Shown here: in pieces, positions 1-60,290 of the stretch | How the letters are laid out: the number at the start of each line of letters is the position of its first letter | How positions within the stretch are numbered: position 1 is the stretch's first letter | Source: Candidatus Amesbacteria bacterium GW2011_GWC1_47_15 | Lineage (GTDB): Bacteria > Patescibacteriota > Microgenomatia > CAZETR01 > Amesbacteraceae | Direction of reading: 5' to 3' | NCBI GenBank assembly: GCA_001001375.1 | Contig: LCNU01000015.1 | Location: 1 to 60,290, forward strand | Length of the DNA stretch: 60,290 bases | Translations under genes and position numbers: made by a program | The notes under the pieces: generated by a model | What the model was told of the DNA's origin: nothing | The model's database searches: none | What the model saw: only the letters and a program-made list of their open reading frames with translations

Positions 1-4
1 TTGA

Positions 5-430
5 CTACTCAACAGTTTCATACCGGCCTTCGGCATAAGGAGGGAAGCACACTTCGAAAGCTTTTAGCGGAGAATTCGCTCCGGCTCGCCATTGCATAAT
101 ATCGCCCACCATTACGGCTACAGCCAATCCGCTTTGGGCCAATAAAGTGACCATCGAGCCATCTTTCCGGACAATTTCTAATTTAACCCCTTCGCCGGAA
201 ATATAGCCTTCGTAAGTGACTTCACCTTGAAGCACTCTTTGTCGGGGTGTAGCATGGCCAGGCTCTACAAAAATGATGCCTAGGTCTTTAGTAGTCGGGT
301 CGTTAACAAAAGTGTACACTTCGCACCTAACTCCGGGGGCCACATTTTCGGTCGTAACATAGGAAACAGGCTCAACTTGACCTTCCCATTCAAAAGACTC
401 AAGTGGAGAAGATCCTCGCTCTACACCCAT
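5..430 (-). CDS. small beta-rich protein, possibly cupin-fold
   Basis: 141-aa ORF from the track. The cupin-like stretch FVEPGHATPRQRVLQGEV was judged by eye only. Confidence 0.55.
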   Translation of the reverse strand: MGVERGSSPLESFEWEGQVEPVSYVTTENVAPGVRCEVYTFVNDPTTKDLGIIFVEPGHATPRQRVLQGEVTYEGYISGEGVKLEIVRKDGSMVTLLAQSGLAVAVMVGDIMQWRAGANSPLKAFEVCFPPYAEGRYETVE

Positions 431-461
431 GTTGACATTATATCAAGACACATCAGCAACC

Positions 462-500
462 CTGGATGGAAAACGTTCGAACCTATTACGCACAAATTTA
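462..500. repeat. 39-nt direct repeat, copy 1
   Basis: CTGGATGGAAAACGTTCGAACCTATTACGCACAAATTTA. It is 38/39 identical to 887..925 and contains the palindrome GTTCGAAC. Confidence 0.9.
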
Positions 501-504
501 AGAT

Positions 505-828
505 TTATCTTTGAAGTTTTAGCAGGTTTGTCTCTAGGAGGATTTTGGCCATTTCAGGACCACAGTCTTCTCTAATTGAAGTTTCACAAATTGGGTGTTG
601 TTTGACTAGTTCCCGTGCCACAGTTGCGGCTTTTTGGTAGTTTCCATGTGCTACAAGTTCGAATAGTGCGAAACGTTGAACTGCTCGACCGGGTGACCAT
701 AATGCTTCTGCTAACTCGCTAGAGTTGTCGTCTCTCAATCGTATGAGTTCTTCATCGGACCATTGTCCAGTTGCAGATTCATTCCAAGAATAAAACTTGG
801 GCCCTTTTCCGTCTTTCTTTTCAGCCAT
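505..828 (-). CDS. hypothetical protein (single-gene cassette between the 39-nt repeats)
   Basis: Track ORF 505..918. I prefer the internal ATG (MAEKKDGKG...) because the upstream 30 codons lie inside repeat copy 2. No recognisable domain. Confidence 0.5.
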   Translation of the reverse strand: MAEKKDGKGPKFYSWNESATGQWSDEELIRLRDDNSSELAEALWSPGRAVQRFALFELVAHGNYQKAATVARELVKQHPICETSIREDCGPEMAKILLETNLLKLQR

Positions 829-886
829 GGAGTGAATTTTATAGTGGGAGGAATGGAATGTCAATACTATGGGTCTTTTTGCAGCT

Positions 887-925
887 CTGGATGGAAGACG
901 TTCGAACCTATTACGCACAAATTTA
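887..925. repeat. 39-nt direct repeat, copy 2
   Basis: CTGGATGGAAGACGTTCGAACCTATTACGCACAAATTTA. It is followed directly by the inverted repeat AGTATAA-G-TTATACT (925..939). Confidence 0.9.
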
Positions 926-945
926 GTATAAGTTATACTTAAGTT

Positions 946-1464
946 GTGAACTCGCAGTTTTTGGTCATTATTAGAGGTGCCCCAGCGAGTGGAAAGACGA
1001 CAATTGCCAAGAGGTTAAGGAATTTTGAAGGAAGAGTTGCTTGGCTCAAGGTAGACAATTTCAAAGACTTTTTTTCGGATGATGCTTTGAGTGAAGAACA
1101 AAAATATGTGGACGAGGCTGCTGTCAAAACACTGGAATATCTTCTGGATAGTGGTTTCTCAGTTGTAATGGAAAAGATATTCTATGACCCTCATATCATT
1201 TCAGTGGCAATGAAAGTTGCTGTCGAGAGGAATATTAAATGTAAAGTTTTTCAAATTAAATGCTCTCTGCAAACATTATTGGAACGGGACAAGTCCCGTC
1301 CAGGTATCAAAGAAGGTTGCAGAAAACCTTTGGGTGAGAAATTGATAAAAGATCTTTTTACCCAACTTGAGAACACCTTTTATCAAGTGGCAATACCATT
1401 GGATACTGAGAAGCTATCGATCGATGATTGTATTGACACTATCAGACAGGAGATTGAAGACTAA
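946..1464 (+). CDS. P-loop NTPase / small-molecule or nucleotide kinase-like (AAA_33 / zeta-toxin-like fold)
   Basis: 172-aa ORF with a GTG start. Walker A motif GAPASGKTT lies at the N-terminus. Confidence 0.75.
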   Translation: MNSQFLVIIRGAPASGKTTIAKRLRNFEGRVAWLKVDNFKDFFSDDALSEEQKYVDEAAVKTLEYLLDSGFSVVMEKIFYDPHIISVAMKVAVERNIKCKVFQIKCSLQTLLERDKSRPGIKEGCRKPLGEKLIKDLFTQLENTFYQVAIPLDTEKLSIDDCIDTIRQEIED

Positions 1465-1485
1465 GAGTTTATCTGGACATTTTTG

Positions 1486-1556
1486 CAGGGGTGCCAGGAT
1501 TCGGACCTGGAAGAGCGGTTTTGGAGACCGCCATGATACCATTTCATCACACCCCT
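1486..1556 (-). tRNA. tRNA-Trp (anticodon CCA)
   Basis: Manual cloverleaf:
- acceptor AGGGGTG/CACCCCT
- D stem ATGA/TCAT
- anticodon stem GCGGT/ACCGC with loop CTCCAAA
- T stem CCAGG/CCTGG with loop TCCGAAT (C at position 55)
- no encoded CCA. Confidence 0.85.
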
Positions 1557-1725
1557 TCGGCCTACCTAATATTTTACTCTATAATTATAATGACGGTATA
1601 TAAATAGAATCTGATACAGTTTTGTAGTATTTAGTAATAGTTATATACATATTGTATGCATCAAGATCTAAGACGAAAAACATTATTTATTAATGGTATG
1701 ACTAGTACTTAGAGAAAACACCCAC

Positions 1726-1755
1726 TTGACCGGTTGTTAATTTATGTTCTACGAT
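1726..1755 (+). promoter_or_regulatory. candidate sigma70-type promoter for the cohesin/dockerin gene
   Basis: TTGACC (1726-1731), 18-nt spacer, TACGAT (1750-1755), about 20 nt upstream of the ATG at 1776 in an AT-rich 215-bp spacer. Confidence 0.35.
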
Positions 1756-1775
1756 ATTAAAAGACGCCCCCTTAC

Positions 1776-4754
1776 ATGCCTGCCATAAAAAATATCTTAA
1801 GTTCGCTTCAAAGGCGGGTTTCCGGGCTTCGGGTAAAATACAAAGCGGCTCCCCCTGCAATGCAGATGCTGGGAGTGATACTGATGCTTTTGGGAATTGT
1901 GGGCGGAGTATGGGGAGTCAGAGAAGGATATAAATGGTTGTCCAGGGCAGCAGGTGAGACCGCAAGAATCTATTTTGAACCGGCGACGGCAACATTCCCT
2001 CCAAACCAGACGATGAAAATGATGATCGACTCCGGTACTACGGGCATAGGTTTTGTAAAAGCGGTCGTCACATTTAACCCCGCCAAAGTCAAACTGACCG
2101 GGGAAATTACCACATCCGACAAGCTGAAGACTGTGGTGGAAAAGACAAGTATGGCGACAGCTAACAGCACAGGCCAGATAACAATAGTATTGGGGCTGCT
2201 GCCGGCGGACAGCCTGAATCCTCCTATGGGAATATTTGAAATTGCACAGCTGCCTTTCGGTGCGGCAACTACTACCGCCAACCAGACGGATACGTTGGCT
2301 TTCCAGACAGCTTCCATGGAAATGTGGTCCTATCCGGGCAACGCGGCGGTGGCTATTACGGGTACCAACTCAACGGTATCCGTTAACCCTTCCGCAGGCG
2401 GAGTCAATTTCCACATGACTCCAAGCACTTTCACCCTGCCTCCCAGCCAGACTATGAAGCTGATGCTGAATGCCGGAATAAATAAGATAGGATTCGTGAG
2501 TGTCAATCTGACATTTGATCCTACCAAAGTCAGACTTGCGGGAGAAATAACAGCAGGTACAAGTCTGGGTACGGTGGTGGAGAAGACCAGCATGGCTACA
2601 GCAAACAGCACCGGAAGGATCTCACTGGTCCTGGCTTTGGCGACGGTTGACCGGGATTTTCCGCCCACCGGAGATTTTGAGCTGGCTTCGATTCCTCTTG
2701 CAGCGTTCGGGACAGGTTCCAACTTGACAACCACATTTAGCGTAGACCCGGCCGGGATGGAAGTGTGGTCATATCCGGAACAGCAATCTCTGAGCTTTAC
2801 CCATACAGGGGCAACTATCACGGTGAACCCTGTAAATATTACCGCTACTCCCACCCCCATATCTTCCTGCCAGACCGGCCAACCCAATTTCACGGTAACG
2901 AATACCTGCACCGGCACTACATTATCCAACAGAATAACGTGGTCCACTTTTCCCTCATCGTGTGGATTTGATACGTACCCCATTCAAAGGTGCCTGGGTA
3001 ATAACTGCACGCCCGATTTTTTTGTGAACATGTCCCCAGCCAGCACCCAGCTTACGGATAACAACGTAGAATACGGCAAGGTGTATGGATATAGGATGAG
3101 AGCATACGATATTGAAACACAGACTTATTCAGGCTATACCCCCACCTTATACGTAACTGCAAACTGCGCTATTCCGACGCCTACCCCGCTACCGCCTGCC
3201 GGGGGGAGATTGATAACAAACCTCATTGCCAACGATACGGCAGAAGCAATTGAATGGTCCGTCCGACAAAATCTGCAGCAAAACGATTTTATGTACGGTG
3301 ACCGGCCGTATATTTTCCAGAACCTGTCCCAGACGCTTTTGGGTAGGGAGTGGATCCGACCGGCACAAAAATCGTGGACTTCAACTTTGTCCACACTGGC
3401 AAGTTTCCAGGTCACGGCCAACTCCACGGTTTATGTCCTGTTTGACGACAGGTTCACCACAAAGCCTTCATGGATGAACACCTGGCAGGATACAGGAGTA
3501 AACGTAAGTGGTTTGGACCCAGTCGGCATCGGAAGTGATCCAATCGGAACTTCCAACTTGGCCACGTTTAGCGTTTATTCCAAACAATACGCTACGGGGC
3601 AAACGGTCCTATTGGGCAGCATTGGTGATATAAACACCGGGTGGATGTACGTCGCCATAGCGCGTGCCGATGCGGTGTCACCGACTGTTACCCCAACCCG
3701 CACACCCACCCCGATTGCCAGCCCTACCCGTACTCCAACACCGTTTAATACTCCTACCAGGACGCCGACACCTTCACTACAGAAATCTGGTTATATAAAA
3801 GTGATTCAGGACAGCGTGGACCATACGGTGGGAGAATTATTCTCGGTGGCGATCAGCATTAATACAGGCGGCAGGGCGATATCATCCGTCACATGGAGGA
3901 TCAGCTATCCGTACAGCGGCACTACACCCGAATTGAACGTGGTAGACCCAATAGGAACACAGGCCACCCAGATTGTACCCCTAACGCCGTTTACCGGGGC
4001 TACAGACTGGACATTTTCCGTCAACTCAGTCAGTAGAGCAAACGGCCAGGTGACAATTGATTTCGCAGCCGTCAATACATCCACAGCGGGGTATACGTCA
4101 AATGTTGATGTACCAATGGCACGGATTTACTTCAAAGCGAACAGGCTTCCCGCGGTCAACCCCACTCAGCTGACTTTTGATCCCCTGCAGACCAAAATGC
4201 TTTCCAAAACCACTCCGCTGACAGATATTCTGGCGGCATACCAGAACTTCACAATCAGAATAACTTCATCCAGCCTAATGTTCTCGGCCCAATTGCAGGG
4301 AGTGACCAAGCCCTTCGTAACCAAAAGTGCACTGCTGACTTTGAGCAGCGGAGGCTCGGATCTGAATTACAACGTATCCGTGGTTAGCGACAGTGCCGGA
4401 ATTTTCAGGCCAAGCGCACCTGTGGAGCTGAACGGAGTCAACGGAGGCCAGTCGTATGATGTATATCTGAAGCCGGAAGGGTATCTGCGCCGTAAGCTGG
4501 GGACAATTACCATCCAGGCAGGCACTAATACATTGGCACTGGCGAACCAGGAAGTACTGGCGGGAGATTTTGACGGCAATAATATCCTCAACATTCTGGA
4601 TATAGGAAAGATCCTGTCCGTATACACTGAATTGAGTGTGCCCGTAACAACCGCTACCCGCATCTATGATATCGACATCAGCGATGATATAAATATTACA
4701 GACGTGGCTATAGTGCTGATTAACTACACGGCACTACAGATATACGGTGACTAA
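1776..4754 (+). CDS. large surface protein: N-terminal TM helix, duplicated cohesin-like modules, Cys-rich FN3-like module, putative sugar-binding beta-sandwich, PT linkers, cohesin-like module, C-terminal dockerin
   Basis: 992-aa ORF.
- Dockerin-type double Ca-loop: GDFDGNNILNILDIGKIL and YDIDISDDINITDVAIVL.
- PT linker: TPTRTPTPIASPTRTPTPFNTPTRTPTP.
- Internal duplication: aa 66-205 and 211-352. Confidence 0.85.
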   Translation: MPAIKNILSSLQRRVSGLRVKYKAAPPAMQMLGVILMLLGIVGGVWGVREGYKWLSRAAGETARIYFEPATATFPPNQTMKMMIDSGTTGIGFVKAVVTFNPAKVKLTGEITTSDKLKTVVEKTSMATANSTGQITIVLGLLPADSLNPPMGIFEIAQLPFGAATTTANQTDTLAFQTASMEMWSYPGNAAVAITGTNSTVSVNPSAGGVNFHMTPSTFTLPPSQTMKLMLNAGINKIGFVSVNLTFDPTKVRLAGEITAGTSLGTVVEKTSMATANSTGRISLVLALATVDRDFPPTGDFELASIPLAAFGTGSNLTTTFSVDPAGMEVWSYPEQQSLSFTHTGATITVNPVNITATPTPISSCQTGQPNFTVTNTCTGTTLSNRITWSTFPSSCGFDTYPIQRCLGNNCTPDFFVNMSPASTQLTDNNVEYGKVYGYRMRAYDIETQTYSGYTPTLYVTANCAIPTPTPLPPAGGRLITNLIANDTAEAIEWSVRQNLQQNDFMYGDRPYIFQNLSQTLLGREWIRPAQKSWTSTLSTLASFQVTANSTVYVLFDDRFTTKPSWMNTWQDTGVNVSGLDPVGIGSDPIGTSNLATFSVYSKQYATGQTVLLGSIGDINTGWMYVAIARADAVSPTVTPTRTPTPIASPTRTPTPFNTPTRTPTPSLQKSGYIKVIQDSVDHTVGELFSVAISINTGGRAISSVTWRISYPYSGTTPELNVVDPIGTQATQIVPLTPFTGATDWTFSVNSVSRANGQVTIDFAAVNTSTAGYTSNVDVPMARIYFKANRLPAVNPTQLTFDPLQTKMLSKTTPLTDILAAYQNFTIRITSSSLMFSAQLQGVTKPFVTKSALLTLSSGGSDLNYNVSVVSDSAGIFRPSAPVELNGVNGGQSYDVYLKPEGYLRRKLGTITIQAGTNTLALANQEVLAGDFDGNNILNILDIGKILSVYTELSVPVTTATRIYDIDISDDINITDVAIVLINYTALQIYGD
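1971..2831 (+). repeat. tandem duplication of a ~140-aa module inside the 992-aa ORF (1971..2390 and 2406..2831)
   Basis: Shared protein blocks: FPPNQTMKMMIDSG / LPPSQTMKLMLNAG, VVEKTSMATANSTGQITIVLG / VVEKTSMATANSTGRISLVLA, MEMWSYP / MEVWSYP. Confidence 0.85.
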
Positions 4755-5352
4755 AAATAGTATGAAATTAATATTAGTACTTGTCGGAGTTATATCGGTA
4801 GCAGGTTTGTGGCTGGTAAGCCGCAGCAGCGTGGTACAAAATAAGACGGAAGAACCGGCTACGATGAATGCGAACCCGTCTCCGGAACCGATTCCGGTAT
4901 CCGAACCCAGAGATGCTGCGGCGGGGGAGACAGCGGCGTTTGAGATAAAACTTAATGCCAAAGGGAAGAATATTGCAGCCTTGGCTACCCGGTTGACCTA
5001 CCGGTTTGAAGGAACCAATCCGTTTAAAGTGATTGATGCTTCTACCAAGAAAGAAGGATTACAACTTCAATCGAGTGCCCAGTTGCAGGAAGCCGGGTGG
5101 GCGTTTCCGGTTAACAAGGTGTATGTGGATCAGGAGCAAAATATGTTAATAGTGGATTTTTCGGCAGTCAATCTGACGCCGGAAGGATATGTAGCCGCAG
5201 GGGAGGAGACAGTAGGCACAGTCCAGCTGCAGGTTCTAAGGGACGTATCGGGAGTAGTGTTTGTGCCGGATCCGGAGCAGACGAAAGTGATAACAAAACA
5301 GGGGGAAGAACTCACGCTGGAAAACAAACCGGGAGTGCTCTGGGTAAAATAA
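4747..5352 (+). CDS. membrane-anchored cohesin-like domain protein
   Basis: 201-aa ORF overlapping the upstream stop by 8 nt. It has an N-terminal TM helix followed by a beta-sandwich-type sequence (AAFEIKLNAKGKNIAALATRLTYRF...). Confidence 0.7.
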   Translation: MTKNSMKLILVLVGVISVAGLWLVSRSSVVQNKTEEPATMNANPSPEPIPVSEPRDAAAGETAAFEIKLNAKGKNIAALATRLTYRFEGTNPFKVIDASTKKEGLQLQSSAQLQEAGWAFPVNKVYVDQEQNMLIVDFSAVNLTPEGYVAAGEETVGTVQLQVLRDVSGVVFVPDPEQTKVITKQGEELTLENKPGVLWVK

Positions 5353-5368
5353 CCAGGCTTTTATAAAA

Positions 5369-6262
5369 ATGACGGAAATACCATCCAAAAAGTGGGCGCT
5401 TTTAATTGGAGTAGGAGTATTGGTGGTGGGTTTGATCGTCGGAGTGGTGCTGGTGATGCAGCGACAGCTATTTGGCAAAAAAGCTGCTGTACCCACCGGA
5501 TCAACTACAGTTTCGATAAGTCCAGCACAAGCAAATATCCCGGTGGGACAGTCACAGACAGTCACGGTTTACATCAATCCATCAGGCATCCCGATATCGG
5601 CCGTTGCCGTCCGGCTTAAGTATAATTTTTCGGGTGCATCACCGGAAGCGACGGTAGCTGATATCCAGATGGATTCTTTTTTAATCGCTGAAGAAGACTG
5701 GAATTGTCCAATCAAAACCTCAAGCATTACCGGCAATCAGGTATCAATTGACATTGCCTGTATAAATTCGGATACTTCCGGCTTTGTCTCTACCTATGAG
5801 TTTCCAATGGCGAGTTTTGTTCTGAACGCGGGCAGCGTGCCGGGAATAAATCCGGTCGTGGTGACCTTTGACGAGGTGCAGAGCGCTATTACCCGAAAAT
5901 CAGACGGAGAGGATATATTGCTGACGCCTTCGGCAACAGGGCAGTATACGATTATGAGCGATAGTGTACCGACACAGACTCCTACAAGAACACCAACACC
6001 GTCTGCCGTGCTATCACCGACACCTACAACCGTGCCTGATGATGACAACGACACAGTGACTCCCACTCCAACCCCGACTCCAGGCTCCGGGGCTACTGAT
6101 TCAACAACAAATACGACGACCACGACGACCTCATCGACGACAAGTAACGGGGGAGGAGATCAGGGTCAACTCTTGACAACGGGTTTCAGTCTGCCGACCA
6201 TATTAATTACGGCAGCGGGGATTCTGGCTTTCGGATGGGGTGGGGTACTGCTTCTAAGGTAA
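5369..6262 (+). CDS. cohesin-like domain protein with PT/T-rich linker and C-terminal hydrophobic anchor
   Basis: 297-aa ORF with an N-terminal TM helix, a cohesin-like module and the linker PTQTPTRTPTPSAVLSPTPTT...TTTTTTSSTTS. The C-terminus is SLPTILITAAGILAFGWGGVLLLR. Confidence 0.75.
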   Translation: MTEIPSKKWALLIGVGVLVVGLIVGVVLVMQRQLFGKKAAVPTGSTTVSISPAQANIPVGQSQTVTVYINPSGIPISAVAVRLKYNFSGASPEATVADIQMDSFLIAEEDWNCPIKTSSITGNQVSIDIACINSDTSGFVSTYEFPMASFVLNAGSVPGINPVVVTFDEVQSAITRKSDGEDILLTPSATGQYTIMSDSVPTQTPTRTPTPSAVLSPTPTTVPDDDNDTVTPTPTPTPGSGATDSTTNTTTTTTSSTTSNGGGDQGQLLTTGFSLPTILITAAGILAFGWGGVLLLR

Positions 6263-6297
6263 AAACATTTCAAGAAACCTTATAGTATAATCCAATC

Positions 6298-6657
6298 ATG
6301 TTGAAATTTCGGCCGAAGTCGAAAAGAATGGAAATGGAACCGGAGCAGATGTCCCAACAGGAGTTTTTTATAGATGAGGAATCAGAAGACAAACGAAAAG
6401 AAACTATAGGTAATTTAAGTCTGCTCACTGTTTCTTTGTTTGGATTTTTATTCATGGTGCAAGTAGCAGCGATCGATGGGGTATCCAGAAAGGTTTTCAA
6501 CGGCTCAACTGGTCCTATTTGTTGTCTTTATCCGGCTTTGTTTGTTGCCGAATCGTTTGCCTGGGAGTTGATTTGGAATGATCCAAATGCAAATTTCCTG
6601 AGAATGATCAACAATGCCTGGATGGCCAAGGTCAGAGAAAAAGCTCCGTACGAATAG
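6298..6657 (+). CDS. hypothetical membrane protein
   Basis: 119-aa ORF with an acidic N-terminus followed by a hydrophobic helix. No recognisable domain. Confidence 0.45.
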   Translation: MLKFRPKSKRMEMEPEQMSQQEFFIDEESEDKRKETIGNLSLLTVSLFGFLFMVQVAAIDGVSRKVFNGSTGPICCLYPALFVAESFAWELIWNDPNANFLRMINNAWMAKVREKAPYE

Positions 6658-6676
6658 GATTGGCGGTATATTGATC

Positions 6677-6850
6677 CTACTTCAGTTTGGATGTCTCACG
6701 GTGTAATTGATGTTTGCGGCAGCGGCGACAATATTTCTTCATTTCCAGCTTATCGGTACTATTCAGCTTGTTTTTTTCACTAACATAATTCTGTGACTTA
6801 CACACAGAGCAGATGAGGGCAAAGATCTGACGGGCGCCTTTTTTGGCCAT
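6677..6850 (-). CDS. rpmG: 50S ribosomal protein L33
   Basis: 57-aa ORF below the track cutoff. I translated it as [57 protein letters not shown]. It shows the classic L33 CxxC...CxxC pattern and a KHxxHRETK-type tail. Confidence 0.85.
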
Positions 6851-6871
6851 AGGACTAATCTATTTTAGGGG

Positions 6872-6905
6872 AAAAAACACTCCCGCGCAAGAAGCGGCGG
6901 GAGTG
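6872..6905 (-). terminator. rho-independent terminator downstream of the zinc-ribbon ORF
   Basis: On the minus strand, a perfect 9-bp stem CACTCCCGC...GCGGGAGTG (6878-6905) is followed by TTTTTT. Confidence 0.7.
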
Positions 6906-6924
6906 AATGAATGCAAAAGAGAAA

Positions 6925-7197
6925 CTATTGGACCGCTGTGGGAGGAACGGAATTGCCTGCCGGAGTTTCCGGGACAATGAGTGGTGCCGGTGCGACTGTC
7001 GGCTCAGCGGGCTGGACCAGCTGGTCCGCAGCTTTTAATATTTCGGCCTGAGCGGCAGAGGGGTCCGGGGTCAGGTCGGGAATTGTGTTTTCCCGGCCGC
7101 AGGACTTGCAGACCCAGACTTTGGAGCCATCCGCGAGAGTGACCTCGCCGCAGTGGCTACAGGAAAGGTTTTGTGTATTGGGATCCAAATAAATCAC
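6925..7197 (-). CDS. small zinc-ribbon protein with Pro/Ala-rich tail
   Basis: 90-aa ORF with the pairs CSHC...CKSC. Confidence 0.6.
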   Translation of the reverse strand: MIYLDPNTQNLSCSHCGEVTLADGSKVWVCKSCGRENTIPDLTPDPSAAQAEILKAADQLVQPAEPTVAPAPLIVPETPAGNSVPPTAVQ

Positions 7198-7255
7198 CTC
7201 CCAACTATATTTAGCATTAAATAATTAACATTTGTCATTTAAACATACTTTACCG

Positions 7256-7285
7256 TTGACATAAATGTCAAAGACAGGCCACAAT
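7256..7285 (+). promoter_or_regulatory. candidate promoter with a palindromic -35 region upstream of the pilB-like gene
   Basis: TTGACA (7256-7261), 18-nt spacer, CACAAT (7280-7285). The -35 box is half of the 16-nt palindrome TTGACATAAATGTCAA (7256-7271). Confidence 0.3.
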
Positions 7286-7287
7286 GG

Positions 7288-8487
7288 ATGCATATGAGCG
7301 CTGTCGGTGCTTTTTCGCTGTCGGAAATGTCTTCCCCGGTGGAAATCGTAGATCAGATGGTGAATCAGGCGGTGAGACTAAACGCTTCAGATATTCTGAT
7401 TGAGCCGCAGGAAAAACAGGCCGTTGTCCGACTGCGGGTAGACGGAGTACTGCAGACTTTCGGAGAAATGCCCCTTGGTTCATATGACCAGGTGATGAGC
7501 CGGATTAAAGTGCTGGGAAATATGGACGTGGCGGAAAGCCGCAAACCGCAAGAGAGCAAAATCCGGTTTTCTTCCGACGGTCATCCCTACGTACTGCGGG
7601 CAGCGATAGTTTCTACCAATTTCGGGCAAATGGCCGCCCTGAGGGTCCTGGACAGTCCCAAATTTACGGAATTTACGCAGCTGGGGATGTCTGAAGCGGT
7701 GATAGACAAAATAAAAAGAAACATCTCCGGCCGATATGGTCTGTTTCTGGTATGCGGTCCGACGGGGGCGGGTAAGACGACCACTGTGCATACCTGCCTG
7801 AAACATCTGAATAATGGGGAAGTGAACATCATGACAATTGAAGATCCGGTGGAGTACATCATGGACGGACTAAACCAAATAGAAGTGGGAGAAGATGTGG
7901 GACTGGATTTTGTATCGGGATTGAGAACTGTCCTGCGGATGAATCCTGACGTGGTGTTTGTGGGGGAGATACGGGATGCCGCTACCGCCCGGATCGCCAT
8001 CCAGGCAGCCCTTACCGGGCATCTGGTGATCTCCACGCTACACAGCAGAAACAGCGTCGGGGCACTTTTCCGTCTTCTTGACCTGGGAGTGGACCGGTAT
8101 ATCCTGAATTACGCTTTGAGGGCAATTGTTTCACAGAGGCTGATGCGCAAGATCTGCTCCCACTGCAAAGAGATTTACCAACCCACGGAATCGGAACGGA
8201 TGTTTTACAGACGGGAAAAAGGGGATTTACCGGGGCAGCTGACGGCCGGCAGAGGATGCGACCTATGCGCGCATAACAAATTCCAGGGGATGGCCGGTAT
8301 TTATGAAATGCTGGAAATGGACGAAGTACTTCGGAAAATGGTCCTCTCCGAAGCGGATGAAGCCGGATTTAAAGCAGAACTGGACAGCCGGGAATTTGAG
8401 GACTTAAATTCCGCCGGTCTGCGTCTGGTGGATGACGGGACGACCAGTCTGCATGAGTATATCCGGACGCTTTACGACGCGGGGTGA
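7288..8487 (+). CDS. pilB: type II/IV secretion (type IV pilus) assembly ATPase, GspE/PilB family
   Basis: 399-aa ORF. It carries Walker A GPTGAGKTTT, the Asp/His boxes and the tetracysteine motif CSHCKE...CDLC typical of PilB/GspE. The true start may be the ATG at 7330 (MSSPVEIVDQ). Confidence 0.9.
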   Translation: MHMSAVGAFSLSEMSSPVEIVDQMVNQAVRLNASDILIEPQEKQAVVRLRVDGVLQTFGEMPLGSYDQVMSRIKVLGNMDVAESRKPQESKIRFSSDGHPYVLRAAIVSTNFGQMAALRVLDSPKFTEFTQLGMSEAVIDKIKRNISGRYGLFLVCGPTGAGKTTTVHTCLKHLNNGEVNIMTIEDPVEYIMDGLNQIEVGEDVGLDFVSGLRTVLRMNPDVVFVGEIRDAATARIAIQAALTGHLVISTLHSRNSVGALFRLLDLGVDRYILNYALRAIVSQRLMRKICSHCKEIYQPTESERMFYRREKGDLPGQLTAGRGCDLCAHNKFQGMAGIYEMLEMDEVLRKMVLSEADEAGFKAELDSREFEDLNSAGLRLVDDGTTSLHEYIRTLYDAG

Positions 8488-8508
8488 GCCTGCCTGCTGG
8501 CAGTTTCG

Positions 8509-8534
8509 GATGGAAGACATCGAACCTATTATGT
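8509..8534. repeat. degenerate third copy of the 39-nt repeat
   Basis: GGATGGAAGACATCGAACCTATTATG compared with GGATGGAAGACGTTCGAACCTATTACG. It overlaps the stop codon of the XRE remnant. Confidence 0.7.
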
Positions 8535-8786
8535 AGTGAGGTGAATTTCCAGCTTAGAGTTAAGGGCTTTAGCAAGCCTTTTCAAAAACTCCAGAGTGGG
8601 ATTTGCTCGTCCGATTTCTAAACGGGAGATGACTGCTTGTTTGGTTCCAATTTTTTGAGCCAACTGAGTTTGAGTGAGACCACCCCTTTTCCTTGCTTCA
8701 ATAATGGCATTGATGAGTTCAAATTCGGGTTGAAGCTTGTCATACCCAGCTCTAACCTTAGGATTTCTGAGTGCTTGTTTTTTCTG
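8529..8786 (-). pseudogene. XRE-family HTH antitoxin remnant (HigA-like), no start codon
   Basis: My minus-strand translation is QKKQALRNPKVRAGYDKLQPEFELINAIIEARKRGGLTQTQLAQKIGTKQAVISRLEIGRANPTLEFLKRLAKALNSKLEIHLTT*. The frame is closed by TGA immediately upstream and has no ATG/GTG/TTG. Confidence 0.6.
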
Positions 8787-8965
8787 TCAAGCGCAGTTTG
8801 CAGTTCTTTGAGGGGGACTTTTTGAGTCTGCTTTTTAAACGCATGGAGAAGCTAGTAGGTACCCTTGTGACTTGTGTATAAAATCCTCACAGATATCTGT
8901 CCAGAAGTTCGTAACTCATATAATCCGGAAGCTAACTTTTCTGATTGTTGTGAAGAATTTGTCTA
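8787..8965 (-). pseudogene. Gp49/HigB-like toxin remnant, broken by stops and frameshifts
   Basis: The pieces FIDKFFTTIRKVSFRII*, ELRTSGQISVRILYTSHKGTY* and LLHAFKKQTQKVPLKELQTALDRK lie in different frames. Together they resemble the ELR...RILY...GFKKKTQKTPKKEI pattern of Gp49-type toxins. Confidence 0.4.
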
Positions 8966-9015
8966 TGAAAGCCACAAATTGAGTTTAGCATTTTGCGAGC
9001 TGAGGGGAATTGGGG

Positions 9016-9087
9016 AGCCTGGGGTGGGAATCGGACCCACGACCTCATTCTTACCAAGAATGCGTTCTACCACTGAACTACCCAGGC
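9016..9087 (-). tRNA. tRNA-Thr (anticodon GGU)
   Basis: Manual cloverleaf:
- acceptor GCCTGGG/CCCAGGC
- D stem GTTC/GAAC
- anticodon stem CATTC/GAATG with loop TTGGTAA
- T stem GTGGG/CCCAC with loop TCCGATT (C55). Confidence 0.9.
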
Positions 9088-9113
9088 GGATACCAAGAGA
9101 TTTTAACAGATTT

Positions 9114-9941
9114 TTAGAAGCCTTTGATGAGAGCTTTCCCGGTAACAATTTCACTTAAAAAATACAGTTCACCCAGGGTCCAAATATCTCCGCCAACGAT
9201 GGAGTTGAACCCGGTTTTCCCTGCGGATTCTCCTAGCATTAAGGCTTGTTTTAGTAACTTGTCCAGAGAAGTAATTCTTCCGATCATAGCAAAAACGAAG
9301 GCGGCTTCAAATAAACTATTTAAGGTTCCGTCACTATCAGTACGACGAAGACAATAAAGAGGATCCATGCGGGAATCAGGGATAACTTCTGTTGCCTGGA
9401 GATTTCCCACACGGAAAGTGTTATTTATCTGATGCGACGGACCCACAAGTTCCTGGATTTTCTGTTTTGTTTTCCGATCTGTCTGGGTAATGATTTTGTC
9501 TACAATACTACTTTTCTTTTTGGATTTTGCAGTATCAATTTTAAATAAATCTACCACGTCCTGAATTTTAATTGCTAAATCCCGACGATGTGATCTGGCT
9601 AACCCGGTCTGCTCTATAGGCAAACTGGCGTGCTGGACATACGTTAAATCGTAGTCAGGAATAAGTTTATGGCGGGTTGAATGGATTGCTTTAATAGGAT
9701 TGGTTTCTCTGAATAGGGGATTTCTAGACGGGGTTAATTGATTCATGAAAGAAATCAGTGACTTATCGACGGGAACTTCAGAAATTTCAGCCACTCTAAA
9801 TACAGGTATACCTTGTCGAAACCCGGAAAATACTTCGTCGATAAGGATCCTTTTAGGATCAACAAAAGAAGGGGATCCCTGGTTTTCTGCCAGCTTTAGA
9901 GCTACGCGAAATATATAATCTGTTTCATTTTTAAACGACAT
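9114..9941 (-). CDS. hypothetical protein (between tRNA-Tyr and tRNA-Thr)
   Basis: 275-aa ORF, 6 nt downstream of the preceding ORF. No recognisable motif. Confidence 0.7.
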   Translation of the reverse strand: MSFKNETDYIFRVALKLAENQGSPSFVDPKRILIDEVFSGFRQGIPVFRVAEISEVPVDKSLISFMNQLTPSRNPLFRETNPIKAIHSTRHKLIPDYDLTYVQHASLPIEQTGLARSHRRDLAIKIQDVVDLFKIDTAKSKKKSSIVDKIITQTDRKTKQKIQELVGPSHQINNTFRVGNLQATEVIPDSRMDPLYCLRRTDSDGTLNSLFEAAFVFAMIGRITSLDKLLKQALMLGESAGKTGFNSIVGGDIWTLGELYFLSEIVTGKALIKGF

Positions 9942-9947
9942 AAGCTC

Positions 9948-10952
9948 CTATCTGGATGTAGGTATGTCTTTAAGAGTGTCTTTCATTGTGGTCACCTTTT
10001 CTCCTAATAGCTTTCGATTTGTTTGAGCTTGCTTGATAAAATCTCCAAAGAGTTCCTGATATCTCTGGCATGTAGCCTGAATTATCCAGGCGATGTCCTG
10101 TTCATAACAGGCAATACCAAACAGGAATGCAGTGTTAACCATTTCCTCTAGCAGAAAATAACCTCGCTCGGCGGCAGTAATCGTTTGAGTGCTGCCTATC
10201 GCGGGCAGGATAGCTCCGATACTGATACCTGCCCTCGTGGCGGCTTTAGCTTCTTCGATTCGGGCATTTGATTCCTTGGTAGACAAGGAGTTTGCATTAC
10301 TGACCAATTTATCGGTGGTCGTGTCATGAATTAAATCCAGCGGACGGGATAATTTTTGAGTTAATTGTGTCAGAGCACTATCCAATTCGGATCGATGTAC
10401 CTGAGCACGCCCTGCGGCATCTCTGGCTTTTTGGGCACTGGTTGCGTACGACCGGGCAATTGTGGTCTGGTTGGATAGTGCCTTTTTTCTGGAGAACTCT
10501 GTGTCCGCAATTCGCTTTTCTGTGGTGAGCCCTAACTGATGCAATTGTTCCAGAGTAGGTTTGTAGTGCTGTTGAAAATGATTATCTGAGGCAAAAATAC
10601 TGACGGTTTTTAGCTGTCTGTTTCTCCAACCGGGGTTTTCTCCGCCCAACACTTTCATCAGTTCTATTCGGAGACTAGATAAAGCTGCAGGATCTTTCGC
10701 AGTAGCGATGGACAATGCCTTTGAGGAAGCTTCTATTGCCTGAGCGGCGTGTTCTTCAAGAAAGAGAAGAAACGACAAGGCAGAGTTTTTATTTATTTGC
10801 GGTAAAGGGACGGGTGGAAAATCGAGTTTATTGAGGATGGTGTTGGCAGCATTTGCTGAATCCTGGGCTGCGGATTGAAGCTGTTCAACGGCAACTTTTG
10901 ATAACAGGCTCCTATCTAAAAAACCACCGGGAATGATATCTTTGGGTACCAT
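9948..10952 (-). CDS. hypothetical alpha-helical protein (between tRNA-Tyr and tRNA-Thr)
   Basis: 334-aa ORF starting 43 nt after tRNA-Tyr. It is Ala/Gln/Leu-rich and predicted helical, with a short hydrophobic segment GISIGAILPAIG. Confidence 0.7.
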   Translation of the reverse strand: MVPKDIIPGGFLDRSLLSKVAVEQLQSAAQDSANAANTILNKLDFPPVPLPQINKNSALSFLLFLEEHAAQAIEASSKALSIATAKDPAALSSLRIELMKVLGGENPGWRNRQLKTVSIFASDNHFQQHYKPTLEQLHQLGLTTEKRIADTEFSRKKALSNQTTIARSYATSAQKARDAAGRAQVHRSELDSALTQLTQKLSRPLDLIHDTTTDKLVSNANSLSTKESNARIEEAKAATRAGISIGAILPAIGSTQTITAAERGYFLLEEMVNTAFLFGIACYEQDIAWIIQATCQRYQELFGDFIKQAQTNRKLLGEKVTTMKDTLKDIPTSR

Positions 10953-10994
10953 TTAAGGGGATTATAACCCAGAAGTCCAGATTGGCAAGCTCAG

Positions 10995-11077
10995 TGCCGG
11001 GAGCAGGATTCGAACCTACGTAGGCGAATGCCAGCGGATTTACAGTCCGCCCTCGTTGACCGCTTGAGTATCCCGGC
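10995..11077 (-). tRNA. tRNA-Tyr (anticodon GUA), long variable arm
   Basis: Manual cloverleaf:
- acceptor GCCGGGA/TCCCGGC
- anticodon stem GCGGA/TCCGC with loop CTGTAAA
- 14-nt variable arm
- T arm GTAGG-TTCGAAT-CCTGC. Confidence 0.9.
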
Positions 11078-11123
11078 GACTTGAGCAATTTTATCAAATA
11101 ATTCATATGATTTGGTACGAAAT

Positions 11124-11936
11124 TTATTCCCATTTATATATTAACGGTTTAAAAACGCTTTCCAGTTGTTTGTATTTTTCTTTGGAGATGATCTCGAGCT
11201 TTATGTTTGGGTATTTTTGCCGGAATAGTCTGTCGCGCTCCCGGGAATAATCATTCATATAGTTTTTGACTTCTAAAAATAAATTACTATCGGGTAGATA
11301 GAAGTCTGGCCTATATGTATGCTTTCCCAAGTCAAATATTTTGGGGGAATACTGCCAATTAATATTCATCAATGTTAGAACCCGGGCAATATTAGCTTCC
11401 CAGGTGCTGTAAAAACAGATGGAATCATCAATGTCCGGGCGAATACCTGATTTCCCCCTGGAAGCTTTTGGGGAGGTTGTGTTCCTTCCAATAATTTGCA
11501 TATGACAATAGTTACTACAATATTTTCTTTTCGTTGCCATATAAGGAGGTACGAAAAACACCTTCTTACAGTTAGCATTAAGACACTGGACCGGGAGCAG
11601 CGTTACAATTCTTCTGGGGGGCGGTGGACAGAATCTTTTTATAGTTGAAGATATTTTTTGTCGGGTTTCAAGACTATGTTTCCGACCCAAATTATTCACA
11701 TGAGCAGCACATCGGCGAGAACAATATTTTTGCTTTAAATAAGGTTTTATAGCGAATGTTTTGTCACAATCCCGGCTGCAGCAGACCCGATTTTGTAATG
11801 GTTTGATACGGAATGAGTATTTTCCCAAACGCCAATTTGTCTTGGCTATCGTTGACTGGAGGTGTTTATATTTACTATCTGAATAAAAATTTCCACTCAC
11901 TGACCCATTATTTTCCGTAATATTCCCGAAGGTCAA
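11124..11936 (-). CDS. free-standing nuclease: repeated Cys motifs + NUMOD3-like motif + C-terminal PD-(D/E)xK (TnsA-N/Vsr-like) domain
   Basis: 270-aa ORF. It has two C-x-C...YCSxxC motifs, GRKHSLETRQKIS (NUMOD3-like) and YRPDFYLPDSNLFLEVKNY (a PD...E-x-K nuclease core). It starts 12 nt after tRNA-Thr(UGU). Confidence 0.75.
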   Translation of the reverse strand: MTFGNITENNGSVSGNFYSDSKYKHLQSTIAKTNWRLGKYSFRIKPLQNRVCCSRDCDKTFAIKPYLKQKYCSRRCAAHVNNLGRKHSLETRQKISSTIKRFCPPPPRRIVTLLPVQCLNANCKKVFFVPPYMATKRKYCSNYCHMQIIGRNTTSPKASRGKSGIRPDIDDSICFYSTWEANIARVLTLMNINWQYSPKIFDLGKHTYRPDFYLPDSNLFLEVKNYMNDYSRERDRLFRQKYPNIKLEIISKEKYKQLESVFKPLIYKWE

Positions 11937-11947
11937 TCTGCAATTTG

Positions 11948-12019
11948 AGCCGGCGGGGAGTTTTGCAATCCCGACCTTGGCTTTACAAAAGCCCTGCTCT
12001 GCTTCTGAGCTACGCCGGC
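11948..12019 (-). tRNA. tRNA-Thr (anticodon UGU), atypical D and T loops
   Basis: Acceptor GCCGGCG/CGCCGGC, D stem GCTC/GAGC, anticodon stem GGGCT/AGCC(A) with loop TTTGTAA. The D loop AGAAGCA lacks GG. The T arm GGGAT-TGCAAAA-CTCCC lacks TPsiC and the G53-C61 pair. Confidence 0.6.
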
Positions 12020-12034
12020 GGAGTCAATTTTACC

Positions 12035-12253
12035 AAAAAAAACCGGCATAATGCCGGAGCGAACAGAATGTCCCGCCAATCAGGAGCGAAGGTTTTTCCC
12101 CAAGTAGTAGCAAAGTGGGCGAGCTCCCCCCAAAATATCACACTTTAGGGGATGTCCGCTCCGGTACTCGGACCGGAAGGGAGTTGTGCCCTAGCCCTAC
12201 TGGATTAATATAGTCGAGGAAAAATGACTTCGACTATCCTTCTTGGCAGGACA
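12035..12253 (-). ncRNA. structured RNA candidate of unknown class (~215 nt) with own -10 box and terminator
   Basis: - TATAAT on the minus strand at 12265-12260 lies 7 nt before the 5' end.
- An 11-bp closing helix pairs 12253-12243 with 12079-12069, with one G.U in the minus orientation only.
- Further helices: GAAGG/CCTTC, an 8-bp hairpin ATAGTCGA...TCGACTAT, CCAGTAG/CTAC-T-TGG, GGGC..CTCCC/GGGAG..GCCC and TCCGGT/ACCGGA.
- The RNA ends in CCGGCAT-T-ATGCCGG plus T8. Confidence 0.5.
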
Positions 12254-12291
12254 ATTATTATTATACCTGTATTTGCAAGAGGGAAAAAGTG

Positions 12292-12888
12292 TCAGGGGAG
12301 AAGAAAATTGATTATCAGGCGGGAAATGGGAGAGATGATCAGATAAGCAACTGAGTATCCTCCGAATATGGGCAAGATCAGCAGCAGGATGAGCATTAAT
12401 GAATTGGTTTTCAGGAGCGGATGACTGGTCGGCAAAAGCTTGGAACCGTCTAACGGCGGGACGGGAATGAGATTAAAAAGCGCAAGGTTTACATTCAGGG
12501 ATACCAGACCGTAAAAGACCACCAGCACCTGGGAGGGCATGGAAGTAAGCTTGGTGATTAATGAAAGAAGTACAGCCAGGACAATGTTGCTGGCAGGCCC
12601 GGCCAAGGCGATAAGGGCAGTATCGCGGCGGGGGTTTCGCAGGTTGTACGGGTCAAACGGCGTGGGCTTGCCCCAGCCGAAAAAACCGGTAAAGATGATG
12701 GCCAGGGTGCCGTATGGGTCAAGATGGGCAAGGGGATTAAGAGTCGTCCGGCCCAGAGTGCGGGGGGTGGGATCGCCCAGATAATCTGCCATGAATGCAT
12801 GGGCGGCCTCGTGGATGCCAATAGCCAGGATAATTCCGCCGAGAATAACGACGAAGGCGTAGGGATTGGTAAACAAAAGGTTTAGCAT
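12292..12888 (-). CDS. site-2 protease family (peptidase M50) membrane metalloprotease
   Basis: 198-aa polytopic ORF with the motifs HEAAHAFMA (HExxH) and NLIPVPPLDGSKLL. Confidence 0.85.
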   Translation of the reverse strand: MLNLLFTNPYAFVVILGGIILAIGIHEAAHAFMADYLGDPTPRTLGRTTLNPLAHLDPYGTLAIIFTGFFGWGKPTPFDPYNLRNPRRDTALIALAGPASNIVLAVLLSLITKLTSMPSQVLVVFYGLVSLNVNLALFNLIPVPPLDGSKLLPTSHPLLKTNSLMLILLLILPIFGGYSVAYLIISPISRLIINFLLP

Positions 12889-12909
12889 GTGTTAAAATCC
12901 ATAAGTATT

Positions 12910-13188
12910 ATGGCATATAAATGTGATAATTGCGGCAGAGGCGTGCAATATGGTGAAACCCATACCCACGGGCGGGGTGTGGCGGGAGGCCGGTGGAAAA
13001 AAAGAGCTCCGCATACCCGCAAAGTATTTAGACCCAATCTGCATAATGCAAGAATCATGGTAAAGGGAGTCGTAACCAAAATGAAGCTATGTACTAAGTG
13101 CCTGCGCAAGCTCAAATCTCAAAGCCAGCTTGCCGTCAGGCAAGGTACAAAGCTCAAGACCGAAGAGGTTGTATCTGCCACGGTATAG
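12910..13188 (+). CDS. rpmB: 50S ribosomal protein L28
   Basis: MAYKCDNCGRGVQYGETHTHGRGVAGGRWKKRAPHTRKVFRPNLHNARI...CTKCLRK matches the L28 pattern, including the PNL motif. The start is set at the second Met of track ORF 12889..13188. Confidence 0.85.
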   Translation: MAYKCDNCGRGVQYGETHTHGRGVAGGRWKKRAPHTRKVFRPNLHNARIMVKGVVTKMKLCTKCLRKLKSQSQLAVRQGTKLKTEEVVSATV

Positions 13189-13999
13189 GATTTTTACCTT
13201 CATATTGAATTGTCGGAGGGGTCAGGGAAATAAGTTTTATTCTTTTGCCTTCCGGGTTTTCAGTCCAAACTCCGGGCCAGGGATGCAGGGCGCACCATTT
13301 GCGGGACAATTCTTTATTGTTTGTTGTCAGTTGGTCGTTGAAGGCATCCCAGGGGATAAAGCCGTCGGCACGGGTGAGCTGGCGGGCATAAAAAATGCCA
13401 TCCGACGGAATCTTTTGGGGTACCGGTTTATTTGCCCCAGCGGCGATTTTAGGTAAATTGTCGATGAGCAGATCAGCTCCAAGGTGATACAAACGGTCGT
13501 ATATTGTCTGCCGGGTATCGGCGTCCGAGATAGGGGTTTTTATTTGGGCAAGGATCGGACCGGCATCGAATCTTTCTGTCATTTTGACCAGAGTGACGCC
13601 CGTTTCCTTCTCACCCCAAAGAATCGCCCATTCGGCCGGGAAGCGGCCGGGATATCGGGGCAGAAGGGAAGCATGCATGTTTATGGCCATAATTTTGGGT
13701 AATTCCAGCCAGGCTTGAGGAAGAAGTTTGCCGTAACCGGATGCGATTAAAAAATCGGGAGGATTTTTTGAGAAGGAGAGTAGAAAAGCAGGAGAGTCAA
13801 AGTCGGCGGGAGTATGGACGGTAAGGTCGTGTTTTTCGGCGAATATTTGAACCTCAGTCGGCCTCAATTCCAATCCGCGGCCTGATGGGGAGGGAGGAGT
13901 AGTAACAACGGTTATGGATTTGTTAACCGCTAATAATCTTTCAAGTACTACGACGGAGTAGTGCCGGAAGGAGCCGAAGAAAACAATATTGAAGTCCAT
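13154..13999 (-). CDS. fmt: methionyl-tRNA formyltransferase
   Basis: 281-aa ORF. The N-terminal Rossmann sequence is IVFFGS, followed by HASLLPRYPG and the TG...VKM...DAGPI block. Confidence 0.9.
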   Translation of the reverse strand: MDFNIVFFGSFRHYSVVVLERLLAVNKSITVVTTPPSPSGRGLELRPTEVQIFAEKHDLTVHTPADFDSPAFLLSFSKNPPDFLIASGYGKLLPQAWLELPKIMAINMHASLLPRYPGRFPAEWAILWGEKETGVTLVKMTERFDAGPILAQIKTPISDADTRQTIYDRLYHLGADLLIDNLPKIAAGANKPVPQKIPSDGIFYARQLTRADGFIPWDAFNDQLTTNNKELSRKWCALHPWPGVWTENPEGKRIKLISLTPPTIQYEGKNPIPWQIQPLRS

Positions 14000-14052
14000 A
14001 CCCTAATTATATTTGATTGGGGAAATAAGGGAGAAGTAAAGATAATGATCAT

Positions 14053-14727
14053 TTATCGACCATTAGCGCGCATTTGCTGATATTCTTTCATAACTTTTAA
14101 TGCTGCTTTCTTACTTCCTGTGACTTCGACAAGTTCTCTCCAGGCATAACCATCATCAGCGATAGCCTTCTTGATAATTTCCTCCATATGAAATTGGGCG
14201 TTAAATTCAGCATTTGAAGTTTTAAAGGATGCAACTCCCTGGGAAATTCTTTCTCCAACTCTTAGTTTTGTGGCTAGAACATACCCGATGCAAAAGAGGC
14301 TTGACAGGCCGCTCACGATGGTAAGCGGAATGTCGTTATCTGCGTAGGATTCTTTTACAATAACCCCGCTGATACCTAATGAAGTTCCTGCGCCAATATT
14401 GGATATAACTTGGTAAAAATTGGGGTGATTATCGCCTCTTATTTTAGATTCAGCAAGTTCTGTCAGACCACCTATCACTCCCAAAGCTACACCAACTAAT
14501 AATATTTGAGTTCTTAGTTCTTCAAATGATTGCTGGGCAGGGGCGCCGTTAATATCGAAAAGGCTTTTGACTCCAATGAATGCGATCCCACTCATGTGGC
14601 CCCGATGATTCCAGGCGGTCTCAGCGGCATCTTTTAAAGGATTGAAATTCAAATCTATACCCGTATCCATGAAAGCCAGGGAGGAGGGGAAGTCCGGATT
14701 TTCCTTGCGGCTGGGGGTGAGGGTCAT
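14053..14727 (-). CDS. hypothetical membrane protein
   Basis: 224-aa ORF with about 4 hydrophobic helices and a soluble C-terminal tail. Confidence 0.6.
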   Translation of the reverse strand: MTLTPSRKENPDFPSSLAFMDTGIDLNFNPLKDAAETAWNHRGHMSGIAFIGVKSLFDINGAPAQQSFEELRTQILLVGVALGVIGGLTELAESKIRGDNHPNFYQVISNIGAGTSLGISGVIVKESYADNDIPLTIVSGLSSLFCIGYVLATKLRVGERISQGVASFKTSNAEFNAQFHMEEIIKKAIADDGYAWRELVEVTGSKKAALKVMKEYQQMRANGR

Positions 14728-14795
14728 GTTTTTTAGAATTCTAAATTAGTACTGGCTTATAGTCAATATTGAAATATATGCTAAGATAAGTTGAC

Positions 14796-15002
14796 ATGGC
14801 AGTGAAGCGGGAGTTGGAATATGTTGATGTTCCGCCGGATGTGGAACCGGGGGAGATAAGGAATTTGGGGGAAGTGAAGGGGGAAATGAAAGTGTCCGAG
14901 ACCGGGCCGGACGGAAAGAAAATAGGTTATAAAAAAGAAGTCACTGTGACATTAATTTCAAATAAGTCGGGAGAGATTGTGGCAGTGCCGGGCAGGGGCT
15001 GA
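14796..15002 (+). CDS. hypothetical small protein
   Basis: 68-aa ORF in an otherwise empty gap. No motif. Confidence 0.4.
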   Translation: MAVKRELEYVDVPPDVEPGEIRNLGEVKGEMKVSETGPDGKKIGYKKEVTVTLISNKSGEIVAVPGRG

Positions 15003-15782
15003 TCAATCAAAACTGATTTGCCCCAGGATTTTATCAAATTCATCCTGAGTGACCAAGCCCTGGCTGGTTTCATATACAATTTCACCTGTAATAAGGTCTT
15101 TGCCGATGGCGCCGTTTCTATTTTGTAAACCTGTATCCAGTTCTATAGGTCTGGTTGTCCCGTTGAGGAACCTCATGTCTTTTACAGACGGTGCAGCATT
15201 TATCTGCTCCACCGCCAGATTATGAATTTCCCGATGTTGCTGTCCGGTGTATTCTGCTTCGACTCCCGATCTTTTGGAATCATATAACTGGCGGGGGTTA
15301 GGGTATTGCCGTCCGCCTACCAAACCCGATAAAAAGTTGTGGATGGCAAGTCCTGCTTCCTGGCGGATAGTGGTACCGCTTTGTGGCGGAGGAGCACCCA
15401 ATTTCCTTTCCGCTTCAATTTGGGCCGCTTGATGGATAACTTCCCATACAGACCCAACCCGCACTTTTGCCTGAGGAGCGGCGGGGTGCCTGTCTCTAAA
15501 TTCCGGGTCTTCCTGAGCTTCGGCAATTACCTTGGCGATTGATGCCAAACCGCGGCGTTCATGGTCGGCTTTAGAAATTTTAACCCGGGAATCAGGTCCT
15601 CTAGCAACTGCCAGGACTCCGGTGGTATGATTCATAATTTCATTCAGGGCTTGTTGCCGAAGTTTCAACGCAGTGTCGGGGTCCTTTTCCAATCGGGCCT
15701 TACCGGCATTTTCCAGGCTTGTTCCTGTATGACCGACGACGGGCTTGAAAGCGAAATTGAGAAGTTCACGCAGATTTGCCAT
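15003..15782 (-). CDS. hypothetical protein
   Basis: Track ORF 15003..15980 trimmed to MANLRELL..., which starts 4 nt after the upstream stop. It shares an L-x-LRQQAL-x-x-I motif with the upstream ORF. Confidence 0.6.
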   Translation of the reverse strand: MANLRELLNFAFKPVVGHTGTSLENAGKARLEKDPDTALKLRQQALNEIMNHTTGVLAVARGPDSRVKISKADHERRGLASIAKVIAEAQEDPEFRDRHPAAPQAKVRVGSVWEVIHQAAQIEAERKLGAPPPQSGTTIRQEAGLAIHNFLSGLVGGRQYPNPRQLYDSKRSGVEAEYTGQQHREIHNLAVEQINAAPSVKDMRFLNGTTRPIELDTGLQNRNGAIGKDLITGEIVYETSQGLVTQDEFDKILGQISFD

Positions 15783-15786
15783 TGAT

Positions 15787-16527
15787 TTACTTGTCCCGGC
15801 GGACGCTAAAACGAGTGCTGCCCACTTCGATCTTGAGAGTAGGAGTATGGACAATTGAAGCATCAACTTTGGCAGCACTGCCTTCTGCATAGGCTCCACC
15901 CGGTCCGACGCTGGCTCTGGACTGGCCGGTATTGCCATTTGAGTCAGGAGGTGTATATGCTCTTGCCTCTGCAAACACACTGGTACCGCCTTTTATCTCC
16001 AAAGTGACAGGGGCGGAAGCGGCTGTGATATCCATACCAGGCGGGAATTTTTGTCTTACTCTCTCAAGAGAATGTTGAGTCTGACTCCTGCGGCCGAAAA
16101 GACCCCGGGATTCCGTTTTGGTTACAGTTTGTATTTCCCTGTCATCGGTCAAATCGCCGCGTTGGATGGACTGAAGAGCCTGGCTGATAATTCCGGACAG
16201 AGTTCCTTGGCTTTCGGTGTGCAGGTCGCGGGCGGTGCTGTATGCCTCAAGCGCCATTGCTGTTTGCTGGCTGACTACATGTGAAACAAGACCATTAATA
16301 AGTTCAGGGTCGGATGGCTTTAGGACTGCCTGGATTGCTTGGTGGGTAATAGCTGCTTGTTGGGCATTCTTTTCCCTTTGGGTTTGGAGCAGTATTGCGG
16401 ACAGAGCTTGCTGGCGGAGAAGCAGTTCTTTATCCTGGTAAGGGCCCAGTTGATTCAACGGCCGAGAAACAGGCGCCGATTCTTTTCCGGCCACAGCAGT
16501 AAGTATGCGTTGAAAAATACTTGTCAT
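15787..16527 (-). CDS. hypothetical protein
   Basis: Track ORF 15787..16560 trimmed to MTSIFQ..., whose ATG overlaps the upstream TGA (ATGA). Confidence 0.6.
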   Translation of the reverse strand: MTSIFQRILTAVAGKESAPVSRPLNQLGPYQDKELLLRQQALSAILLQTQREKNAQQAAITHQAIQAVLKPSDPELINGLVSHVVSQQTAMALEAYSTARDLHTESQGTLSGIISQALQSIQRGDLTDDREIQTVTKTESRGLFGRRSQTQHSLERVRQKFPPGMDITAASAPVTLEIKGGTSVFAEARAYTPPDSNGNTGQSRASVGPGGAYAEGSAAKVDASIVHTPTLKIEVGSTRFSVRRDK

Positions 16528-16952
16528 CTTACGTTGGCTAGAGAGAATATTGTAGCACAAATAGAAGTTCTAAATTCGTCAGTATGATAGGAAAATATTC
16601 TTATTTTCGAACCCGCCGGCAAAGAGATTTTTTCGGGTTTGTCAATCTCAGCCGCGGGGTGGGGATTATTTTGGGCTAAGGTGTTTACGAGCCACCCTGA
16701 ACCAAACTCAATCGCAGTAACGGGTTTTCCGTCAAAGTGCAAGCCCAGATTTGTGAAAGCGATTTGGTGTGGCGGCAGATATTCGTGCAGGGAGTGGAAA
16801 AAAGTTAATCCTGCAGGCCATTGCAGAGACTCAGTACCGTCGTATGATCTTACGGGATACGCTCGACACCCCTCGCTGATTAACTTTATCTTGTCCGCAT
16901 CAGGCAGAGATGCGCCAAGAATTTCTTGAATCTTTTCCAACCTGGACGGCAT
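16524..16952 (-). CDS. hypothetical protein (weakly SUKH/SMI1-like by eye)
   Basis: 142-aa ORF. The N-terminal IQEILGASLPDADKIKLISEG resembles the LPxxY/F pattern of SUKH immunity proteins. Low certainty. Confidence 0.55.
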   Translation of the reverse strand: MPSRLEKIQEILGASLPDADKIKLISEGCRAYPVRSYDGTESLQWPAGLTFFHSLHEYLPPHQIAFTNLGLHFDGKPVTAIEFGSGWLVNTLAQNNPHPAAEIDKPEKISLPAGSKIRIFSYHTDEFRTSICATIFSLANVR

Positions 16953-17041
16953 AGAAGGATTCTAAGTGAGGAGATTGTGGCTGTCAACCTATAATTACTC
17001 TCTTCCTATGTATTTTTCCGGACTTATATTATAATCCCGTT

Positions 17042-17935
17042 ATGTCTTTGGAGCTTCTGGACCTGGCATTAAAAAATCATGCGACCAAAGAAGCGACGAT
17101 GCTGGCGCTGAAAGCGGCGCAGCATTATAATGGGATTTTACTCGATATAAATCCGGATGGGAAAGAAGGATCGGATTGGGAAACGGTATTAAAATGGAGT
17201 ATCCCGGCACTGATAGGAGCAGCGGCGGTAGGGACGGCCATGGGTACTTTGGAAAAGCTGAAAGCCAGAAGACGGCAGGAGGAAAACAAGATGCACGAGA
17301 GGCATAAGGTGTTGGCGCAAGATGAAAAAATGACCCGGATTCAGGAAACCACAAAAGCAAAAAAAATATCAAACGGGGATTTGGGATATAGATTTATATT
17401 ACAAGCTTTGGATGTAAACGAACAACAGTTGAAGGATAATCCTTCCTGGAGACAGATCATTTTTCTTTTTATGGATTACACGCAAGATTTTGGCCGGAGT
17501 GCAAAACATAGGGAGGTTTTTGAGGCAGCTCTTGCGGACATGAAAAGTCAATTAAGAGAATGTAATTGGCATCATACCAGTCCGGAACCGCATGATGTAG
17601 ATGATGCCCTTAGGGCGCAAATGCCGGACAAAGGAATCAGGGCGCATGGCTTAATAAATAAAGGTGAAGCGTTGGAAAGAATAATAAAGGAAGAAGAGAA
17701 AAAGAAAAAACAAAGAGCGGAAGCAGAGAGGGATGCCCGCAGAGCGGCTCAATCGCTTCAAAGCATCGAAGTAATCGGGAGGGAATATAATCGTACCAAC
17801 CAGTTTTATGAAGACAATGAGAGAAAAAGGGCGGAGGAAGAAGCTCAAAGGCACCAAGGAGATGGGGGAATTGAAATTACACACAGGACTTTAAGACAGC
17901 AGCTGCTGGGGGATAGATTTCGCCGTGGCCGATAA
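17042..17935 (+). CDS. hypothetical protein with one TM helix and a Lys/Glu/Arg-rich coiled-coil tail
   Basis: 297-aa ORF, divergent from 16952. Confidence 0.6.
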   Translation: MSLELLDLALKNHATKEATMLALKAAQHYNGILLDINPDGKEGSDWETVLKWSIPALIGAAAVGTAMGTLEKLKARRRQEENKMHERHKVLAQDEKMTRIQETTKAKKISNGDLGYRFILQALDVNEQQLKDNPSWRQIIFLFMDYTQDFGRSAKHREVFEAALADMKSQLRECNWHHTSPEPHDVDDALRAQMPDKGIRAHGLINKGEALERIIKEEEKKKKQRAEAERDARRAAQSLQSIEVIGREYNRTNQFYEDNERKRAEEEAQRHQGDGGIEITHRTLRQQLLGDRFRRGR

Positions 17936-17981
17936 CACTTATTGACCGGTAATAATGGGTATGCTATAAGATGATACATCA

Positions 17982-18695
17982 ATGGCAAATGAAATTGATA
18001 AAATAATAAGCAGGTTTGCCGGACGCCAGAAAAATAGATTACTGCAGGAAACACAAAACAGATTGACTTCGGGTAATGATCCGGAGTCAAAAATTAGCGC
18101 GGGTGCAAAAGCATTTTCAGAAGCCACTACGAGAATGGAAAGTATTAAAGGAGGCCATGTAAGGGTGTCTGAAGCTTCTGAGAGATTTTTACAAGAAGGT
18201 ACTGCGGGATTGGAGGAAATGGAAGCCCATCCTGGCTTGATAAATAATTTTGCAACAGGGTTTTTGGCATTATTCCAGGCAGTGTTCAGAGAAGAAACTG
18301 AAGAACGGCACGCGGTAGAGGTATACGGTCCCCCGGTGGCCTTGGGAAAACTGGCAAAAGAGCTCGGGTTGGATTATCAAACCGCCCACCGTTATTATTT
18401 ACAGATGATAGACAGGAGGATAATCGAAAAACCACCAAAGAAGAAAGGTGATAAATTCAGCTCTTTAATAATATCAGGTGAGGCGGCGGAATTTTTGGGA
18501 TTACTAGTTGAGCATATCGGACCGCCCAGACCGGGAAAACGGACAAATATGGACAGAACATTCAGTTGGCTTGAGGCTGAAATACAAAAAACGAAAATGA
18601 CAAAAATCGGCAGCTTAACGCCATCTCACAAACATGCAAGAGGTTGGAACGTGGATGCCGGGACTGCAGATATAGATGTAAAATCTAAAGGCTGA
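17982..18695 (+). CDS. hypothetical protein with a probable winged-helix segment
   Basis: 237-aa ORF. LGKLAKELGLDYQTAHRYYLQMIDRRIIEK looks HTH-like. Confidence 0.6.
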   Translation: MANEIDKIISRFAGRQKNRLLQETQNRLTSGNDPESKISAGAKAFSEATTRMESIKGGHVRVSEASERFLQEGTAGLEEMEAHPGLINNFATGFLALFQAVFREETEERHAVEVYGPPVALGKLAKELGLDYQTAHRYYLQMIDRRIIEKPPKKKGDKFSSLIISGEAAEFLGLLVEHIGPPRPGKRTNMDRTFSWLEAEIQKTKMTKIGSLTPSHKHARGWNVDAGTADIDVKSKG

Positions 18696-19230
18696 CTTCT
18701 TCCCACTCCTTCCCGGAGACACGAAACAGCTTGGTGTTTTGAGACAGGACGTGGTCGATGAACAGTACTCCGTTTAAGTGGTCCGTTTCATGCTGAACGA
18801 TGTGAGCTGAGAAACCGCTGAGGACAGCAGTTTTTTTTGACAATAGCCATTTACCATTTTGCATTACAGGAACGTGATATTTTATAGTAACGCTTGAGGA
18901 TCTTTTGATGGGGGCGAAATGGCGGGGAATGGATAGACAGCCTTCATAGATACCGTTTTTTGAGCTGGGATTGAGTGTACGCTGGGAGTAGCGGATGATG
19001 TCGGGGTTGATGAACAGCCGAGGTTCTTTTTTCAAGTCGGGGCGGATAAAGAAGATGCGAAGCGGTACACCGATTTGGGGAGCTGCCAGACCTACACCCT
19101 CGGGGTCCCGGGCAGCCAGAAGGGCTTTTCTCATCTCTTCAATGATCCTCAGGATCTTTTTATCTATCTTTTCCACCGGTTTGGCAACCTGGCGCAAAAC
19201 GGGATGGGGGACGGTAACAATCGGGGCCAT
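18685..19230 (-). CDS. def: peptide deformylase
   Basis: All three Def motifs are present: GVGLAAPQIG, EGCLSIP and HETDHLNG. Confidence 0.92.
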   Translation of the reverse strand: MAPIVTVPHPVLRQVAKPVEKIDKKILRIIEEMRKALLAARDPEGVGLAAPQIGVPLRIFFIRPDLKKEPRLFINPDIIRYSQRTLNPSSKNGIYEGCLSIPRHFAPIKRSSSVTIKYHVPVMQNGKWLLSKKTAVLSGFSAHIVQHETDHLNGVLFIDHVLSQNTKLFRVSGKEWEEVSL

Positions 19231-19249
19231 ATCCTAAATTTTACCAGAA

Positions 19250-19642
19250 TCAAGGATCGACGCAGATTTCTATCTGTTTGCCTTGTTGGCTTTCCTCCAT
19301 GGCTTTTTCCAGAAGCCCTTTGCTAAATACAGTTTGGATTTTTCGGTGGGGGAGGGCAGCTTCGGGGCGGTGGATTTGGTAGGGCGGCAATTCGATGACG
19401 GCAGGATCATTAGCAGCCAGCAGCAGCTCGTTCACAGTGGTGTATTTCATGGCGGGGAGGCAGGACCAGGAGTATGCGACTATGGCCGCATCGAGGGAAA
19501 GCGGCGTGGGTCCGGTGCCGGTGTCTAATGCCTGCTGTTGGGTATCTCTATCCCCGCCGCAATTGACAAGTGCAATGGCCAAAATAGCTGCCAGCCCGAG
19601 GGGAAGGAATATGTCGACCCAGTGAACATATCTTTGTTCCAT
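19250..19642 (-). CDS. putative lipoprotein
   Basis: 130-aa ORF with a signal-like helix ending in the lipobox-like ALVNC. Confidence 0.5.
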   Translation of the reverse strand: MEQRYVHWVDIFLPLGLAAILAIALVNCGGDRDTQQQALDTGTGPTPLSLDAAIVAYSWSCLPAMKYTTVNELLLAANDPAVIELPPYQIHRPEAALPHRKIQTVFSKGLLEKAMEESQQGKQIEICVDP

Positions 19643-19751
19643 AGTTTTTTTATAGGAATTGATTTGACTTTACCTTTTTTAGCTTCCTGGAAACAATAGT
19701 CTATAGATTTGATGAAAAGATCGGGTAAGGATACGGGTCCTGTAGTATAAT

Positions 19752-20378
19752 TTGCGAATGAAAGATTGGAAGGTTCGGTCAAACAAAGTGATATATGAAG
19801 ATGAAATTCAGTCCCGAAGTGCTAATCCATACGGCCGTCCGGAAAAAGGATTGGGACCCGGAGTATTAGTAATTGCGCTGCCTATAATTGGTATATTGGG
19901 GTGGCTGGGAATACGCAGCCTGGGCGGGAATGCGGAAGCCAGAAGCGTAAACAATTCCGAAAGTCCCGCAATTGGTTGGTGTAGTGTAGATGTGCTGGAC
20001 GATTACTTCGGGATGGCGGCAGGGCAGGCGTCTTGCGTGTGCTTGAAGGAGAGCAGCGGCAGACCCAAAGCCATTGGCACTTATAGTCCTAATGAGTATA
20101 GCATCGGTTTATTCCAGAAAAATCTGAAGGACGGAATAACAGAAGAAAACTTCATTAATAATTCCGGTACCGAGGCCGCACGCGTGCTGAAAAATATCCT
20201 TGAGAGACACAACGTCGATAATTGCTCAACCGGCCTGCGGGGAAACCGGGCGTTGTTGCAGGAATGTGTAAATTTTTACAGCACGCCGGAATTCAACCTG
20301 ATCTGGGCTGCATGGTTTCACGAGCAATCTGGTTGGAATCCGTGGAAATGGGCAATGGCCAAGTGCGATATAAAATAA
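19752..20378 (+). CDS. secreted/membrane-anchored protein with lytic-transglycosylase (SLT)-like motif
   Basis: 208-aa ORF with an N-terminal TM helix. CLKESSGRPKAIG...YSIGLFQ resembles the ES...GLMQ core of SLT domains. Confidence 0.55.
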   Translation: MRMKDWKVRSNKVIYEDEIQSRSANPYGRPEKGLGPGVLVIALPIIGILGWLGIRSLGGNAEARSVNNSESPAIGWCSVDVLDDYFGMAAGQASCVCLKESSGRPKAIGTYSPNEYSIGLFQKNLKDGITEENFINNSGTEAARVLKNILERHNVDNCSTGLRGNRALLQECVNFYSTPEFNLIWAAWFHEQSGWNPWKWAMAKCDIK

Positions 20379-20379
20379 A

Positions 20380-22371
20380 TTATGGAGACTCGGGCGTTGC
20401 CGACAGGGTGGCGATTTCGGACATAGAGGCCAGGGCATCTGCAAAATCCGGCTTGAGTGCCAGAGCTTTTTCCAGATACCTCCGGGCTGTCGGATAATCT
20501 TCCTTATACCGGGCTACCAATGCCTGCATCTGGGGGATGCGGGGGTCTGTAGGGGAGACACGGGCGGCCTGTTCCAAAGTCGCTTCTACTTGCGGATAGT
20601 AGGAAGTATCATATACGGCAAGCAGTAGGAGGCTGCGGCCGCGGGATTTGAGATAGTTTGGGTGATACGGGCTGGCGGCTACCGCTTGTCGAGAAAGGGA
20701 TTGGGATAGGTCAGCCAGCTGCCTGGCGGTTTCCGGTTTTGAATCATAGGAAAGTAAAGACATATACGCGGCAGCGGTAGAAAATTCCGAGGCTATAGGC
20801 GGATCTTTATGGTTCAGGCTATACGCGGAGGCTAAATCATCATACGCTTTAACTATATAGGCAAGATCCTGGGTGAGAATGAAAGCCCGGAAATTATTCT
20901 GGCCGGAGGCGTATTTAATATCCGCTGTCCAATAACGGAGGATGGAATATGACAGGTAGAGAGCGGGAAGAAAGAGAAGCATGATGGAGAAGAGGCGGGA
21001 GTTTGAAGTAGTGGCGGGCAGTGCGGAGTGGGTAGCGGGATTGGTAGTGAGAGTGAGGGCGAGGGCCGGGAAGAGGAAAAGGAAGATTTGGGTAATGACT
21101 ACCGAGAAGCCCCAGTAGTTGGTGACAGAGAGGGAGAGCCACCCCGCGCACAGCGCGGGAATGACCAATTTCCAATGACCAATTTCCAATGTATTATCCA
21201 ATTTCACAATTTTTAATTGCTTAATGAAAACCCAGGCCATTGCAAGAAGCAGGAGAATGTACGAGCCGAGGCCGATTAATCCCGTAGTGGCCAGGAAATT
21301 CAGGAATTCATTGTGGGCTTTATTGTATAAAAGTTCCCATTCCGAGGTGTAATTGTGTTCAACCGGACGGTGGTTGTAATAAGCCATGGCAAAAGTCTCG
21401 GGGCCGGCGCCGAGCCAGAAATTTTTATCGGAAGCGCGCCAAATATCAATTGCGCCTTTCCAGACAATTTGCCGGATAGCTCCGGATTCGGTGCCGCCGG
21501 ATTCCAGAGCGGGTTGGACCGGGGCAGAAGCTGAAGGCAGGGCCGGTTGGCGACTGAAGACGATATCCTGGACGGGATTACGGATAGAAATAGCAATAAT
21601 TATGAACACAAGATTTAAAGATAACAGGAATTTAAGATGGGTTTGGAAATGGCGAAGGAGTATATAACCCCAGAAAACGGCGGAGGAGACGCCGAAGGCA
21701 AGGAGGCCGGAGCGGGATTTGGTAAATAAAAGAGTGATAAAGAGCAGAAGAGTGAAAGAGAATAAAAGAATTGATTTTGCACTTTGTATTTTGGACCCGG
21801 AACTTAATATCATGCTGATGGGAATAAAAATCAAAGCTACCAGATAGGCCGCGAGCCAATTTGGCTGTCCGAGAGTGGAAAAAACGCGGTGGGCAACATC
21901 CTGCACCCACATCGGGTCATCGATGCCGAAGTGCTCAAGAAAACCCCACCCGGCGACTACGCCGGCCAGCCCCACTGACCAACTCAGAAGATTCAATGAA
22001 GATTTCCTGTCCAGATTGGAAACAGCTGCCCAGTAAAGGAGAGCATAAGACAAAAGGGAGGCAAGACCGCCGTTGAAGCGGGAGTAATAACCCAATAGAG
22101 AAGTGCGCGGGTCGATGGAAAAAAAGTAACTAAGTGATTGAGAGATTAAGAAAATTAAGACGGGTAGATCGAGGGCGGTGCGACGGAAAATAAGGCGGTT
22201 TTCCAGGATCATGCGGGAAATCCAGAATGCAGCGATCAGGACGGCTAATAGATAGACAACGATCATTTTGTTAAATTCAAACAGTTCGGAGGTGAAGGGG
22301 AGGAAGATCAGGGGGACGAGGATTAAGAGGAGGATGAAGGAGATCTCAATTGCCTTTTTGGGCCAAGACAT
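20380..22371 (-). CDS. O-antigen ligase/Wzy-like polytopic membrane protein with C-terminal TPR repeats
   Basis: 663-aa ORF with more than 10 TM helices. It has the Wzy_C signature KAHNEFLNFLATTGLIGLG and a TPR-like C-terminus. Confidence 0.85.
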   Translation of the reverse strand: MSWPKKAIEISFILLLILVPLIFLPFTSELFEFNKMIVVYLLAVLIAAFWISRMILENRLIFRRTALDLPVLIFLISQSLSYFFSIDPRTSLLGYYSRFNGGLASLLSYALLYWAAVSNLDRKSSLNLLSWSVGLAGVVAGWGFLEHFGIDDPMWVQDVAHRVFSTLGQPNWLAAYLVALIFIPISMILSSGSKIQSAKSILLFSFTLLLFITLLFTKSRSGLLAFGVSSAVFWGYILLRHFQTHLKFLLSLNLVFIIIAISIRNPVQDIVFSRQPALPSASAPVQPALESGGTESGAIRQIVWKGAIDIWRASDKNFWLGAGPETFAMAYYNHRPVEHNYTSEWELLYNKAHNEFLNFLATTGLIGLGSYILLLLAMAWVFIKQLKIVKLDNTLEIGHWKLVIPALCAGWLSLSVTNYWGFSVVITQIFLFLFPALALTLTTNPATHSALPATTSNSRLFSIMLLFLPALYLSYSILRYWTADIKYASGQNNFRAFILTQDLAYIVKAYDDLASAYSLNHKDPPIASEFSTAAAYMSLLSYDSKPETARQLADLSQSLSRQAVAASPYHPNYLKSRGRSLLLLAVYDTSYYPQVEATLEQAARVSPTDPRIPQMQALVARYKEDYPTARRYLEKALALKPDFADALASMSEIATLSATPESP
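21161..21188. repeat. tandem 14-mer ATGACCAATTTCCA x2 (two CCAAT heptads each) inside the Wzy-like ORF
   Basis: Exact duplication at 21161-21174 and 21175-21188. CAAT-periodic sequence continues to about 21220. Confidence 0.9.
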
Positions 22372-22464
22372 ACTTTACCAGTTTATACCAGGTTTGGTTT
22401 CTTTGCTTCCTGAACCGTTTTTCTGTTATTGGAAAGAGGGGAAACGGGAGTAATATTGGAATAT

Positions 22465-23364
22465 ATGGCGCAGAAAGTCAGAAAAGCAGTGTTGCCCGCT
22501 GCGGGATATGGGACCCGGTTTTTACCCCAGACCAAAGCTATGCCGAAGCAGATGCTTCCGATCGTGGACAAGCCAATCATTCAATATGTGGTGGAAGATC
22601 TGGTGAAGTCCGGGATTACGGATATTATCATTGTGACGAACTACCACGAACGGGCGATTGAAGACCATTTTGACCGTCCGCATCAGGACCTGGTGGAAAA
22701 TATTTTGCTGGGCGGAGAGAAAAAACGCCCGCTTCTGGAAGTTTTGACGGAGATATCCGATATGGCAAATTTTGCCTATGTGCGGCAGAAGGGCCCCTAT
22801 GGCAACGGGACGCCGCTATTGAATGTGGAACACCTGGTGGGTGATGAACCTTTCCTCTACTGCTGGAGCGATGAATTCATCGAAACGAACGGAGGGAAAT
22901 CCACCCCCCAGCAAGTGATGGAGGTTTATGAAGAATTCGGATGCTCGGTCCTGGGGGCAATTAAAGCAACCAAAGATGAGGATTATAAGCGTTTTGGGTT
23001 TGCGGCCGGCGCAGAAATCCGGCCGGGGCTGATCGACACTAATGAATTAATAGAAAAACCGGGAAAAGACAAAGCACCGTCCGACCTGGCGAATGTTTCT
23101 ACCTTTTTATTCACACCGCAGATTTTCGAACGGATCAGAACGGCTCGGGAGAACCTGAAAGAGGGAGAAGAATTGTGGTACAACGATGCTCTTAAACTAA
23201 TGCTCCAAGACGGAGAGCGGATTTTGACAAAGGAAATTGAGGGGGGAATTTACCGCGACGCCGGCACGAAGCTGGAATATATTAAAACTATGGTAGATAT
23301 GGCCAGACGACACCCGGAGATAGGGAAAGAGTTTGGGGAGTGGCTGAAAAAAGCTTCCATTTGA
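22465..23364 (+). CDS. galU: UTP--glucose-1-phosphate uridylyltransferase
   Basis: KAVLPAAGYGTRFLPQTKAMPKQMLPIVDKPIIQY is the GalU signature. The start is set at MAQKVRK within track ORF 22429..23364. Confidence 0.9.
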   Translation: MAQKVRKAVLPAAGYGTRFLPQTKAMPKQMLPIVDKPIIQYVVEDLVKSGITDIIIVTNYHERAIEDHFDRPHQDLVENILLGGEKKRPLLEVLTEISDMANFAYVRQKGPYGNGTPLLNVEHLVGDEPFLYCWSDEFIETNGGKSTPQQVMEVYEEFGCSVLGAIKATKDEDYKRFGFAAGAEIRPGLIDTNELIEKPGKDKAPSDLANVSTFLFTPQIFERIRTARENLKEGEELWYNDALKLMLQDGERILTKEIEGGIYRDAGTKLEYIKTMVDMARRHPEIGKEFGEWLKKASI

Positions 23365-23397
23365 CGAAATGAATTACAGGCGTGATAATTTCCAAAG

Positions 23398-23826
23398 ATG
23401 AAGAGGATCGAGAGAGTGATATTGGACAATTGCGTGCTGATCGAAGCCGCGCAGGGGAATCCGACTGCCGGACAGATAATCGAACAAGTTTTGAAAAAGA
23501 AAATCCGAATGGTGATGACACCGCGAATGATGGGTGAGTTTGATGCCGCGCTTAATAAACCTAAGGTTAAAGAAAAGTTGACAGAAAATGGTTTAGAGGC
23601 GGTAGTTTGTGCTCTATACACCGCACTAATAATCGACGGCAGCAATTACAGGGAAAGGATGAAATTCGGCGGAGTAATAGACGACGAAGGTGATTTGAAG
23701 TTCGCGGCCGCAGCCCAAAGATTCGGCTTACCTCTGGTCACAAACGACAGTGACTTACTGAATCCCGCACGGGAGTTAAAACGCCGGGGAGTGCATGTGA
23801 TTTCGATGTGGGAGTTTGCTAAGTGA
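23398..23826 (+). CDS. PIN-domain protein (VapC-like nuclease fold)
   Basis: 142-aa ORF with an N-terminal VILDNCVLIEA and a C-terminal LVTNDSDL. No adjacent antitoxin-sized ORF. Confidence 0.75.
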   Translation: MKRIERVILDNCVLIEAAQGNPTAGQIIEQVLKKKIRMVMTPRMMGEFDAALNKPKVKEKLTENGLEAVVCALYTALIIDGSNYRERMKFGGVIDDEGDLKFAAAAQRFGLPLVTNDSDLLNPARELKRRGVHVISMWEFAK

Positions 23827-23872
23827 CGGAGCTGTCCGGAGTATTGTCTGGCGGGGGCAAGGATTGCTTTTT

Positions 23873-24157
23873 TTAATTAGACTTGCGGCGCTCAGTAAAG
23901 AGGCTGGCGGCATAGAGGAGGCAGGCGCTAATGGCGAGAACCACGGAACCTGTATCTGCCAATGCATATGTTAAATCCGCATAATCTATTCCGGGTTTTA
24001 GAAAATCCAAGATACGGGGTAAAGCATAAACGCCAGTTGCCAGGCAACCTAGGACCTTCGCATCAGCTTTATAAAAACGACCACTGTTTTCCCGTGTTTC
24101 CTGGGTATTTGTACGCATATTATTGATAATTATATATCTTACTATAGGTCTTGTCAA
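23873..24157 (-). CDS. hypothetical small membrane protein
   Basis: 94-aa ORF with two hydrophobic segments. Confidence 0.4.
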   Translation of the reverse strand: MTRPIVRYIIINNMRTNTQETRENSGRFYKADAKVLGCLATGVYALPRILDFLKPGIDYADLTYALADTGSVVLAISACLLYAASLFTERRKSN

Positions 24158-24471
24158 GAAATGACCTTACGCGTAGGAGAAGAGAGGATTTTCAGGATTT
24201 GAATAATCGGTATGTTACAAATATTTTCAAGAGGGCAAGCAGTCAGGTTATGTATACATTCTTGTGCAATTTGTATTGCATGACCCCTTGCTTGTTCAGC
24301 CTGAAGACGACTTAAAAAGGAAGTCCCTGCAGACAGTATCTGAGCAGAATGCATTGCTTCATCCGCACAAAAAGGATTACCACATGGTTTAGCCCGTTTT
24401 GGGCAATTATTAACGTTGGGAAGCCAATTTCCTGTTTCACGGTTGGCTAATTCAAGTACATCTATATCCAT
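24154..24471 (-). CDS. hypothetical Cys-rich small protein
   Basis: 105-aa ORF whose stop overlaps the start of the downstream ORF. Confidence 0.45.
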   Translation of the reverse strand: MDIDVLELANRETGNWLPNVNNCPKRAKPCGNPFCADEAMHSAQILSAGTSFLSRLQAEQARGHAIQIAQECIHNLTACPLENICNIPIIQILKILSSPTRKVIS

Positions 24472-24521
24472 ATTATAGGACTATTATATCACGTCTTTTC
24501 CTGCTATGGTATAGTAGCTTC

Positions 24522-24827
24522 ATGGTCGAAGCTGAACGAAGCGGGTTGAAAGCTGCCGCGGATGCATGGAGAAGGTATAAGTCAGTAGTAGGATTAAATA
24601 CTGTACTGGAAGAAAATCTCAGAAAACTGGCTGCAGAATTGAGATTTGACGGTTTTTCTGATGAAGAGATCCGTGAATCCCTGGAAAGCGAAAAATTAAT
24701 ATGGCGAAAAAAACTAGATGCATTTAACGAGGATATCGGAATGTTTAAAAATGTGATAAAGATTAGTGAACCGGAAGTTTCTCCAAATGGTTTGAAACCG
24801 GGAAAGAAGAAAAAAACGAAAAAGTAA
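24522..24827 (+). CDS. hypothetical charged/coiled small protein
   Basis: 101-aa ORF with a Lys-rich tail. Confidence 0.45.
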   Translation: MVEAERSGLKAAADAWRRYKSVVGLNTVLEENLRKLAAELRFDGFSDEEIRESLESEKLIWRKKLDAFNEDIGMFKNVIKISEPEVSPNGLKPGKKKKTKK

Positions 24828-24900
24828 TTATTGAAAGGGTAATGCAGAAGCCTTATAGTGCGGCAGAAGGGTACTGACAATAGGTGAGGAAGCCAAAAAA

Positions 24901-25827
24901 ATGCTGGGGCGGACGCCGGCCACTATCGAGGCACTGCGGCCTTTAAAAGACGGGGTGATAGCGGATTTCGATGCCACTGAAGATATGCTCAAGCATTATA
25001 TTCAGAGGGTACATGAATCCGGACGGCTGATCCCCCGTATACCAAAACCGCGGGTAGTAGTGGGTATTCCCTCGGGGGTGACGGAGGTAGAGCGGCGGGC
25101 GGTCCAGGAAGCGGCTTTGAGCGCCGGTGCCAGGCAGTGTTTTCTGATAGAAGAACCTATGGCGGCGGCAATCGGAGCCGGACTGCCTATAGGCGATGCA
25201 GGTGGGGTAATGGTAGTGGATATCGGGGGGGGAACGAGTGAAATTGCTGTGATCTCTCTGGGAGGCATTGTGGCTAATAAATCCATCCGAGTGGCCGGTG
25301 ACGAGTTGGATGAAGCCATTATCCATTTCATCCGCCTCAAGTACAACGTGCTTCTGGGAGAAAGGACGGCAGAAGATATAAAGATTACGTTGGGAAATGC
25401 CCATCCAAACGCTTTCGGAGAGGTGCAAAGCGGCGGCGGAGACGCCGAACAGGTCAAAAAATCACAAGTGAGGTATATGGTAGTCAGGGGCAGGGACCTG
25501 GAGAGCGGATTGCCAAGGTCACTGAAAATATCGTCAGATGAAGTCAGGGAGGCAATGATGCCGGTCCTGACTCAGATCACATCTGCGGCGGCTGACCTGA
25601 TCGAAGAGACCCCGCCGGAGTTGGTGGCGGATGTACTGGAGAGGGGAATAGTAATGGCTGGCGGGGGCAGTCTGATCGCGGGCATGGACAAACTGATGAG
25701 TGAGGAGACACAGATGCCGGTGTTTGTGACAGATGATCCGATGACCGCGGTCGTCCGCGGGTGCGCCAAAGTGCTGGAGGACAATGAACTACTGAAGAGG
25801 GTGAAGGTGGTGGGAGGGTTGAGGTGA
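24901..25827 (+). CDS. mreB: rod-shape protein MreB, missing about the first 45 residues
   Basis: 308-aa ORF starting at MLGRTPATIEALRPLKDGVIADF. The in-frame upstream codons 24859-24900 still read (VLTIGEEAKK) and then hit TAG at 24856-24858. The phosphate-1 motif DLGTANT is absent. Confidence 0.85.
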   Translation: MLGRTPATIEALRPLKDGVIADFDATEDMLKHYIQRVHESGRLIPRIPKPRVVVGIPSGVTEVERRAVQEAALSAGARQCFLIEEPMAAAIGAGLPIGDAGGVMVVDIGGGTSEIAVISLGGIVANKSIRVAGDELDEAIIHFIRLKYNVLLGERTAEDIKITLGNAHPNAFGEVQSGGGDAEQVKKSQVRYMVVRGRDLESGLPRSLKISSDEVREAMMPVLTQITSAAADLIEETPPELVADVLERGIVMAGGGSLIAGMDKLMSEETQMPVFVTDDPMTAVVRGCAKVLEDNELLKRVKVVGGLR

Positions 25828-26489
25828 GTATGTGGGACAGTGTTGCGGACTATTATAAATCCAGCCAGTGGCTGTACAGATTGTTTATATACAACAAAGA
25901 TACATTGGGAATGCACTTTGGTTTTTGGGACGTGCATACAAAAAACAGACAGCAAGCCATATTGAATGAGAATGACGAGATAATCCGCCTGGCTGGAATT
26001 AAAAAAGGTATGGTGGTACTAGATGCCGGGTGCACTCAGGATTTCGGCAAAACCAATTTTGCAAACGATTATTTTGATGTTATTTTCGGTATCGAAAGCC
26101 TATGCTATGCTAGTCCGAAAACAAACATTCTCAAAGAGCTACACAGAATCTTGAAACCGGGAGGTATATTAATAATCGCGGACGGTTATCTAAAGGGAAA
26201 ATCAAACATGAATCTATTTCAAAAGGATATCGAAGACTTTAAGAGCGCATTTGCCTTAAAGGAGTTCGTGACGGGAGGCGAGATGGTCGCCTCATTGAAA
26301 AAAGCGGGGTTTTCAGCAATTCAAAGCAATTCATATCTGAACCGGGTAAAAACTGTATTATATTGGCTGGTGAAGCTGGGGGGTAGTTTTTTCAGGCCGA
26401 TATATGCCAACAGTCTGGCTTTGGAGTTAGCCTGTAAGGGCGCGAGTCAAGGTTTTATGGATTATCTGGTTATCAAGGCGGTTAAATGA
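25824..26489 (+). CDS. class I SAM-dependent methyltransferase with the glycine-loop region missing
   Basis: GMHFGFWD...VVLDAGC is followed directly by TQDFGKTNFANDYFDVIFGIESLCYA...LKPGGILIIAD. The expected GxGG loop and about 45-50 residues are absent at 26033/26034. Confidence 0.8.
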   Translation: MSMWDSVADYYKSSQWLYRLFIYNKDTLGMHFGFWDVHTKNRQQAILNENDEIIRLAGIKKGMVVLDAGCTQDFGKTNFANDYFDVIFGIESLCYASPKTNILKELHRILKPGGILIIADGYLKGKSNMNLFQKDIEDFKSAFALKEFVTGGEMVASLKKAGFSAIQSNSYLNRVKTVLYWLVKLGGSFFRPIYANSLALELACKGASQGFMDYLVIKAVK

Positions 26490-28165
26490 TTCGAGGCAAA
26501 TTCAAACCCGGTGTATCTTTCGGTGACTTTGTAGTGACTGATGTGATGAGCAGGAGAAAACTGCCGGATGACAGTACCCCGCGGGATTTCCGCCGGGGAT
26601 GGATCATTTGGGTATGGGTGGTGGTGCTTTTCGGGATTTTGGGGGTGAAATTGGCCACACTGCAGCTGTTTTATGGCGGCCGGTACAGGATACTGGCAGA
26701 TGAAAACCGGATCAAACAAATAAAAATACCTGCGCTGAGAGGTCAGATTACAGACCGAAATGGCAACGTCCTTGCCAGAAGCGATATATCCGAAAAATAT
26801 GATGAAATACTCAAACTTACTTTAGAAAAATCCACACGAGGTTACCCGGCGGGAGAAGCTGCTGCGGCAGCCGTCGGCTACCTGGGACAAATCAAAGAGG
26901 ATGAAGTGGGGTTATTAAAGGAATTGGATAAATATCTTCCCGGAGACTGGATCGGACGGGACGGAGTGGAGGCGGTGTATGAGGAAGATTTGAGGGGAGA
27001 GGACGGAGGCCGGCTGGTGGAGGTAGATAATGGTGGAAAAGTGGTCAGGGAGATGGGCCGGAAGGAACCGAAAGTCGGGAAGGACTTGAAACTCAGCCTG
27101 GACTTGTCCCTGCAAAGAACGGCACTGGAAGCCATGGAAGGAAAGAAGGGAGCAGTAGTGGCAAGCGATCCCCGGACCGGGGAAATACTGACCCTGATAA
27201 GCTCACCCAGCTTTGATCCAAATTCTTTCGTCAATGCTCAATATCAAGTGTCCAATGCTCAATATCTTATAGATCCGAATTTGCCCCTGTTTAACAGGGC
27301 GATCGGGGCGGTTTACCCACCGGGATCTACGTTTAAGATGGTAACGATGGCGGCAGCCATTTCAGAAGGCAAAGTAAACCCCGGGTTTACCTACACTGAT
27401 ACAGGGATAATCAGCGTAGCCGGTTTTAAATACAGCAATTGGTTGTTTACAAAAGGGGGCGGCCGCGAAGGCACAATCGGTTTTGCCCGGGCGCTTACCC
27501 GTTCTACAGATACGTTTTTTTACAAGATCGGTGAGATGACTACACCTGAATTGCTGGCGAAATGGGCAAAAAACTTGGGGCTGGGAGAAAAGACAGGGAT
27601 AGATTTGCCAGGTGAGGTTGCGGGTCTGATACCGGATCCCGAGTGGAAGGAAAAAGCCAAAGGAGAAAAGTGGTTTTTGGGAAATACATTTCACATGGCA
27701 ATAGGGCAGGGGGATGTGTTGACTACTCCGATACAGATCAACCAGATGACAAATATTCTTGCAACCGGGGGAAAGAAGTGCACACCTCACCTGAAGTATG
27801 ACCAATTGAATAAATGTGGAAATGTTCAAATTTCCGAAGAGGCACTAAAACTCATCAAATTAGGGATGGAAGGGGCTTGCGCACCGGGAGGGACGGCTTT
27901 TCCGCTATTCGGATTTGATGTAAAAACCGCCTGCAAGACGGGGACAGCGGAGTATGTAGCGGAAAACGGCAAGATGCGTACCCACGGCTGGCTGACGGCC
28001 TATGCTCCTCTACAGGATCCGGTGATTTCTATTACCGTGGTAGTAGAAGGAGGAGGCGAAGGTTCAAATGTGGCGGCACCAGTCGTCCGCAAAATGCTTG
28101 CCAGGTATTTTGACGTGACCGATACATACAATTACGCAGCTATTCCGCAGGAAATAGGAGAATAA
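26486..28165 (+). CDS. mrdA: penicillin-binding protein 2 (elongasome transpeptidase)
   Basis: 559-aa ORF with an N-terminal TM helix. It has RGQITDRNGNVLA, the STFK motif (PGSTFKMVT) and the KTGTA motif. Confidence 0.9.
   Translation: MIRGKFKPGVSFGDFVVTDVMSRRKLPDDSTPRDFRRGWIIWVWVVVLFGILGVKLATLQLFYGGRYRILADENRIKQIKIPALRGQITDRNGNVLARSDISEKYDEILKLTLEKSTRGYPAGEAAAAAVGYLGQIKEDEVGLLKELDKYLPGDWIGRDGVEAVYEEDLRGEDGGRLVEVDNGGKVVREMGRKEPKVGKDLKLSLDLSLQRTALEAMEGKKGAVVASDPRTGEILTLISSPSFDPNSFVNAQYQVSNAQYLIDPNLPLFNRAIGAVYPPGSTFKMVTMAAAISEGKVNPGFTYTDTGIISVAGFKYSNWLFTKGGGREGTIGFARALTRSTDTFFYKIGEMTTPELLAKWAKNLGLGEKTGIDLPGEVAGLIPDPEWKEKAKGEKWFLGNTFHMAIGQGDVLTTPIQINQMTNILATGGKKCTPHLKYDQLNKCGNVQISEEALKLIKLGMEGACAPGGTAFPLFGFDVKTACKTGTAEYVAENGKMRTHGWLTAYAPLQDPVISITVVVEGGGEGSNVAAPVVRKMLARYFDVTDTYNYAAIPQEIGE
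27232..27266. repeat. CAATGCTCAATATC repeated 21 nt apart inside mrdA
   Basis: Exact 14-mers at 27232-27245 and 27253-27266, encoding NAQYQVS-NAQYLI. Confidence 0.85.
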
Positions 28166-28177
28166 AAAAAACCGAAA

Positions 28178-28669
28178 CTATAATGATTTGGAAATCAGGA
28201 TTTTCCGGTATGCCAGACCTGAGGAGATCAGGAGGAGGGCAGCCCCGGATATGATGAGGGTATATTCGAATGAGCCGGCGACGGGGGTAGAGGAGGTTTC
28301 CAAAGTCCCGTCCACATCCTCCGGCAGCGGCCCGTTTGTAAGGGTGAAGCTTTTGGAACCGGAGGGAGCGGAAAATGACAGGGTATGGTCACCTGCCGAT
28401 AAAGTCAATGTGTGGCTCCAGCTGCCTTGGGCATCTGCCACAGCGGAATAGGCGGTGCCATCCACAGTAACGGAAACCGTTTCTCCCGGAGCGGCGCTGC
28501 CGGTGACGGTCACATTGCCGGAGTTGTACCAAAGATGGTTAAAGCCCGAAGCCGAGACATCCAGGGTCCCCACGCTTTTGATATAAAATGTCCCCGCGCG
28601 AGCGGACTGGGCGAAAGCGAAACTTAAAAACACGAGAAGTAAAGCGCAGGAAAAAAATCTTCGGAGCAT
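28178..28669 (-). CDS. secreted Ig-like protein with C-terminal hydrophobic anchor and basic tail
   Basis: 163-aa ORF. It has the signal peptide ...AFAQSARA, a beta-rich core and the C-terminus PVAGSFEYTLIISGAALLLISSGLAYRK. Confidence 0.6.
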   Translation of the reverse strand: MLRRFFSCALLLVFLSFAFAQSARAGTFYIKSVGTLDVSASGFNHLWYNSGNVTVTGSAAPGETVSVTVDGTAYSAVADAQGSWSHTLTLSAGDHTLSFSAPSGSKSFTLTNGPLPEDVDGTLETSSTPVAGSFEYTLIISGAALLLISSGLAYRKILISKSL

Positions 28670-28731
28670 GTCTGTTTCTATTACACCGCCCGGCAGGTGT
28701 AAATGTCAAGGCTTGATAACAGGGTGTTACA

Positions 28732-30834
28732 ATGAGATTTATGAATTTGATCGTCGTTGAATCGCCTACCAAGGCCAGAACTCTCTCCCGATTTTTGGAG
28801 GGAGATTTTGCAGTGGAAGCCACTTACGGCCATGTCCAGGATCTGCCTCAGAAGAAGCTGGGAGTAATTATTGAGCAGGAGAGTGGAAGAGCAGGAGAAT
28901 ATAGGTTCGAGTTGCAATATGAGCAGTTGGAGAAACAGCAAAAACGTATGGATGAGATTAAAAAGCTGGCAGGAAAGACCGACAAGATATATCTGGCAAC
29001 GGATCCCGATCGGGAAGGTGAAGCGATAGCTTATCACGTGTCCCAGATATTAAAGAACGGGAAAAAACAACACGAGTTTGTACGCATTGTGTTTCATGAA
29101 ATTACCAAAAAGGCAATTCAGGAAGCCCTGGAGCATCCGCAAAAAGTAGACCGGCAGCTGGTGGAGGCACAGCAGGCCCGCAGAGTCCTGGATAGGCTGG
29201 TCGGGTACAAACTTTCACCACTCTTGTGGCGGAAAGTGCGCAAAGGCTTGTCTGCGGGAAGGGTCCAGAGCGTGGCCGTCCGGCTGGTAGTGGAACGGGA
29301 AAGGGAAATATTGGCTTTTAAACCTGAGGAATACTGGCAGATATTCGCAGAAGTGGAAAAAATGAATATACAAAAATTTCAGGTACAACTTACGGAGAGA
29401 GAAGGCGAGAAAATTAAAGTCGGCAACGGGGTAGAAGCGGAAAAAATTAAGCTCGATTTGGAAAAAGCCGCCTACTGTGTGGCAGGGGTGTCCAAGCGGG
29501 AGTTTAAAAAATCCCCCCCTGCGCCTTTTACAACATCCACGCTGCAGCAGGCAGGGGCAAACAAATTGGGCTGGAGCGCCAAAAGAACTATGCAGGTAGC
29601 CCAGTCCCTGTATGAAGAGGGGCATATTACCTATCACCGGACGGATTCTACAAATCTGGCAGTGGAAGCGGTAGCACAGGCCAGAGATTTCATTGCCGCA
29701 AAATACGGAAAAGAATTCGTACCGGCAACACCCCGGATATACCAGACAAAGAGCAAAGTAGCGCAGGAGGCGCATGAGGCCATACGGCCTACAGAAGTTA
29801 ATGTTCAATATTCAACCCAGCCAACCGGCGGGCAAGCTTCCAATGTCCAATGGGGGAAGGACGAGGGGAGACTGTATGAACTGATCTGGAAAAGGTTTTT
29901 GGCCTGCCAGATGGCGGATACGGCAGGTGAGGAAACTAAAGTGACAGTGAGGGCAACCGGAAGAGACGGTGAATACCAGCTGGAAGTTAAAGGTCAGGTA
30001 GTTAAGTTTGAAGGGTGGAAGAGACTCTACGAGTCAAGCACTAAATCAGAATTACTAAGCTCCAACGGTGAGGAGGACAAGGTGGAGGAGGTAATGTTGC
30101 CGGAATTGACAGAAGGGGAGAAGCTGAACCTGCTTTCCGTGTTGACCGAACAAAAATTTACCCAGCCTCCGGCCAGATTCAACGATGCCTCTCTTATAAA
30201 AGCCCTGGAAGAAAAGGGGATCGGACGGCCCAGCACCTATGCGCCTACTTTGACTACAATCCAGGATCGGCAGTATGTGGAAAAGACGAATATCGGAGAT
30301 TCCCGGCAAAAAAGATTTTCCCCCACAGCGCTGGGAATGGCGGTAAATGATTTTTTGACTGCAAATTTTCCGGAAATTGTGGACTTTGAGTTTACTGCCA
30401 GGATGGAGGATGAGCTGGATAATATCGCTGCCGGGGAAAGACAATGGCAACCTGTACTGTCCGCTTTTTACGGGCCGTTTGAAAAAAACCTCGAAAATGT
30501 GAGCGAGACGGCACAGCGGGTACATATAAAGGCGGATGAGACAGGAAATCCCTGTCCCAAATGCGGCGAAGGGAGGGAGATCGTAAGAATCGGGAAATTC
30601 GGCAGATTTCTAGCCTGCAGCCGCTACCCGGAATGCGACTACAAGAGGAACTATGTCAAAAAAGCCGGGGTGTTGTGCCCGAAATGCGGTGGGGATGTGA
30701 TCATGCGCCGGACGAAAACGGGAAAGAATTTCTTTGGCTGCTCAAATTACCCCAAGTGCGATTTTGCCAGCTGGACCAAACCTAAAGCTGCCGCCACTAC
30801 TGAAGTTACGCAGGCACCGCGCGAAACTACCTAA
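28732..30834 (+). CDS. topA: DNA topoisomerase I
   Basis: 700-aa ORF. The Toprim sequences are VVESPTKA and DPDREGEAIAYH. The active-site region is ITYHRTDS, and there are two C-terminal C4 zinc ribbons. Confidence 0.95.
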   Translation: MRFMNLIVVESPTKARTLSRFLEGDFAVEATYGHVQDLPQKKLGVIIEQESGRAGEYRFELQYEQLEKQQKRMDEIKKLAGKTDKIYLATDPDREGEAIAYHVSQILKNGKKQHEFVRIVFHEITKKAIQEALEHPQKVDRQLVEAQQARRVLDRLVGYKLSPLLWRKVRKGLSAGRVQSVAVRLVVEREREILAFKPEEYWQIFAEVEKMNIQKFQVQLTEREGEKIKVGNGVEAEKIKLDLEKAAYCVAGVSKREFKKSPPAPFTTSTLQQAGANKLGWSAKRTMQVAQSLYEEGHITYHRTDSTNLAVEAVAQARDFIAAKYGKEFVPATPRIYQTKSKVAQEAHEAIRPTEVNVQYSTQPTGGQASNVQWGKDEGRLYELIWKRFLACQMADTAGEETKVTVRATGRDGEYQLEVKGQVVKFEGWKRLYESSTKSELLSSNGEEDKVEEVMLPELTEGEKLNLLSVLTEQKFTQPPARFNDASLIKALEEKGIGRPSTYAPTLTTIQDRQYVEKTNIGDSRQKRFSPTALGMAVNDFLTANFPEIVDFEFTARMEDELDNIAAGERQWQPVLSAFYGPFEKNLENVSETAQRVHIKADETGNPCPKCGEGREIVRIGKFGRFLACSRYPECDYKRNYVKKAGVLCPKCGGDVIMRRTKTGKNFFGCSNYPKCDFASWTKPKAAATTEVTQAPRETT
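29804..29851. repeat. CAAT-heptad element inside topA (TTCAATATTCAA ... CAATGTCCAAT)
   Basis: The 12-mer at 29804-29815 and the 11-mer at 29841-29851 recur contiguously in glyA (37204-37223). The 11-mer also recurs in rseP (43242-43252). Confidence 0.85.
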
Positions 30835-30837
30835 GAA

Positions 30838-31188
30838 TTAATATTCGGGGATGTAACGGGAAGTGTGGTGGAAAAAATATACAGTTTCAGCCAGACCGAT
30901 GGCCAGATATATAATTGGCATAGTCCAGGGAGATTCAGGACTGTTTATCGCGGTTAATGCCTGGCAGGCCAGTCCTATCCGGATAGCGTCGAGCGCAAAA
31001 AGAGTTGTGATTTCCACCTGATTGAAGGGAAGAGGATTATCGGGGGAAAGGTGTTTCTCCCCCCGATTGCAGATACCGGCACCGGTAAAGATAGCAAAGG
31101 GAACGGCGCTTAAAAGGGTATATGCGGGAACGGCACATCCCAGATGAGACAAGAATATTTTTGACCGGGGTGGGGGATTTTCAATCAT
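30838..31188 (-). CDS. hypothetical membrane protein
   Basis: 116-aa hydrophobic ORF. Confidence 0.5.
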   Translation of the reverse strand: MIENPPPRSKIFLSHLGCAVPAYTLLSAVPFAIFTGAGICNRGEKHLSPDNPLPFNQVEITTLFALDAIRIGLACQALTAINSPESPWTMPIIYLAIGLAETVYFFHHTSRYIPEY

Positions 31189-31233
31189 TTTACTCGGGAC
31201 AGGGAGACACTATTATAGTATAAATTCAAAGTA

Positions 31234-31566
31234 ATGCCGGATGACGGGCTGGAATTAACTGAAGATAAGAATCAACTACCCAGTCTCAGGAAACCTATCA
31301 GTAAAATTTTCAGGGACACGGGGTTGCTGATAGGGGTATTGGTGTCGCCAACCGTAATTGGGGTAAATTCCGAGTACCCACCGGTGTTAATGGTAATAGC
31401 CGGAGTAATAGCAGCAGCGTTTTTGAAAGTGGCTATGACTGCCAACGATGATGTTCGATTCAGAAACCAGGCATCCGGAAAGGAAGAAATACCCGGCTCT
31501 GTGGTTATGATCAGACTGGAGCAGATGGCTAAAAAAATAGTGGAATTGAAAAAGACGTCAGATTGA
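31234..31566 (+). CDS. hypothetical membrane protein
   Basis: 110-aa ORF with two TM helices. Confidence 0.5.
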   Translation: MPDDGLELTEDKNQLPSLRKPISKIFRDTGLLIGVLVSPTVIGVNSEYPPVLMVIAGVIAAAFLKVAMTANDDVRFRNQASGKEEIPGSVVMIRLEQMAKKIVELKKTSD

Positions 31567-31588
31567 TCCAATTTGATATAATAAAAGC

Positions 31589-31687
31589 ATGGCTGTACAA
31601 GAAACAACACCGGGTAAAGAATCTAAATGGTGGAAACCCTGGGCTTGGGCTGCTGTAGCGATTTTGGGATTGGCTCTCTTTTTGTAA
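31589..31687 (+). CDS. possible 32-aa single-TM micro-protein
   Basis: I translated it as MAVQETTPGKESKWWKPWAWAAVAILGLALFL*. It is preceded by TGATATAAT (extended -10-like). Weak. Confidence 0.25.
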   Translation: MAVQETTPGKESKWWKPWAWAAVAILGLALFL

Positions 31688-31705
31688 GAGTGATACAATT
31701 GGAAA

Positions 31706-32302
31706 TTGATGAGAAGGGGATTGTTTATTGTCCTATACGGACCTGCTGGTGTGGGGAAGACCCAGCAGCTGGAGATATTGGAAGATACCATGGCGAGAAT
31801 GGGCGTGCATGTGCGGCGGATTAAATACCCGCTCTACCGGTTGGAGCCGACAGGACCGAAGTTGTACGGAATTCTGCATAGGAAGGAGATAGCACCGGAT
31901 GAAGATGAAATGCAAAAAATGTTTGCCCAAAACAGGAATGATTTCGAGCCTACCTTGAGATCATGGCTGGATTCCGGTGTGACCGTACTGGCCGAAGACT
32001 ATAAAGGGACAGGCGTAGCCTGGGGAATGGTAAGGGGACTCCCGCTTGAAAAGATGGAAGAGCTAAACGATGACCAAACCCAGCCGGATCTGGCTATATA
32101 TTTAGACGGACCCCGGCGGATGGAAAGCCCTTTGGAGCCGCACATGTATGAGGATGAAGAGGAATGGTATAAGGTGCGCAAGGTCATGCTGCAGTTGGCG
32201 GACCGCTACGGGTGGATACGGGTGGGGGGAGATGCGCCTATTCTGACCGTGGCAGGGAGAATTTTTGCCGTGGTCAAACCCCTGGTGACGGTGATGAGAT
32301 AG
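31706..32302 (+). CDS. thymidylate-kinase-family P-loop nucleotide kinase
   Basis: 198-aa ORF. It has LFIVLYGPAGVGKTQ (P-loop) and a DxxGxxxW / PDLxxYLD layout like Tmk-type kinases. Substrate not determinable. Confidence 0.7.
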   Translation: MMRRGLFIVLYGPAGVGKTQQLEILEDTMARMGVHVRRIKYPLYRLEPTGPKLYGILHRKEIAPDEDEMQKMFAQNRNDFEPTLRSWLDSGVTVLAEDYKGTGVAWGMVRGLPLEKMEELNDDQTQPDLAIYLDGPRRMESPLEPHMYEDEEEWYKVRKVMLQLADRYGWIRVGGDAPILTVAGRIFAVVKPLVTVMR

Positions 32303-32317
32303 GCAGTCTTCAGGCTT

Positions 32318-32740
32318 CTATTTGTATTGTGAGTAAAACTTCATGATCAAATATGCGGGAATAATACCTAAAGTTTCGGTAACTATATCTGAAGTGTTGA
32401 CGGGTCCGTTTCTGAATGTGGCCTGCAGATACTCGGTTGCGGTGATAAGCCCGATCGCGGCCAATCCCGCGGTATTTAAGATCGTTTTTTCGGAAATCTT
32501 GTCTGAAAGCAGGTTGTCCATGGCCAAGGTAATGCCGAAAAAAGTGATGAATGACTGAATGGCATTAGGGGCGCTGTCGAATGAGGCCAGACTGCATAGA
32601 CTTTCCGGATTTGACTCCAGGCATTTTTTTTCAATAGAATTCCAGGGTACTATACCCCTGACTAGATATTTGCCGAGTATTCCGGATGTATAAAACCTTA
32701 CCAACGAAAAACCAGCTTCTATTGTTTTATTTTTCAGCAC
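32318..32740 (-). CDS. hypothetical membrane protein
   Basis: 140-aa ORF with several hydrophobic helices. Confidence 0.55.
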   Translation of the reverse strand: MLKNKTIEAGFSLVRFYTSGILGKYLVRGIVPWNSIEKKCLESNPESLCSLASFDSAPNAIQSFITFFGITLAMDNLLSDKISEKTILNTAGLAAIGLITATEYLQATFRNGPVNTSDIVTETLGIIPAYLIMKFYSQYK

Positions 32741-32857
32741 ACGCGTAGTATATTATAGGTTTTATTAAAATACAATAATGATAATGAATTATAGGACGTA
32801 AAAGGATATTATTTAAGGATATATGCGAAGGTAGGAGCGGACGATCCGATAGACAGG

Positions 32858-33118
32858 GTGGCAGCAATGCCGAAAAGCGGAAAAAATCTAGATGAAATCT
32901 TAATAAGGGCATATAAAAAGGGTTGGCGGACGATTGCAGGGATAAACTTTGAAGGCGAAGAGCAAATGGTGCGGGTACTGCCTGGATCTGAAGGAATTTA
33001 CAGGCTGGCTGACCAGGGCGGTATACGGATGACTGTGGATGCGGAAAGTCTATTTGGAATGCTTTGGGTGGAAGAAGGGTGGAAAAGATTGATATTTCTG
33101 GTGCCGGAAAAGAAGTAA
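32858..33118 (+). CDS. hypothetical small protein
   Basis: 86-aa ORF, preferred over the overlapping low-complexity minus-strand ORF 32727..33149. Confidence 0.35.
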   Translation: MAAMPKSGKNLDEILIRAYKKGWRTIAGINFEGEEQMVRVLPGSEGIYRLADQGGIRMTVDAESLFGMLWVEEGWKRLIFLVPEKK

Positions 33119-33197
33119 ACGTGAACGGATACCAGGGAACGGGAATCATGGGAATATTAATGTTGCTTTAAGTTGGTTTTTTTGGTAGAAAGTTGGC

Positions 33198-33830
33198 ATG
33201 CCTGCCATCGAACAGGAGATTAGAGTAAACGGTAAACTAATGGTGGCGCATTTTGTACCCGGTTATACGGAAGAGAGAAACCTGCTGTATGACCAAAAGG
33301 TAGTTCCCAAAGAGGAGTTGGCTGGATGGGGTGAGGCATTGAAAAGAAGACACAGGAAAAAAGTCTTTACAACCGGGGCGTATGATGTGATTCATTTGGG
33401 ACACATCCGTTATCTGCAGCTAGCCGCCAGCCTGGGAGACGATTTGATGGTAGGCCTTAATAGCGACTCCTCGGTACGGACATATAAAGGCGAGGGTAGG
33501 CCGGTTCAGGAGGAGACGGAAAGAGCCGAATTATTGTGCGGATTGACTTGTGTAGGATTTATCACAATATTCGACGAATTAACCGGTGCGGAAACGATTA
33601 GGTTGTTCAGACCTGACGTTTACTTGTGTGTGGAAGGAAGTTGGGAAGGGGATTTGGGATCTAAGGAAGAAGTGATTGCAATGGAGGAAGTAGGAGGGGA
33701 AGTGTGGTGCTGCCCCAGGCAAGGGCCGACAATCTCTACAACTGCAATTATCGAAAGGATAGAGAGAAAGTATGGTGAAAGAATCATGGGTGATTTCAAA
33801 CAACTGATTCAAGGTGATAAACATGAATGA
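33198..33830 (+). CDS. cytidylyltransferase-family nucleotidyltransferase (RfaE domain II / TagD-like)
   Basis: FTTGAYDVIHLGHIRYL is the (H/T)xGH nucleotidyltransferase signature. There is an N-terminal ~55-aa extension. Confidence 0.8.
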   Translation: MPAIEQEIRVNGKLMVAHFVPGYTEERNLLYDQKVVPKEELAGWGEALKRRHRKKVFTTGAYDVIHLGHIRYLQLAASLGDDLMVGLNSDSSVRTYKGEGRPVQEETERAELLCGLTCVGFITIFDELTGAETIRLFRPDVYLCVEGSWEGDLGSKEEVIAMEEVGGEVWCCPRQGPTISTTAIIERIERKYGERIMGDFKQLIQGDKHE

Positions 33831-34311
33831 AAAAGACGATTTTTCCACAGATAATCAATTAAATTTGAGATTGAGGGGCGGATATGAAAAATTGGCTGAA
33901 AAAATCCTGAAAAATGGCTGCCCGTTTTGCAATTTGAAGGAAAAATATATTTTGGCCGAAAAGGACGGGCTGGTATTAACTGTAAATATTTTTCCTTATA
34001 TTGACGGGCAACTGATGGTAATACCACGCAGACATATAAAGAGTTTTGAAGAAGTGACGGTAGAAGAGACGGTTACCAATTATTTCCTTTCACAATTAGC
34101 AATAACCTTATTAAGAGAAGAACTGGGAGTAAAGGGGGTGTGGATGCTGCTGCGGGATGGGGGGTTAGGCAGCGAATCAGGCAAGACGGTGGAGCATTTG
34201 CACTGGAATATTCTGCCTTATACAGACAGCCTTAATACCTGGCATCATCAGGAGCTCAGTGTTACTCCGGCGGAGATGGCAGTAAGGCTCAGGAGTAAAA
34301 TAGACAAATGA
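33814..34311 (+). CDS. HIT-superfamily protein with variant triad HLHWN
   Basis: 165-aa ORF. FCNL...IFPYIDGQLMVIPRRH...VEHLHWNILP fits a HIT/GalT-like layout. It overlaps its neighbours, consistent with translational coupling. Confidence 0.7.
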   Translation: MINMNEKDDFSTDNQLNLRLRGGYEKLAEKILKNGCPFCNLKEKYILAEKDGLVLTVNIFPYIDGQLMVIPRRHIKSFEEVTVEETVTNYFLSQLAITLLREELGVKGVWMLLRDGGLGSESGKTVEHLHWNILPYTDSLNTWHHQELSVTPAEMAVRLRSKIDK

Positions 34312-35084
34312 AAAATCAGGAATATCTGGTAATAGACGAGTCGGAGATATCGTGCAAGAATCTGCCCCGGATAGCGGAGGCGGTGGCCCAGGCCAGGCTG
34401 GGAATGGTGCTGGTAATGCCGGTATGGCAATTGCGGGAGGGTCTTCGGGGCTTTGCCAAAGCCCAAATAATTCGGGCGATTCATCCGGAAATTGTCCAAA
34501 CCTTGGGAATGGGTGAACAGCAATTGCAGGCATTGATCCGGAGGGAATCAGGAGTGTTCCGAATGGGACCACTGCACAAAACAAACGAAAGGTGTTTTGG
34601 AGTCGGGATTTCTAAACATAATCCGGAAATACAAGAAACGGATTTACCCCAAGATCGTAGATGGATGAAAAAAGCAAAAGAGTTGATCGATAAAAGCAAC
34701 TGCTGGTACTTTCCGACTGCATGCGTATTCGTGAGAAACGGGCGGGTGGCATGTGAAGGAGTGTCTACCTCTTACAATCACTCGGAATGTAAAAAAATCC
34801 CCATGTCGTTTACGGACCTTAAGCTTAACGATGGCGAACGATTGATATTTTGTGATTCCCAGCATGCAGAACAGCAGGGGGTTTCGGCCGCAGCCGCCAG
34901 GGGAGTTAGCCTGGAAGGGACGACAATGTACCTGCAGAAATTTCCCTGCCGGCCCTGCATGCAAGCTTTAATAGGTGCAGGGGTAAAGCGAATGGTTTAT
35001 GAGATCGGGTCGTACGGTTTGCCGGACTTGCCGCTACTGCTGAAAAACGGGATTGAGGTACAGAAATTGACACGGCAAGTTTAA
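34308..35084 (+). CDS. deoxycytidylate (CMP/dCMP) deaminase-family zinc enzyme with ~120-aa N-terminal extension
   Basis: The C-terminal half has CDSQHAEQQ (H-A-E) and PCRPCMQAL (PCxxC). The N-terminal 120 aa have no recognisable motif. Confidence 0.8.
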   Translation: MKNQEYLVIDESEISCKNLPRIAEAVAQARLGMVLVMPVWQLREGLRGFAKAQIIRAIHPEIVQTLGMGEQQLQALIRRESGVFRMGPLHKTNERCFGVGISKHNPEIQETDLPQDRRWMKKAKELIDKSNCWYFPTACVFVRNGRVACEGVSTSYNHSECKKIPMSFTDLKLNDGERLIFCDSQHAEQQGVSAAAARGVSLEGTTMYLQKFPCRPCMQALIGAGVKRMVYEIGSYGLPDLPLLLKNGIEVQKLTRQV

Positions 35085-35917
35085 AGGGCGACCGGTATCT
35101 TCATTGCAGGGTGGGCTTGATAATCGTGAAGCTGGAAATCTTCCACCCGGTGGTCGAAGATGGTGCCGGAGGGGGAATCAGATATAGTCACACGGGGTCT
35201 GGGGTAAGGTTTCCTTTTTAATAATTCTTTCATAGCGGGTATTTGGAATTCGTAGACGTGAGGAAGGTGAAAGTTTATTGCAAGTTCACCGGGCGGAAGA
35301 CTCAATTCCTTGGCAAACATCATCAGCCAAAGCGCGTGTTGGGCAGTGTCGAAGGGAACGCCAACGCCTATATCGGCACTTCGCTGGTCATAACCCAGGT
35401 TGAGTTTTCCATCAAGGACGACAAAATGCAGATCCAATATGCAGGGCGCGACATCGACCACATTGGTGCAGTCGGGGTTCACCACGTCACCCAGGTTCCA
35501 ATAACTGATAACTGCCTTTCTGGTCCGGGGATCCTTTTTAAGCATATCCAGTACCCGGACAAGCTGGTCGGTTTTTCCGGCAAAATTTCTTAACTGGTAG
35601 CCGTAAGTAGGACCGAGTTCTCCGTTTTTGTACCCCAATTTTTCTTCAGCCGCCTTAGCCCATTTTAGCCAGAGTTTGGAACCATAATTATTAAGCAGAT
35701 CGTATGCATTTGTACTTCCGGACATGATCCACAATTTCTCAGCGACCAATGTGGGCCATGCCTGGCTCATATCCCGGGTAGTGATTAAAGGAAAACCATC
35801 TTCCAAGTTATAACGGACAGTACGAAAAAAAGCATCAATTGATTTTTCCGGTTTTTGGCTCTCACGGTATTTGCCATTAGTGAGTACATCTTCCACCAAG
35901 TCCAGATACTCAATCAT
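35081..35917 (-). CDS. thymidylate synthase (ThyA)-fold enzyme with Asp at the Asn177-equivalent position; predicted (d)CMP methylase/hydroxymethylase
   Basis: 278-aa ORF aligning without gaps to E. coli ThyA in the core. Conserved blocks are DGFPLITTR, LWLKWA, GPTYGYQ, DPRTRK, APC (Cys159), QRSAD and HVY. PFD(190)TAQHAL replaces PFN(177)IASYAL. Confidence 0.9.
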   Translation of the reverse strand: MIEYLDLVEDVLTNGKYRESQKPEKSIDAFFRTVRYNLEDGFPLITTRDMSQAWPTLVAEKLWIMSGSTNAYDLLNNYGSKLWLKWAKAAEEKLGYKNGELGPTYGYQLRNFAGKTDQLVRVLDMLKKDPRTRKAVISYWNLGDVVNPDCTNVVDVAPCILDLHFVVLDGKLNLGYDQRSADIGVGVPFDTAQHALWLMMFAKELSLPPGELAINFHLPHVYEFQIPAMKELLKRKPYPRPRVTISDSPSGTIFDHRVEDFQLHDYQAHPAMKIPVAL

Positions 35918-35992
35918 GAAAGCATATTAAACGCAATAAAAGGAAATAGTCAAGGGATGTATAATCAGCTCCATGGCGGAGGATGAATAGAT

Positions 35993-36232
35993 ATGAGCAG
36001 AGAGCTGGAGTTTAATATTTACAGGCGAGCGATGGGGATAAGATGGCAAGATGATTTAAAACTCGTGGGGCAACTGACGGAAGATTTTTATTTTAAGCAA
36101 AAAAAACGTGGTATTAATATCCCGCAGCCTACGATCATTCTGGGAGCAGATTTGACAGAGTGGGAAATCAGAGCGAAGGGGTCTGCAATGATGAGTGCAA
36201 ACAAGGTAAAAGCGTGGGGGATTAAGGTATAA
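35993..36232 (+). CDS. hypothetical small protein
   Basis: 79-aa ORF between the ThyA-like gene and glyA. Confidence 0.4.
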
Positions 36233-36233
36233 T

Positions 36234-37367
36234 TTGGGGATGGCGAAGCAAAAAAGGGACAAAACATTTGAATTGATCGAAAAAGAGACACAGCGGCAAA
36301 ACGATACTTTGCAAATGATTCCCAGCGAAAATTACGCTTCAGCGGCCGTACGTGAAGCGATGGGAAGTGTATTTACGAATAAATATGCCGAGGGGTATCC
36401 GGGAAAGAGATATTACCAGGGAAACGAAGTAGTGGACGAATTGGAGAATCTTTGCCGTGAGAGTGGGAAGCCAGCATTACCGGTGAGTACCGCAAGACTG
36501 TGCATTATTTTCTGGACCAAAATGGGGAAGTAGATTGGGAGCAGCTGTACCGGCTGGCGCGGGAGCACAAACCCAAACTAATTTGGTCGGGAGGGACGGG
36601 TTACACCAGGATTTTCCAGTGGGAAAAATATGCCCGGATAGCAGATGAAATCGGGGCGTATTTTGTGGCGGACATTTCCCACATCGGCGGATTGGTTGCC
36701 GGAGGAGTTCATCCGTCACCTGTGCCGTTTGCGCATGTGAGAAAAGGGGAAGAAAAAAGATAGCGAGTTGGAGAGCAAGATAGACAAGGCTGTTTTTCCC
36801 GGAGTACAAGGAGGGCCGCATATGGAAAACATCGCCGCTTTGACCATAGCACTCACAGAAGCCAGCACTCCCGGGTTTGGAACATACGCCAAACAAATAG
36901 TGATAAATGCAAAAGCCCTGGCGACGTATTTATCATTTAACAATTATCATTTGATCGGCGGAGGGACGGAAAACCATATGATCTGGATTGATCTGACGAA
37001 TAAGGGGATTGACGGATGGAGCGCGGCGTGGGCTTTGGAATACGCCGGGATAATTGCCAACAGACAGACAGTGCCGGGGGAGAAAAGATCCCCATATTAT
37101 CCTTCCGGGCTGCGTCTGGGGACGCCGGCAGTAACGACCAGGGGAATGAAAGAGGGGGAAATGCTGTTGATAGCGCAGTGGATAAATAACGTTATATCCA
37201 ATCTTCAATATTCAATGTCCAATAAATATAAAGATATCGGGAGCGATGATAAAAAGAAGGATCAGGTGGCCAGAAAACATTTTAAGCTGGAGATGAAAGA
37301 GGATAAGAAACTGCTTGAGACCGCGGGGGAAGTAAAGGAATTGTGCCGGAAGTTTCCTGTAAAATAG
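36234..37367 (+). pseudogene. glyA: serine hydroxymethyltransferase broken into three frames with two internal segments missing
   Basis: Track ORFs 36234..36533, 36500..36763 and 36768..37367 carry N-terminal, middle and C-terminal SHMT sequence (IPSENYAS...YPGKRYYQG; HKPKLIWSGGTGY...ADISHIGGLVAGGVHPSP; KIDKAVFPGVQGGPHM...). The segment after ENLCRE is absent (~55 aa), and so is the PLP-lysine block (TTTTHKTLRGPRGG). Confidence 0.85.
37197..37223. repeat. CAAT-heptad element inside the glyA C-terminal fragment
   Basis: TCCAATC TTCAATA TTCAATG TCCAAT. It contains the same 12-mer and 11-mer found in topA. Confidence 0.85.
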
Positions 37368-37371
37368 ATGC

Positions 37372-38148
37372 ATGGTAATAATCTTTGACGGGAGAACCTT
37401 TGCGGATAAAGTGTCGGAAAGCATCGGAATCAAGGTTAGAGGGTTGAAGCTGGTATCGATATTCGACCCGGATAATCCCGGGAGTGTGGCATATACAAAG
37501 ATAAAAGAGAAAAAAGCGGGAGAACTCGGGGTAGATTTTGAAAAAATTCAAAAAACTAATGATAAAGAACTGATCAAAAATAAAATTCATGATCTAAATG
37601 CCGATAAAGATGTAAACGGGATAATCGTGCAGATGCCTCTGGGATTCGGGGATGAGGATATGGAAATTGCCGGAATTATAAGCCCGAAAAAGGATGTGGA
37701 CGGACTCAATCCTTATTCCGGAGTGATGCCGGCAACGGTTCGCGCCGTCACGGAAATTTTAAATTCTATTAACGAGGCCCCAGATTCCAGACAAAAATTA
37801 TGTGTCTTAGGAAATTTGGGAATGGTCGGCCGGAGAATGCAGGAAGAGCTGGAAAATACGGGCAAATACGATGTTGAGGGGATGGATAAAGAGGATTTTG
37901 ATCCCGAAAAGATCCGGGAAGCGGACATCGTGATCAGCGCAACCGGACAGGCGGGACTTATAAAGCCAGAAATGGTGAAAGCGGGTGTAATTGCTATAGA
38001 TGTAGGCTTCCCGGTGGGTGATTTCGACCCGGCAATTGCTCAAAAAGCGGCATTTTTTACCCCGGTCCCGGGAGGAGTGGGACCGGTGACGGTGGCGATG
38101 CTGTTTGCCAACCTGGCTGAACTTATTTCAAAGAGAATTAAAAACTGA
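37372..38148 (+). CDS. folD: bifunctional methylene-THF dehydrogenase / methenyl-THF cyclohydrolase
   Basis: 258-aa ORF with YTKIKEKKAGELG, GIIVQMPL, DVDGLNP and PVPGGVGPVTVAML. Confidence 0.9.
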   Translation: MVIIFDGRTFADKVSESIGIKVRGLKLVSIFDPDNPGSVAYTKIKEKKAGELGVDFEKIQKTNDKELIKNKIHDLNADKDVNGIIVQMPLGFGDEDMEIAGIISPKKDVDGLNPYSGVMPATVRAVTEILNSINEAPDSRQKLCVLGNLGMVGRRMQEELENTGKYDVEGMDKEDFDPEKIREADIVISATGQAGLIKPEMVKAGVIAIDVGFPVGDFDPAIAQKAAFFTPVPGGVGPVTVAMLFANLAELISKRIKN

Positions 38149-38151
38149 GTA

Positions 38152-38331
38152 ATGAATGAGTGGAGACATCAGATGCTGCCTGACAAACCTGAGGTAATAA
38201 ACAAGCCTTCGAAGGAGAAAATGCCATTACGTGCAAAAATGACGGGGGCGGCGGTGTTTACGGTATTGATTTTGGCGGCTGCGGCGGCTAACGCTGTGGC
38301 ATACATTATGTATGGACCGACGGGGAAGTAG
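38152..38331 (+). CDS. possible 59-aa single-TM protein
   Basis: I translated it as MNEWRHQMLPDKPEVINKPSKEKMPLRAKMTGAAVFTVLILAAAAANAVAYIMYGPTGK*. It is co-directional with folD and rpsB, and preferred over antisense track ORF 38169..38375. Confidence 0.35.
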   Translation: MNEWRHQMLPDKPEVINKPSKEKMPLRAKMTGAAVFTVLILAAAAANAVAYIMYGPTGK

Positions 38332-38374
38332 TTGCGGTTATGAAGTAAATCCGGTAAAATAGATAAATTGCTCA

Positions 38375-38427
38375 CACCCGTCTTTTCTCCTGATTACTTC
38401 CGACGGGTGGCGGTATAAGGAGAAAAT
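38375..38427 (+). promoter_or_regulatory. rpsB 5' leader hairpin whose loop is complementary to the rpsB Shine-Dalgarno region
   Basis: The stem is CACCCGTC (38375-38382) / GACGGGTG (38402-38409). The loop sequence TTTTCTCCT (38383-38391) is the exact complement of AGGAGAAAA (38418-38426), which lies just before the ATG at 38428. Confidence 0.4.
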
Positions 38428-39210
38428 ATGCGCAGTATTTCATTGCAGGAACTTCTTGAGGCCGGGTGCCATTTTGGGCATCAGGTGAGGCGTTGGAATC
38501 CGAAGATGAAGAAATACGTTTTCGGAGAAAGAGATCACGTGCATATTTTTGACCTGGCGAAGACTAAAGAAGGGCTGGAAGACGCCTACAAATTTTTAAG
38601 GGACATCAGCAGTGAGGGGAAAAAAGTATTGTTTGTAGGGACAAAAAGGCAAGCCGCGGCCACAGTAAAGGCAGCAGCTAATAAAACAGGAATGCCCTTT
38701 ATTACCAAACGCTGGATGGGAGGACTCTTAACTAATTTTTCACAAATTTCCAAAAGTATCCGCCGGCTCTCCGACCTTAAGTCCCAGCGTGAGACCGGTG
38801 AGCTGAAAAAGTATACCAAAAAGGAGCAGCTGCTGATTGACCGGGAGATTGAAAAGCTGGAAAAGTTTTTCGGGGGAGTTGCTGAAATGGACAAATTGCC
38901 GGACGCAGTATTTATCGTGGACACACACAGAGAAGATGTGGCGGTCCGCGAGGCCGTAAGAATGGGCGTACCGGTGGTGGGAATGGTAGACAGCAACGGA
39001 GATCCCGAAATAGTTGACTATGTGATACCCGTAAACGATGACGCAGTGAAGTCTATAGAACTGGTAGTGAATCTGATAACGGATGCTGTGGAGGAGGGAA
39101 TAAAAAGAGGTAAAGAGGCTGAGGCGAAAAGCGATGGAACGGAAGTTCAGCCTAAGCTTAGGACCAAGACCAAGCCTAAGACCAAGAAAGTGGAAAAAAA
39201 TGAAGTTTAA
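38428..39210 (+). CDS. rpsB: 30S ribosomal protein S2
   Basis: LLEAGCHFGHQVRRWNPKM...IFDL...VLFVGTKRQA...RWMGGLLTN. Confidence 0.95.
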   Translation: MRSISLQELLEAGCHFGHQVRRWNPKMKKYVFGERDHVHIFDLAKTKEGLEDAYKFLRDISSEGKKVLFVGTKRQAAATVKAAANKTGMPFITKRWMGGLLTNFSQISKSIRRLSDLKSQRETGELKKYTKKEQLLIDREIEKLEKFFGGVAEMDKLPDAVFIVDTHREDVAVREAVRMGVPVVGMVDSNGDPEIVDYVIPVNDDAVKSIELVVNLITDAVEEGIKRGKEAEAKSDGTEVQPKLRTKTKPKTKKVEKNEV

Positions 39211-39652
39211 TATTGAGGATATTAAAAAGTTACGCGAAGAAACGGGCGCCGGAGTGGCGGACTGCCGGGAAGCGCTGGAAGAAACGGCAGGCGACGTAAA
39301 AAAGGCGAAGGAACTGATCCGCAAAAAAGGCATCGAAAAAGCAGCCAGGAAGTCCGATAGGGAGGTCAAAGCGGGGATGGTATTTTCTTATATCCACCAT
39401 ACAGGGCGGGTAGGGGCGATGGCAGGGCTGGCCTGTGAGACGGATTTTGTGGCTAAGACGGAAGATTTTCAAAAACTGGGACGGGAGCTGGCTTTGCACA
39501 TTGCCGCCAGCCGTCCGAAATCAGTTGAGGAGCTGATGAAACAGGAATATGTCCGTGACCCGGGTATCAGAATAGAGGAGCTGGTAAAAGAAGTCATCGG
39601 CAAGTTGGGGGAGAATATCCAGGTGACGGATTTTAAGGTGGTGGAGGTATAG
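39200..39652 (+). CDS. tsf: elongation factor Ts (short form, 150 aa)
   Basis: IKKLREETGAGVADCREAL (UBA-like N-terminus) and CETDFVAKTEDF. The start is set at MKFNIEDIK, overlapping the end of rpsB. Confidence 0.9.
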   Translation: MKFNIEDIKKLREETGAGVADCREALEETAGDVKKAKELIRKKGIEKAARKSDREVKAGMVFSYIHHTGRVGAMAGLACETDFVAKTEDFQKLGRELALHIAASRPKSVEELMKQEYVRDPGIRIEELVKEVIGKLGENIQVTDFKVVEV

Positions 39653-39656
39653 ATTT

Positions 39657-39902
39657 ATGGAGATTTTGAAGGTATTTACCCGAAACAAAGAGCAGCGGAA
39701 GAAAGCTTTGGGGCAAGTTGCGGCATGGAACCGGTATCTGCAGGAATTGACTGAAGATTATCAAAAGAAGCGTTTGTGGGGAGTAAATTTCTCACGCGAA
39801 AGACAAATAAGAGGCCGGACGGCCATAAGGAAAGTATTTAGAATAAGAAGCGGCGAAGTGAAGAAAGAAATCCAGCTCTGGAGTCTGGAAGCAAAGAAGT
39901 GA
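39657..39902 (+). CDS. hypothetical basic small protein in the position usually held by pyrH
   Basis: 81-aa ORF with no UMP-kinase motifs. Confidence 0.45.
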   Translation: MEILKVFTRNKEQRKKALGQVAAWNRYLQELTEDYQKKRLWGVNFSRERQIRGRTAIRKVFRIRSGEVKKEIQLWSLEAKK

Positions 39903-39914
39903 TAAGATAAGGTT

Positions 39915-40469
39915 ATGGATTTGGATGAAGTAAAGTTGAAAATGGCCAAGGCAGTGGATTTTGTGAAGCAGGATCTGGCAACAATCAGGACCGGAAGAGC
40001 GAGCACTTCACTAGTCGAAAATATCATTATCAATGCCTATGGGGGGACAACGAAATTAAAAGTGGTCGAACTGGCCCAAGTGGCAGTACCGGACAGCCAG
40101 TCGATTACCGTGACACCTTATGACCAATCCATTATCGGCGATATCAGAAGGGATATTGAAGCCGCGAACGTGGGTTTTAATCCGGTGATAGACAACCAGG
40201 TGATCAGGATAAATGTCCCGCCCCTGACCGCCGAAAGAAGGATGGAGTATGTGAAGATGCTGCACCGCAGGCTGGAGGATGGCAGGGTAAAAGTGCGGCA
40301 GGTCCGCCATGAGGTAATGAGCGAGTACAAGAGAAGTGCGGAAGAGGGCAACCTAAACGAGGACGAGCGGGAACGGCAGGAAGATGAACTGCAAAAACTT
40401 ACTGATGAAATGATGGAGAGAATCGAGGAAATAGGTAAAGCCAAAGAAGAAGAGCTGGTGACGATCTAA
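39915..40469 (+). CDS. frr: ribosome recycling factor
   Basis: 184-aa ORF with RTGRASTSLVENI, INVPPLTAERR and a typical charged C-terminus. Confidence 0.95.
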   Translation: MDLDEVKLKMAKAVDFVKQDLATIRTGRASTSLVENIIINAYGGTTKLKVVELAQVAVPDSQSITVTPYDQSIIGDIRRDIEAANVGFNPVIDNQVIRINVPPLTAERRMEYVKMLHRRLEDGRVKVRQVRHEVMSEYKRSAEEGNLNEDERERQEDELQKLTDEMMERIEEIGKAKEEELVTI

Positions 40470-40496
40470 ACCGGGGTAAGTGTTATTCTTTAAGGA

Positions 40497-42119
40497 GTGT
40501 TTGATAAGAGTATTTTAAAATGGCTGGTTTTGCTGTGTGTCTGGTTTGCCTTTTTTGTCAGCATCGGGGTGTACCGGGGCGGCTACCAAGGGTGGTATTT
40601 CGGAGTATGGTTGGGGACCCAGTTATTGTTCCCTGTCGTGACATGGATTTATGAGAAGACCATTTTCAAATTAAATTGGAAAAAAGTATTTACTGCTCTT
40701 CTGATATGCCTGCTGCCGGTACTGTTGAGAGAAACATTAGCCATCCCGGGGCGGATAAACGGGGATGATATTAATACAGCTTATTTTACGGTTATCACCG
40801 ACTGGAGAAGCATAAATATGTTTTCCGGGATTCCCGCCGATAAGCTGAAATGGGTGTCGCAGTTTCCAGTGCCTTTTTTCCTGTTCCAGAAAATATTTTT
40901 CAATGTGTTTGGGGAAAATTTTGACACGGTACGACGATCAGTACTGCCGTATGTCTATATTGTTTCTCTGGGAGTGTATTATATTGCGGATAAATGGTGG
41001 GGGTGGAAAGCGGCAGTCGCAGCGGTGGTGTTTTATGCGTTTCTAGCCCCGAGCATGTATCTGGAGACTTTAGGCCTGCATTTTGTTTCGAGCACGGCAA
41101 TTTTTACAGTATTTGCAGCATGCGTCGTGGCCTTTTTGTACAAACCGGATCGAACTACCGCTGCCGCCGCCGGTCTGGCGGCAGGCTGGTGTTATTTATT
41201 TTATATTACTTCCTATATTGCTCTCGGGGTGTTGGGTGTGGCCTGGCTGGCTGTAGCTGTGAAGAATCCCCGCGACGGTTTCAGGCTGTTTATTTGGAGT
41301 ACTATCGGGGCAATGCTTGTCCTGGGCCCGTTTGTCGGATACGCACTGGGCGTGGACAATTATTTCGGTGTGCGGATGGGGCAGGTAAAGTTTGTGCCCT
41401 CCGAAGCAATATCACCCGCCCGGTCGAGACTGATGCATCTTAAGGCAACCATAAGGTCGATGTATACTCCGGGGATCGGCGGGGCGGGGGGTTACAACTT
41501 CGGTGGTCAGGCTTTTTTGGAGCCGGTAAGCCTGGCCCTGCTGTCTACCGGGCTGATACTGGTTCTTTACCGGACCCGGGGAGGTTTTTTTGTACCAGTG
41601 ACTCTTCTGGGGGCATTTACGGCAGCAGCAGTTTCAGCCTGGCCGCCGGCATTCCACAGGATGTCTCTGGGATTTCCGGCGCTGGCATTGGCGATGGCAG
41701 CATCAGTTCATCATCAAAAAAAGCTGCTTTTGAATGCGGGGTGGTGGTGGGCAGTGGCGGTAATTTTGACATACACTGCAGCTAACCTTGATTTATGGAA
41801 AAAAATGGCTTATGAAACCGGGGTGAACCACGATATATCGCTGGCCCGTCACCTGACGGAAAATTTCCCCGACAGAACCATCCGGATGGCAGCTTTTCCG
41901 GGGTACGTCTTTGAAAGGATGTACCGTTTTTTTCCGGGTAGCAACCGGCCAATTCTGGAAACGGATTATCATGCGAATTTGTTAAACAGATTCACCCCGG
42001 ACGAAAAGTATGTGTATGCCATGATTTACGCTGAAGAATTCGGTCCGAAGTTTCAGGCAATGGACCCGGTAGGGAAACTATACAGGTATTCAGATGTGTA
42101 CAGTATATTCGCCAATTGA
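40497..42119 (+). CDS. polytopic membrane protein, possibly GT-C glycosyltransferase (ArnT/PMT-like)
   Basis: 540-aa ORF with about 11 TM helices and a soluble C-terminal domain. The family call is from architecture only. Confidence 0.7.
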   Translation: MFDKSILKWLVLLCVWFAFFVSIGVYRGGYQGWYFGVWLGTQLLFPVVTWIYEKTIFKLNWKKVFTALLICLLPVLLRETLAIPGRINGDDINTAYFTVITDWRSINMFSGIPADKLKWVSQFPVPFFLFQKIFFNVFGENFDTVRRSVLPYVYIVSLGVYYIADKWWGWKAAVAAVVFYAFLAPSMYLETLGLHFVSSTAIFTVFAACVVAFLYKPDRTTAAAAGLAAGWCYLFYITSYIALGVLGVAWLAVAVKNPRDGFRLFIWSTIGAMLVLGPFVGYALGVDNYFGVRMGQVKFVPSEAISPARSRLMHLKATIRSMYTPGIGGAGGYNFGGQAFLEPVSLALLSTGLILVLYRTRGGFFVPVTLLGAFTAAAVSAWPPAFHRMSLGFPALALAMAASVHHQKKLLLNAGWWWAVAVILTYTAANLDLWKKMAYETGVNHDISLARHLTENFPDRTIRMAAFPGYVFERMYRFFPGSNRPILETDYHANLLNRFTPDEKYVYAMIYAEEFGPKFQAMDPVGKLYRYSDVYSIFAN

Positions 42120-42131
42120 TAAGACTGCCTT

Positions 42132-42359
42132 TTAACGTTTGAAGGTCTTGAGACCCGGGAAAAGCAGACCCGTACCGCACAAAGCCAGCAACAACTCCCA
42201 CGTGTCGCGTGCGTCGGTAAAAGGCTGAAAATCACCGGGGTCGGATAAATAATTTGCGGCGGCCAGAGAGACTAATGCACCCAAAAGATACGCCAAGCCC
42301 TTTAGCCTTTCAATTTGATTTGGTGGGATTTTTGGTGCTTCTGGTTTTTCGGGTGACAC
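42132..42359 (-). CDS. hypothetical small membrane protein
   Basis: 75-aa ORF with two hydrophobic helices. Confidence 0.4.
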   Translation of the reverse strand: MSPEKPEAPKIPPNQIERLKGLAYLLGALVSLAAANYLSDPGDFQPFTDARDTWELLLALCGTGLLFPGLKTFKR

Positions 42360-42414
42360 ACGTGGAATTATAGGTCCAGATTGATGGATTTACTAGGAGT
42401 GTATAATATATGGC

Positions 42415-42567
42415 ATGTCTACTGAAATCAGAAGCGGAGATGTCCGGTTTGACAAGCTGCTGCATAAAAACAACAGGCCGGAATATAAGAAATATTCATT
42501 AATCGGGTTAGCATTACTTGCGGCGGGTTTAATTGCCAGTGTGCTTATTTATCCCGGAAGTTGGTAA
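42415..42567 (+). CDS. possible 50-aa single-TM protein
   Basis: I translated it as MSTEIRSGDVRFDKLLHKNNRPEYKKYSLIGLALLAAGLIASVLIYPGSW*. Below the track cutoff. Confidence 0.3.
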   Translation: MSTEIRSGDVRFDKLLHKNNRPEYKKYSLIGLALLAAGLIASVLIYPGSW

Positions 42568-42599
42568 ACTTTCCCAAGTTTACGGTCTAAATTAAAAAG

Positions 42600-43671
42600 A
42601 TGCCGACGTGGCTGATTTTTATCATTTTATTGTCTATTCTGGTACTGGTCCACGAACTGGGCCATTTCCTGGCCGCCAGAATATTGGGGATTAAGGTAGA
42701 AGAGTTTGCACTCGGGCTGCCTTTTACCAAACCGCTGGTAAAAATACAAAGGGGAGAGATCCAGTACGCAGTATACCCTGTTTTTTTCGGCGGTTTCGTA
42801 AAGCTTTACGGAGAAGATAAGGAACCGGAGGGGGTCAAGGCGGATAAAAAAGATATCGGCCGTGATTTCTGGAGCAGGGGAAAAAAACAACGCATTGTGG
42901 TGATAGCGGCCGGAGTAGTAATGAATGTGGTATTGGCGGTGGGGGGATTTGTTTTGCTTTATTCCGTAGTGGGGGTGCCGCGTAAAACCATACAAAAAGT
43001 AACTGTAGCCGGGGTGGAAATGGATTCTCCTGCACAGGAGGCTGGGATAACAGAAAACGACCGTGAATCTGACTTTGGAAAGAGGCAGCGGCACCCCACT
43101 ATTTGAGGGAATTGTGGAAGGAGAGATTCAAAGGCAAATATTAAGCGTTGTCCCCCGTAAGAATCCTCCGGAGGGAAAAGGGGCACTGGGAGTGATGATT
43201 TCAGCCTATCCGTATCTGACTACAGAGAAATGTTCAATGACCAATGTCCAATGTTCTATAGGCGCATTGGAGCAAGGATTTAAAAGTACAAAAATTTGGA
43301 TAGATCGTGTATTTGAAGGCTTGAGAGGCATAGGCGGGAGCCTGGTACGGGGGAAAGCGCCGGAAGGGGTATCCGGACCTTTCGGTATTTATCAGCTGAC
43401 CGACACGGTAGCGGCTTACGGCTGGCTGCCGATACTGGAGCTTCTGGCTATTCTGTCCATCAACCTGGCGGTTTTTAATATCCTGCCAATACCGGCACTG
43501 GATGGGGGAAGAATGTTTTTTGTCGGACTGGAGTGGCTGATGCAAAAGAGAATTCCTGCAGAAACAGAGCAAAAAATAAATTCCTGGGGAATGGCGTTTC
43601 TGATTACACTGATGGTACTGGTATCCCTTCAGGATGTGATCCGGCTAGGGGTAATGGAAAGAATTTTTTAA
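42600..43671 (+). pseudogene. rseP: RseP-type M50 site-2 protease split by a frameshift inside the PDZ domain
   Basis: Track ORFs 42600..43106 (HELGHFLAA...SPAQEAGITENDR) and 43063..43671 (VNLTLERGSG...NILPIPALDGGRMFF). The junction near 43060-43064 lacks the middle of the PDZ domain and changes frame. Confidence 0.8.
43231..43257. repeat. CAAT-heptad element inside rseP
   Basis: TGTTCAA TGACCAA TGTCCAA TGTTCT. It contains CAATGTCCAAT (43242-43252). Confidence 0.85.
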
Positions 43672-43875
43672 GCTTGATTGCCGGTTATTTTACGACAGCT
43701 GATCGTTTTCGGGATAGGTAATTCGGGAAAGTCGCGACGATATTGATCGAGAATGCACGGCCCTTTCGGCCAAGTGCATTTGTATTTGGGTTTATCACAA
43801 GAAACAGGCTTTTTTTCAGGAAAATGTTTTTGCGGATCCGCGCCGTTACCGTTCAACGATTCTGTCATTACCGGA

Positions 43876-44793
43876 TTATATAATCAACATCGCGTCACCG
43901 AAGGAGTAAAAGCGGTAATTGCGCTTAATAGCAGTTTGGTAGGCACGGCTGATTATGTCTGAAGAAGCGAAGGCCGAGACAAGCATAAGGAGACTCGAAC
44001 CGGGTAGGTGAAAATTGGTAATCAGACCGTCTACGAATTTGAAGCGGTAGGGGGATTTTATAAAGATATCTGTTTGGCCGGAATCGGGACTGAGGTTTCC
44101 TGAAGTGCTTGACAATGTTTCCAGTACACGGGTTGTCGTGGTACCGACGGCGATAATCCGGCGGCCGGACGATTTGGCCTGACTGAGGCGACGGGCAGTA
44201 TCTTTTTTTAATAAAAATTGTTCTGAATGCAGTCTCCCTTCTGCAATTTGCTGCACAGTAGGAGGCTTGAAAGTACCGAGGCCGACATGAAGAGTAAGGA
44301 ATTCCAATTCAATACCATTATTTTTCAGGAGGGAGAGAAGGCGGGGGGTAAAATGCAGTCCGGCTGTGGGAGCGGCGGCGGAACCCTTATTTCTGGCATA
44401 AACAGTCTGGTAGCGGCGGCGCAGGATTTTTTCCGGGGCCGAATCGGGAATATAGGGTGGTAAAGGGGTATGTCCGTATTTCGTTATAAGTTTTTCGTCA
44501 TTTGAAGATAGTTTAAGAATTTCGGAATCTATGATATTTGCCCAGAAATCCGGGGAAATAATAACTTTATGGCCGGATTTGAAGCCGGGGCGGGAAATAT
44601 ATTTCCAATTACCGTCCGGCAGCCGGTGAAGAAGCAGGATCTCGACTTTACCGCCGGTCGGTTTGCGGCCGATGAGACGGGCGGGAAATACGGCGGAATC
44701 ATTGAAAACCAGGACGTCGCCAGCGGTAAGCAGGGACGGTAAATCCCGGAATATGTGGTGGGAGAGGGCTCCGGTGCGGCTATCTATAGACAT
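43876..44793 (-). CDS. queA: S-adenosylmethionine:tRNA ribosyltransferase-isomerase
   Basis: 305-aa ORF from the first ATG. The conserved QueA N-terminus (FTLPQELIAISPSNPRDSSRL) continues in frame upstream to 44883 without any ATG/GTG/TTG. Confidence 0.9.
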   Translation of the reverse strand: MSIDSRTGALSHHIFRDLPSLLTAGDVLVFNDSAVFPARLIGRKPTGGKVEILLLHRLPDGNWKYISRPGFKSGHKVIISPDFWANIIDSEILKLSSNDEKLITKYGHTPLPPYIPDSAPEKILRRRYQTVYARNKGSAAAPTAGLHFTPRLLSLLKNNGIELEFLTLHVGLGTFKPPTVQQIAEGRLHSEQFLLKKDTARRLSQAKSSGRRIIAVGTTTTRVLETLSSTSGNLSPDSGQTDIFIKSPYRFKFVDGLITNFHLPGSSLLMLVSAFASSDIISRAYQTAIKRNYRFYSFGDAMLII

Positions 44794-44945
44794 CAGGCGT
44801 GAGGAATCACGGGGATTGGAGGGGGAAATGGCAATCAGCTCCTGAGGAAGAGTAAATGTATGTGGTTCGTGCTTGTAATGAATATTATTCCTAACACGAG
44901 TTGTAGTTATAAAAATACGGTCGTGAAAGTTGGCTAATGGAGGGT

Positions 44946-45179
44946 TTATCCAGTTTTACCTATTCGGCTGAGAGCGACGGCCACCGCTTTATTGATTTTA
45001 TTTAGCTCTTCTTCAGACAAGCACAATAGTTTCTTAAGCTGTGCATCATTACGAAAAAGCAGCTGGCCGGGCGTAAAGGGGCTGTCTCCATGATACATTT
45101 TCCTATAAGCGACAGAGAATTCTTTAAGGCAGGTTCCTCTTTGTTCTTTGGAAATTAATGAAATACTCTGTGAGGTCAT
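44946..45179 (-). CDS. hypothetical small protein
   Basis: 77-aa ORF with no motif. Confidence 0.4.
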   Translation of the reverse strand: MTSQSISLISKEQRGTCLKEFSVAYRKMYHGDSPFTPGQLLFRNDAQLKKLLCLSEEELNKINKAVAVALSRIGKTG

Positions 45180-45276
45180 TAAGAAAGTCCGAAAATCTTC
45201 TGCGTAAGAAGTGCAGCAAGGATATTATAGTCTATTCAGGGCTTTTAATCAATGGGATTTTGGGTATAATACTGTT

Positions 45277-45732
45277 ATGCCGGAAAAGAAACCCAGACGG
45301 GATTTTGAAGGGCGAAAGCGTGTGGACGAGAAGGGTAAAACCCACTTTATCTCTCAGGAATGGGGGAATTTTTTAGCCGAATTGAAACAAAGGGCTAATA
45401 ATGTCCGGGACTACGAGGCAGATAACAAATTGCCATTGGAGTTTGCCGAAAGGATCGCAATTTCGGAACCGGGAATAGAAGGGGTCGAAAAAGAGTCGGC
45501 ACTTAGGGCTATTTGGACAGAAATAAATCGGGCCAAAGAAAAAATGTCGCCCCGACAGTCAGAAGTCATAGATTTGTTGTTTGAAGGGAAAAATAATTTC
45601 GAAATTGCCGTGGAATTGGGAATTACCGTAGACTTGGTAAAAATAGCCAGGGATGGAGCAATTCGCAGACTGAGATACAAAAATCCCAGATACCGGATAA
45701 TTACGAGGATGGTTGCCGAATTATTTGATTGA
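45277..45732 (+). CDS. sigma-70 region-4 / LuxR-type HTH protein
   Basis: MSPRQSEVIDLLFEGKNNFEIAVELGITVDLVKIARDGAIRRLR. The start is set at MPEKK because TATAAT (45265-45270) lies inside the longer track ORF 45211..45732. Confidence 0.6.
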   Translation: MPEKKPRRDFEGRKRVDEKGKTHFISQEWGNFLAELKQRANNVRDYEADNKLPLEFAERIAISEPGIEGVEKESALRAIWTEINRAKEKMSPRQSEVIDLLFEGKNNFEIAVELGITVDLVKIARDGAIRRLRYKNPRYRIITRMVAELFD

Positions 45733-46851
45733 ACTGATATATTCGACGGTACGGATCATCATCCGCAGATTATGGATTGAAGCCAGGCGGTAATACAGCA
45801 ATTCCCGGGATTTAAAAAGATGATGCAGGTAAGCCCGGGTAAACTGGCCACAGGCAGAACAGTCGCAGTCTTTGTCGATCGGGTTTGTATCGAGGCGGAA
45901 TTTGTTCTGGCTGATATCGATGCGTTCATTGGGAGACTGCATGTTGTACAGCAGACCAGCCCTGGCAAGACGGGTGGGGGCAACACAGTCAAACATATCC
46001 GCACCGGCGACTATCACGGATTTGAGATCGGAGGGACGGACGCCTACCCCCATGGCATATAGCGGTTTATCTTTAGGCAGAAGCTCCCTTACGGCAGCGA
46101 TGGCGTCCGCAGTCTGCCGGGGGTCTGAACCGATAACCGCGCCGCCGATGGCAACCCCGGGGAGATTTTGGGAGATGACAAATTCTGCAGACTGTTTTAA
46201 GAGGTCAGGGAATTCTCCGCCCTGGATGATGCCAAAAAGAGCGGGTGTACCACCCTCTTTAATTCCCCCTCCTAGTTTAGGAGGGGGAAAGGAGGTGGTA
46301 TAAAGACGGCGCCATTCTTTTATACATCTGACAAGCCAGTCGTGTGTGCGGCGGACGGCTGTTTCGGCACGCTTGTAGTCAGCCCCGGCGGGGACTGAGT
46401 CGTCGAAGGCCATGATTATATCCGCCCCGATTTGGAGCTGGGAACGAATAGCCAGTTCGGGAGTAAGAAAATGCAGGGTACCGCCATCCAGATGGGAACG
46501 GAATTCCACTCCATCTTGCGTGATTTTTGCCAAAGCGATATCTGCCTTACCTAAAGACTGGACCTGAAAACCTCCGGAGTCGGTGAGGACGGGAAGGGTC
46601 CAATTCATAAATTTGTGGATACCCCCCAAAGCAGCTATAGATTCTGACCCCGGCCTTAAATAAAGGTGGTAGTTGTTGACCAGAATGATCTGTGCCCCCA
46701 CTGATTCCAGATCCAGGGGTGAAAGGGATTTAACGGTGGCAGCGGTCCCTACGGGCATGAATACCGGAGTAGAAATCTGCCCGTGGGGAGTAGTAATTTG
46801 TCCCGTGCGCCCGAAACCTTTGAGGGCGCCGGTATCACTAAATTCAATCAC
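45721..46851 (-). CDS. tgt: queuine tRNA-ribosyltransferase
   Basis: 376-aa ORF with TPVFMPVGT, LTDSGGFQV, the Zn site CDCSAC...H and GIIQGG. Confidence 0.95.
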   Translation of the reverse strand: MIEFSDTGALKGFGRTGQITTPHGQISTPVFMPVGTAATVKSLSPLDLESVGAQIILVNNYHLYLRPGSESIAALGGIHKFMNWTLPVLTDSGGFQVQSLGKADIALAKITQDGVEFRSHLDGGTLHFLTPELAIRSQLQIGADIIMAFDDSVPAGADYKRAETAVRRTHDWLVRCIKEWRRLYTTSFPPPKLGGGIKEGGTPALFGIIQGGEFPDLLKQSAEFVISQNLPGVAIGGAVIGSDPRQTADAIAAVRELLPKDKPLYAMGVGVRPSDLKSVIVAGADMFDCVAPTRLARAGLLYNMQSPNERIDISQNKFRLDTNPIDKDCDCSACGQFTRAYLHHLFKSRELLYYRLASIHNLRMMIRTVEYISSIK

Positions 46852-46938
46852 CGATCGATTTTACGATAAAGGCCGATCGGATTATACACAAGTTGTCATC
46901 TTGACGGTAAAGCGGGTTTTATGGTTTACTGGTAATGG

Positions 46939-47565
46939 ATGAAAAATTGGGTGTTAGTGTTGGTACTGGCTTTGATACTGGCGGCGCCTATCTGGGTGCA
47001 GGCAAGTATGACGGCAACGGGGACAGGGAGTATTCAGCAGCGGCAGTTGAGACAGGAATGGCAGCAGAAAAGGGAGGAAAGCCGGGCGGAATTCCGGTTG
47101 AAGCTGACGGAAATCAAGGACGAGCGACGGAAAAATATTTTGGCAAGACTCAATGAGAGAGTATGTGAAATAAATAAAAACCGGATGGAAAATATGGACC
47201 GCCACCTGGACAAAATGGACAGTATTCTGGATAGAGTGGTGACGAGGACGTCCATAGCCAAAAGTGAGGGATTGGATACCGGGAGCGCAGAACAGGCTGC
47301 CAAAAACGCACGGGACAAAGTAACCGAAGCGAGAACGGCAGTGGATGTGCAGGCGGAAAAACCATGCGATCTGATGATATCCGGGAGTGAAAAAAACCTG
47401 GGAGGAGAAGTTTCCGGGTTGATCCGAAGGTTCAGACAAGATGTTGCCGGAGTGCAGGACAAAGTCGTCTCAGCCAGGAAAGCCGTGTCTTTTGCCATCC
47501 AGTCGCTGGCCAGAATAGTGGGAGAGAAAATTGCTCCCAGCAAAACACCTACCCCAAATCCATAA
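46939..47565 (+). CDS. secreted coiled-coil protein
   Basis: 208-aa ORF with a signal peptide and a charged helical body. Confidence 0.6.
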   Translation: MKNWVLVLVLALILAAPIWVQASMTATGTGSIQQRQLRQEWQQKREESRAEFRLKLTEIKDERRKNILARLNERVCEINKNRMENMDRHLDKMDSILDRVVTRTSIAKSEGLDTGSAEQAAKNARDKVTEARTAVDVQAEKPCDLMISGSEKNLGGEVSGLIRRFRQDVAGVQDKVVSARKAVSFAIQSLARIVGEKIAPSKTPTPNP

Positions 47566-47568
47566 ACT

Positions 47569-47820
47569 ATGAGTACAAAACGCAAAATCGATTCATTATT
47601 TCTGGCAGCAGGCGCGGTAATTTTTGCCGCCGCGGCGGTCGTACTTGTTTTCAAACAGGATCTTTTTAATCAGACGGATAAGATGGTGCAGACAGAAAAT
47701 ACCTCGGTGGAAGCCAAATATGAAAGCGTTAATGATTTGGTTCAGGAGCTGAGACAAACAGAGGATGATGGAGGAGAGAGTGAATTGTCGGAACTTGAAA
47801 AAGAAGCTTCGGGGCTATAA
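47569..47820 (+). CDS. small membrane-anchored acidic protein
   Basis: 83-aa ORF starting 4 nt after the previous stop. Confidence 0.5.
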   Translation: MSTKRKIDSLFLAAGAVIFAAAAVVLVFKQDLFNQTDKMVQTENTSVEAKYESVNDLVQELRQTEDDGGESELSELEKEASGL

Positions 47821-47881
47821 TAAGCCCTTTTTTCGGCTTGTCTTCGGGTGGGGATACAAAGTATAATCTCTGATTGTATAT

Positions 47882-48280
47882 ATGGATAGATGTATATTTT
47901 GTAAAATTGCCAATGGTACAGAAGAAGCCCAGGTAATTTACGAGGACGAAAAACACCTGGGGTTTCTGGATATTTTTCCGGTGGTTCCCGGCCAAGTTAT
48001 ATTAATTACCCGCAGTCATGAGCCATCAAACGTTTTTGAATTGCCTGATGAAAAACTATGCGCATTGTTTCTGGCGGCAAAAAGAGCAACAGGTAAGATC
48101 AGCCGGGGACTGGGTGTGGAGAGAGTGATTCAAGCAATGGAAGGGTTTGGCGTAGACCATGCGCACATTAAGCTGTACCCCGCAGTCAATCTGGCCGAGG
48201 GAGGATTGATACCGGTCGGGCACAGAGCCGATAAAATAGAGTTAGAAGAAGTCGCTTTAAAAATAAGAAGGGGGGGATGA
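47882..48280 (+). CDS. HIT-family (Hint-like) protein with variant triad HAHIK
   Basis: CIFCKIANGTEEAQVIYEDEKHLGFLDIFPVVPGQVILITRSH...VDHAHIKLYP. Confidence 0.85.
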   Translation: MDRCIFCKIANGTEEAQVIYEDEKHLGFLDIFPVVPGQVILITRSHEPSNVFELPDEKLCALFLAAKRATGKISRGLGVERVIQAMEGFGVDHAHIKLYPAVNLAEGGLIPVGHRADKIELEEVALKIRRGG

Positions 48281-48286
48281 TGTACA

Positions 48287-48475
48287 ATGCCGACTGTAGT
48301 ACGCAAAAAACCAGGGCAATCGGAAGACAAACTGATTGCTGATTTCAGAAAAAAAGTCCTTTCTGACGATGTCCTGCTGGAACTTAAAAAGCGGGAATAT
48401 TACCGCAAGCCGTCCCTGGTAAAACAGGAGAAAATTAAAGAGAGACGGAAAACATTCCGCAAACGGAGTTACTGA
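48287..48475 (+). CDS. rpsU: 30S ribosomal protein S21
   Basis: 62-aa basic ORF with DFRKKV...ELKKREYYRKPS...RRK. Confidence 0.8.
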   Translation: MPTVVRKKPGQSEDKLIADFRKKVLSDDVLLELKKREYYRKPSLVKQEKIKERRKTFRKRSY

Positions 48476-48888
48476 TGCTGACTGACCGGATAAAATCAGA
48501 TATGACTGCCGCGCTTAAGACGGGGGATGCCCCGCGGCTTCTGGTCTTAAGAATGTTGGTGTCGGAAATAGGATATAAACAAATCGAACTGCAGAGAGAA
48601 TTAAGGGACGAAGATGTAATTTCAGTAATCCAGAGAGAAGTAAAAAAGCGCAGAGAAGCAATTGTATCCTACCGGGAAGGCGACAGGGAAGATCAGGCGC
48701 TGACAGAGGAAAAAGAGCTGGAAATACTTTTGGGGTATTTACCCGCGCAGATGGGAGAAGGAGAAGTAAGGGAAGAAATTAACAAAGTGTTAGAGCGGCT
48801 GAGCACTGAAGAGAAGTCCGATTTCGGGAAGGCGGACAGAAATTGTAATTTCTCTGGTGGACGAAGCAGAAATGAAAAAACTGCATAA
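48475..48888 (+). CDS. yqeY: GatB/YqeY-domain protein, C-terminus replaced at a junction
   Basis: The YqeY pattern (IKSDMTAALKTGD...VIQREVKKRREA...EEKSDFGK) stops at about 48831. The last 18 codons are out-of-frame ybeY sequence. Confidence 0.7.
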   Translation: MLTDRIKSDMTAALKTGDAPRLLVLRMLVSEIGYKQIELQRELRDEDVISVIQREVKKRREAIVSYREGDREDQALTEEKELEILLGYLPAQMGEGEVREEINKVLERLSTEEKSDFGKADRNCNFSGGRSRNEKTA

Positions 48889-49105
48889 ACAGTATATGGA
48901 AACAGATGAAACGACTGATGTATTGTCATTTCCTTTGGAATTTGACCGGGTTTATCCCGACGGAATTACCAGATTGGGGGACATAGCGGTCTGCGTACCT
49001 GTAGCCGAACGTCAGGCACGAGAAAACGGGCGCAGTATTCAGGAGGAAATTAATTTCCTGGTCCGTCACGGAGCAATGCACCTTCTGGGAGTGCATCACG
49101 AATAA
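48857..49105 (+). CDS. ybeY: endoribonuclease YbeY, N-terminal ~35 residues missing
   Basis: TDVLSFP...LGDIAVCVPVAERQA...HGAMHLLGVHHE. The frame stays YbeY-like upstream to about 48836 (TEIVISLVDEAE) and then meets the yqeY frame. Confidence 0.7.
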   Translation: MDEAEMKKLHKQYMETDETTDVLSFPLEFDRVYPDGITRLGDIAVCVPVAERQARENGRSIQEEINFLVRHGAMHLLGVHHE

Positions 49106-49177
49106 AACGGGCAGTTTCAATCACGATTATTACATAAAATTGATACAAGACTAACAGGTTTATTATTGCATTAATCC

Positions 49178-49486
49178 ATGGCAAAGACGAAAGACATAGG
49201 AAATAAAGAAGAATTCAAGATCGCGGCCAGGGTTTACAGGCTGCTTGCGAATCCCAAGAGGCTGGAAATACTCAAGAATTTGAAAGAAGGCGAATTGGGT
49301 GTAAACGATCTGTCCGGAAAGGTAGGGGTGCGGAAAGCAAACATGTCCCAGCACTTGGCGCTATTGAGAAGTGCCGGCATAGTAAATGTCCGGCATTCAG
49401 GTGTGAACCGCTATTACAGCCTGGTCAAACCGCAAATCCTGGACGGATTCGACACGATTATCGGGCTAAATGGACGAAATAAGTAA
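49178..49486 (+). CDS. ArsR/SmtB-family transcriptional regulator
   Basis: LANPKRLEILKNL...NDLSGKVGVRKANMSQHLALLRSAGIV. Confidence 0.85.
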   Translation: MAKTKDIGNKEEFKIAARVYRLLANPKRLEILKNLKEGELGVNDLSGKVGVRKANMSQHLALLRSAGIVNVRHSGVNRYYSLVKPQILDGFDTIIGLNGRNK

Positions 49487-49579
49487 TAAATCGGACTTTT
49501 TTGCAACAGGCCTGGTATAACGCTCCCGGGTACCATATAACGCATTTTTGCGCGCTTAATGAATAAGATTTAGTTACAT

Positions 49580-49608
49580 TTGCCAATGGCAAAATTAAAG
49601 ATTATAAG
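49580..49608 (+). promoter_or_regulatory. candidate promoter for dnaX
   Basis: TTGCCA (49580-49585), 17-nt spacer, TATAAG (49603-49608). The -35 box lies in the palindrome TTGCCAATGGCAA. Confidence 0.3.
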
Positions 49609-49614
49609 AGGAAT

Positions 49615-51087
49615 ATGACACTGTATTTAAAGTACCGGCCGCAACAAGTTTCTGAACTGGATCTGACATCCGTGAGGGAAGCCATGACTAAATACCTGGA
49701 ATCTTTTTTTAAAGACGGCAATCTGCCTCATGCCTGGCTTTTTTCCGGACCCAGGGGTTTGGGGAAAACCAGTGCGGCGCGGATACTGGCGAAGGCCATA
49801 AATTGCCAGGGACCCGGAGGCAAAGATACAAAGGCTAAAGGAGATTTTGAACCGTGCAATGAATGTGAAATGTGTATTGCCGTGACTTCCGGTGCGGCGG
49901 TGGATATTATGGAAATTGACGCGGCTTCCAACCGGGGAATAGACGATATCAGAGAATTGAGGGAAAAAGTCCGATTGGCACCGATGAAAGCGAAATATAA
50001 AGTGTACATCATAGACGAGGTGCACATGCTTACCTCCGAAGCGGCAAATGCGCTTTTAAAGACATTGGAGGAACCACCCGGAAACACAATTTTCGTGCTA
50101 TGCACGACCGAACCCGACCGGCTGCCGGAAACAGTGATATCCAGATGCACGCGAATAAGTTTTAAAAAGGCGACCCTGGAAGATATTGTTTCAAAGCTGG
50201 AACGGGTGGCGAAAGCGGAAAAAATCGAGGCGGACAAACAGGCTCTGGAGATATTGGCAAAAGCGGGCGACGGCAGTTTCCGGGATGCGATCAAGCTTTT
50301 GGAGCAGGCGGGATTGCAGTCCGGAAAGCTGGATAAAGCGGGAGCAGAAAAAGTGCTGGGGATGAATACACAGTTATCTGCTGACAGGTTCCTGGAATTG
50401 GTATATGCGGGTGATGCACAAAAGGCATTGGAATTTGTAGGCCAGATGGTAGAGGAAGGGATTAACCTGCGTAGGTTTATTGAACGAGGGGTAGAATTAC
50501 TGAGGGAAAGATTGCTGGATGATATTAGCAACGGCCGGATATTGGGATTAATTGAGGGGCTGGAGAAGGCATATGAGAGGACAAAAACAACTGCTGTACC
50601 GCAGCTGCCTCTGGAAATATTTATTATTGAGAATTCAAAAACTCAAGCCTCAAAACCAGCAGAGGTGATCGTAGAAAAAAAGACAGAGAAGACGCAGAAG
50701 ACAGAATCGGCAAAACCTTCGGAAGAGGTGAAATATGAGCTGGGGGAGATGCAGGACAAATGGGCGGAGGTAATGAAAGCCGTAAGACCGAAAAACCATT
50801 CGGTGGAGGCACTGCTGCGGTCCACTAAACCATTGGGTTTTGACGGGAGGTCTCTGACGCTTGAGGTGTTTTATAAATTTCACAAAGACAAGCTGGAATC
50901 TGAAAAATGCCGGAGAATTGTGGAAGTAGCAGTGGGAGAAGTCATGGGAGTAGACGGGGTCAAATTGTTTTTCAAACTGGGTGAGAAACCCGCCCGAACA
51001 TCCAAAGTGGAAAACATTACTGCCGAAGGTGTGGATGAAGATATAATAAAAGCTGCTGAAGATATTTTTAAAGCAGAAGCTGTCTGA
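49615..51087 (+). CDS. dnaX: DNA polymerase III subunit tau/gamma
   Basis: 490-aa ORF with GPRGLGKTS (Walker A), the Zn module CNECEMC, IIDEVHML and SRC. Confidence 0.95.
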   Translation: MTLYLKYRPQQVSELDLTSVREAMTKYLESFFKDGNLPHAWLFSGPRGLGKTSAARILAKAINCQGPGGKDTKAKGDFEPCNECEMCIAVTSGAAVDIMEIDAASNRGIDDIRELREKVRLAPMKAKYKVYIIDEVHMLTSEAANALLKTLEEPPGNTIFVLCTTEPDRLPETVISRCTRISFKKATLEDIVSKLERVAKAEKIEADKQALEILAKAGDGSFRDAIKLLEQAGLQSGKLDKAGAEKVLGMNTQLSADRFLELVYAGDAQKALEFVGQMVEEGINLRRFIERGVELLRERLLDDISNGRILGLIEGLEKAYERTKTTAVPQLPLEIFIIENSKTQASKPAEVIVEKKTEKTQKTESAKPSEEVKYELGEMQDKWAEVMKAVRPKNHSVEALLRSTKPLGFDGRSLTLEVFYKFHKDKLESEKCRRIVEVAVGEVMGVDGVKLFFKLGEKPARTSKVENITAEGVDEDIIKAAEDIFKAEAV

Positions 51088-51096
51088 GTAGTTTTT

Positions 51097-51333
51097 TTGT
51101 GGCGCGCCACGCCGATGATCGCGCGATACTGGAGATGGATACACAGGCTTAATTACTTGACAGTGATTACAATATTTATTCATTCATGGAACTTGGGTTC
51201 TGACACCCGGAACTGGCCGATGGCAGGAATTTACTATGCAACACCACTGATAATTGCAACAGCCGCCGGGTATAAAATCTATAACAGCTTTAGTCGGGAA
51301 AAAAGAATTCCGGCAAGCCTTACAAAAAACTAA
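51097..51333 (+). CDS. 78-aa membrane protein, looks like the C-terminal piece of a larger haem-type membrane protein
   Basis: WRWIHRLNYLTVITIFIHS resembles ferric-reductase/YedZ-type helices. GTG start directly after dnaX. Weak. Confidence 0.3.
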   Translation: MWRATPMIARYWRWIHRLNYLTVITIFIHSWNLGSDTRNWPMAGIYYATPLIIATAAGYKIYNSFSREKRIPASLTKN

Positions 51334-51364
51334 CGGTTGTAATTTGGGGCAGATGTAGTATATT

Positions 51365-51682
51365 TTGCATATGGGTATCGGAGACGCATTCGGAAAACTG
51401 GGAGATTTGAACAAGCTGCGCCAGCAGGCGATGCAGATGCAGAAGAATCTGGCGGGCCAGCAAATTACCGTGGAAGAAAATGGTGTGAGGGTGGTGATCT
51501 CCGGCGATCAGAGAATACTTGAACTGTCCATCCAGGGATTATCTAATGACGTCTTAAACGATGTCCTGAATAAAGCCATCCGCAAAAGCCAGGAGCTGGC
51601 GGCCAAAGAGTTGATGAATGTCTCTGGCGGTATGGGGGGACTGATGGGCGGCGGGGGACAACCAACAGGTTCGGATCAGTAA
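51365..51682 (+). CDS. ybaB: nucleoid-associated protein YbaB/EbfC
   Basis: GDLNKLRQQAMQMQKNL...VRVVISGDQRILELSI. Confidence 0.9.
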   Translation: MHMGIGDAFGKLGDLNKLRQQAMQMQKNLAGQQITVEENGVRVVISGDQRILELSIQGLSNDVLNDVLNKAIRKSQELAAKELMNVSGGMGGLMGGGGQPTGSDQ

Positions 51683-52287
51683 TGAGAGTAGCCAAGGCGG
51701 TGGTCAATTTAATTGAGGCTTTTGAGAGACTGCCTGGGATAGGTCCCAAGACTGCCGCGCGTTTGACGTACTATTTATTGCATGTACCGCAAGAGGAACT
51801 GGAGAAATTCGCGGGGGCGCTCACCCATCTGAAAAAAGATACGAAGGAGTGCAGTGTGTGCCACAATATCGCCGAAACTGACCCTTGTGAAATTTGTTTG
51901 GACAGAGGCAGGGAAAAGAATGTTATTTGCGTTGTGGAACAACCTCTGGATGTAGTAGCTATGGAGAGGGGAAACAGATATAAGGGGGTATACCATGTCC
52001 TGCACGGTGTGATAGACCCGATGCATAATATCGGTCCGGAAGAGATCAAGATCGGAGAGTTGATCCAACGATTGAGCGATAAAGAGATCAGGGAGGTGAT
52101 TTTGGCGCTGAATCCTAATATGGAGGGAGAGGCGACATGTTTATACATAAACAGGCAGATACGAAACTTGAATGCTGAAGTACCAAAGGTGACAAGACTG
52201 GCGCACGGGCTACCCGTAGGAGCGGATATCGAGTATGCTGATGAGGTTACATTGACGCGGGCGCTGGAAGGCAGGAGAGATTATTGA
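51682..52287 (+). CDS. recR: recombination protein RecR
   Basis: LPGIGPKTAARL (HhH), the Zn finger CSVCHN...CEIC, and the Toprim block VVEQPLDVVAME. Confidence 0.95.
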   Translation: MRVAKAVVNLIEAFERLPGIGPKTAARLTYYLLHVPQEELEKFAGALTHLKKDTKECSVCHNIAETDPCEICLDRGREKNVICVVEQPLDVVAMERGNRYKGVYHVLHGVIDPMHNIGPEEIKIGELIQRLSDKEIREVILALNPNMEGEATCLYINRQIRNLNAEVPKVTRLAHGLPVGADIEYADEVTLTRALEGRRDY

Positions 52288-52341
52288 GACATTTAAGCAT
52301 TTATCATTTAATTCAACTATTTAATTACTAATTAATTATTT
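52288..52341. repeat. intergenic CATTTA-type ~7-nt periodic array
   Basis: GACATTTAAGCATTTATCATTTAATTCAACTATTTAATTACTAATTAATTATTT fills the whole spacer up to the ATG at 52342. Confidence 0.7.
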
Positions 52342-52755
52342 ATGCAGAAGAATCCATGGGGGAATAATTCCGGCTTTGAGCAGGTGAAGCAAGCCGCGTC
52401 AAGCGCGGCGGCAGTCGTTGTAAAAGATGTAAAAGAAGCGGTGATGCCGCCCAGCGCCCAGGCGACAATAGAGCAGGGTAAGAGCACGAAACAAACTACT
52501 CAAAAACCTAAAGACGACAAACAGCAGCAGCTGGTAGCACAGACCCGGCAGAACCTAGCGAAAATTAACGAAGAAATAAAAAGAGCCAGAGAGATAAGGG
52601 AAAGAAGATATCAGGAAAAAGAGAAAAAGGAAAATGAAGCCAAGCAGGTAGAAGCAGTAAAAAAAGAAGAAAAGAAGAAAGGCCCAAATGTCCTGGAAAG
52701 GATGCTTAAAGGCCGGAAGGGATCCAGGGAAGGTATTCAAAGGACAGGGGGTTAG
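52342..52755 (+). CDS. hypothetical Lys/Glu-rich protein
   Basis: 137-aa ORF with a low-complexity charged C-terminal half. Confidence 0.5.
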   Translation: MQKNPWGNNSGFEQVKQAASSAAAVVVKDVKEAVMPPSAQATIEQGKSTKQTTQKPKDDKQQQLVAQTRQNLAKINEEIKRAREIRERRYQEKEKKENEAKQVEAVKKEEKKKGPNVLERMLKGRKGSREGIQRTGG

Positions 52756-52760
52756 TCAAT

Positions 52761-52896
52761 TTGAAATTTACAATTTTAAGTTATAAAATAGTGACAGTTG
52801 TGAGAAAACTTATTAATGTTTGTTGTCTTTTAGGGCTGGGGTAGTCCGCCTTTGGCGTGATCCTCCGGCAGTCACCCGCTTGTAAGCGGGTTTTTT
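52761..52896 (+). promoter_or_regulatory. promoter + ~105-nt leader/sRNA + intrinsic terminator immediately upstream of the 52903 ORF and cysS
   Basis: The promoter is TTGAAA (52761-52766), 17-nt spacer, TAAAAT (52784-52789). The terminator is ACCCGCT-TGTA-AGCGGGT followed by TTTTTT (52874-52896). The ATG follows at 52903. Confidence 0.4.
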
Positions 52897-52902
52897 AATT
52901 GA

Positions 52903-53133
52903 ATGAAACTCAAATTTTTTTTGTTTGACAGCGCCAGTTATAAATTGGGGGATGAGTATGGCAATGAAGTACTGATGGCGGTGGATTACGCAGTGGGCGA
53001 ATATAAAATAAAGCCCTTAAAAGAAAAAAATAAATTTTTCGCAAAAACCTTGAAAAAAAGAGCGGGAGAAATCGCTGCAGACTTATTGAAAAGGAAACAC
53101 AGAGTTAATTTTTCTGATAGGATTAAGGTGTGA
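52903..53133 (+). CDS. hypothetical small protein
   Basis: 76-aa ORF overlapping the cysS GTG start by 4 nt. Confidence 0.45.
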   Translation: MKLKFFLFDSASYKLGDEYGNEVLMAVDYAVGEYKIKPLKEKNKFFAKTLKKRAGEIAADLLKRKHRVNFSDRIKV

Positions 53134-54575
53134 GAATCTACAATTCTTTAACCCGGCAGATTGAGGAATTTGAACCGCTTGCGGAGGGGAAAGCGGGGAT
53201 GTATACATGCGGGCCTACTGTATACGATTACGCGCATATCGGCCATGCCCGCAAATACGTATATGACGATCTTTTGCGGCGTGTGCTTTCGGCCAACGGA
53301 CTGGAAGTGATGCATGTGCAAAACGTAACGGATGTGGGGCATCTGGTATCCGACGCGGATGAAGGGGAGGACAAACTGGAGAAAGGCGCCAGGGAAATGA
53401 AACGGACCGTCTGGGAGGCAGCTGAGTTTTTTACGCGTGATTTTTATAAGATGGCCGATTCCATGAATATCCTGCGGCCTACCATTACCGCCCGGGCTAC
53501 AGATCATATTAAAGAACAGACAGACCTGATACAAAAGCTGGTGCAAAAAGGGTTTGCTTATGAGACGCCGGAGGCAGTGTATTTTGATGTGGGAAAATTT
53601 CCCCGGTACGGTCTGCTTTTCGGACAAAAACTGGCGGATAAACAGGTAGCAGTGCGGGAGGAAGTGAAAACCGGGGAGCACAAAAGACACCCTGCGGATT
53701 TTGCCCTGTGGTTTAAGCGGGTGGGGCGGTTTGCCGACCACCAGATGCATTGGGAATCACCCTGGGGAGACGGATTCCCCGGTTGGCATATCGAGTGTTC
53801 GGCTATGTCTATGAAATATCTGGGTGAGTCATTTGATATACATACCGGAGGAGAAGACCATCTGCCGGTGCACCACCCCAACGAAATTGCCCAAGCGGAA
53901 GCAGCAACAGGTAAGCTTCTGGCAAGATATTGGGTACACCACGCGTTTTTACTCATAGACGGACAGAAAATGTCTAAAAGTCTGGGTAATTATTACCGAG
54001 TGGAAGATGTGGCCGAGAAGGGATTTGACCCCATGGCCCTGAGGTATCTGTACCTGACTGCGCATTACCGCAGCCCCCAAAATTTTACCTGGTCTGCTTT
54101 GGCGGCGGCGCAGACAGCTTATGACAAACTTAACAAGTTTGTCAAAGATTCAGGATCAAACCCGCCTGCCGGACGGGCAGGGATTCAGGATATAAGAATT
54201 CAGTTATCAAAGGAGAAGGCGAAAAAGCTGGACCAATACAGACTGCGGTTTGAAGAAGCCGTAAACAATGACCTGCAGTTTCCCCGGGCTTTGGCGGTCA
54301 TGTGGGAAATGATGAAAAGCAATATACCGGATTACGACAAGGCGGATGCATTGCGGGACTGGGATGAAATTTTGGGTTTGAGACTGGGGGCATTGAAGAG
54401 TGAGGAGGTGCAAATCCCTGAACAAATAAGGGAGATGTCCCAGAAGCGGGAGATACTGCGCCGGGACGGGAAATTCGTGGAAGCGGATGAATTGAGGGTA
54501 GAGATGGAGAAGTTAGGATGGGGGATTGAAGACGCTGCCAAGGGATCCAGGATAGTCAAGTTAAAGCATATTTAA
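53130..54575 (+). CDS. cysS: cysteine--tRNA ligase
   Basis: 481-aa ORF with a GTG start. It has HIGHAR (HIGH), the Zn-site ECS...H motifs and KMSKSLGN. Confidence 0.95.
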   Translation: MRIYNSLTRQIEEFEPLAEGKAGMYTCGPTVYDYAHIGHARKYVYDDLLRRVLSANGLEVMHVQNVTDVGHLVSDADEGEDKLEKGAREMKRTVWEAAEFFTRDFYKMADSMNILRPTITARATDHIKEQTDLIQKLVQKGFAYETPEAVYFDVGKFPRYGLLFGQKLADKQVAVREEVKTGEHKRHPADFALWFKRVGRFADHQMHWESPWGDGFPGWHIECSAMSMKYLGESFDIHTGGEDHLPVHHPNEIAQAEAATGKLLARYWVHHAFLLIDGQKMSKSLGNYYRVEDVAEKGFDPMALRYLYLTAHYRSPQNFTWSALAAAQTAYDKLNKFVKDSGSNPPAGRAGIQDIRIQLSKEKAKKLDQYRLRFEEAVNNDLQFPRALAVMWEMMKSNIPDYDKADALRDWDEILGLRLGALKSEEVQIPEQIREMSQKREILRRDGKFVEADELRVEMEKLGWGIEDAAKGSRIVKLKHI

Positions 54576-54622
54576 CAATTTAACATTTATCATTTAACAT
54601 TTAGTTTAGACATTTAATATTT
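54576..54622. repeat. intergenic ACATTTA heptad array
   Basis: TAACAATTTAACATTTATCATTTAACATTTAGTTTAGACATTTAATATTT fills the spacer up to the ATG at 54623. Confidence 0.75.
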
Positions 54623-55297
54623 ATGAATTGGCAAAAGAAGTTGGCTTGGGGAATTTTAATTATTGATTTATTGGCGGTGAATGCAGGAGTGGGACACCTT
54701 GTATATAAATCCCAAGCACCAAGCACCAATAATCAAATAATTACCAATAACCAGGAGGAGAAGGGGTGCGGAGAGGAGTGCCTGGCCGCCGTCAGGGAGG
54801 CAGTTGACAATTATCAATTGTCAATCGTCAATTTAAGTGCAACCATCACCGGTACAGTAATTCCGACGGTGAAACCGACTGCCAAGCCGGCGGCCCAACA
54901 GGCAGTGACGGCGACAAATCCAAAGATCAGGAGCGTACAGTATGTGACTATACCCGGAAACGGCAGCACGGTGACTAACGGCTGGACGGTACTTAGCGGG
55001 ACGGAATTTTATTTTGACTTGGGTGATTATCCCGGTTTGAAAGAGATATATTTTGAAGCGAACTTGAAACTTTTTAACGGCAATGGGATAGCCTATGCGC
55101 GGTTGTACGATTCGACTCACGGGATCGGGGTGCAGGGGAGCGAAGTGCAGACTAGTTCCCAGGCAAACACGGTGGTAGAATCCGGAAAATTGTCTTTCTG
55201 GGGAGGAAAGAACCTAATAAAAGTGCAGTCCAGGAGTCTGACGGCGGATACGGCAGTTTACAATTCGGGAAGGCTGAGGATCGTGATGGAGAATTGA
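54623..55297 (+). CDS. membrane-anchored secreted protein, unknown function
   Basis: 224-aa ORF with an N-terminal TM helix and a beta-rich C-terminal domain. Confidence 0.6.
   Translation: MNWQKKLAWGILIIDLLAVNAGVGHLVYKSQAPSTNNQIITNNQEEKGCGEECLAAVREAVDNYQLSIVNLSATITGTVIPTVKPTAKPAAQQAVTATNPKIRSVQYVTIPGNGSTVTNGWTVLSGTEFYFDLGDYPGLKEIYFEANLKLFNGNGIAYARLYDSTHGIGVQGSEVQTSSQANTVVESGKLSFWGGKNLIKVQSRSLTADTAVYNSGRLRIVMEN
54713..54836. repeat. two CAA(T)-heptad runs inside the 54623 ORF
   Basis: The first run is CCAAGCA CCAAGCA CCAATAA TCAAATA (54713-54740). The second is GACAATT ATCAATT GTCAATC GTCAATT (54806-54833). Confidence 0.8.
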
Positions 55298-55335
55298 TAT
55301 TTTACATTTGCATTTGGCATTTAACCTTTATCCGG
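55298..55335. repeat. intergenic CATTT array
   Basis: TATTTTACATTTGCATTTGGCATTTAACCTTTATCC, upstream of the ATG at 55352. Confidence 0.65.
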
Positions 55336-55351
55336 GTGGTAAAATAAGTGT

Positions 55352-56029
55352 ATGATTTCTGCAGTAATTTTTGACTTGGACGGGACGGTATTGGATAACG
55401 AACACATCTGGGAAGAAGTCTTTGCCCAAGTGGTAAACAGCTACCACCTGGAAACCAATAAATTGCTAAGACAGCCGAACGGGTGGCTGCATGAGCCTGG
55501 GATTGGCCTGGTACCGAATTTCAGGCAGTTGGAGCCGGATATCCAAAAAGCCGAAAAACTGGCCCGGGAGACCAGACAGCTATATAAGCAAAGAATTGGG
55601 GAGGTGAAACTGGCAAAGGGAGTGGAAGAGACAGCGGCGCTGGCCAAAAGACTTGGCTGGCTGACAGCACTTTCCACGGCCAGCATCTGGGAGACGGTAG
55701 AGGAGGAACTGGAGGCGACAGAAATGTACCTGGCTTTCGATGTGACCACAACGGGCGAGGAAATTATTGCCAACAAACCCGATCCGGAAATTTATCTGCT
55801 GACCGCCTATAAGCTGGGCGTGGATCCGGCGGAGTGCATTGTGATAGAAGACGCTTTAGCGGGTGTACGGGCTGGAAAAGAAGCCGGGATGACATGCATC
55901 GGGATGGTTTCGGGATATGCGCCGGAAAAAATGTTGACCGGGGCAGGGGCCGGCTGGGCGGTACAGGACATGCGGCAGGCTGCAGGAGTCTTGTCGGATC
56001 TGAGCAGGGTCGGGAGGACAAGTACTTGA
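55352..56029 (+). CDS. HAD-superfamily hydrolase (beta-phosphoglucomutase-like subfamily)
   Basis: VIFDLDGTVLDNE (DxDxT) and later IVIEDALAGVRAGKEAGM. Confidence 0.85.
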   Translation: MISAVIFDLDGTVLDNEHIWEEVFAQVVNSYHLETNKLLRQPNGWLHEPGIGLVPNFRQLEPDIQKAEKLARETRQLYKQRIGEVKLAKGVEETAALAKRLGWLTALSTASIWETVEEELEATEMYLAFDVTTTGEEIIANKPDPEIYLLTAYKLGVDPAECIVIEDALAGVRAGKEAGMTCIGMVSGYAPEKMLTGAGAGWAVQDMRQAAGVLSDLSRVGRTST

Positions 56030-56068
56030 CAGGGGGGGTACAAGTGTTGCTAAACTATAATCTGATAC

Positions 56069-56572
56069 ATGAATGGAATAGCGAAAACTTCATTGATAAT
56101 ATGGTTGGGCGGATTGGTATTGCTGACGATAGTCGCAGCCCTGTTTTTCAAGACATACCTTAATAAAAATAAATCACAGTCTGAGAAGCAGACTGTCGGA
56201 CAGACGGCAGGGGGTCCGAGCAAAGGACAAATCGGATACAGCGAGCCGGAGTCCAAAATATCTGCCGGGACAAAAGAACTGGCAAAAGGCAAGTTCCTAA
56301 AAGTTGAGGAGGACAAGATTTTTTACGATGAAAACGGCATTACGGTAGGCCAACCCCTGACGACGGAGGTAGTAATATCCTGCACAGCACAGGATCTGAC
56401 TCTGGCTGAGGAGCTGGATTTTGACATGGTTTCCCGTAATCATGTATCGACTCCTGCACAGGTGGGAGAAAGGGTACCTGCCGGGGAACCGGTAATGATT
56501 CTGGCCAACCTGGATAAAGGGCAGTACCGATCGCATACAGTGGTAATGAGTGAAAGCAAATGTAATTTCTAA
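56069..56572 (+). CDS. membrane-anchored hypothetical protein
   Basis: 167-aa ORF with an N-terminal TM helix. Confidence 0.55.
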   Translation: MNGIAKTSLIIWLGGLVLLTIVAALFFKTYLNKNKSQSEKQTVGQTAGGPSKGQIGYSEPESKISAGTKELAKGKFLKVEEDKIFYDENGITVGQPLTTEVVISCTAQDLTLAEELDFDMVSRNHVSTPAQVGERVPAGEPVMILANLDKGQYRSHTVVMSESKCNF

Positions 56573-56644
56573 AGGGATACAGTAATCGGATAGCGGGGGA
56601 ATAAAAAGTTAACGACATTAAGCCTGTAATAAGACGTTTTTACG

Positions 56645-56770
56645 TTGACAGCGAGATGTAGTGGTGGTACAATAGTTTTTTAGTGACTGGAAATATATCG
56701 GAACGCAGCATTTTTTCGATGCGGTTTACCGCCGCAGTTTAATAATTACCCCGCCAAGGCGGGGTTTTTT
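56645..56770 (+). promoter_or_regulatory. consensus promoter + ~90-nt leader/sRNA + intrinsic terminator abutting the 56780 start codon
   Basis: The promoter is TTGACA (56645-56650), 17-nt spacer, TACAAT (56668-56673). The terminator is CCCCGCC-AA-GGCGGGG followed by TTTTTT (56749-56770). The ATG at 56780 follows with no clear SD. Confidence 0.5.
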
Positions 56771-56779
56771 CTTGGAAAA

Positions 56780-58570
56780 ATGAAAGAAAAACTGTGGAAC
56801 AAGCTACCAGAAAAGGTAAGAAAAGCAATTTTAATTGCTGAAGGATTGTTGGTTATTAGTTTCCTGGCTGCCTGCCAGGCACAAGGCGAGGGACCTGTTC
56901 AGGTGCTGGTCGTGCCTGAAGGAAACGGGGGGCGGCAGTCCGAATTTGGTCAATTTGACTCACGGAATTCCAATGGCGTGGAGGGGGCGGGAGAAATTTT
57001 AGAGACAATCCGGCAAGGTTGTCAGGACAAATCCGGAGCAACCTCCATAGATCCCAGGGTAGTAATGGGAAAAATTGACGGTAGTCAATTTACTGATGCT
57101 TTGTGTAAAACGGAAAAGGGAGCCTTTATGCTGGTCAGATCCAAAAACTCCGGCAACGGACCTGAGGGTGAGCAAGTTAACCAGTATCTGGAGGCGAAAT
57201 TTAAATTCGATTCCGAGGATCCCAATAAAATAGAGGAGGTAATTTGGAGTTATATGAAAGCTGGCGGAGGGAGAGAAGTGGTGGCTGAGTATAATCCTGA
57301 AAGTAATATTGCAACCTGGAATTTTAAAGGGGCGAGTATGGATTTTGTGCCGCAGAGCGACGATATTTTTCAAGACTGGCTCGGGGGAAGCGGCGTGGCT
57401 CAGGCGGCGGAACCGGCAGCGACGGAAGTACCTTTGCCCACTCCGGTACCCACGGAAATACCGGTACTCTTGCCGGACATTAGTGTCCGACCGGAGAACC
57501 CGTACACGGTGGAATATGCCAACGGAGTAACTTTGGAGCAAGTGAGAAATTGGGATAAGGGAAAACAGCTGGAAAATGCACCCCGGTTGGACCCTTCGTG
57601 GTTTTTTGGTATGGAAAAAACCGGAAGCCTGGAAGCAAAAGCAGTCTTACAAGTGGCGGATTTCAATAAGATAATGTATTACGATCCCGAAGATAAGCTG
57701 CAAATGTGGGTGGATATGGAAACAGGTCAGGTGGAACATGTTTTTATTAGTGAAGCGGAGGAAAACGGAATGAAGGTGACTGTATATGTTCCCACAGACA
57801 ACAGCCTGACAAATAAAGAAAACAGGTCTTTTTGGTGGGACAGATCCGAAGAATACGATGGTATCACCGCCGATATGATCAGAAAATATGTCGTACCTTG
57901 GCTGAATCTGTATTACAACCGATACGAAAAATTGACCGGATATGGCTTTGATAATATGCCATTTAAACTAACTAATATGTCGCATGACCAAGTTGACAGA
58001 TTAAGAAAAGAGGCAGAGGGAATTTTAAAGAATGATTTGGATGAATTCGGCTCCATCGGCATAGATCTGATACCGGGGAGCAGGGTACAATTTTCCGACG
58101 ATCAGGTATTGGTGATCAGACCGTTTAAGGCAAGTCCGGGAGGGATGTGGACTTATGGAGACCAATGGCGGACAGAATGGAACGATACGGTAATATCTCA
58201 AACAGAGGACGGTACCATAATTATTAAAGAAAAGATGGATAATTGGTGGTTAAGTCAAGGTAGTGAATGGGGGCAGGAACCCATTGGAGGCTGGATGATG
58301 GGATTGCTGGCGGAGATGATGCCTGCCGGTGCAGGGGGGGGAACATTTATTAACGAAACAGGTAATTTTTATACCGATCAACGTACGTCAAACCAAATGT
58401 TCTACGAATTTTGCGGCGATAAACTGGAAAACGGGATGAAGAATCTTGGTTCCAGGGACAACGGCAGATTCGGAATATTATACGAGAAACGGTTTGTGCC
58501 GCTTTTTGACGTATTCGGAGGACCGGGAGCCTGGAATTTCCGCTGCGGGGTGGAAATGGTTAATAAGTAA
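56780..58570 (+). CDS. large putative lipoprotein, unknown function
   Basis: 596-aa ORF with the signal peptide and lipobox LVISFLAAC. Confidence 0.7.
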   Translation: MKEKLWNKLPEKVRKAILIAEGLLVISFLAACQAQGEGPVQVLVVPEGNGGRQSEFGQFDSRNSNGVEGAGEILETIRQGCQDKSGATSIDPRVVMGKIDGSQFTDALCKTEKGAFMLVRSKNSGNGPEGEQVNQYLEAKFKFDSEDPNKIEEVIWSYMKAGGGREVVAEYNPESNIATWNFKGASMDFVPQSDDIFQDWLGGSGVAQAAEPAATEVPLPTPVPTEIPVLLPDISVRPENPYTVEYANGVTLEQVRNWDKGKQLENAPRLDPSWFFGMEKTGSLEAKAVLQVADFNKIMYYDPEDKLQMWVDMETGQVEHVFISEAEENGMKVTVYVPTDNSLTNKENRSFWWDRSEEYDGITADMIRKYVVPWLNLYYNRYEKLTGYGFDNMPFKLTNMSHDQVDRLRKEAEGILKNDLDEFGSIGIDLIPGSRVQFSDDQVLVIRPFKASPGGMWTYGDQWRTEWNDTVISQTEDGTIIIKEKMDNWWLSQGSEWGQEPIGGWMMGLLAEMMPAGAGGGTFINETGNFYTDQRTSNQMFYEFCGDKLENGMKNLGSRDNGRFGILYEKRFVPLFDVFGGPGAWNFRCGVEMVNK

Positions 58571-58609
58571 TTGACTGACGTCGATAAACGGTGATAACCT
58601 GAATATAGA

Positions 58610-59173
58610 ATGGCCGTCAAAGGATGGATTGGTTTTGTTGCTGTATTTGCGGGTGTTTTATTGGCTATGGGAGCGGGATTTTTTTATTGGAAAATATCAG
58701 GTAACCGGAAGTGTGAAGTAGAACTAGTCTCTGAATCCAAAGTGATCAAAGTGGAGGTGGTGGATAAAGAGAAGTTTTATAAGTTTATTACTGATTACAT
58801 CCCATGTGAGAGAGGGTATTTTACCGCAGGGTATCCGGTGAATATAGAAGGACCGTACAAACTGAGAAAAATCGTCTGGAATTTCACCGATCTGCCCCAA
58901 AAAAGCCGTGTAAGACCCAACGCATCGGAGGAGCCGATGATGTCCTTTGATTATGAATTTTTTCCGGATGAAAAATACGTAAATGTAAACGCCCAAATTG
59001 AAGAAGAATATATGTCCTGGGAACATTTTTCCAGGCACTTGGCGTATTTTATTGCATCACGCGCCGACAGCATGTACAAATTCAACGACAGGGAAGAATG
59101 GATTACCGGCAAGCAGGATGATTATAAATTTCGGGCCGAAGAAATAGGATTAAGTTACCAGGCGGTCCTATGA
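58610..59173 (+). CDS. membrane-anchored hypothetical protein
   Basis: 187-aa ORF with an N-terminal TM helix. Confidence 0.55.
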   Translation: MAVKGWIGFVAVFAGVLLAMGAGFFYWKISGNRKCEVELVSESKVIKVEVVDKEKFYKFITDYIPCERGYFTAGYPVNIEGPYKLRKIVWNFTDLPQKSRVRPNASEEPMMSFDYEFFPDEKYVNVNAQIEEEYMSWEHFSRHLAYFIASRADSMYKFNDREEWITGKQDDYKFRAEEIGLSYQAVL

Positions 59174-60290
59174 ACCTGAAGCGTAAATTAATAATTGTCT
59201 TTTTTGCACTCGGTCTGGGGTGGGGATCGGTACAGACACAACGCGCGCAAGCTTATTCGTGCGGCGGACAAATTACCTGTATACAACAAGAGAACGGGAA
59301 TGAATACCTGGTCGCATGTTCCGGAACATCAAACTCCTGCGGCAACAATATAGGAAACTGCAATACTTCCTGCGCCTTAGGTGATAACCAGTCTGGATCT
59401 AATAACTGTGACACAACATGCTCGGGACTGCCGACATCTACCGGTATAAAAGATGGAGGTGGTCCATCGGATTCGCAGGCGCAGGGCAGTTTTGATGCGG
59501 TATTCCCTGCAGACTGTATGGTCGGAGGATGGGCGTGCGACGGGGATTATTACACGGCGGAATTGGCTATACATGTTTATATAAGCAGCACATTTATAAC
59601 CAGCGGAATAGCTGGAAACTATAGATCTGATTTGGGACCAGTATGCGGAGGAACTTTCGACCATTCTTTCGGAATATATCTACCACCCAGCTATAAAGAT
59701 GCTGTGTCCAGAAGTTATAACGTATATGCCATCGGAGTTACGGAAAACAATAATACCAGTGGAAATAATCCACTGCTTTCCGGTTCACCAAAAAGTATGG
59801 CCTGTTCCCTCTGTCCGGCACCCGGAAGCTTCACCGTTACCAAGCAGTGTAACGGAGGGACGCTGACGGGGATACTTGCGGACTGGGCTGCGGTGCCCGG
59901 GGGTTGCGGTGTAGATGATTATCCGGTACAGAGATGTACAGGGTCCGGATGCAGCAGTCCTACATTTTTAGGTACGGCAGAGGTACCAAACACTGCATAT
60001 ACGGATACCACTGCCTCGGAAGGGTCTACGTATGGCTACAGGGTCCGGGGACATGATGACGCTACGGGGTTATATACCTATTATACGTCTATTTTGTATA
60101 TTACTCCCAACTGTGTGGCGCCGACAGCCACTCCCACTCCGGCCATCAGCTGTTCCATTAGTTTCTCCCCTTCATCAGGGACCGCACCGCTGGCGACTAC
60201 CGGCACCTGCACGGTGTCGGGCGGCAGCGGGATCACCGATTACCGGTGGGACTCCTACAGCGACGGGACTTACGAACAATCCTCTTTGGA
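59170..60290 (+). CDS. secreted Cys-rich protein with FN3-like Cys module and PKD-like domain (3' partial, runs off the window)
   Basis: Not in the track because no stop lies in the window. I translated it from the ATG at 59170 (ATGA overlap with the previous stop), and it stays open to 60290. It has a signal peptide, a module homologous to aa 365-464 of the 992-aa ORF, then a PKD-like ISCSISFSPSSGTAPL...YRWDSYSDG. Confidence 0.75.
   Translation, partial: MNLKRKLIIVFFALGLGWGSVQTQRAQAYSCGGQITCIQQENGNEYLVACSGTSNSCGNNIGNCNTSCALGDNQSGSNNCDTTCSGLPTSTGIKDGGGPSDSQAQGSFDAVFPADCMVGGWACDGDYYTAELAIHVYISSTFITSGIAGNYRSDLGPVCGGTFDHSFGIYLPPSYKDAVSRSYNVYAIGVTENNNTSGNNPLLSGSPKSMACSLCPAPGSFTVTKQCNGGTLTGILADWAAVPGGCGVDDYPVQRCTGSGCSSPTFLGTAEVPNTAYTDTTASEGSTYGYRVRGHDDATGLYTYYTSILYITPNCVAPTATPTPAISCSISFSPSSGTAPLATTGTCTVSGGSGITDYRWDSYSDGTYEQSSL

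Follow-up and report, generated by a model that had tools for sequence, protein, structure and literature searches.

The natural cytosine-using members of the thymidylate synthase (TS) family, T4 dCMP hydroxymethylase (CH, gp42), MilA and BcmA, all carry Asp at the position of E. coli Asn177 (PMC8670742, PMC5175136), the residue being Asp179 in T4 gp42 and Asp186 in MilA (PMC5175136). The same Asn to Asp replacement is described as turning the L. casei and E. coli enzymes into dCMP methylases (PMC8670742, PMC5175136). In phage metagenomes, positions 177 and 147 separated cytosine-modifying from canonical TS homologues better than any others (PMC8670742). Among natural Asp177 homologues, five of seven metagenomic enzymes and the Xp12 enzyme made 5mdCMP, and two of the seven phage enzymes assayed yielded no 5mdC (bioRxiv 10.1101/2024.12.05.627091). 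Deaminases neighboring Asp177 homologues have been proposed to convert 5mdC nucleotides to dT nucleotides (bioRxiv 10.1101/2024.12.05.627091), and the XP-12 deaminase converts 5mdCTP to dTTP (PMC12088426). T4 CH lacks the ~27-residue TS C-terminal segment, and Ala for Ser167 and Lys for Arg126' serve as criteria for ribose preference (PMC5175136).

The window analyzed here, a stretch of 60,290 nt, carries rpsB, tsf, frr, topA, PBP, cysS, dnaX, tmk and tRNA genes, and is a bacterial chromosome segment, not phage. It is a contig of Candidatus Amesbacteria GW2011_GWC1_47_15, an ultra-small groundwater bacterium of the CPR/Patescibacteria. Coordinates of the TS gene and its neighbors are given in Table 1. 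The TS protein (identical to KKU63953.1) is, with high confidence, a member of the thymidylate synthase superfamily with the full-length ThyA fold. Pfam PF00303 was matched over residues 3-277 (E = 8.6e-66), HMMER against PDB sequences returned canonical ThyA at E = 1e-45 to 1e-47, and full-length identity to canonical TS was 35-37%. The AlphaFold model (pLDDT 96.3) was compared with E. coli TS using Foldseek (TM 0.89-0.94). The NCBIfam equivalog cut-off of TIGR03284 was passed (180.8 vs. 108.35), and the scores fell below six of seven cut-offs for ThyA-type equivalogs (PRK01827/PRK13821-type, e.g. 196.5 vs. 327). The protein is annotated publicly as thymidylate synthase. The evidence for a promoter-like site just 5' of its start codon is weak, and the regional count of such sites was no higher than in shuffled sequence.

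Table 1. Features at the Amesbacteria TS locus, in window coordinates.
Feature	Position	Strand	Basis or remark
Thymidylate kinase (Tmk)	31706-32302	+	
Cytidylyl/adenylyl-transferase-like protein, RfaE domain II-like	33198-33830	+	First gene of nucleotidyltransferase-HIT-deaminase operon
HIT-family protein	33814-34311	+	Weakly matches ATP adenylyltransferase; 4-nt overlap with the start of the deaminase gene
Two-domain protein, 258 aa	34308-35084	+	Residues 118-258, zinc dCMP-deaminase domain (HAE ... PCRPC)
ThyA-fold enzyme, 278 aa; predicted CH2-THF-dependent dCMP C5-methylase	35081-35917	-	ORF call, Pfam, HMMER, MAFFT, AlphaFold
Codon GAC, Asp190 (E. coli Asn177 equivalent; pyrimidine-specificity residue)	35348-35350	-	HMMER, MAFFT
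Codons TGC (Cys159 = Cys146, 35441-35443) and ATA (Ile160 = His147)	35438-35443	-	
Putative promoter TTGACT-18-TAATAT	35924-35953	-	
glyA (SHMT)	36234-37367	+	Three out-of-frame pieces in window
folD (methylene-THF dehydrogenase/cyclohydrolase)	37372-38148	+	

An earlier note, made from the sequence of this locus, had described the active-site core as aligning with E. coli ThyA without gaps. The HMMER alignment likewise contained no gaps between the catalytic Cys and the C-terminus, with PFD of the query opposite PFN177, and ran up to the last residue of E. coli TS; residue 278, the last of the protein, closes the TS tail. For the central claim of the note, that Asp190 (codon GAC, minus strand) occupies the Asn177 position, the alignment check it proposed was run: in a MAFFT alignment with 120 homologues, Asp190 fell in the Asn177 column, as with HMMER, and the structure model placed it there as well. 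No alternative Asn opposite the pyrimidine was found by alignment (HMMER, MAFFT) or in the structure model. The catalytic Cys (Cys159, in an A-P-C motif), R-S-x-D, Glu58, Trp80/83, Tyr94 and H-x-Y were retained as the note had listed them, the residues kept being E58, W80, W83, Y94, R126, C146, Q165, R166, S167, D169, H207 and Y209 (E. coli numbering), along with the C-terminal PVA(L/I). Three changes relative to E. coli ThyA, R21 to Q, R127 to K and H147 to I, were absent from the note. Of the phosphate-binding arginines R21, R166, R126' and R127', only R166 and R126 are kept; the loss of R21 is clade-wide, and conserved R/K18 and K/Q22 nearby might stand in for it. Ile160 is the ‘modified’ state at position 147. 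In our own aligned set, a residue other than His147 was present in 55 of 72 Asp177 proteins and in 14 of 191 Asn177 proteins (odds ratio 41, uncorrected for phylogeny). Asp190, Ile160 and the natural Asp177 precedents thus support, as a prediction, the proposal that a cytosine nucleotide is used in preference to dUMP.

Compared with the Xp12-type dCMP 5-methyltransferases, the Amesbacteria TS is alike in signature residues (Asp177, non-His147), in its TS-like length, in gene context (a gene of the dCMP deaminase family no more than a few kb away) and in the proposed supply of thymine nucleotides by deamination of 5-methylcytosine nucleotides, and it is from these features that the likeness is drawn. 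It differs in lying on a cellular chromosome, where an entire bacterial clade has it as its resident thyA, and in its SHMT/FolD/(DHFR) surroundings; the best phage relatives reach at most 37% identity and are annotated as ordinary TS. The engineered enzymes L. casei N229D and E. coli N177D have the same substitution as the single change in a canonical ThyA scaffold, and PDB 1NJC, L. casei N229D with dCMP, was a close structural match to the model; unlike these, the Amesbacteria TS is natural, under purifying selection, and also has H147I, R21Q and R127K. With canonical ThyA (EC 2.1.1.45) it shares fold, catalytic Cys, folate-side residues, C-terminal tail and an operon logic with folate enzymes, and it departs from it by Asn177, which in ThyA reads uracil O4/N3-H, to Asp, by His147 to Ile and by the missing R21. 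T4 gp42, MilA and BcmA, which use cytosine nucleotides, have Asp at the equivalent position; however, similarity to gp42 was remote (23% identity over 155 aa, E = 2e-5) and the C-terminal segment that T4 CH lacks is present, so a gp42-type assignment was rejected. Assignment as a MilA/BcmA CMP hydroxymethylase was also rejected, since Ser180 and Arg133, the Ser167 and Arg126' equivalents, are present where MilA has Ala176 and Lys133', and the chain stops after the TS tail, without the extra C-terminal helical domain of MilA.

The deaminase and TS genes are convergent, with stop codons that overlap in a TTAA. Residues 1-115 of the deaminase protein form a domain of no assigned family, for which the model was of moderate quality; matches were found for the C-terminal deaminase domain only. 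The nucleotidyltransferase, HIT and deaminase genes adjoined TS in 11/11 clade loci examined, and SHMT, FolD or Tmk were also near it in six of these, giving a conserved chromosomal dTMP module (nucleotidyltransferase-HIT-dCMP deaminase / TS / (DHFR) / SHMT / FolD, with Tmk nearby). The deaminase accompanies both the Asn and Asp forms of TS, and its presence is therefore not specific evidence for a route through Asp. Among ten sequences, no robust signal was found for deaminase residues co-varying with the Asn/Asp state of TS; an aromatic residue near the T4 Tyr153 position gave the only hint of such tracking. A DHFR gene adjoins the Asp-type TS orthologue at loci L001, L002, L003, L085 and L086, and in DHFR-bearing orthologues (45-64% identity) it is adjacent or overlapping. 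DHFR was found neither in the window nor at the sibling loci of Amesbacteria, and a relative's DHFR used as query gave no named Amesbacteria match among the best 120. The cluster of one Asp-type locus, L086, includes a dUTPase, which fits a dUMP-based route equally well. No second ThyA, ThyX motif, TK or PyrG was found in the 60 kb window. In a metagenome background set, DHFR adjoined TS in 55 of ~109 loci, and a deaminase in few.

Independent assemblies supplied twelve further full-length members of the cluster, which differed by only 1-5 substitutions each, mostly conservative; Cys159 and Asp190 were kept in all 12 of these near-identical Amesbacteria variants. Asp177 was present in ~45 CPR homologues at 37-64% identity (MAFFT set) and is kept in most of a monophyletic CPR/Patescibacteria ThyA clade, in which the Asn members retain His147 and the deep Asp lineages do not. 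The two forms alternate among close orthologues; P0031 (Asn) and P0032 (Asp) are 81% identical and have the same gene neighborhood. The earlier note had called the predicted activity unusual for a chromosomal thyA slot in a bacterium; the Asp form is clade-wide among CPR thyA genes rather than a single case. A search of genome contigs with peptide patterns chosen automatically from the clade alignment, which were generic, gave 80 loci, 79 of them ordinary thyA and only L005 (Colwellbacteria) within the clade; a degenerate-DNA motif scan of metagenome contigs gave mostly non-clade TS and one new clade locus (L164).

We consider it about an even call that the gene is the housekeeping ThyA of Amesbacteria in a cytosine-tuned form, by which dCMP would be converted to 5-methyl-dCMP by the Asp-type TS and then to dTMP by the adjacent deaminase. 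The TS would bind dCMP, with Cys159 attacking C6 and Asp190 hydrogen-bonding or protonating N3 and accepting from the 4-amino group. The methylene of 5,10-CH2-THF, for which SHMT/FolD would be the source, would be transferred and then reduced by hydride transfer, yielding 5-methyl-dCMP and dihydrofolate. The tail-to-tail dCMP-deaminase-family protein would convert the 5-methylcytosine nucleotide, presumably as the monophosphate, to the thymine nucleotide, which Tmk would convert to dTDP. Overall, dCMP would become dTMP without passing through dUMP, methylation preceding deamination in a reversal of the classical sequence. If both steps commute, either order gives dTMP, and the alternation of Asn and Asp within one operon is then expected. 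Given the place of the TS in a dTMP-synthesis operon, with a dCMP deaminase at its side, dTMP is still the probable end product, and not modified DNA. A route of this kind is known from Xp12 and other 5mC phages; here it would have a housekeeping role in a cell.

It is rather unlikely that the enzyme is instead an ordinary dUMP to dTMP synthase, or uses both dUMP and dCMP, with a protonated Asp reading uracil as Asn does and the deaminase supplying dUMP. Asn orthologues up to 81% identical share the operon with Asp orthologues, so the Asp form may still use dUMP, and the otherwise canonical catalytic residues, the TIGR03284 score, the dUTPase at L086 and the public annotation are all in keeping with this. 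Against it, the Asn to Asp change is reported to have shifted preference to dCMP in both TS enzymes examined (PMC8670742, PMC5175136). A cytosine nucleotide is the substrate of all characterized natural Asp members, His147 has been lost along with Asn177 in the old Asp lineages, a correlation suggestive of adaptation to another base, and most of the ThyA-type equivalog cut-offs were failed. A different fate of the product, in which 5-methyl-dCMP is phosphorylated and built into DNA so that 5mC made at the nucleotide level partly or fully replaces C, as in Xp12, is improbable. Asp177, non-His147 and an adjacent deaminase form a signature common to 5mC-genome phages, and no feature of the window contradicts this fate; however, the gene is the only TS of the window and lies inside a housekeeping dTMP module that includes Tmk, the same operon occurs in close Asn relatives, and neither a dCTP-excluding enzyme nor a dedicated dNMP kinase was recognized. 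We know of no cellular organism with nucleotide-level incorporation of 5mC into DNA. That members of the CPR clade feed 5-methyl-dCMP both into DNA synthesis and into dTMP, with pool-level 5mC replacing part or all of the chromosomal cytosine, is very improbable; its weaker form is the dUMP-free dTMP route through 5-methyl-dCMP favored above.

As to the reaction itself, the earlier note had allowed methylation or hydroxymethylation of (d)CMP; the evidence from residues and gene context narrows this, favoring dCMP over CMP and methylation over hydroxymethylation. Since Ser180 and Arg133 are kept, a deoxyribonucleotide, dCMP, is the predicted substrate, and the complete TS C-terminal tail and the DHFR beside the orthologue in relatives point to a DHF-producing methylase. 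A gp42-like dCMP hydroxymethylase, releasing 5-hydroxymethyl-dCMP and THF, would account for the Amesbacteria locus being without DHFR and would likewise have Asp at the specificity position, but it is highly improbable, given that the ~27-residue segment closing over the folate, missing in T4 CH, is kept, that the protein is far closer to the TS family than to gp42, and that DHFR is linked to the orthologues. Hardly credible, finally, is that the TS gene is decaying or that the Asp is an assembly artefact. Interruptions appear in glyA, peptidase M50 and mreB in the window, and broken-looking glyA would be in line with decay. The window is without 75, 148 and 59 nt relative to sibling assemblies, the 148 and 59 nt falling in glyA; the missing segments are confined to the window assembly, so the glyA breaks are assembly gaps, and a glyA pseudogene was rejected, as siblings (99.8-100% identity) have an intact 444-aa SHMT. 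The TS region aligned with a sibling assembly without gaps, and the Asp is conserved across the clade and in independent assemblies. Decay or artefact is essentially refuted by the sibling assemblies and this conservation.

To our knowledge, textbook cellular thymidylate always comes from dUMP, via ThyA or ThyX. If the Asp-type ThyA does methylate dCMP and the deaminase finishes the conversion, this would be a third, dUMP-free cellular route to dTMP, and a DNA-modification trick of phages would serve a large bacterial radiation as housekeeping. How, or whether, 5-methyl-dC nucleotides in the pool are excluded from DNA would then become a question. Natural Asn/Asp177 orthologue pairs at ~80% identity would provide a ready-made system for the reordering of pathway steps through a single nucleotide change, and the deaminases paired with these enzymes might supply new 5mC-active deaminases of the kind now used in methylation sequencing. 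As these genes are annotated just as ‘thymidylate synthase’, metabolic reconstructions of CPR bacteria may assign the wrong reaction to them.

The thymidylate synthase (TS) gene encodes 278 residues that are covered end to end by the Pfam family Thymidylat_synt (E = 8.6e-66). Solved ThyA proteins (E. coli, Elizabethkingia, others) were matched with HMMER at E = 1e-45 to 1e-47, and the gap-free alignment that the earlier note claimed for the active-site core was reproduced, with no gaps between the catalytic Cys and the C-terminal end. G-V-P-F-D190 stood opposite G-L-P-F-N177 of E. coli, in the same column with HMMER and with MAFFT using 120 homologues, which confirms Asp190 as the Asn177 equivalent; the positions reported for Cys159 and Asp190 were also correct. 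In the MAFFT alignment the catalytic Cys, the R-S-x-D block, the Glu58, Trp80/83 and Tyr94 equivalents and the H-x-Y motif were all retained, as that note had listed. Three departures from canonical enzymes that it had not mentioned were also seen: Gln for R21, Lys for R127 and Ile for H147 (E. coli numbering here and below). An AlphaFold model built on 32 sequences of the CPR/Patescibacteria ThyA clade (pLDDT 96.3) superimposed on E. coli TS with TM 0.89–0.94, and its structural matches included the L. casei N229D-dCMP complex (1NJC).

The TS protein has exactly the sequence of KKU63953.1 from Candidatus Amesbacteria bacterium GW2011_GWC1_47_15. Twelve further full-length cluster members from independent assemblies carried 1–5 substitutions each, mostly conservative (I136V, F216Y, I274V and N98D among them), and Cys159 and Asp190 were retained in 12/12; gene decay is a minor alternative. 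The window DNA is plainly chromosomal: among its genes are topA, tmk, rpsB, tsf, frr, mreB, a PBP, tgt, queA, dnaX, recR, cysS and four tRNA genes, the fourth called by Rfam and not reported by ARAGORN. From 12000 to 60290 there is a strong GC skew, positive in every 2-kb window at about +0.2, and most genes lie on the + strand. Compared with sibling assemblies (99.8–100% identical), 75, 148 and 59 nt are absent at 36018/36019, 36462/36463 and 36739/36740, dividing glyA into three frames and shortening one small ORF. These losses are assembly gaps and leave the TS gene untouched; glyA was rejected as a pseudogene, its product (SHMT) being intact in the siblings. Peptidase M50, called as a single 383-aa product in sibling assemblies, and mreB appear interrupted like glyA, and all three interruptions have the look of scaffold gaps that were closed silently, not of pseudogenes.

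Coordinates of the TS gene, its neighbours and other features of the window
Feature	Position	Strand	Remark
tRNA gene, fourth	11948–12019	−	Rfam, 48.9 bits
mreB	24901		begins at profile position 49
tmk	31706–32302		
Nucleotidyltransferase-HIT-deaminase operon	33198–35084		start/stop codons overlapping
Deaminase N-terminal region	34308–34650		~115 residues
TTAA shared by TS and deaminase stop codons	35081–35084		
TS gene	35081–35917	−	convergent with deaminase
Asp190 codon	35348–35350	−	GAC
Cys159 codon	35441–35443	−	TGC
Small ORF between thyA and glyA	35993–36232		79 aa
glyA	36234–37367		
folD	37372–38148		
Peptidase M50	42600–43671		two ORFs

Asp in place of Asn marks the cytosine users T4 CH (gp42), MilA and BcmA, and the Asn-to-Asp substitution converts TS to a dCMP methylase (PMC8670742, PMC5175136). 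In phage metagenomes, no two positions separated cytosine-modifying TS homologues from canonical ones better than 177 and 147 (PMC8670742). Of seven Asp177 homologues tested, five produced 5mdC in vivo, and so did the Xp12 enzyme (bioRxiv 10.1101/2024.12.05.627091). For the sugar, the ribose preference of MilA rests on Ala176 and Lys133′, positions at which deoxyribo-substrate enzymes have Ser and Arg (PMC5175136); the Amesbacteria TS has Ser180 and Arg133. For the one-carbon step, T4 CH lacks the last ~27 TS residues that close over folate, and hydroxymethylases release THF and therefore need no DHFR (PMC5175136). The Amesbacteria TS has the complete tail, ending in PVAL, and its Asp-type orthologues adjoin DHFR. 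It is 35–37% identical to canonical TS over the full length, but only 23% identical to T4 gp42, over 155 residues. Base, sugar and methyl criteria combined, the predicted reaction is most likely dCMP + CH2-THF to 5-methyl-dCMP + DHF. The earlier proposal that (d)CMP is methylated or hydroxymethylated is thus narrowed to dCMP by Ser180/Arg133 and to probable methylation by the tail and the orthologues' DHFR, with hydroxymethylation a minor alternative.

A nucleotidyltransferase, a HIT protein and a ~260–280-aa deaminase were found beside TS in 11/11 readable clade loci, with DHFR adjacent to or overlapping TS in 8/11 and SHMT, FolD or Tmk nearby in 6/11; one locus had a dUTPase, and one a dNK/TK fusion and FTCD. 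At ~109 non-clade TS loci used as background, DHFR was adjacent in half and a deaminase in very few. No second ThyA, ThyX motif or thymidine kinase was found within the 60 kb. The 4-nt overlap of the convergent TS and deaminase genes recurs in the clade loci L002, L085, L088 and L091, and is 20 nt in L001. Where relatives carry DHFR, Amesbacteria has a small ORF (104 aa in sibling assemblies, shortened in the window by an assembly gap; 6611–6925 in L092) with no family match. In L085, a Woesebacteria relative, the module holds a 718-aa deoxynucleoside kinase/thymidine kinase fusion (3273–5429), and formiminotransferase-cyclodeaminase genes (1856–3256) replace SHMT/FolD, giving an Asp-type TS of the same kind a different source of one-carbon units.

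By sequence and fold, the deaminase C-terminal domain (HAE ... PCRPC) was closest to dCMP deaminases of S. mutans, cyanophage S-TIM5, T4 and human; for the N-terminal region, Pfam, PDB sequences and Foldseek all gave no match. Within the clade this region comes in two types that are unrelated to each other, the Parcubacteria one having a V-I-H-x-G-Y motif reminiscent of nucleotidyltransferases. The nucleotidyltransferase (RfaE domain II-like), HIT protein (weak ATP adenylyltransferase match) and deaminase form a tightly overlapping operon, which adjoins thyA across Microgenomates and Parcubacteria (L001–L005, L085–L088, L091, L164). We speculate that the first two might jointly convert (d)CTP to a lower phosphate form for the deaminase and TS, the same job as that of MazG-like pyrophosphatases in phage clusters.

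Family searches (word-indexed, 5.8 billion proteins; exhaustive HMMER, 1.8 billion cluster representatives) both returned a small family above ~190 bits, lower scores being at the level of ordinary ThyA. Named members were CPR (Amesbacteria, Woesebacteria, Jorgensenbacteria, Colwellbacteria). The family was monophyletic by Neighbor Joining and is marked by loss of Arg21; almost all members had Asp at 177 and most had Ile or Val at 147 (MAFFT). Across all aligned proteins, non-His at 147 occurred in 55/72 with Asp177 vs. 14/191 with Asn177 (odds ratio 41, not phylogeny-corrected). A nested group (P0031, P0036, P0037 and the TS genes of L005 and L164) retains Asn177 and His147. Asp members branch in between the members of this group, which means at least two switches at position 177. 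The Asn protein P0031 and the Asp protein P0032 share 81% identity, and gene arrangement was alike for Asp and Asn members among the 11 loci. In one Asp-type sub-clade (P0034, P0040–P0048, P0121, P0250; locus L086) the phosphate-binding Arg166 is Gly, leaving it without two of the four canonical arginines; one of its loci has a dUTPase and tmk in the cluster.

The XP-12 deaminase converts 5mdCTP to dTTP (PMC12088426). Of the dCMP-deaminase genes on phage contigs with predicted modified cytosine, 70% have a TS homologue <3 kb away, most of these homologues being predicted makers of modified cytosine, and the authors of that contig study proposed that dT nucleotides arise by deamination of 5mdC nucleotides, bypassing conventional TS (bioRxiv 10.1101/2024.12.05.627091). 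Both enzymes are also paired at the Amesbacteria locus, there within the cell's own dTMP module. Because of this setting, we give about even chances to dTMP being made by methylation followed by deamination; incorporation of 5mC into DNA is a minor alternative. TS would methylate dCMP first, and the deaminase would then convert the 5-methylcytosine nucleotide toward dTMP. With a deaminase that accepted 5mdCMP as well as dCMP, the order of the two steps would not matter, and a single A-to-G or G-to-A change at codon 177 would reorder the pathway with the product unchanged. Toggling between Asn and Asp among close orthologues in identical operons fits this order-independent route, and is also the main argument that the two residues are functionally equivalent, with dUMP still the TS substrate, a reading that we consider about half as likely.

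In the literature searched, no report of an Asp variant of ThyA in CPR bacteria was found, and one Patescibacteria paper that mentions thymidylate synthase treats thyA as ordinary. Phages provide the precedent both for the Asp177 dCMP methylase as an enzyme type and for the idea of obtaining dT by deaminating 5mdC nucleotides. What is new is that the Asp177 type occurs in a cellular lineage as its conserved, resident thyA, and that it naturally toggles between Asn and Asp.
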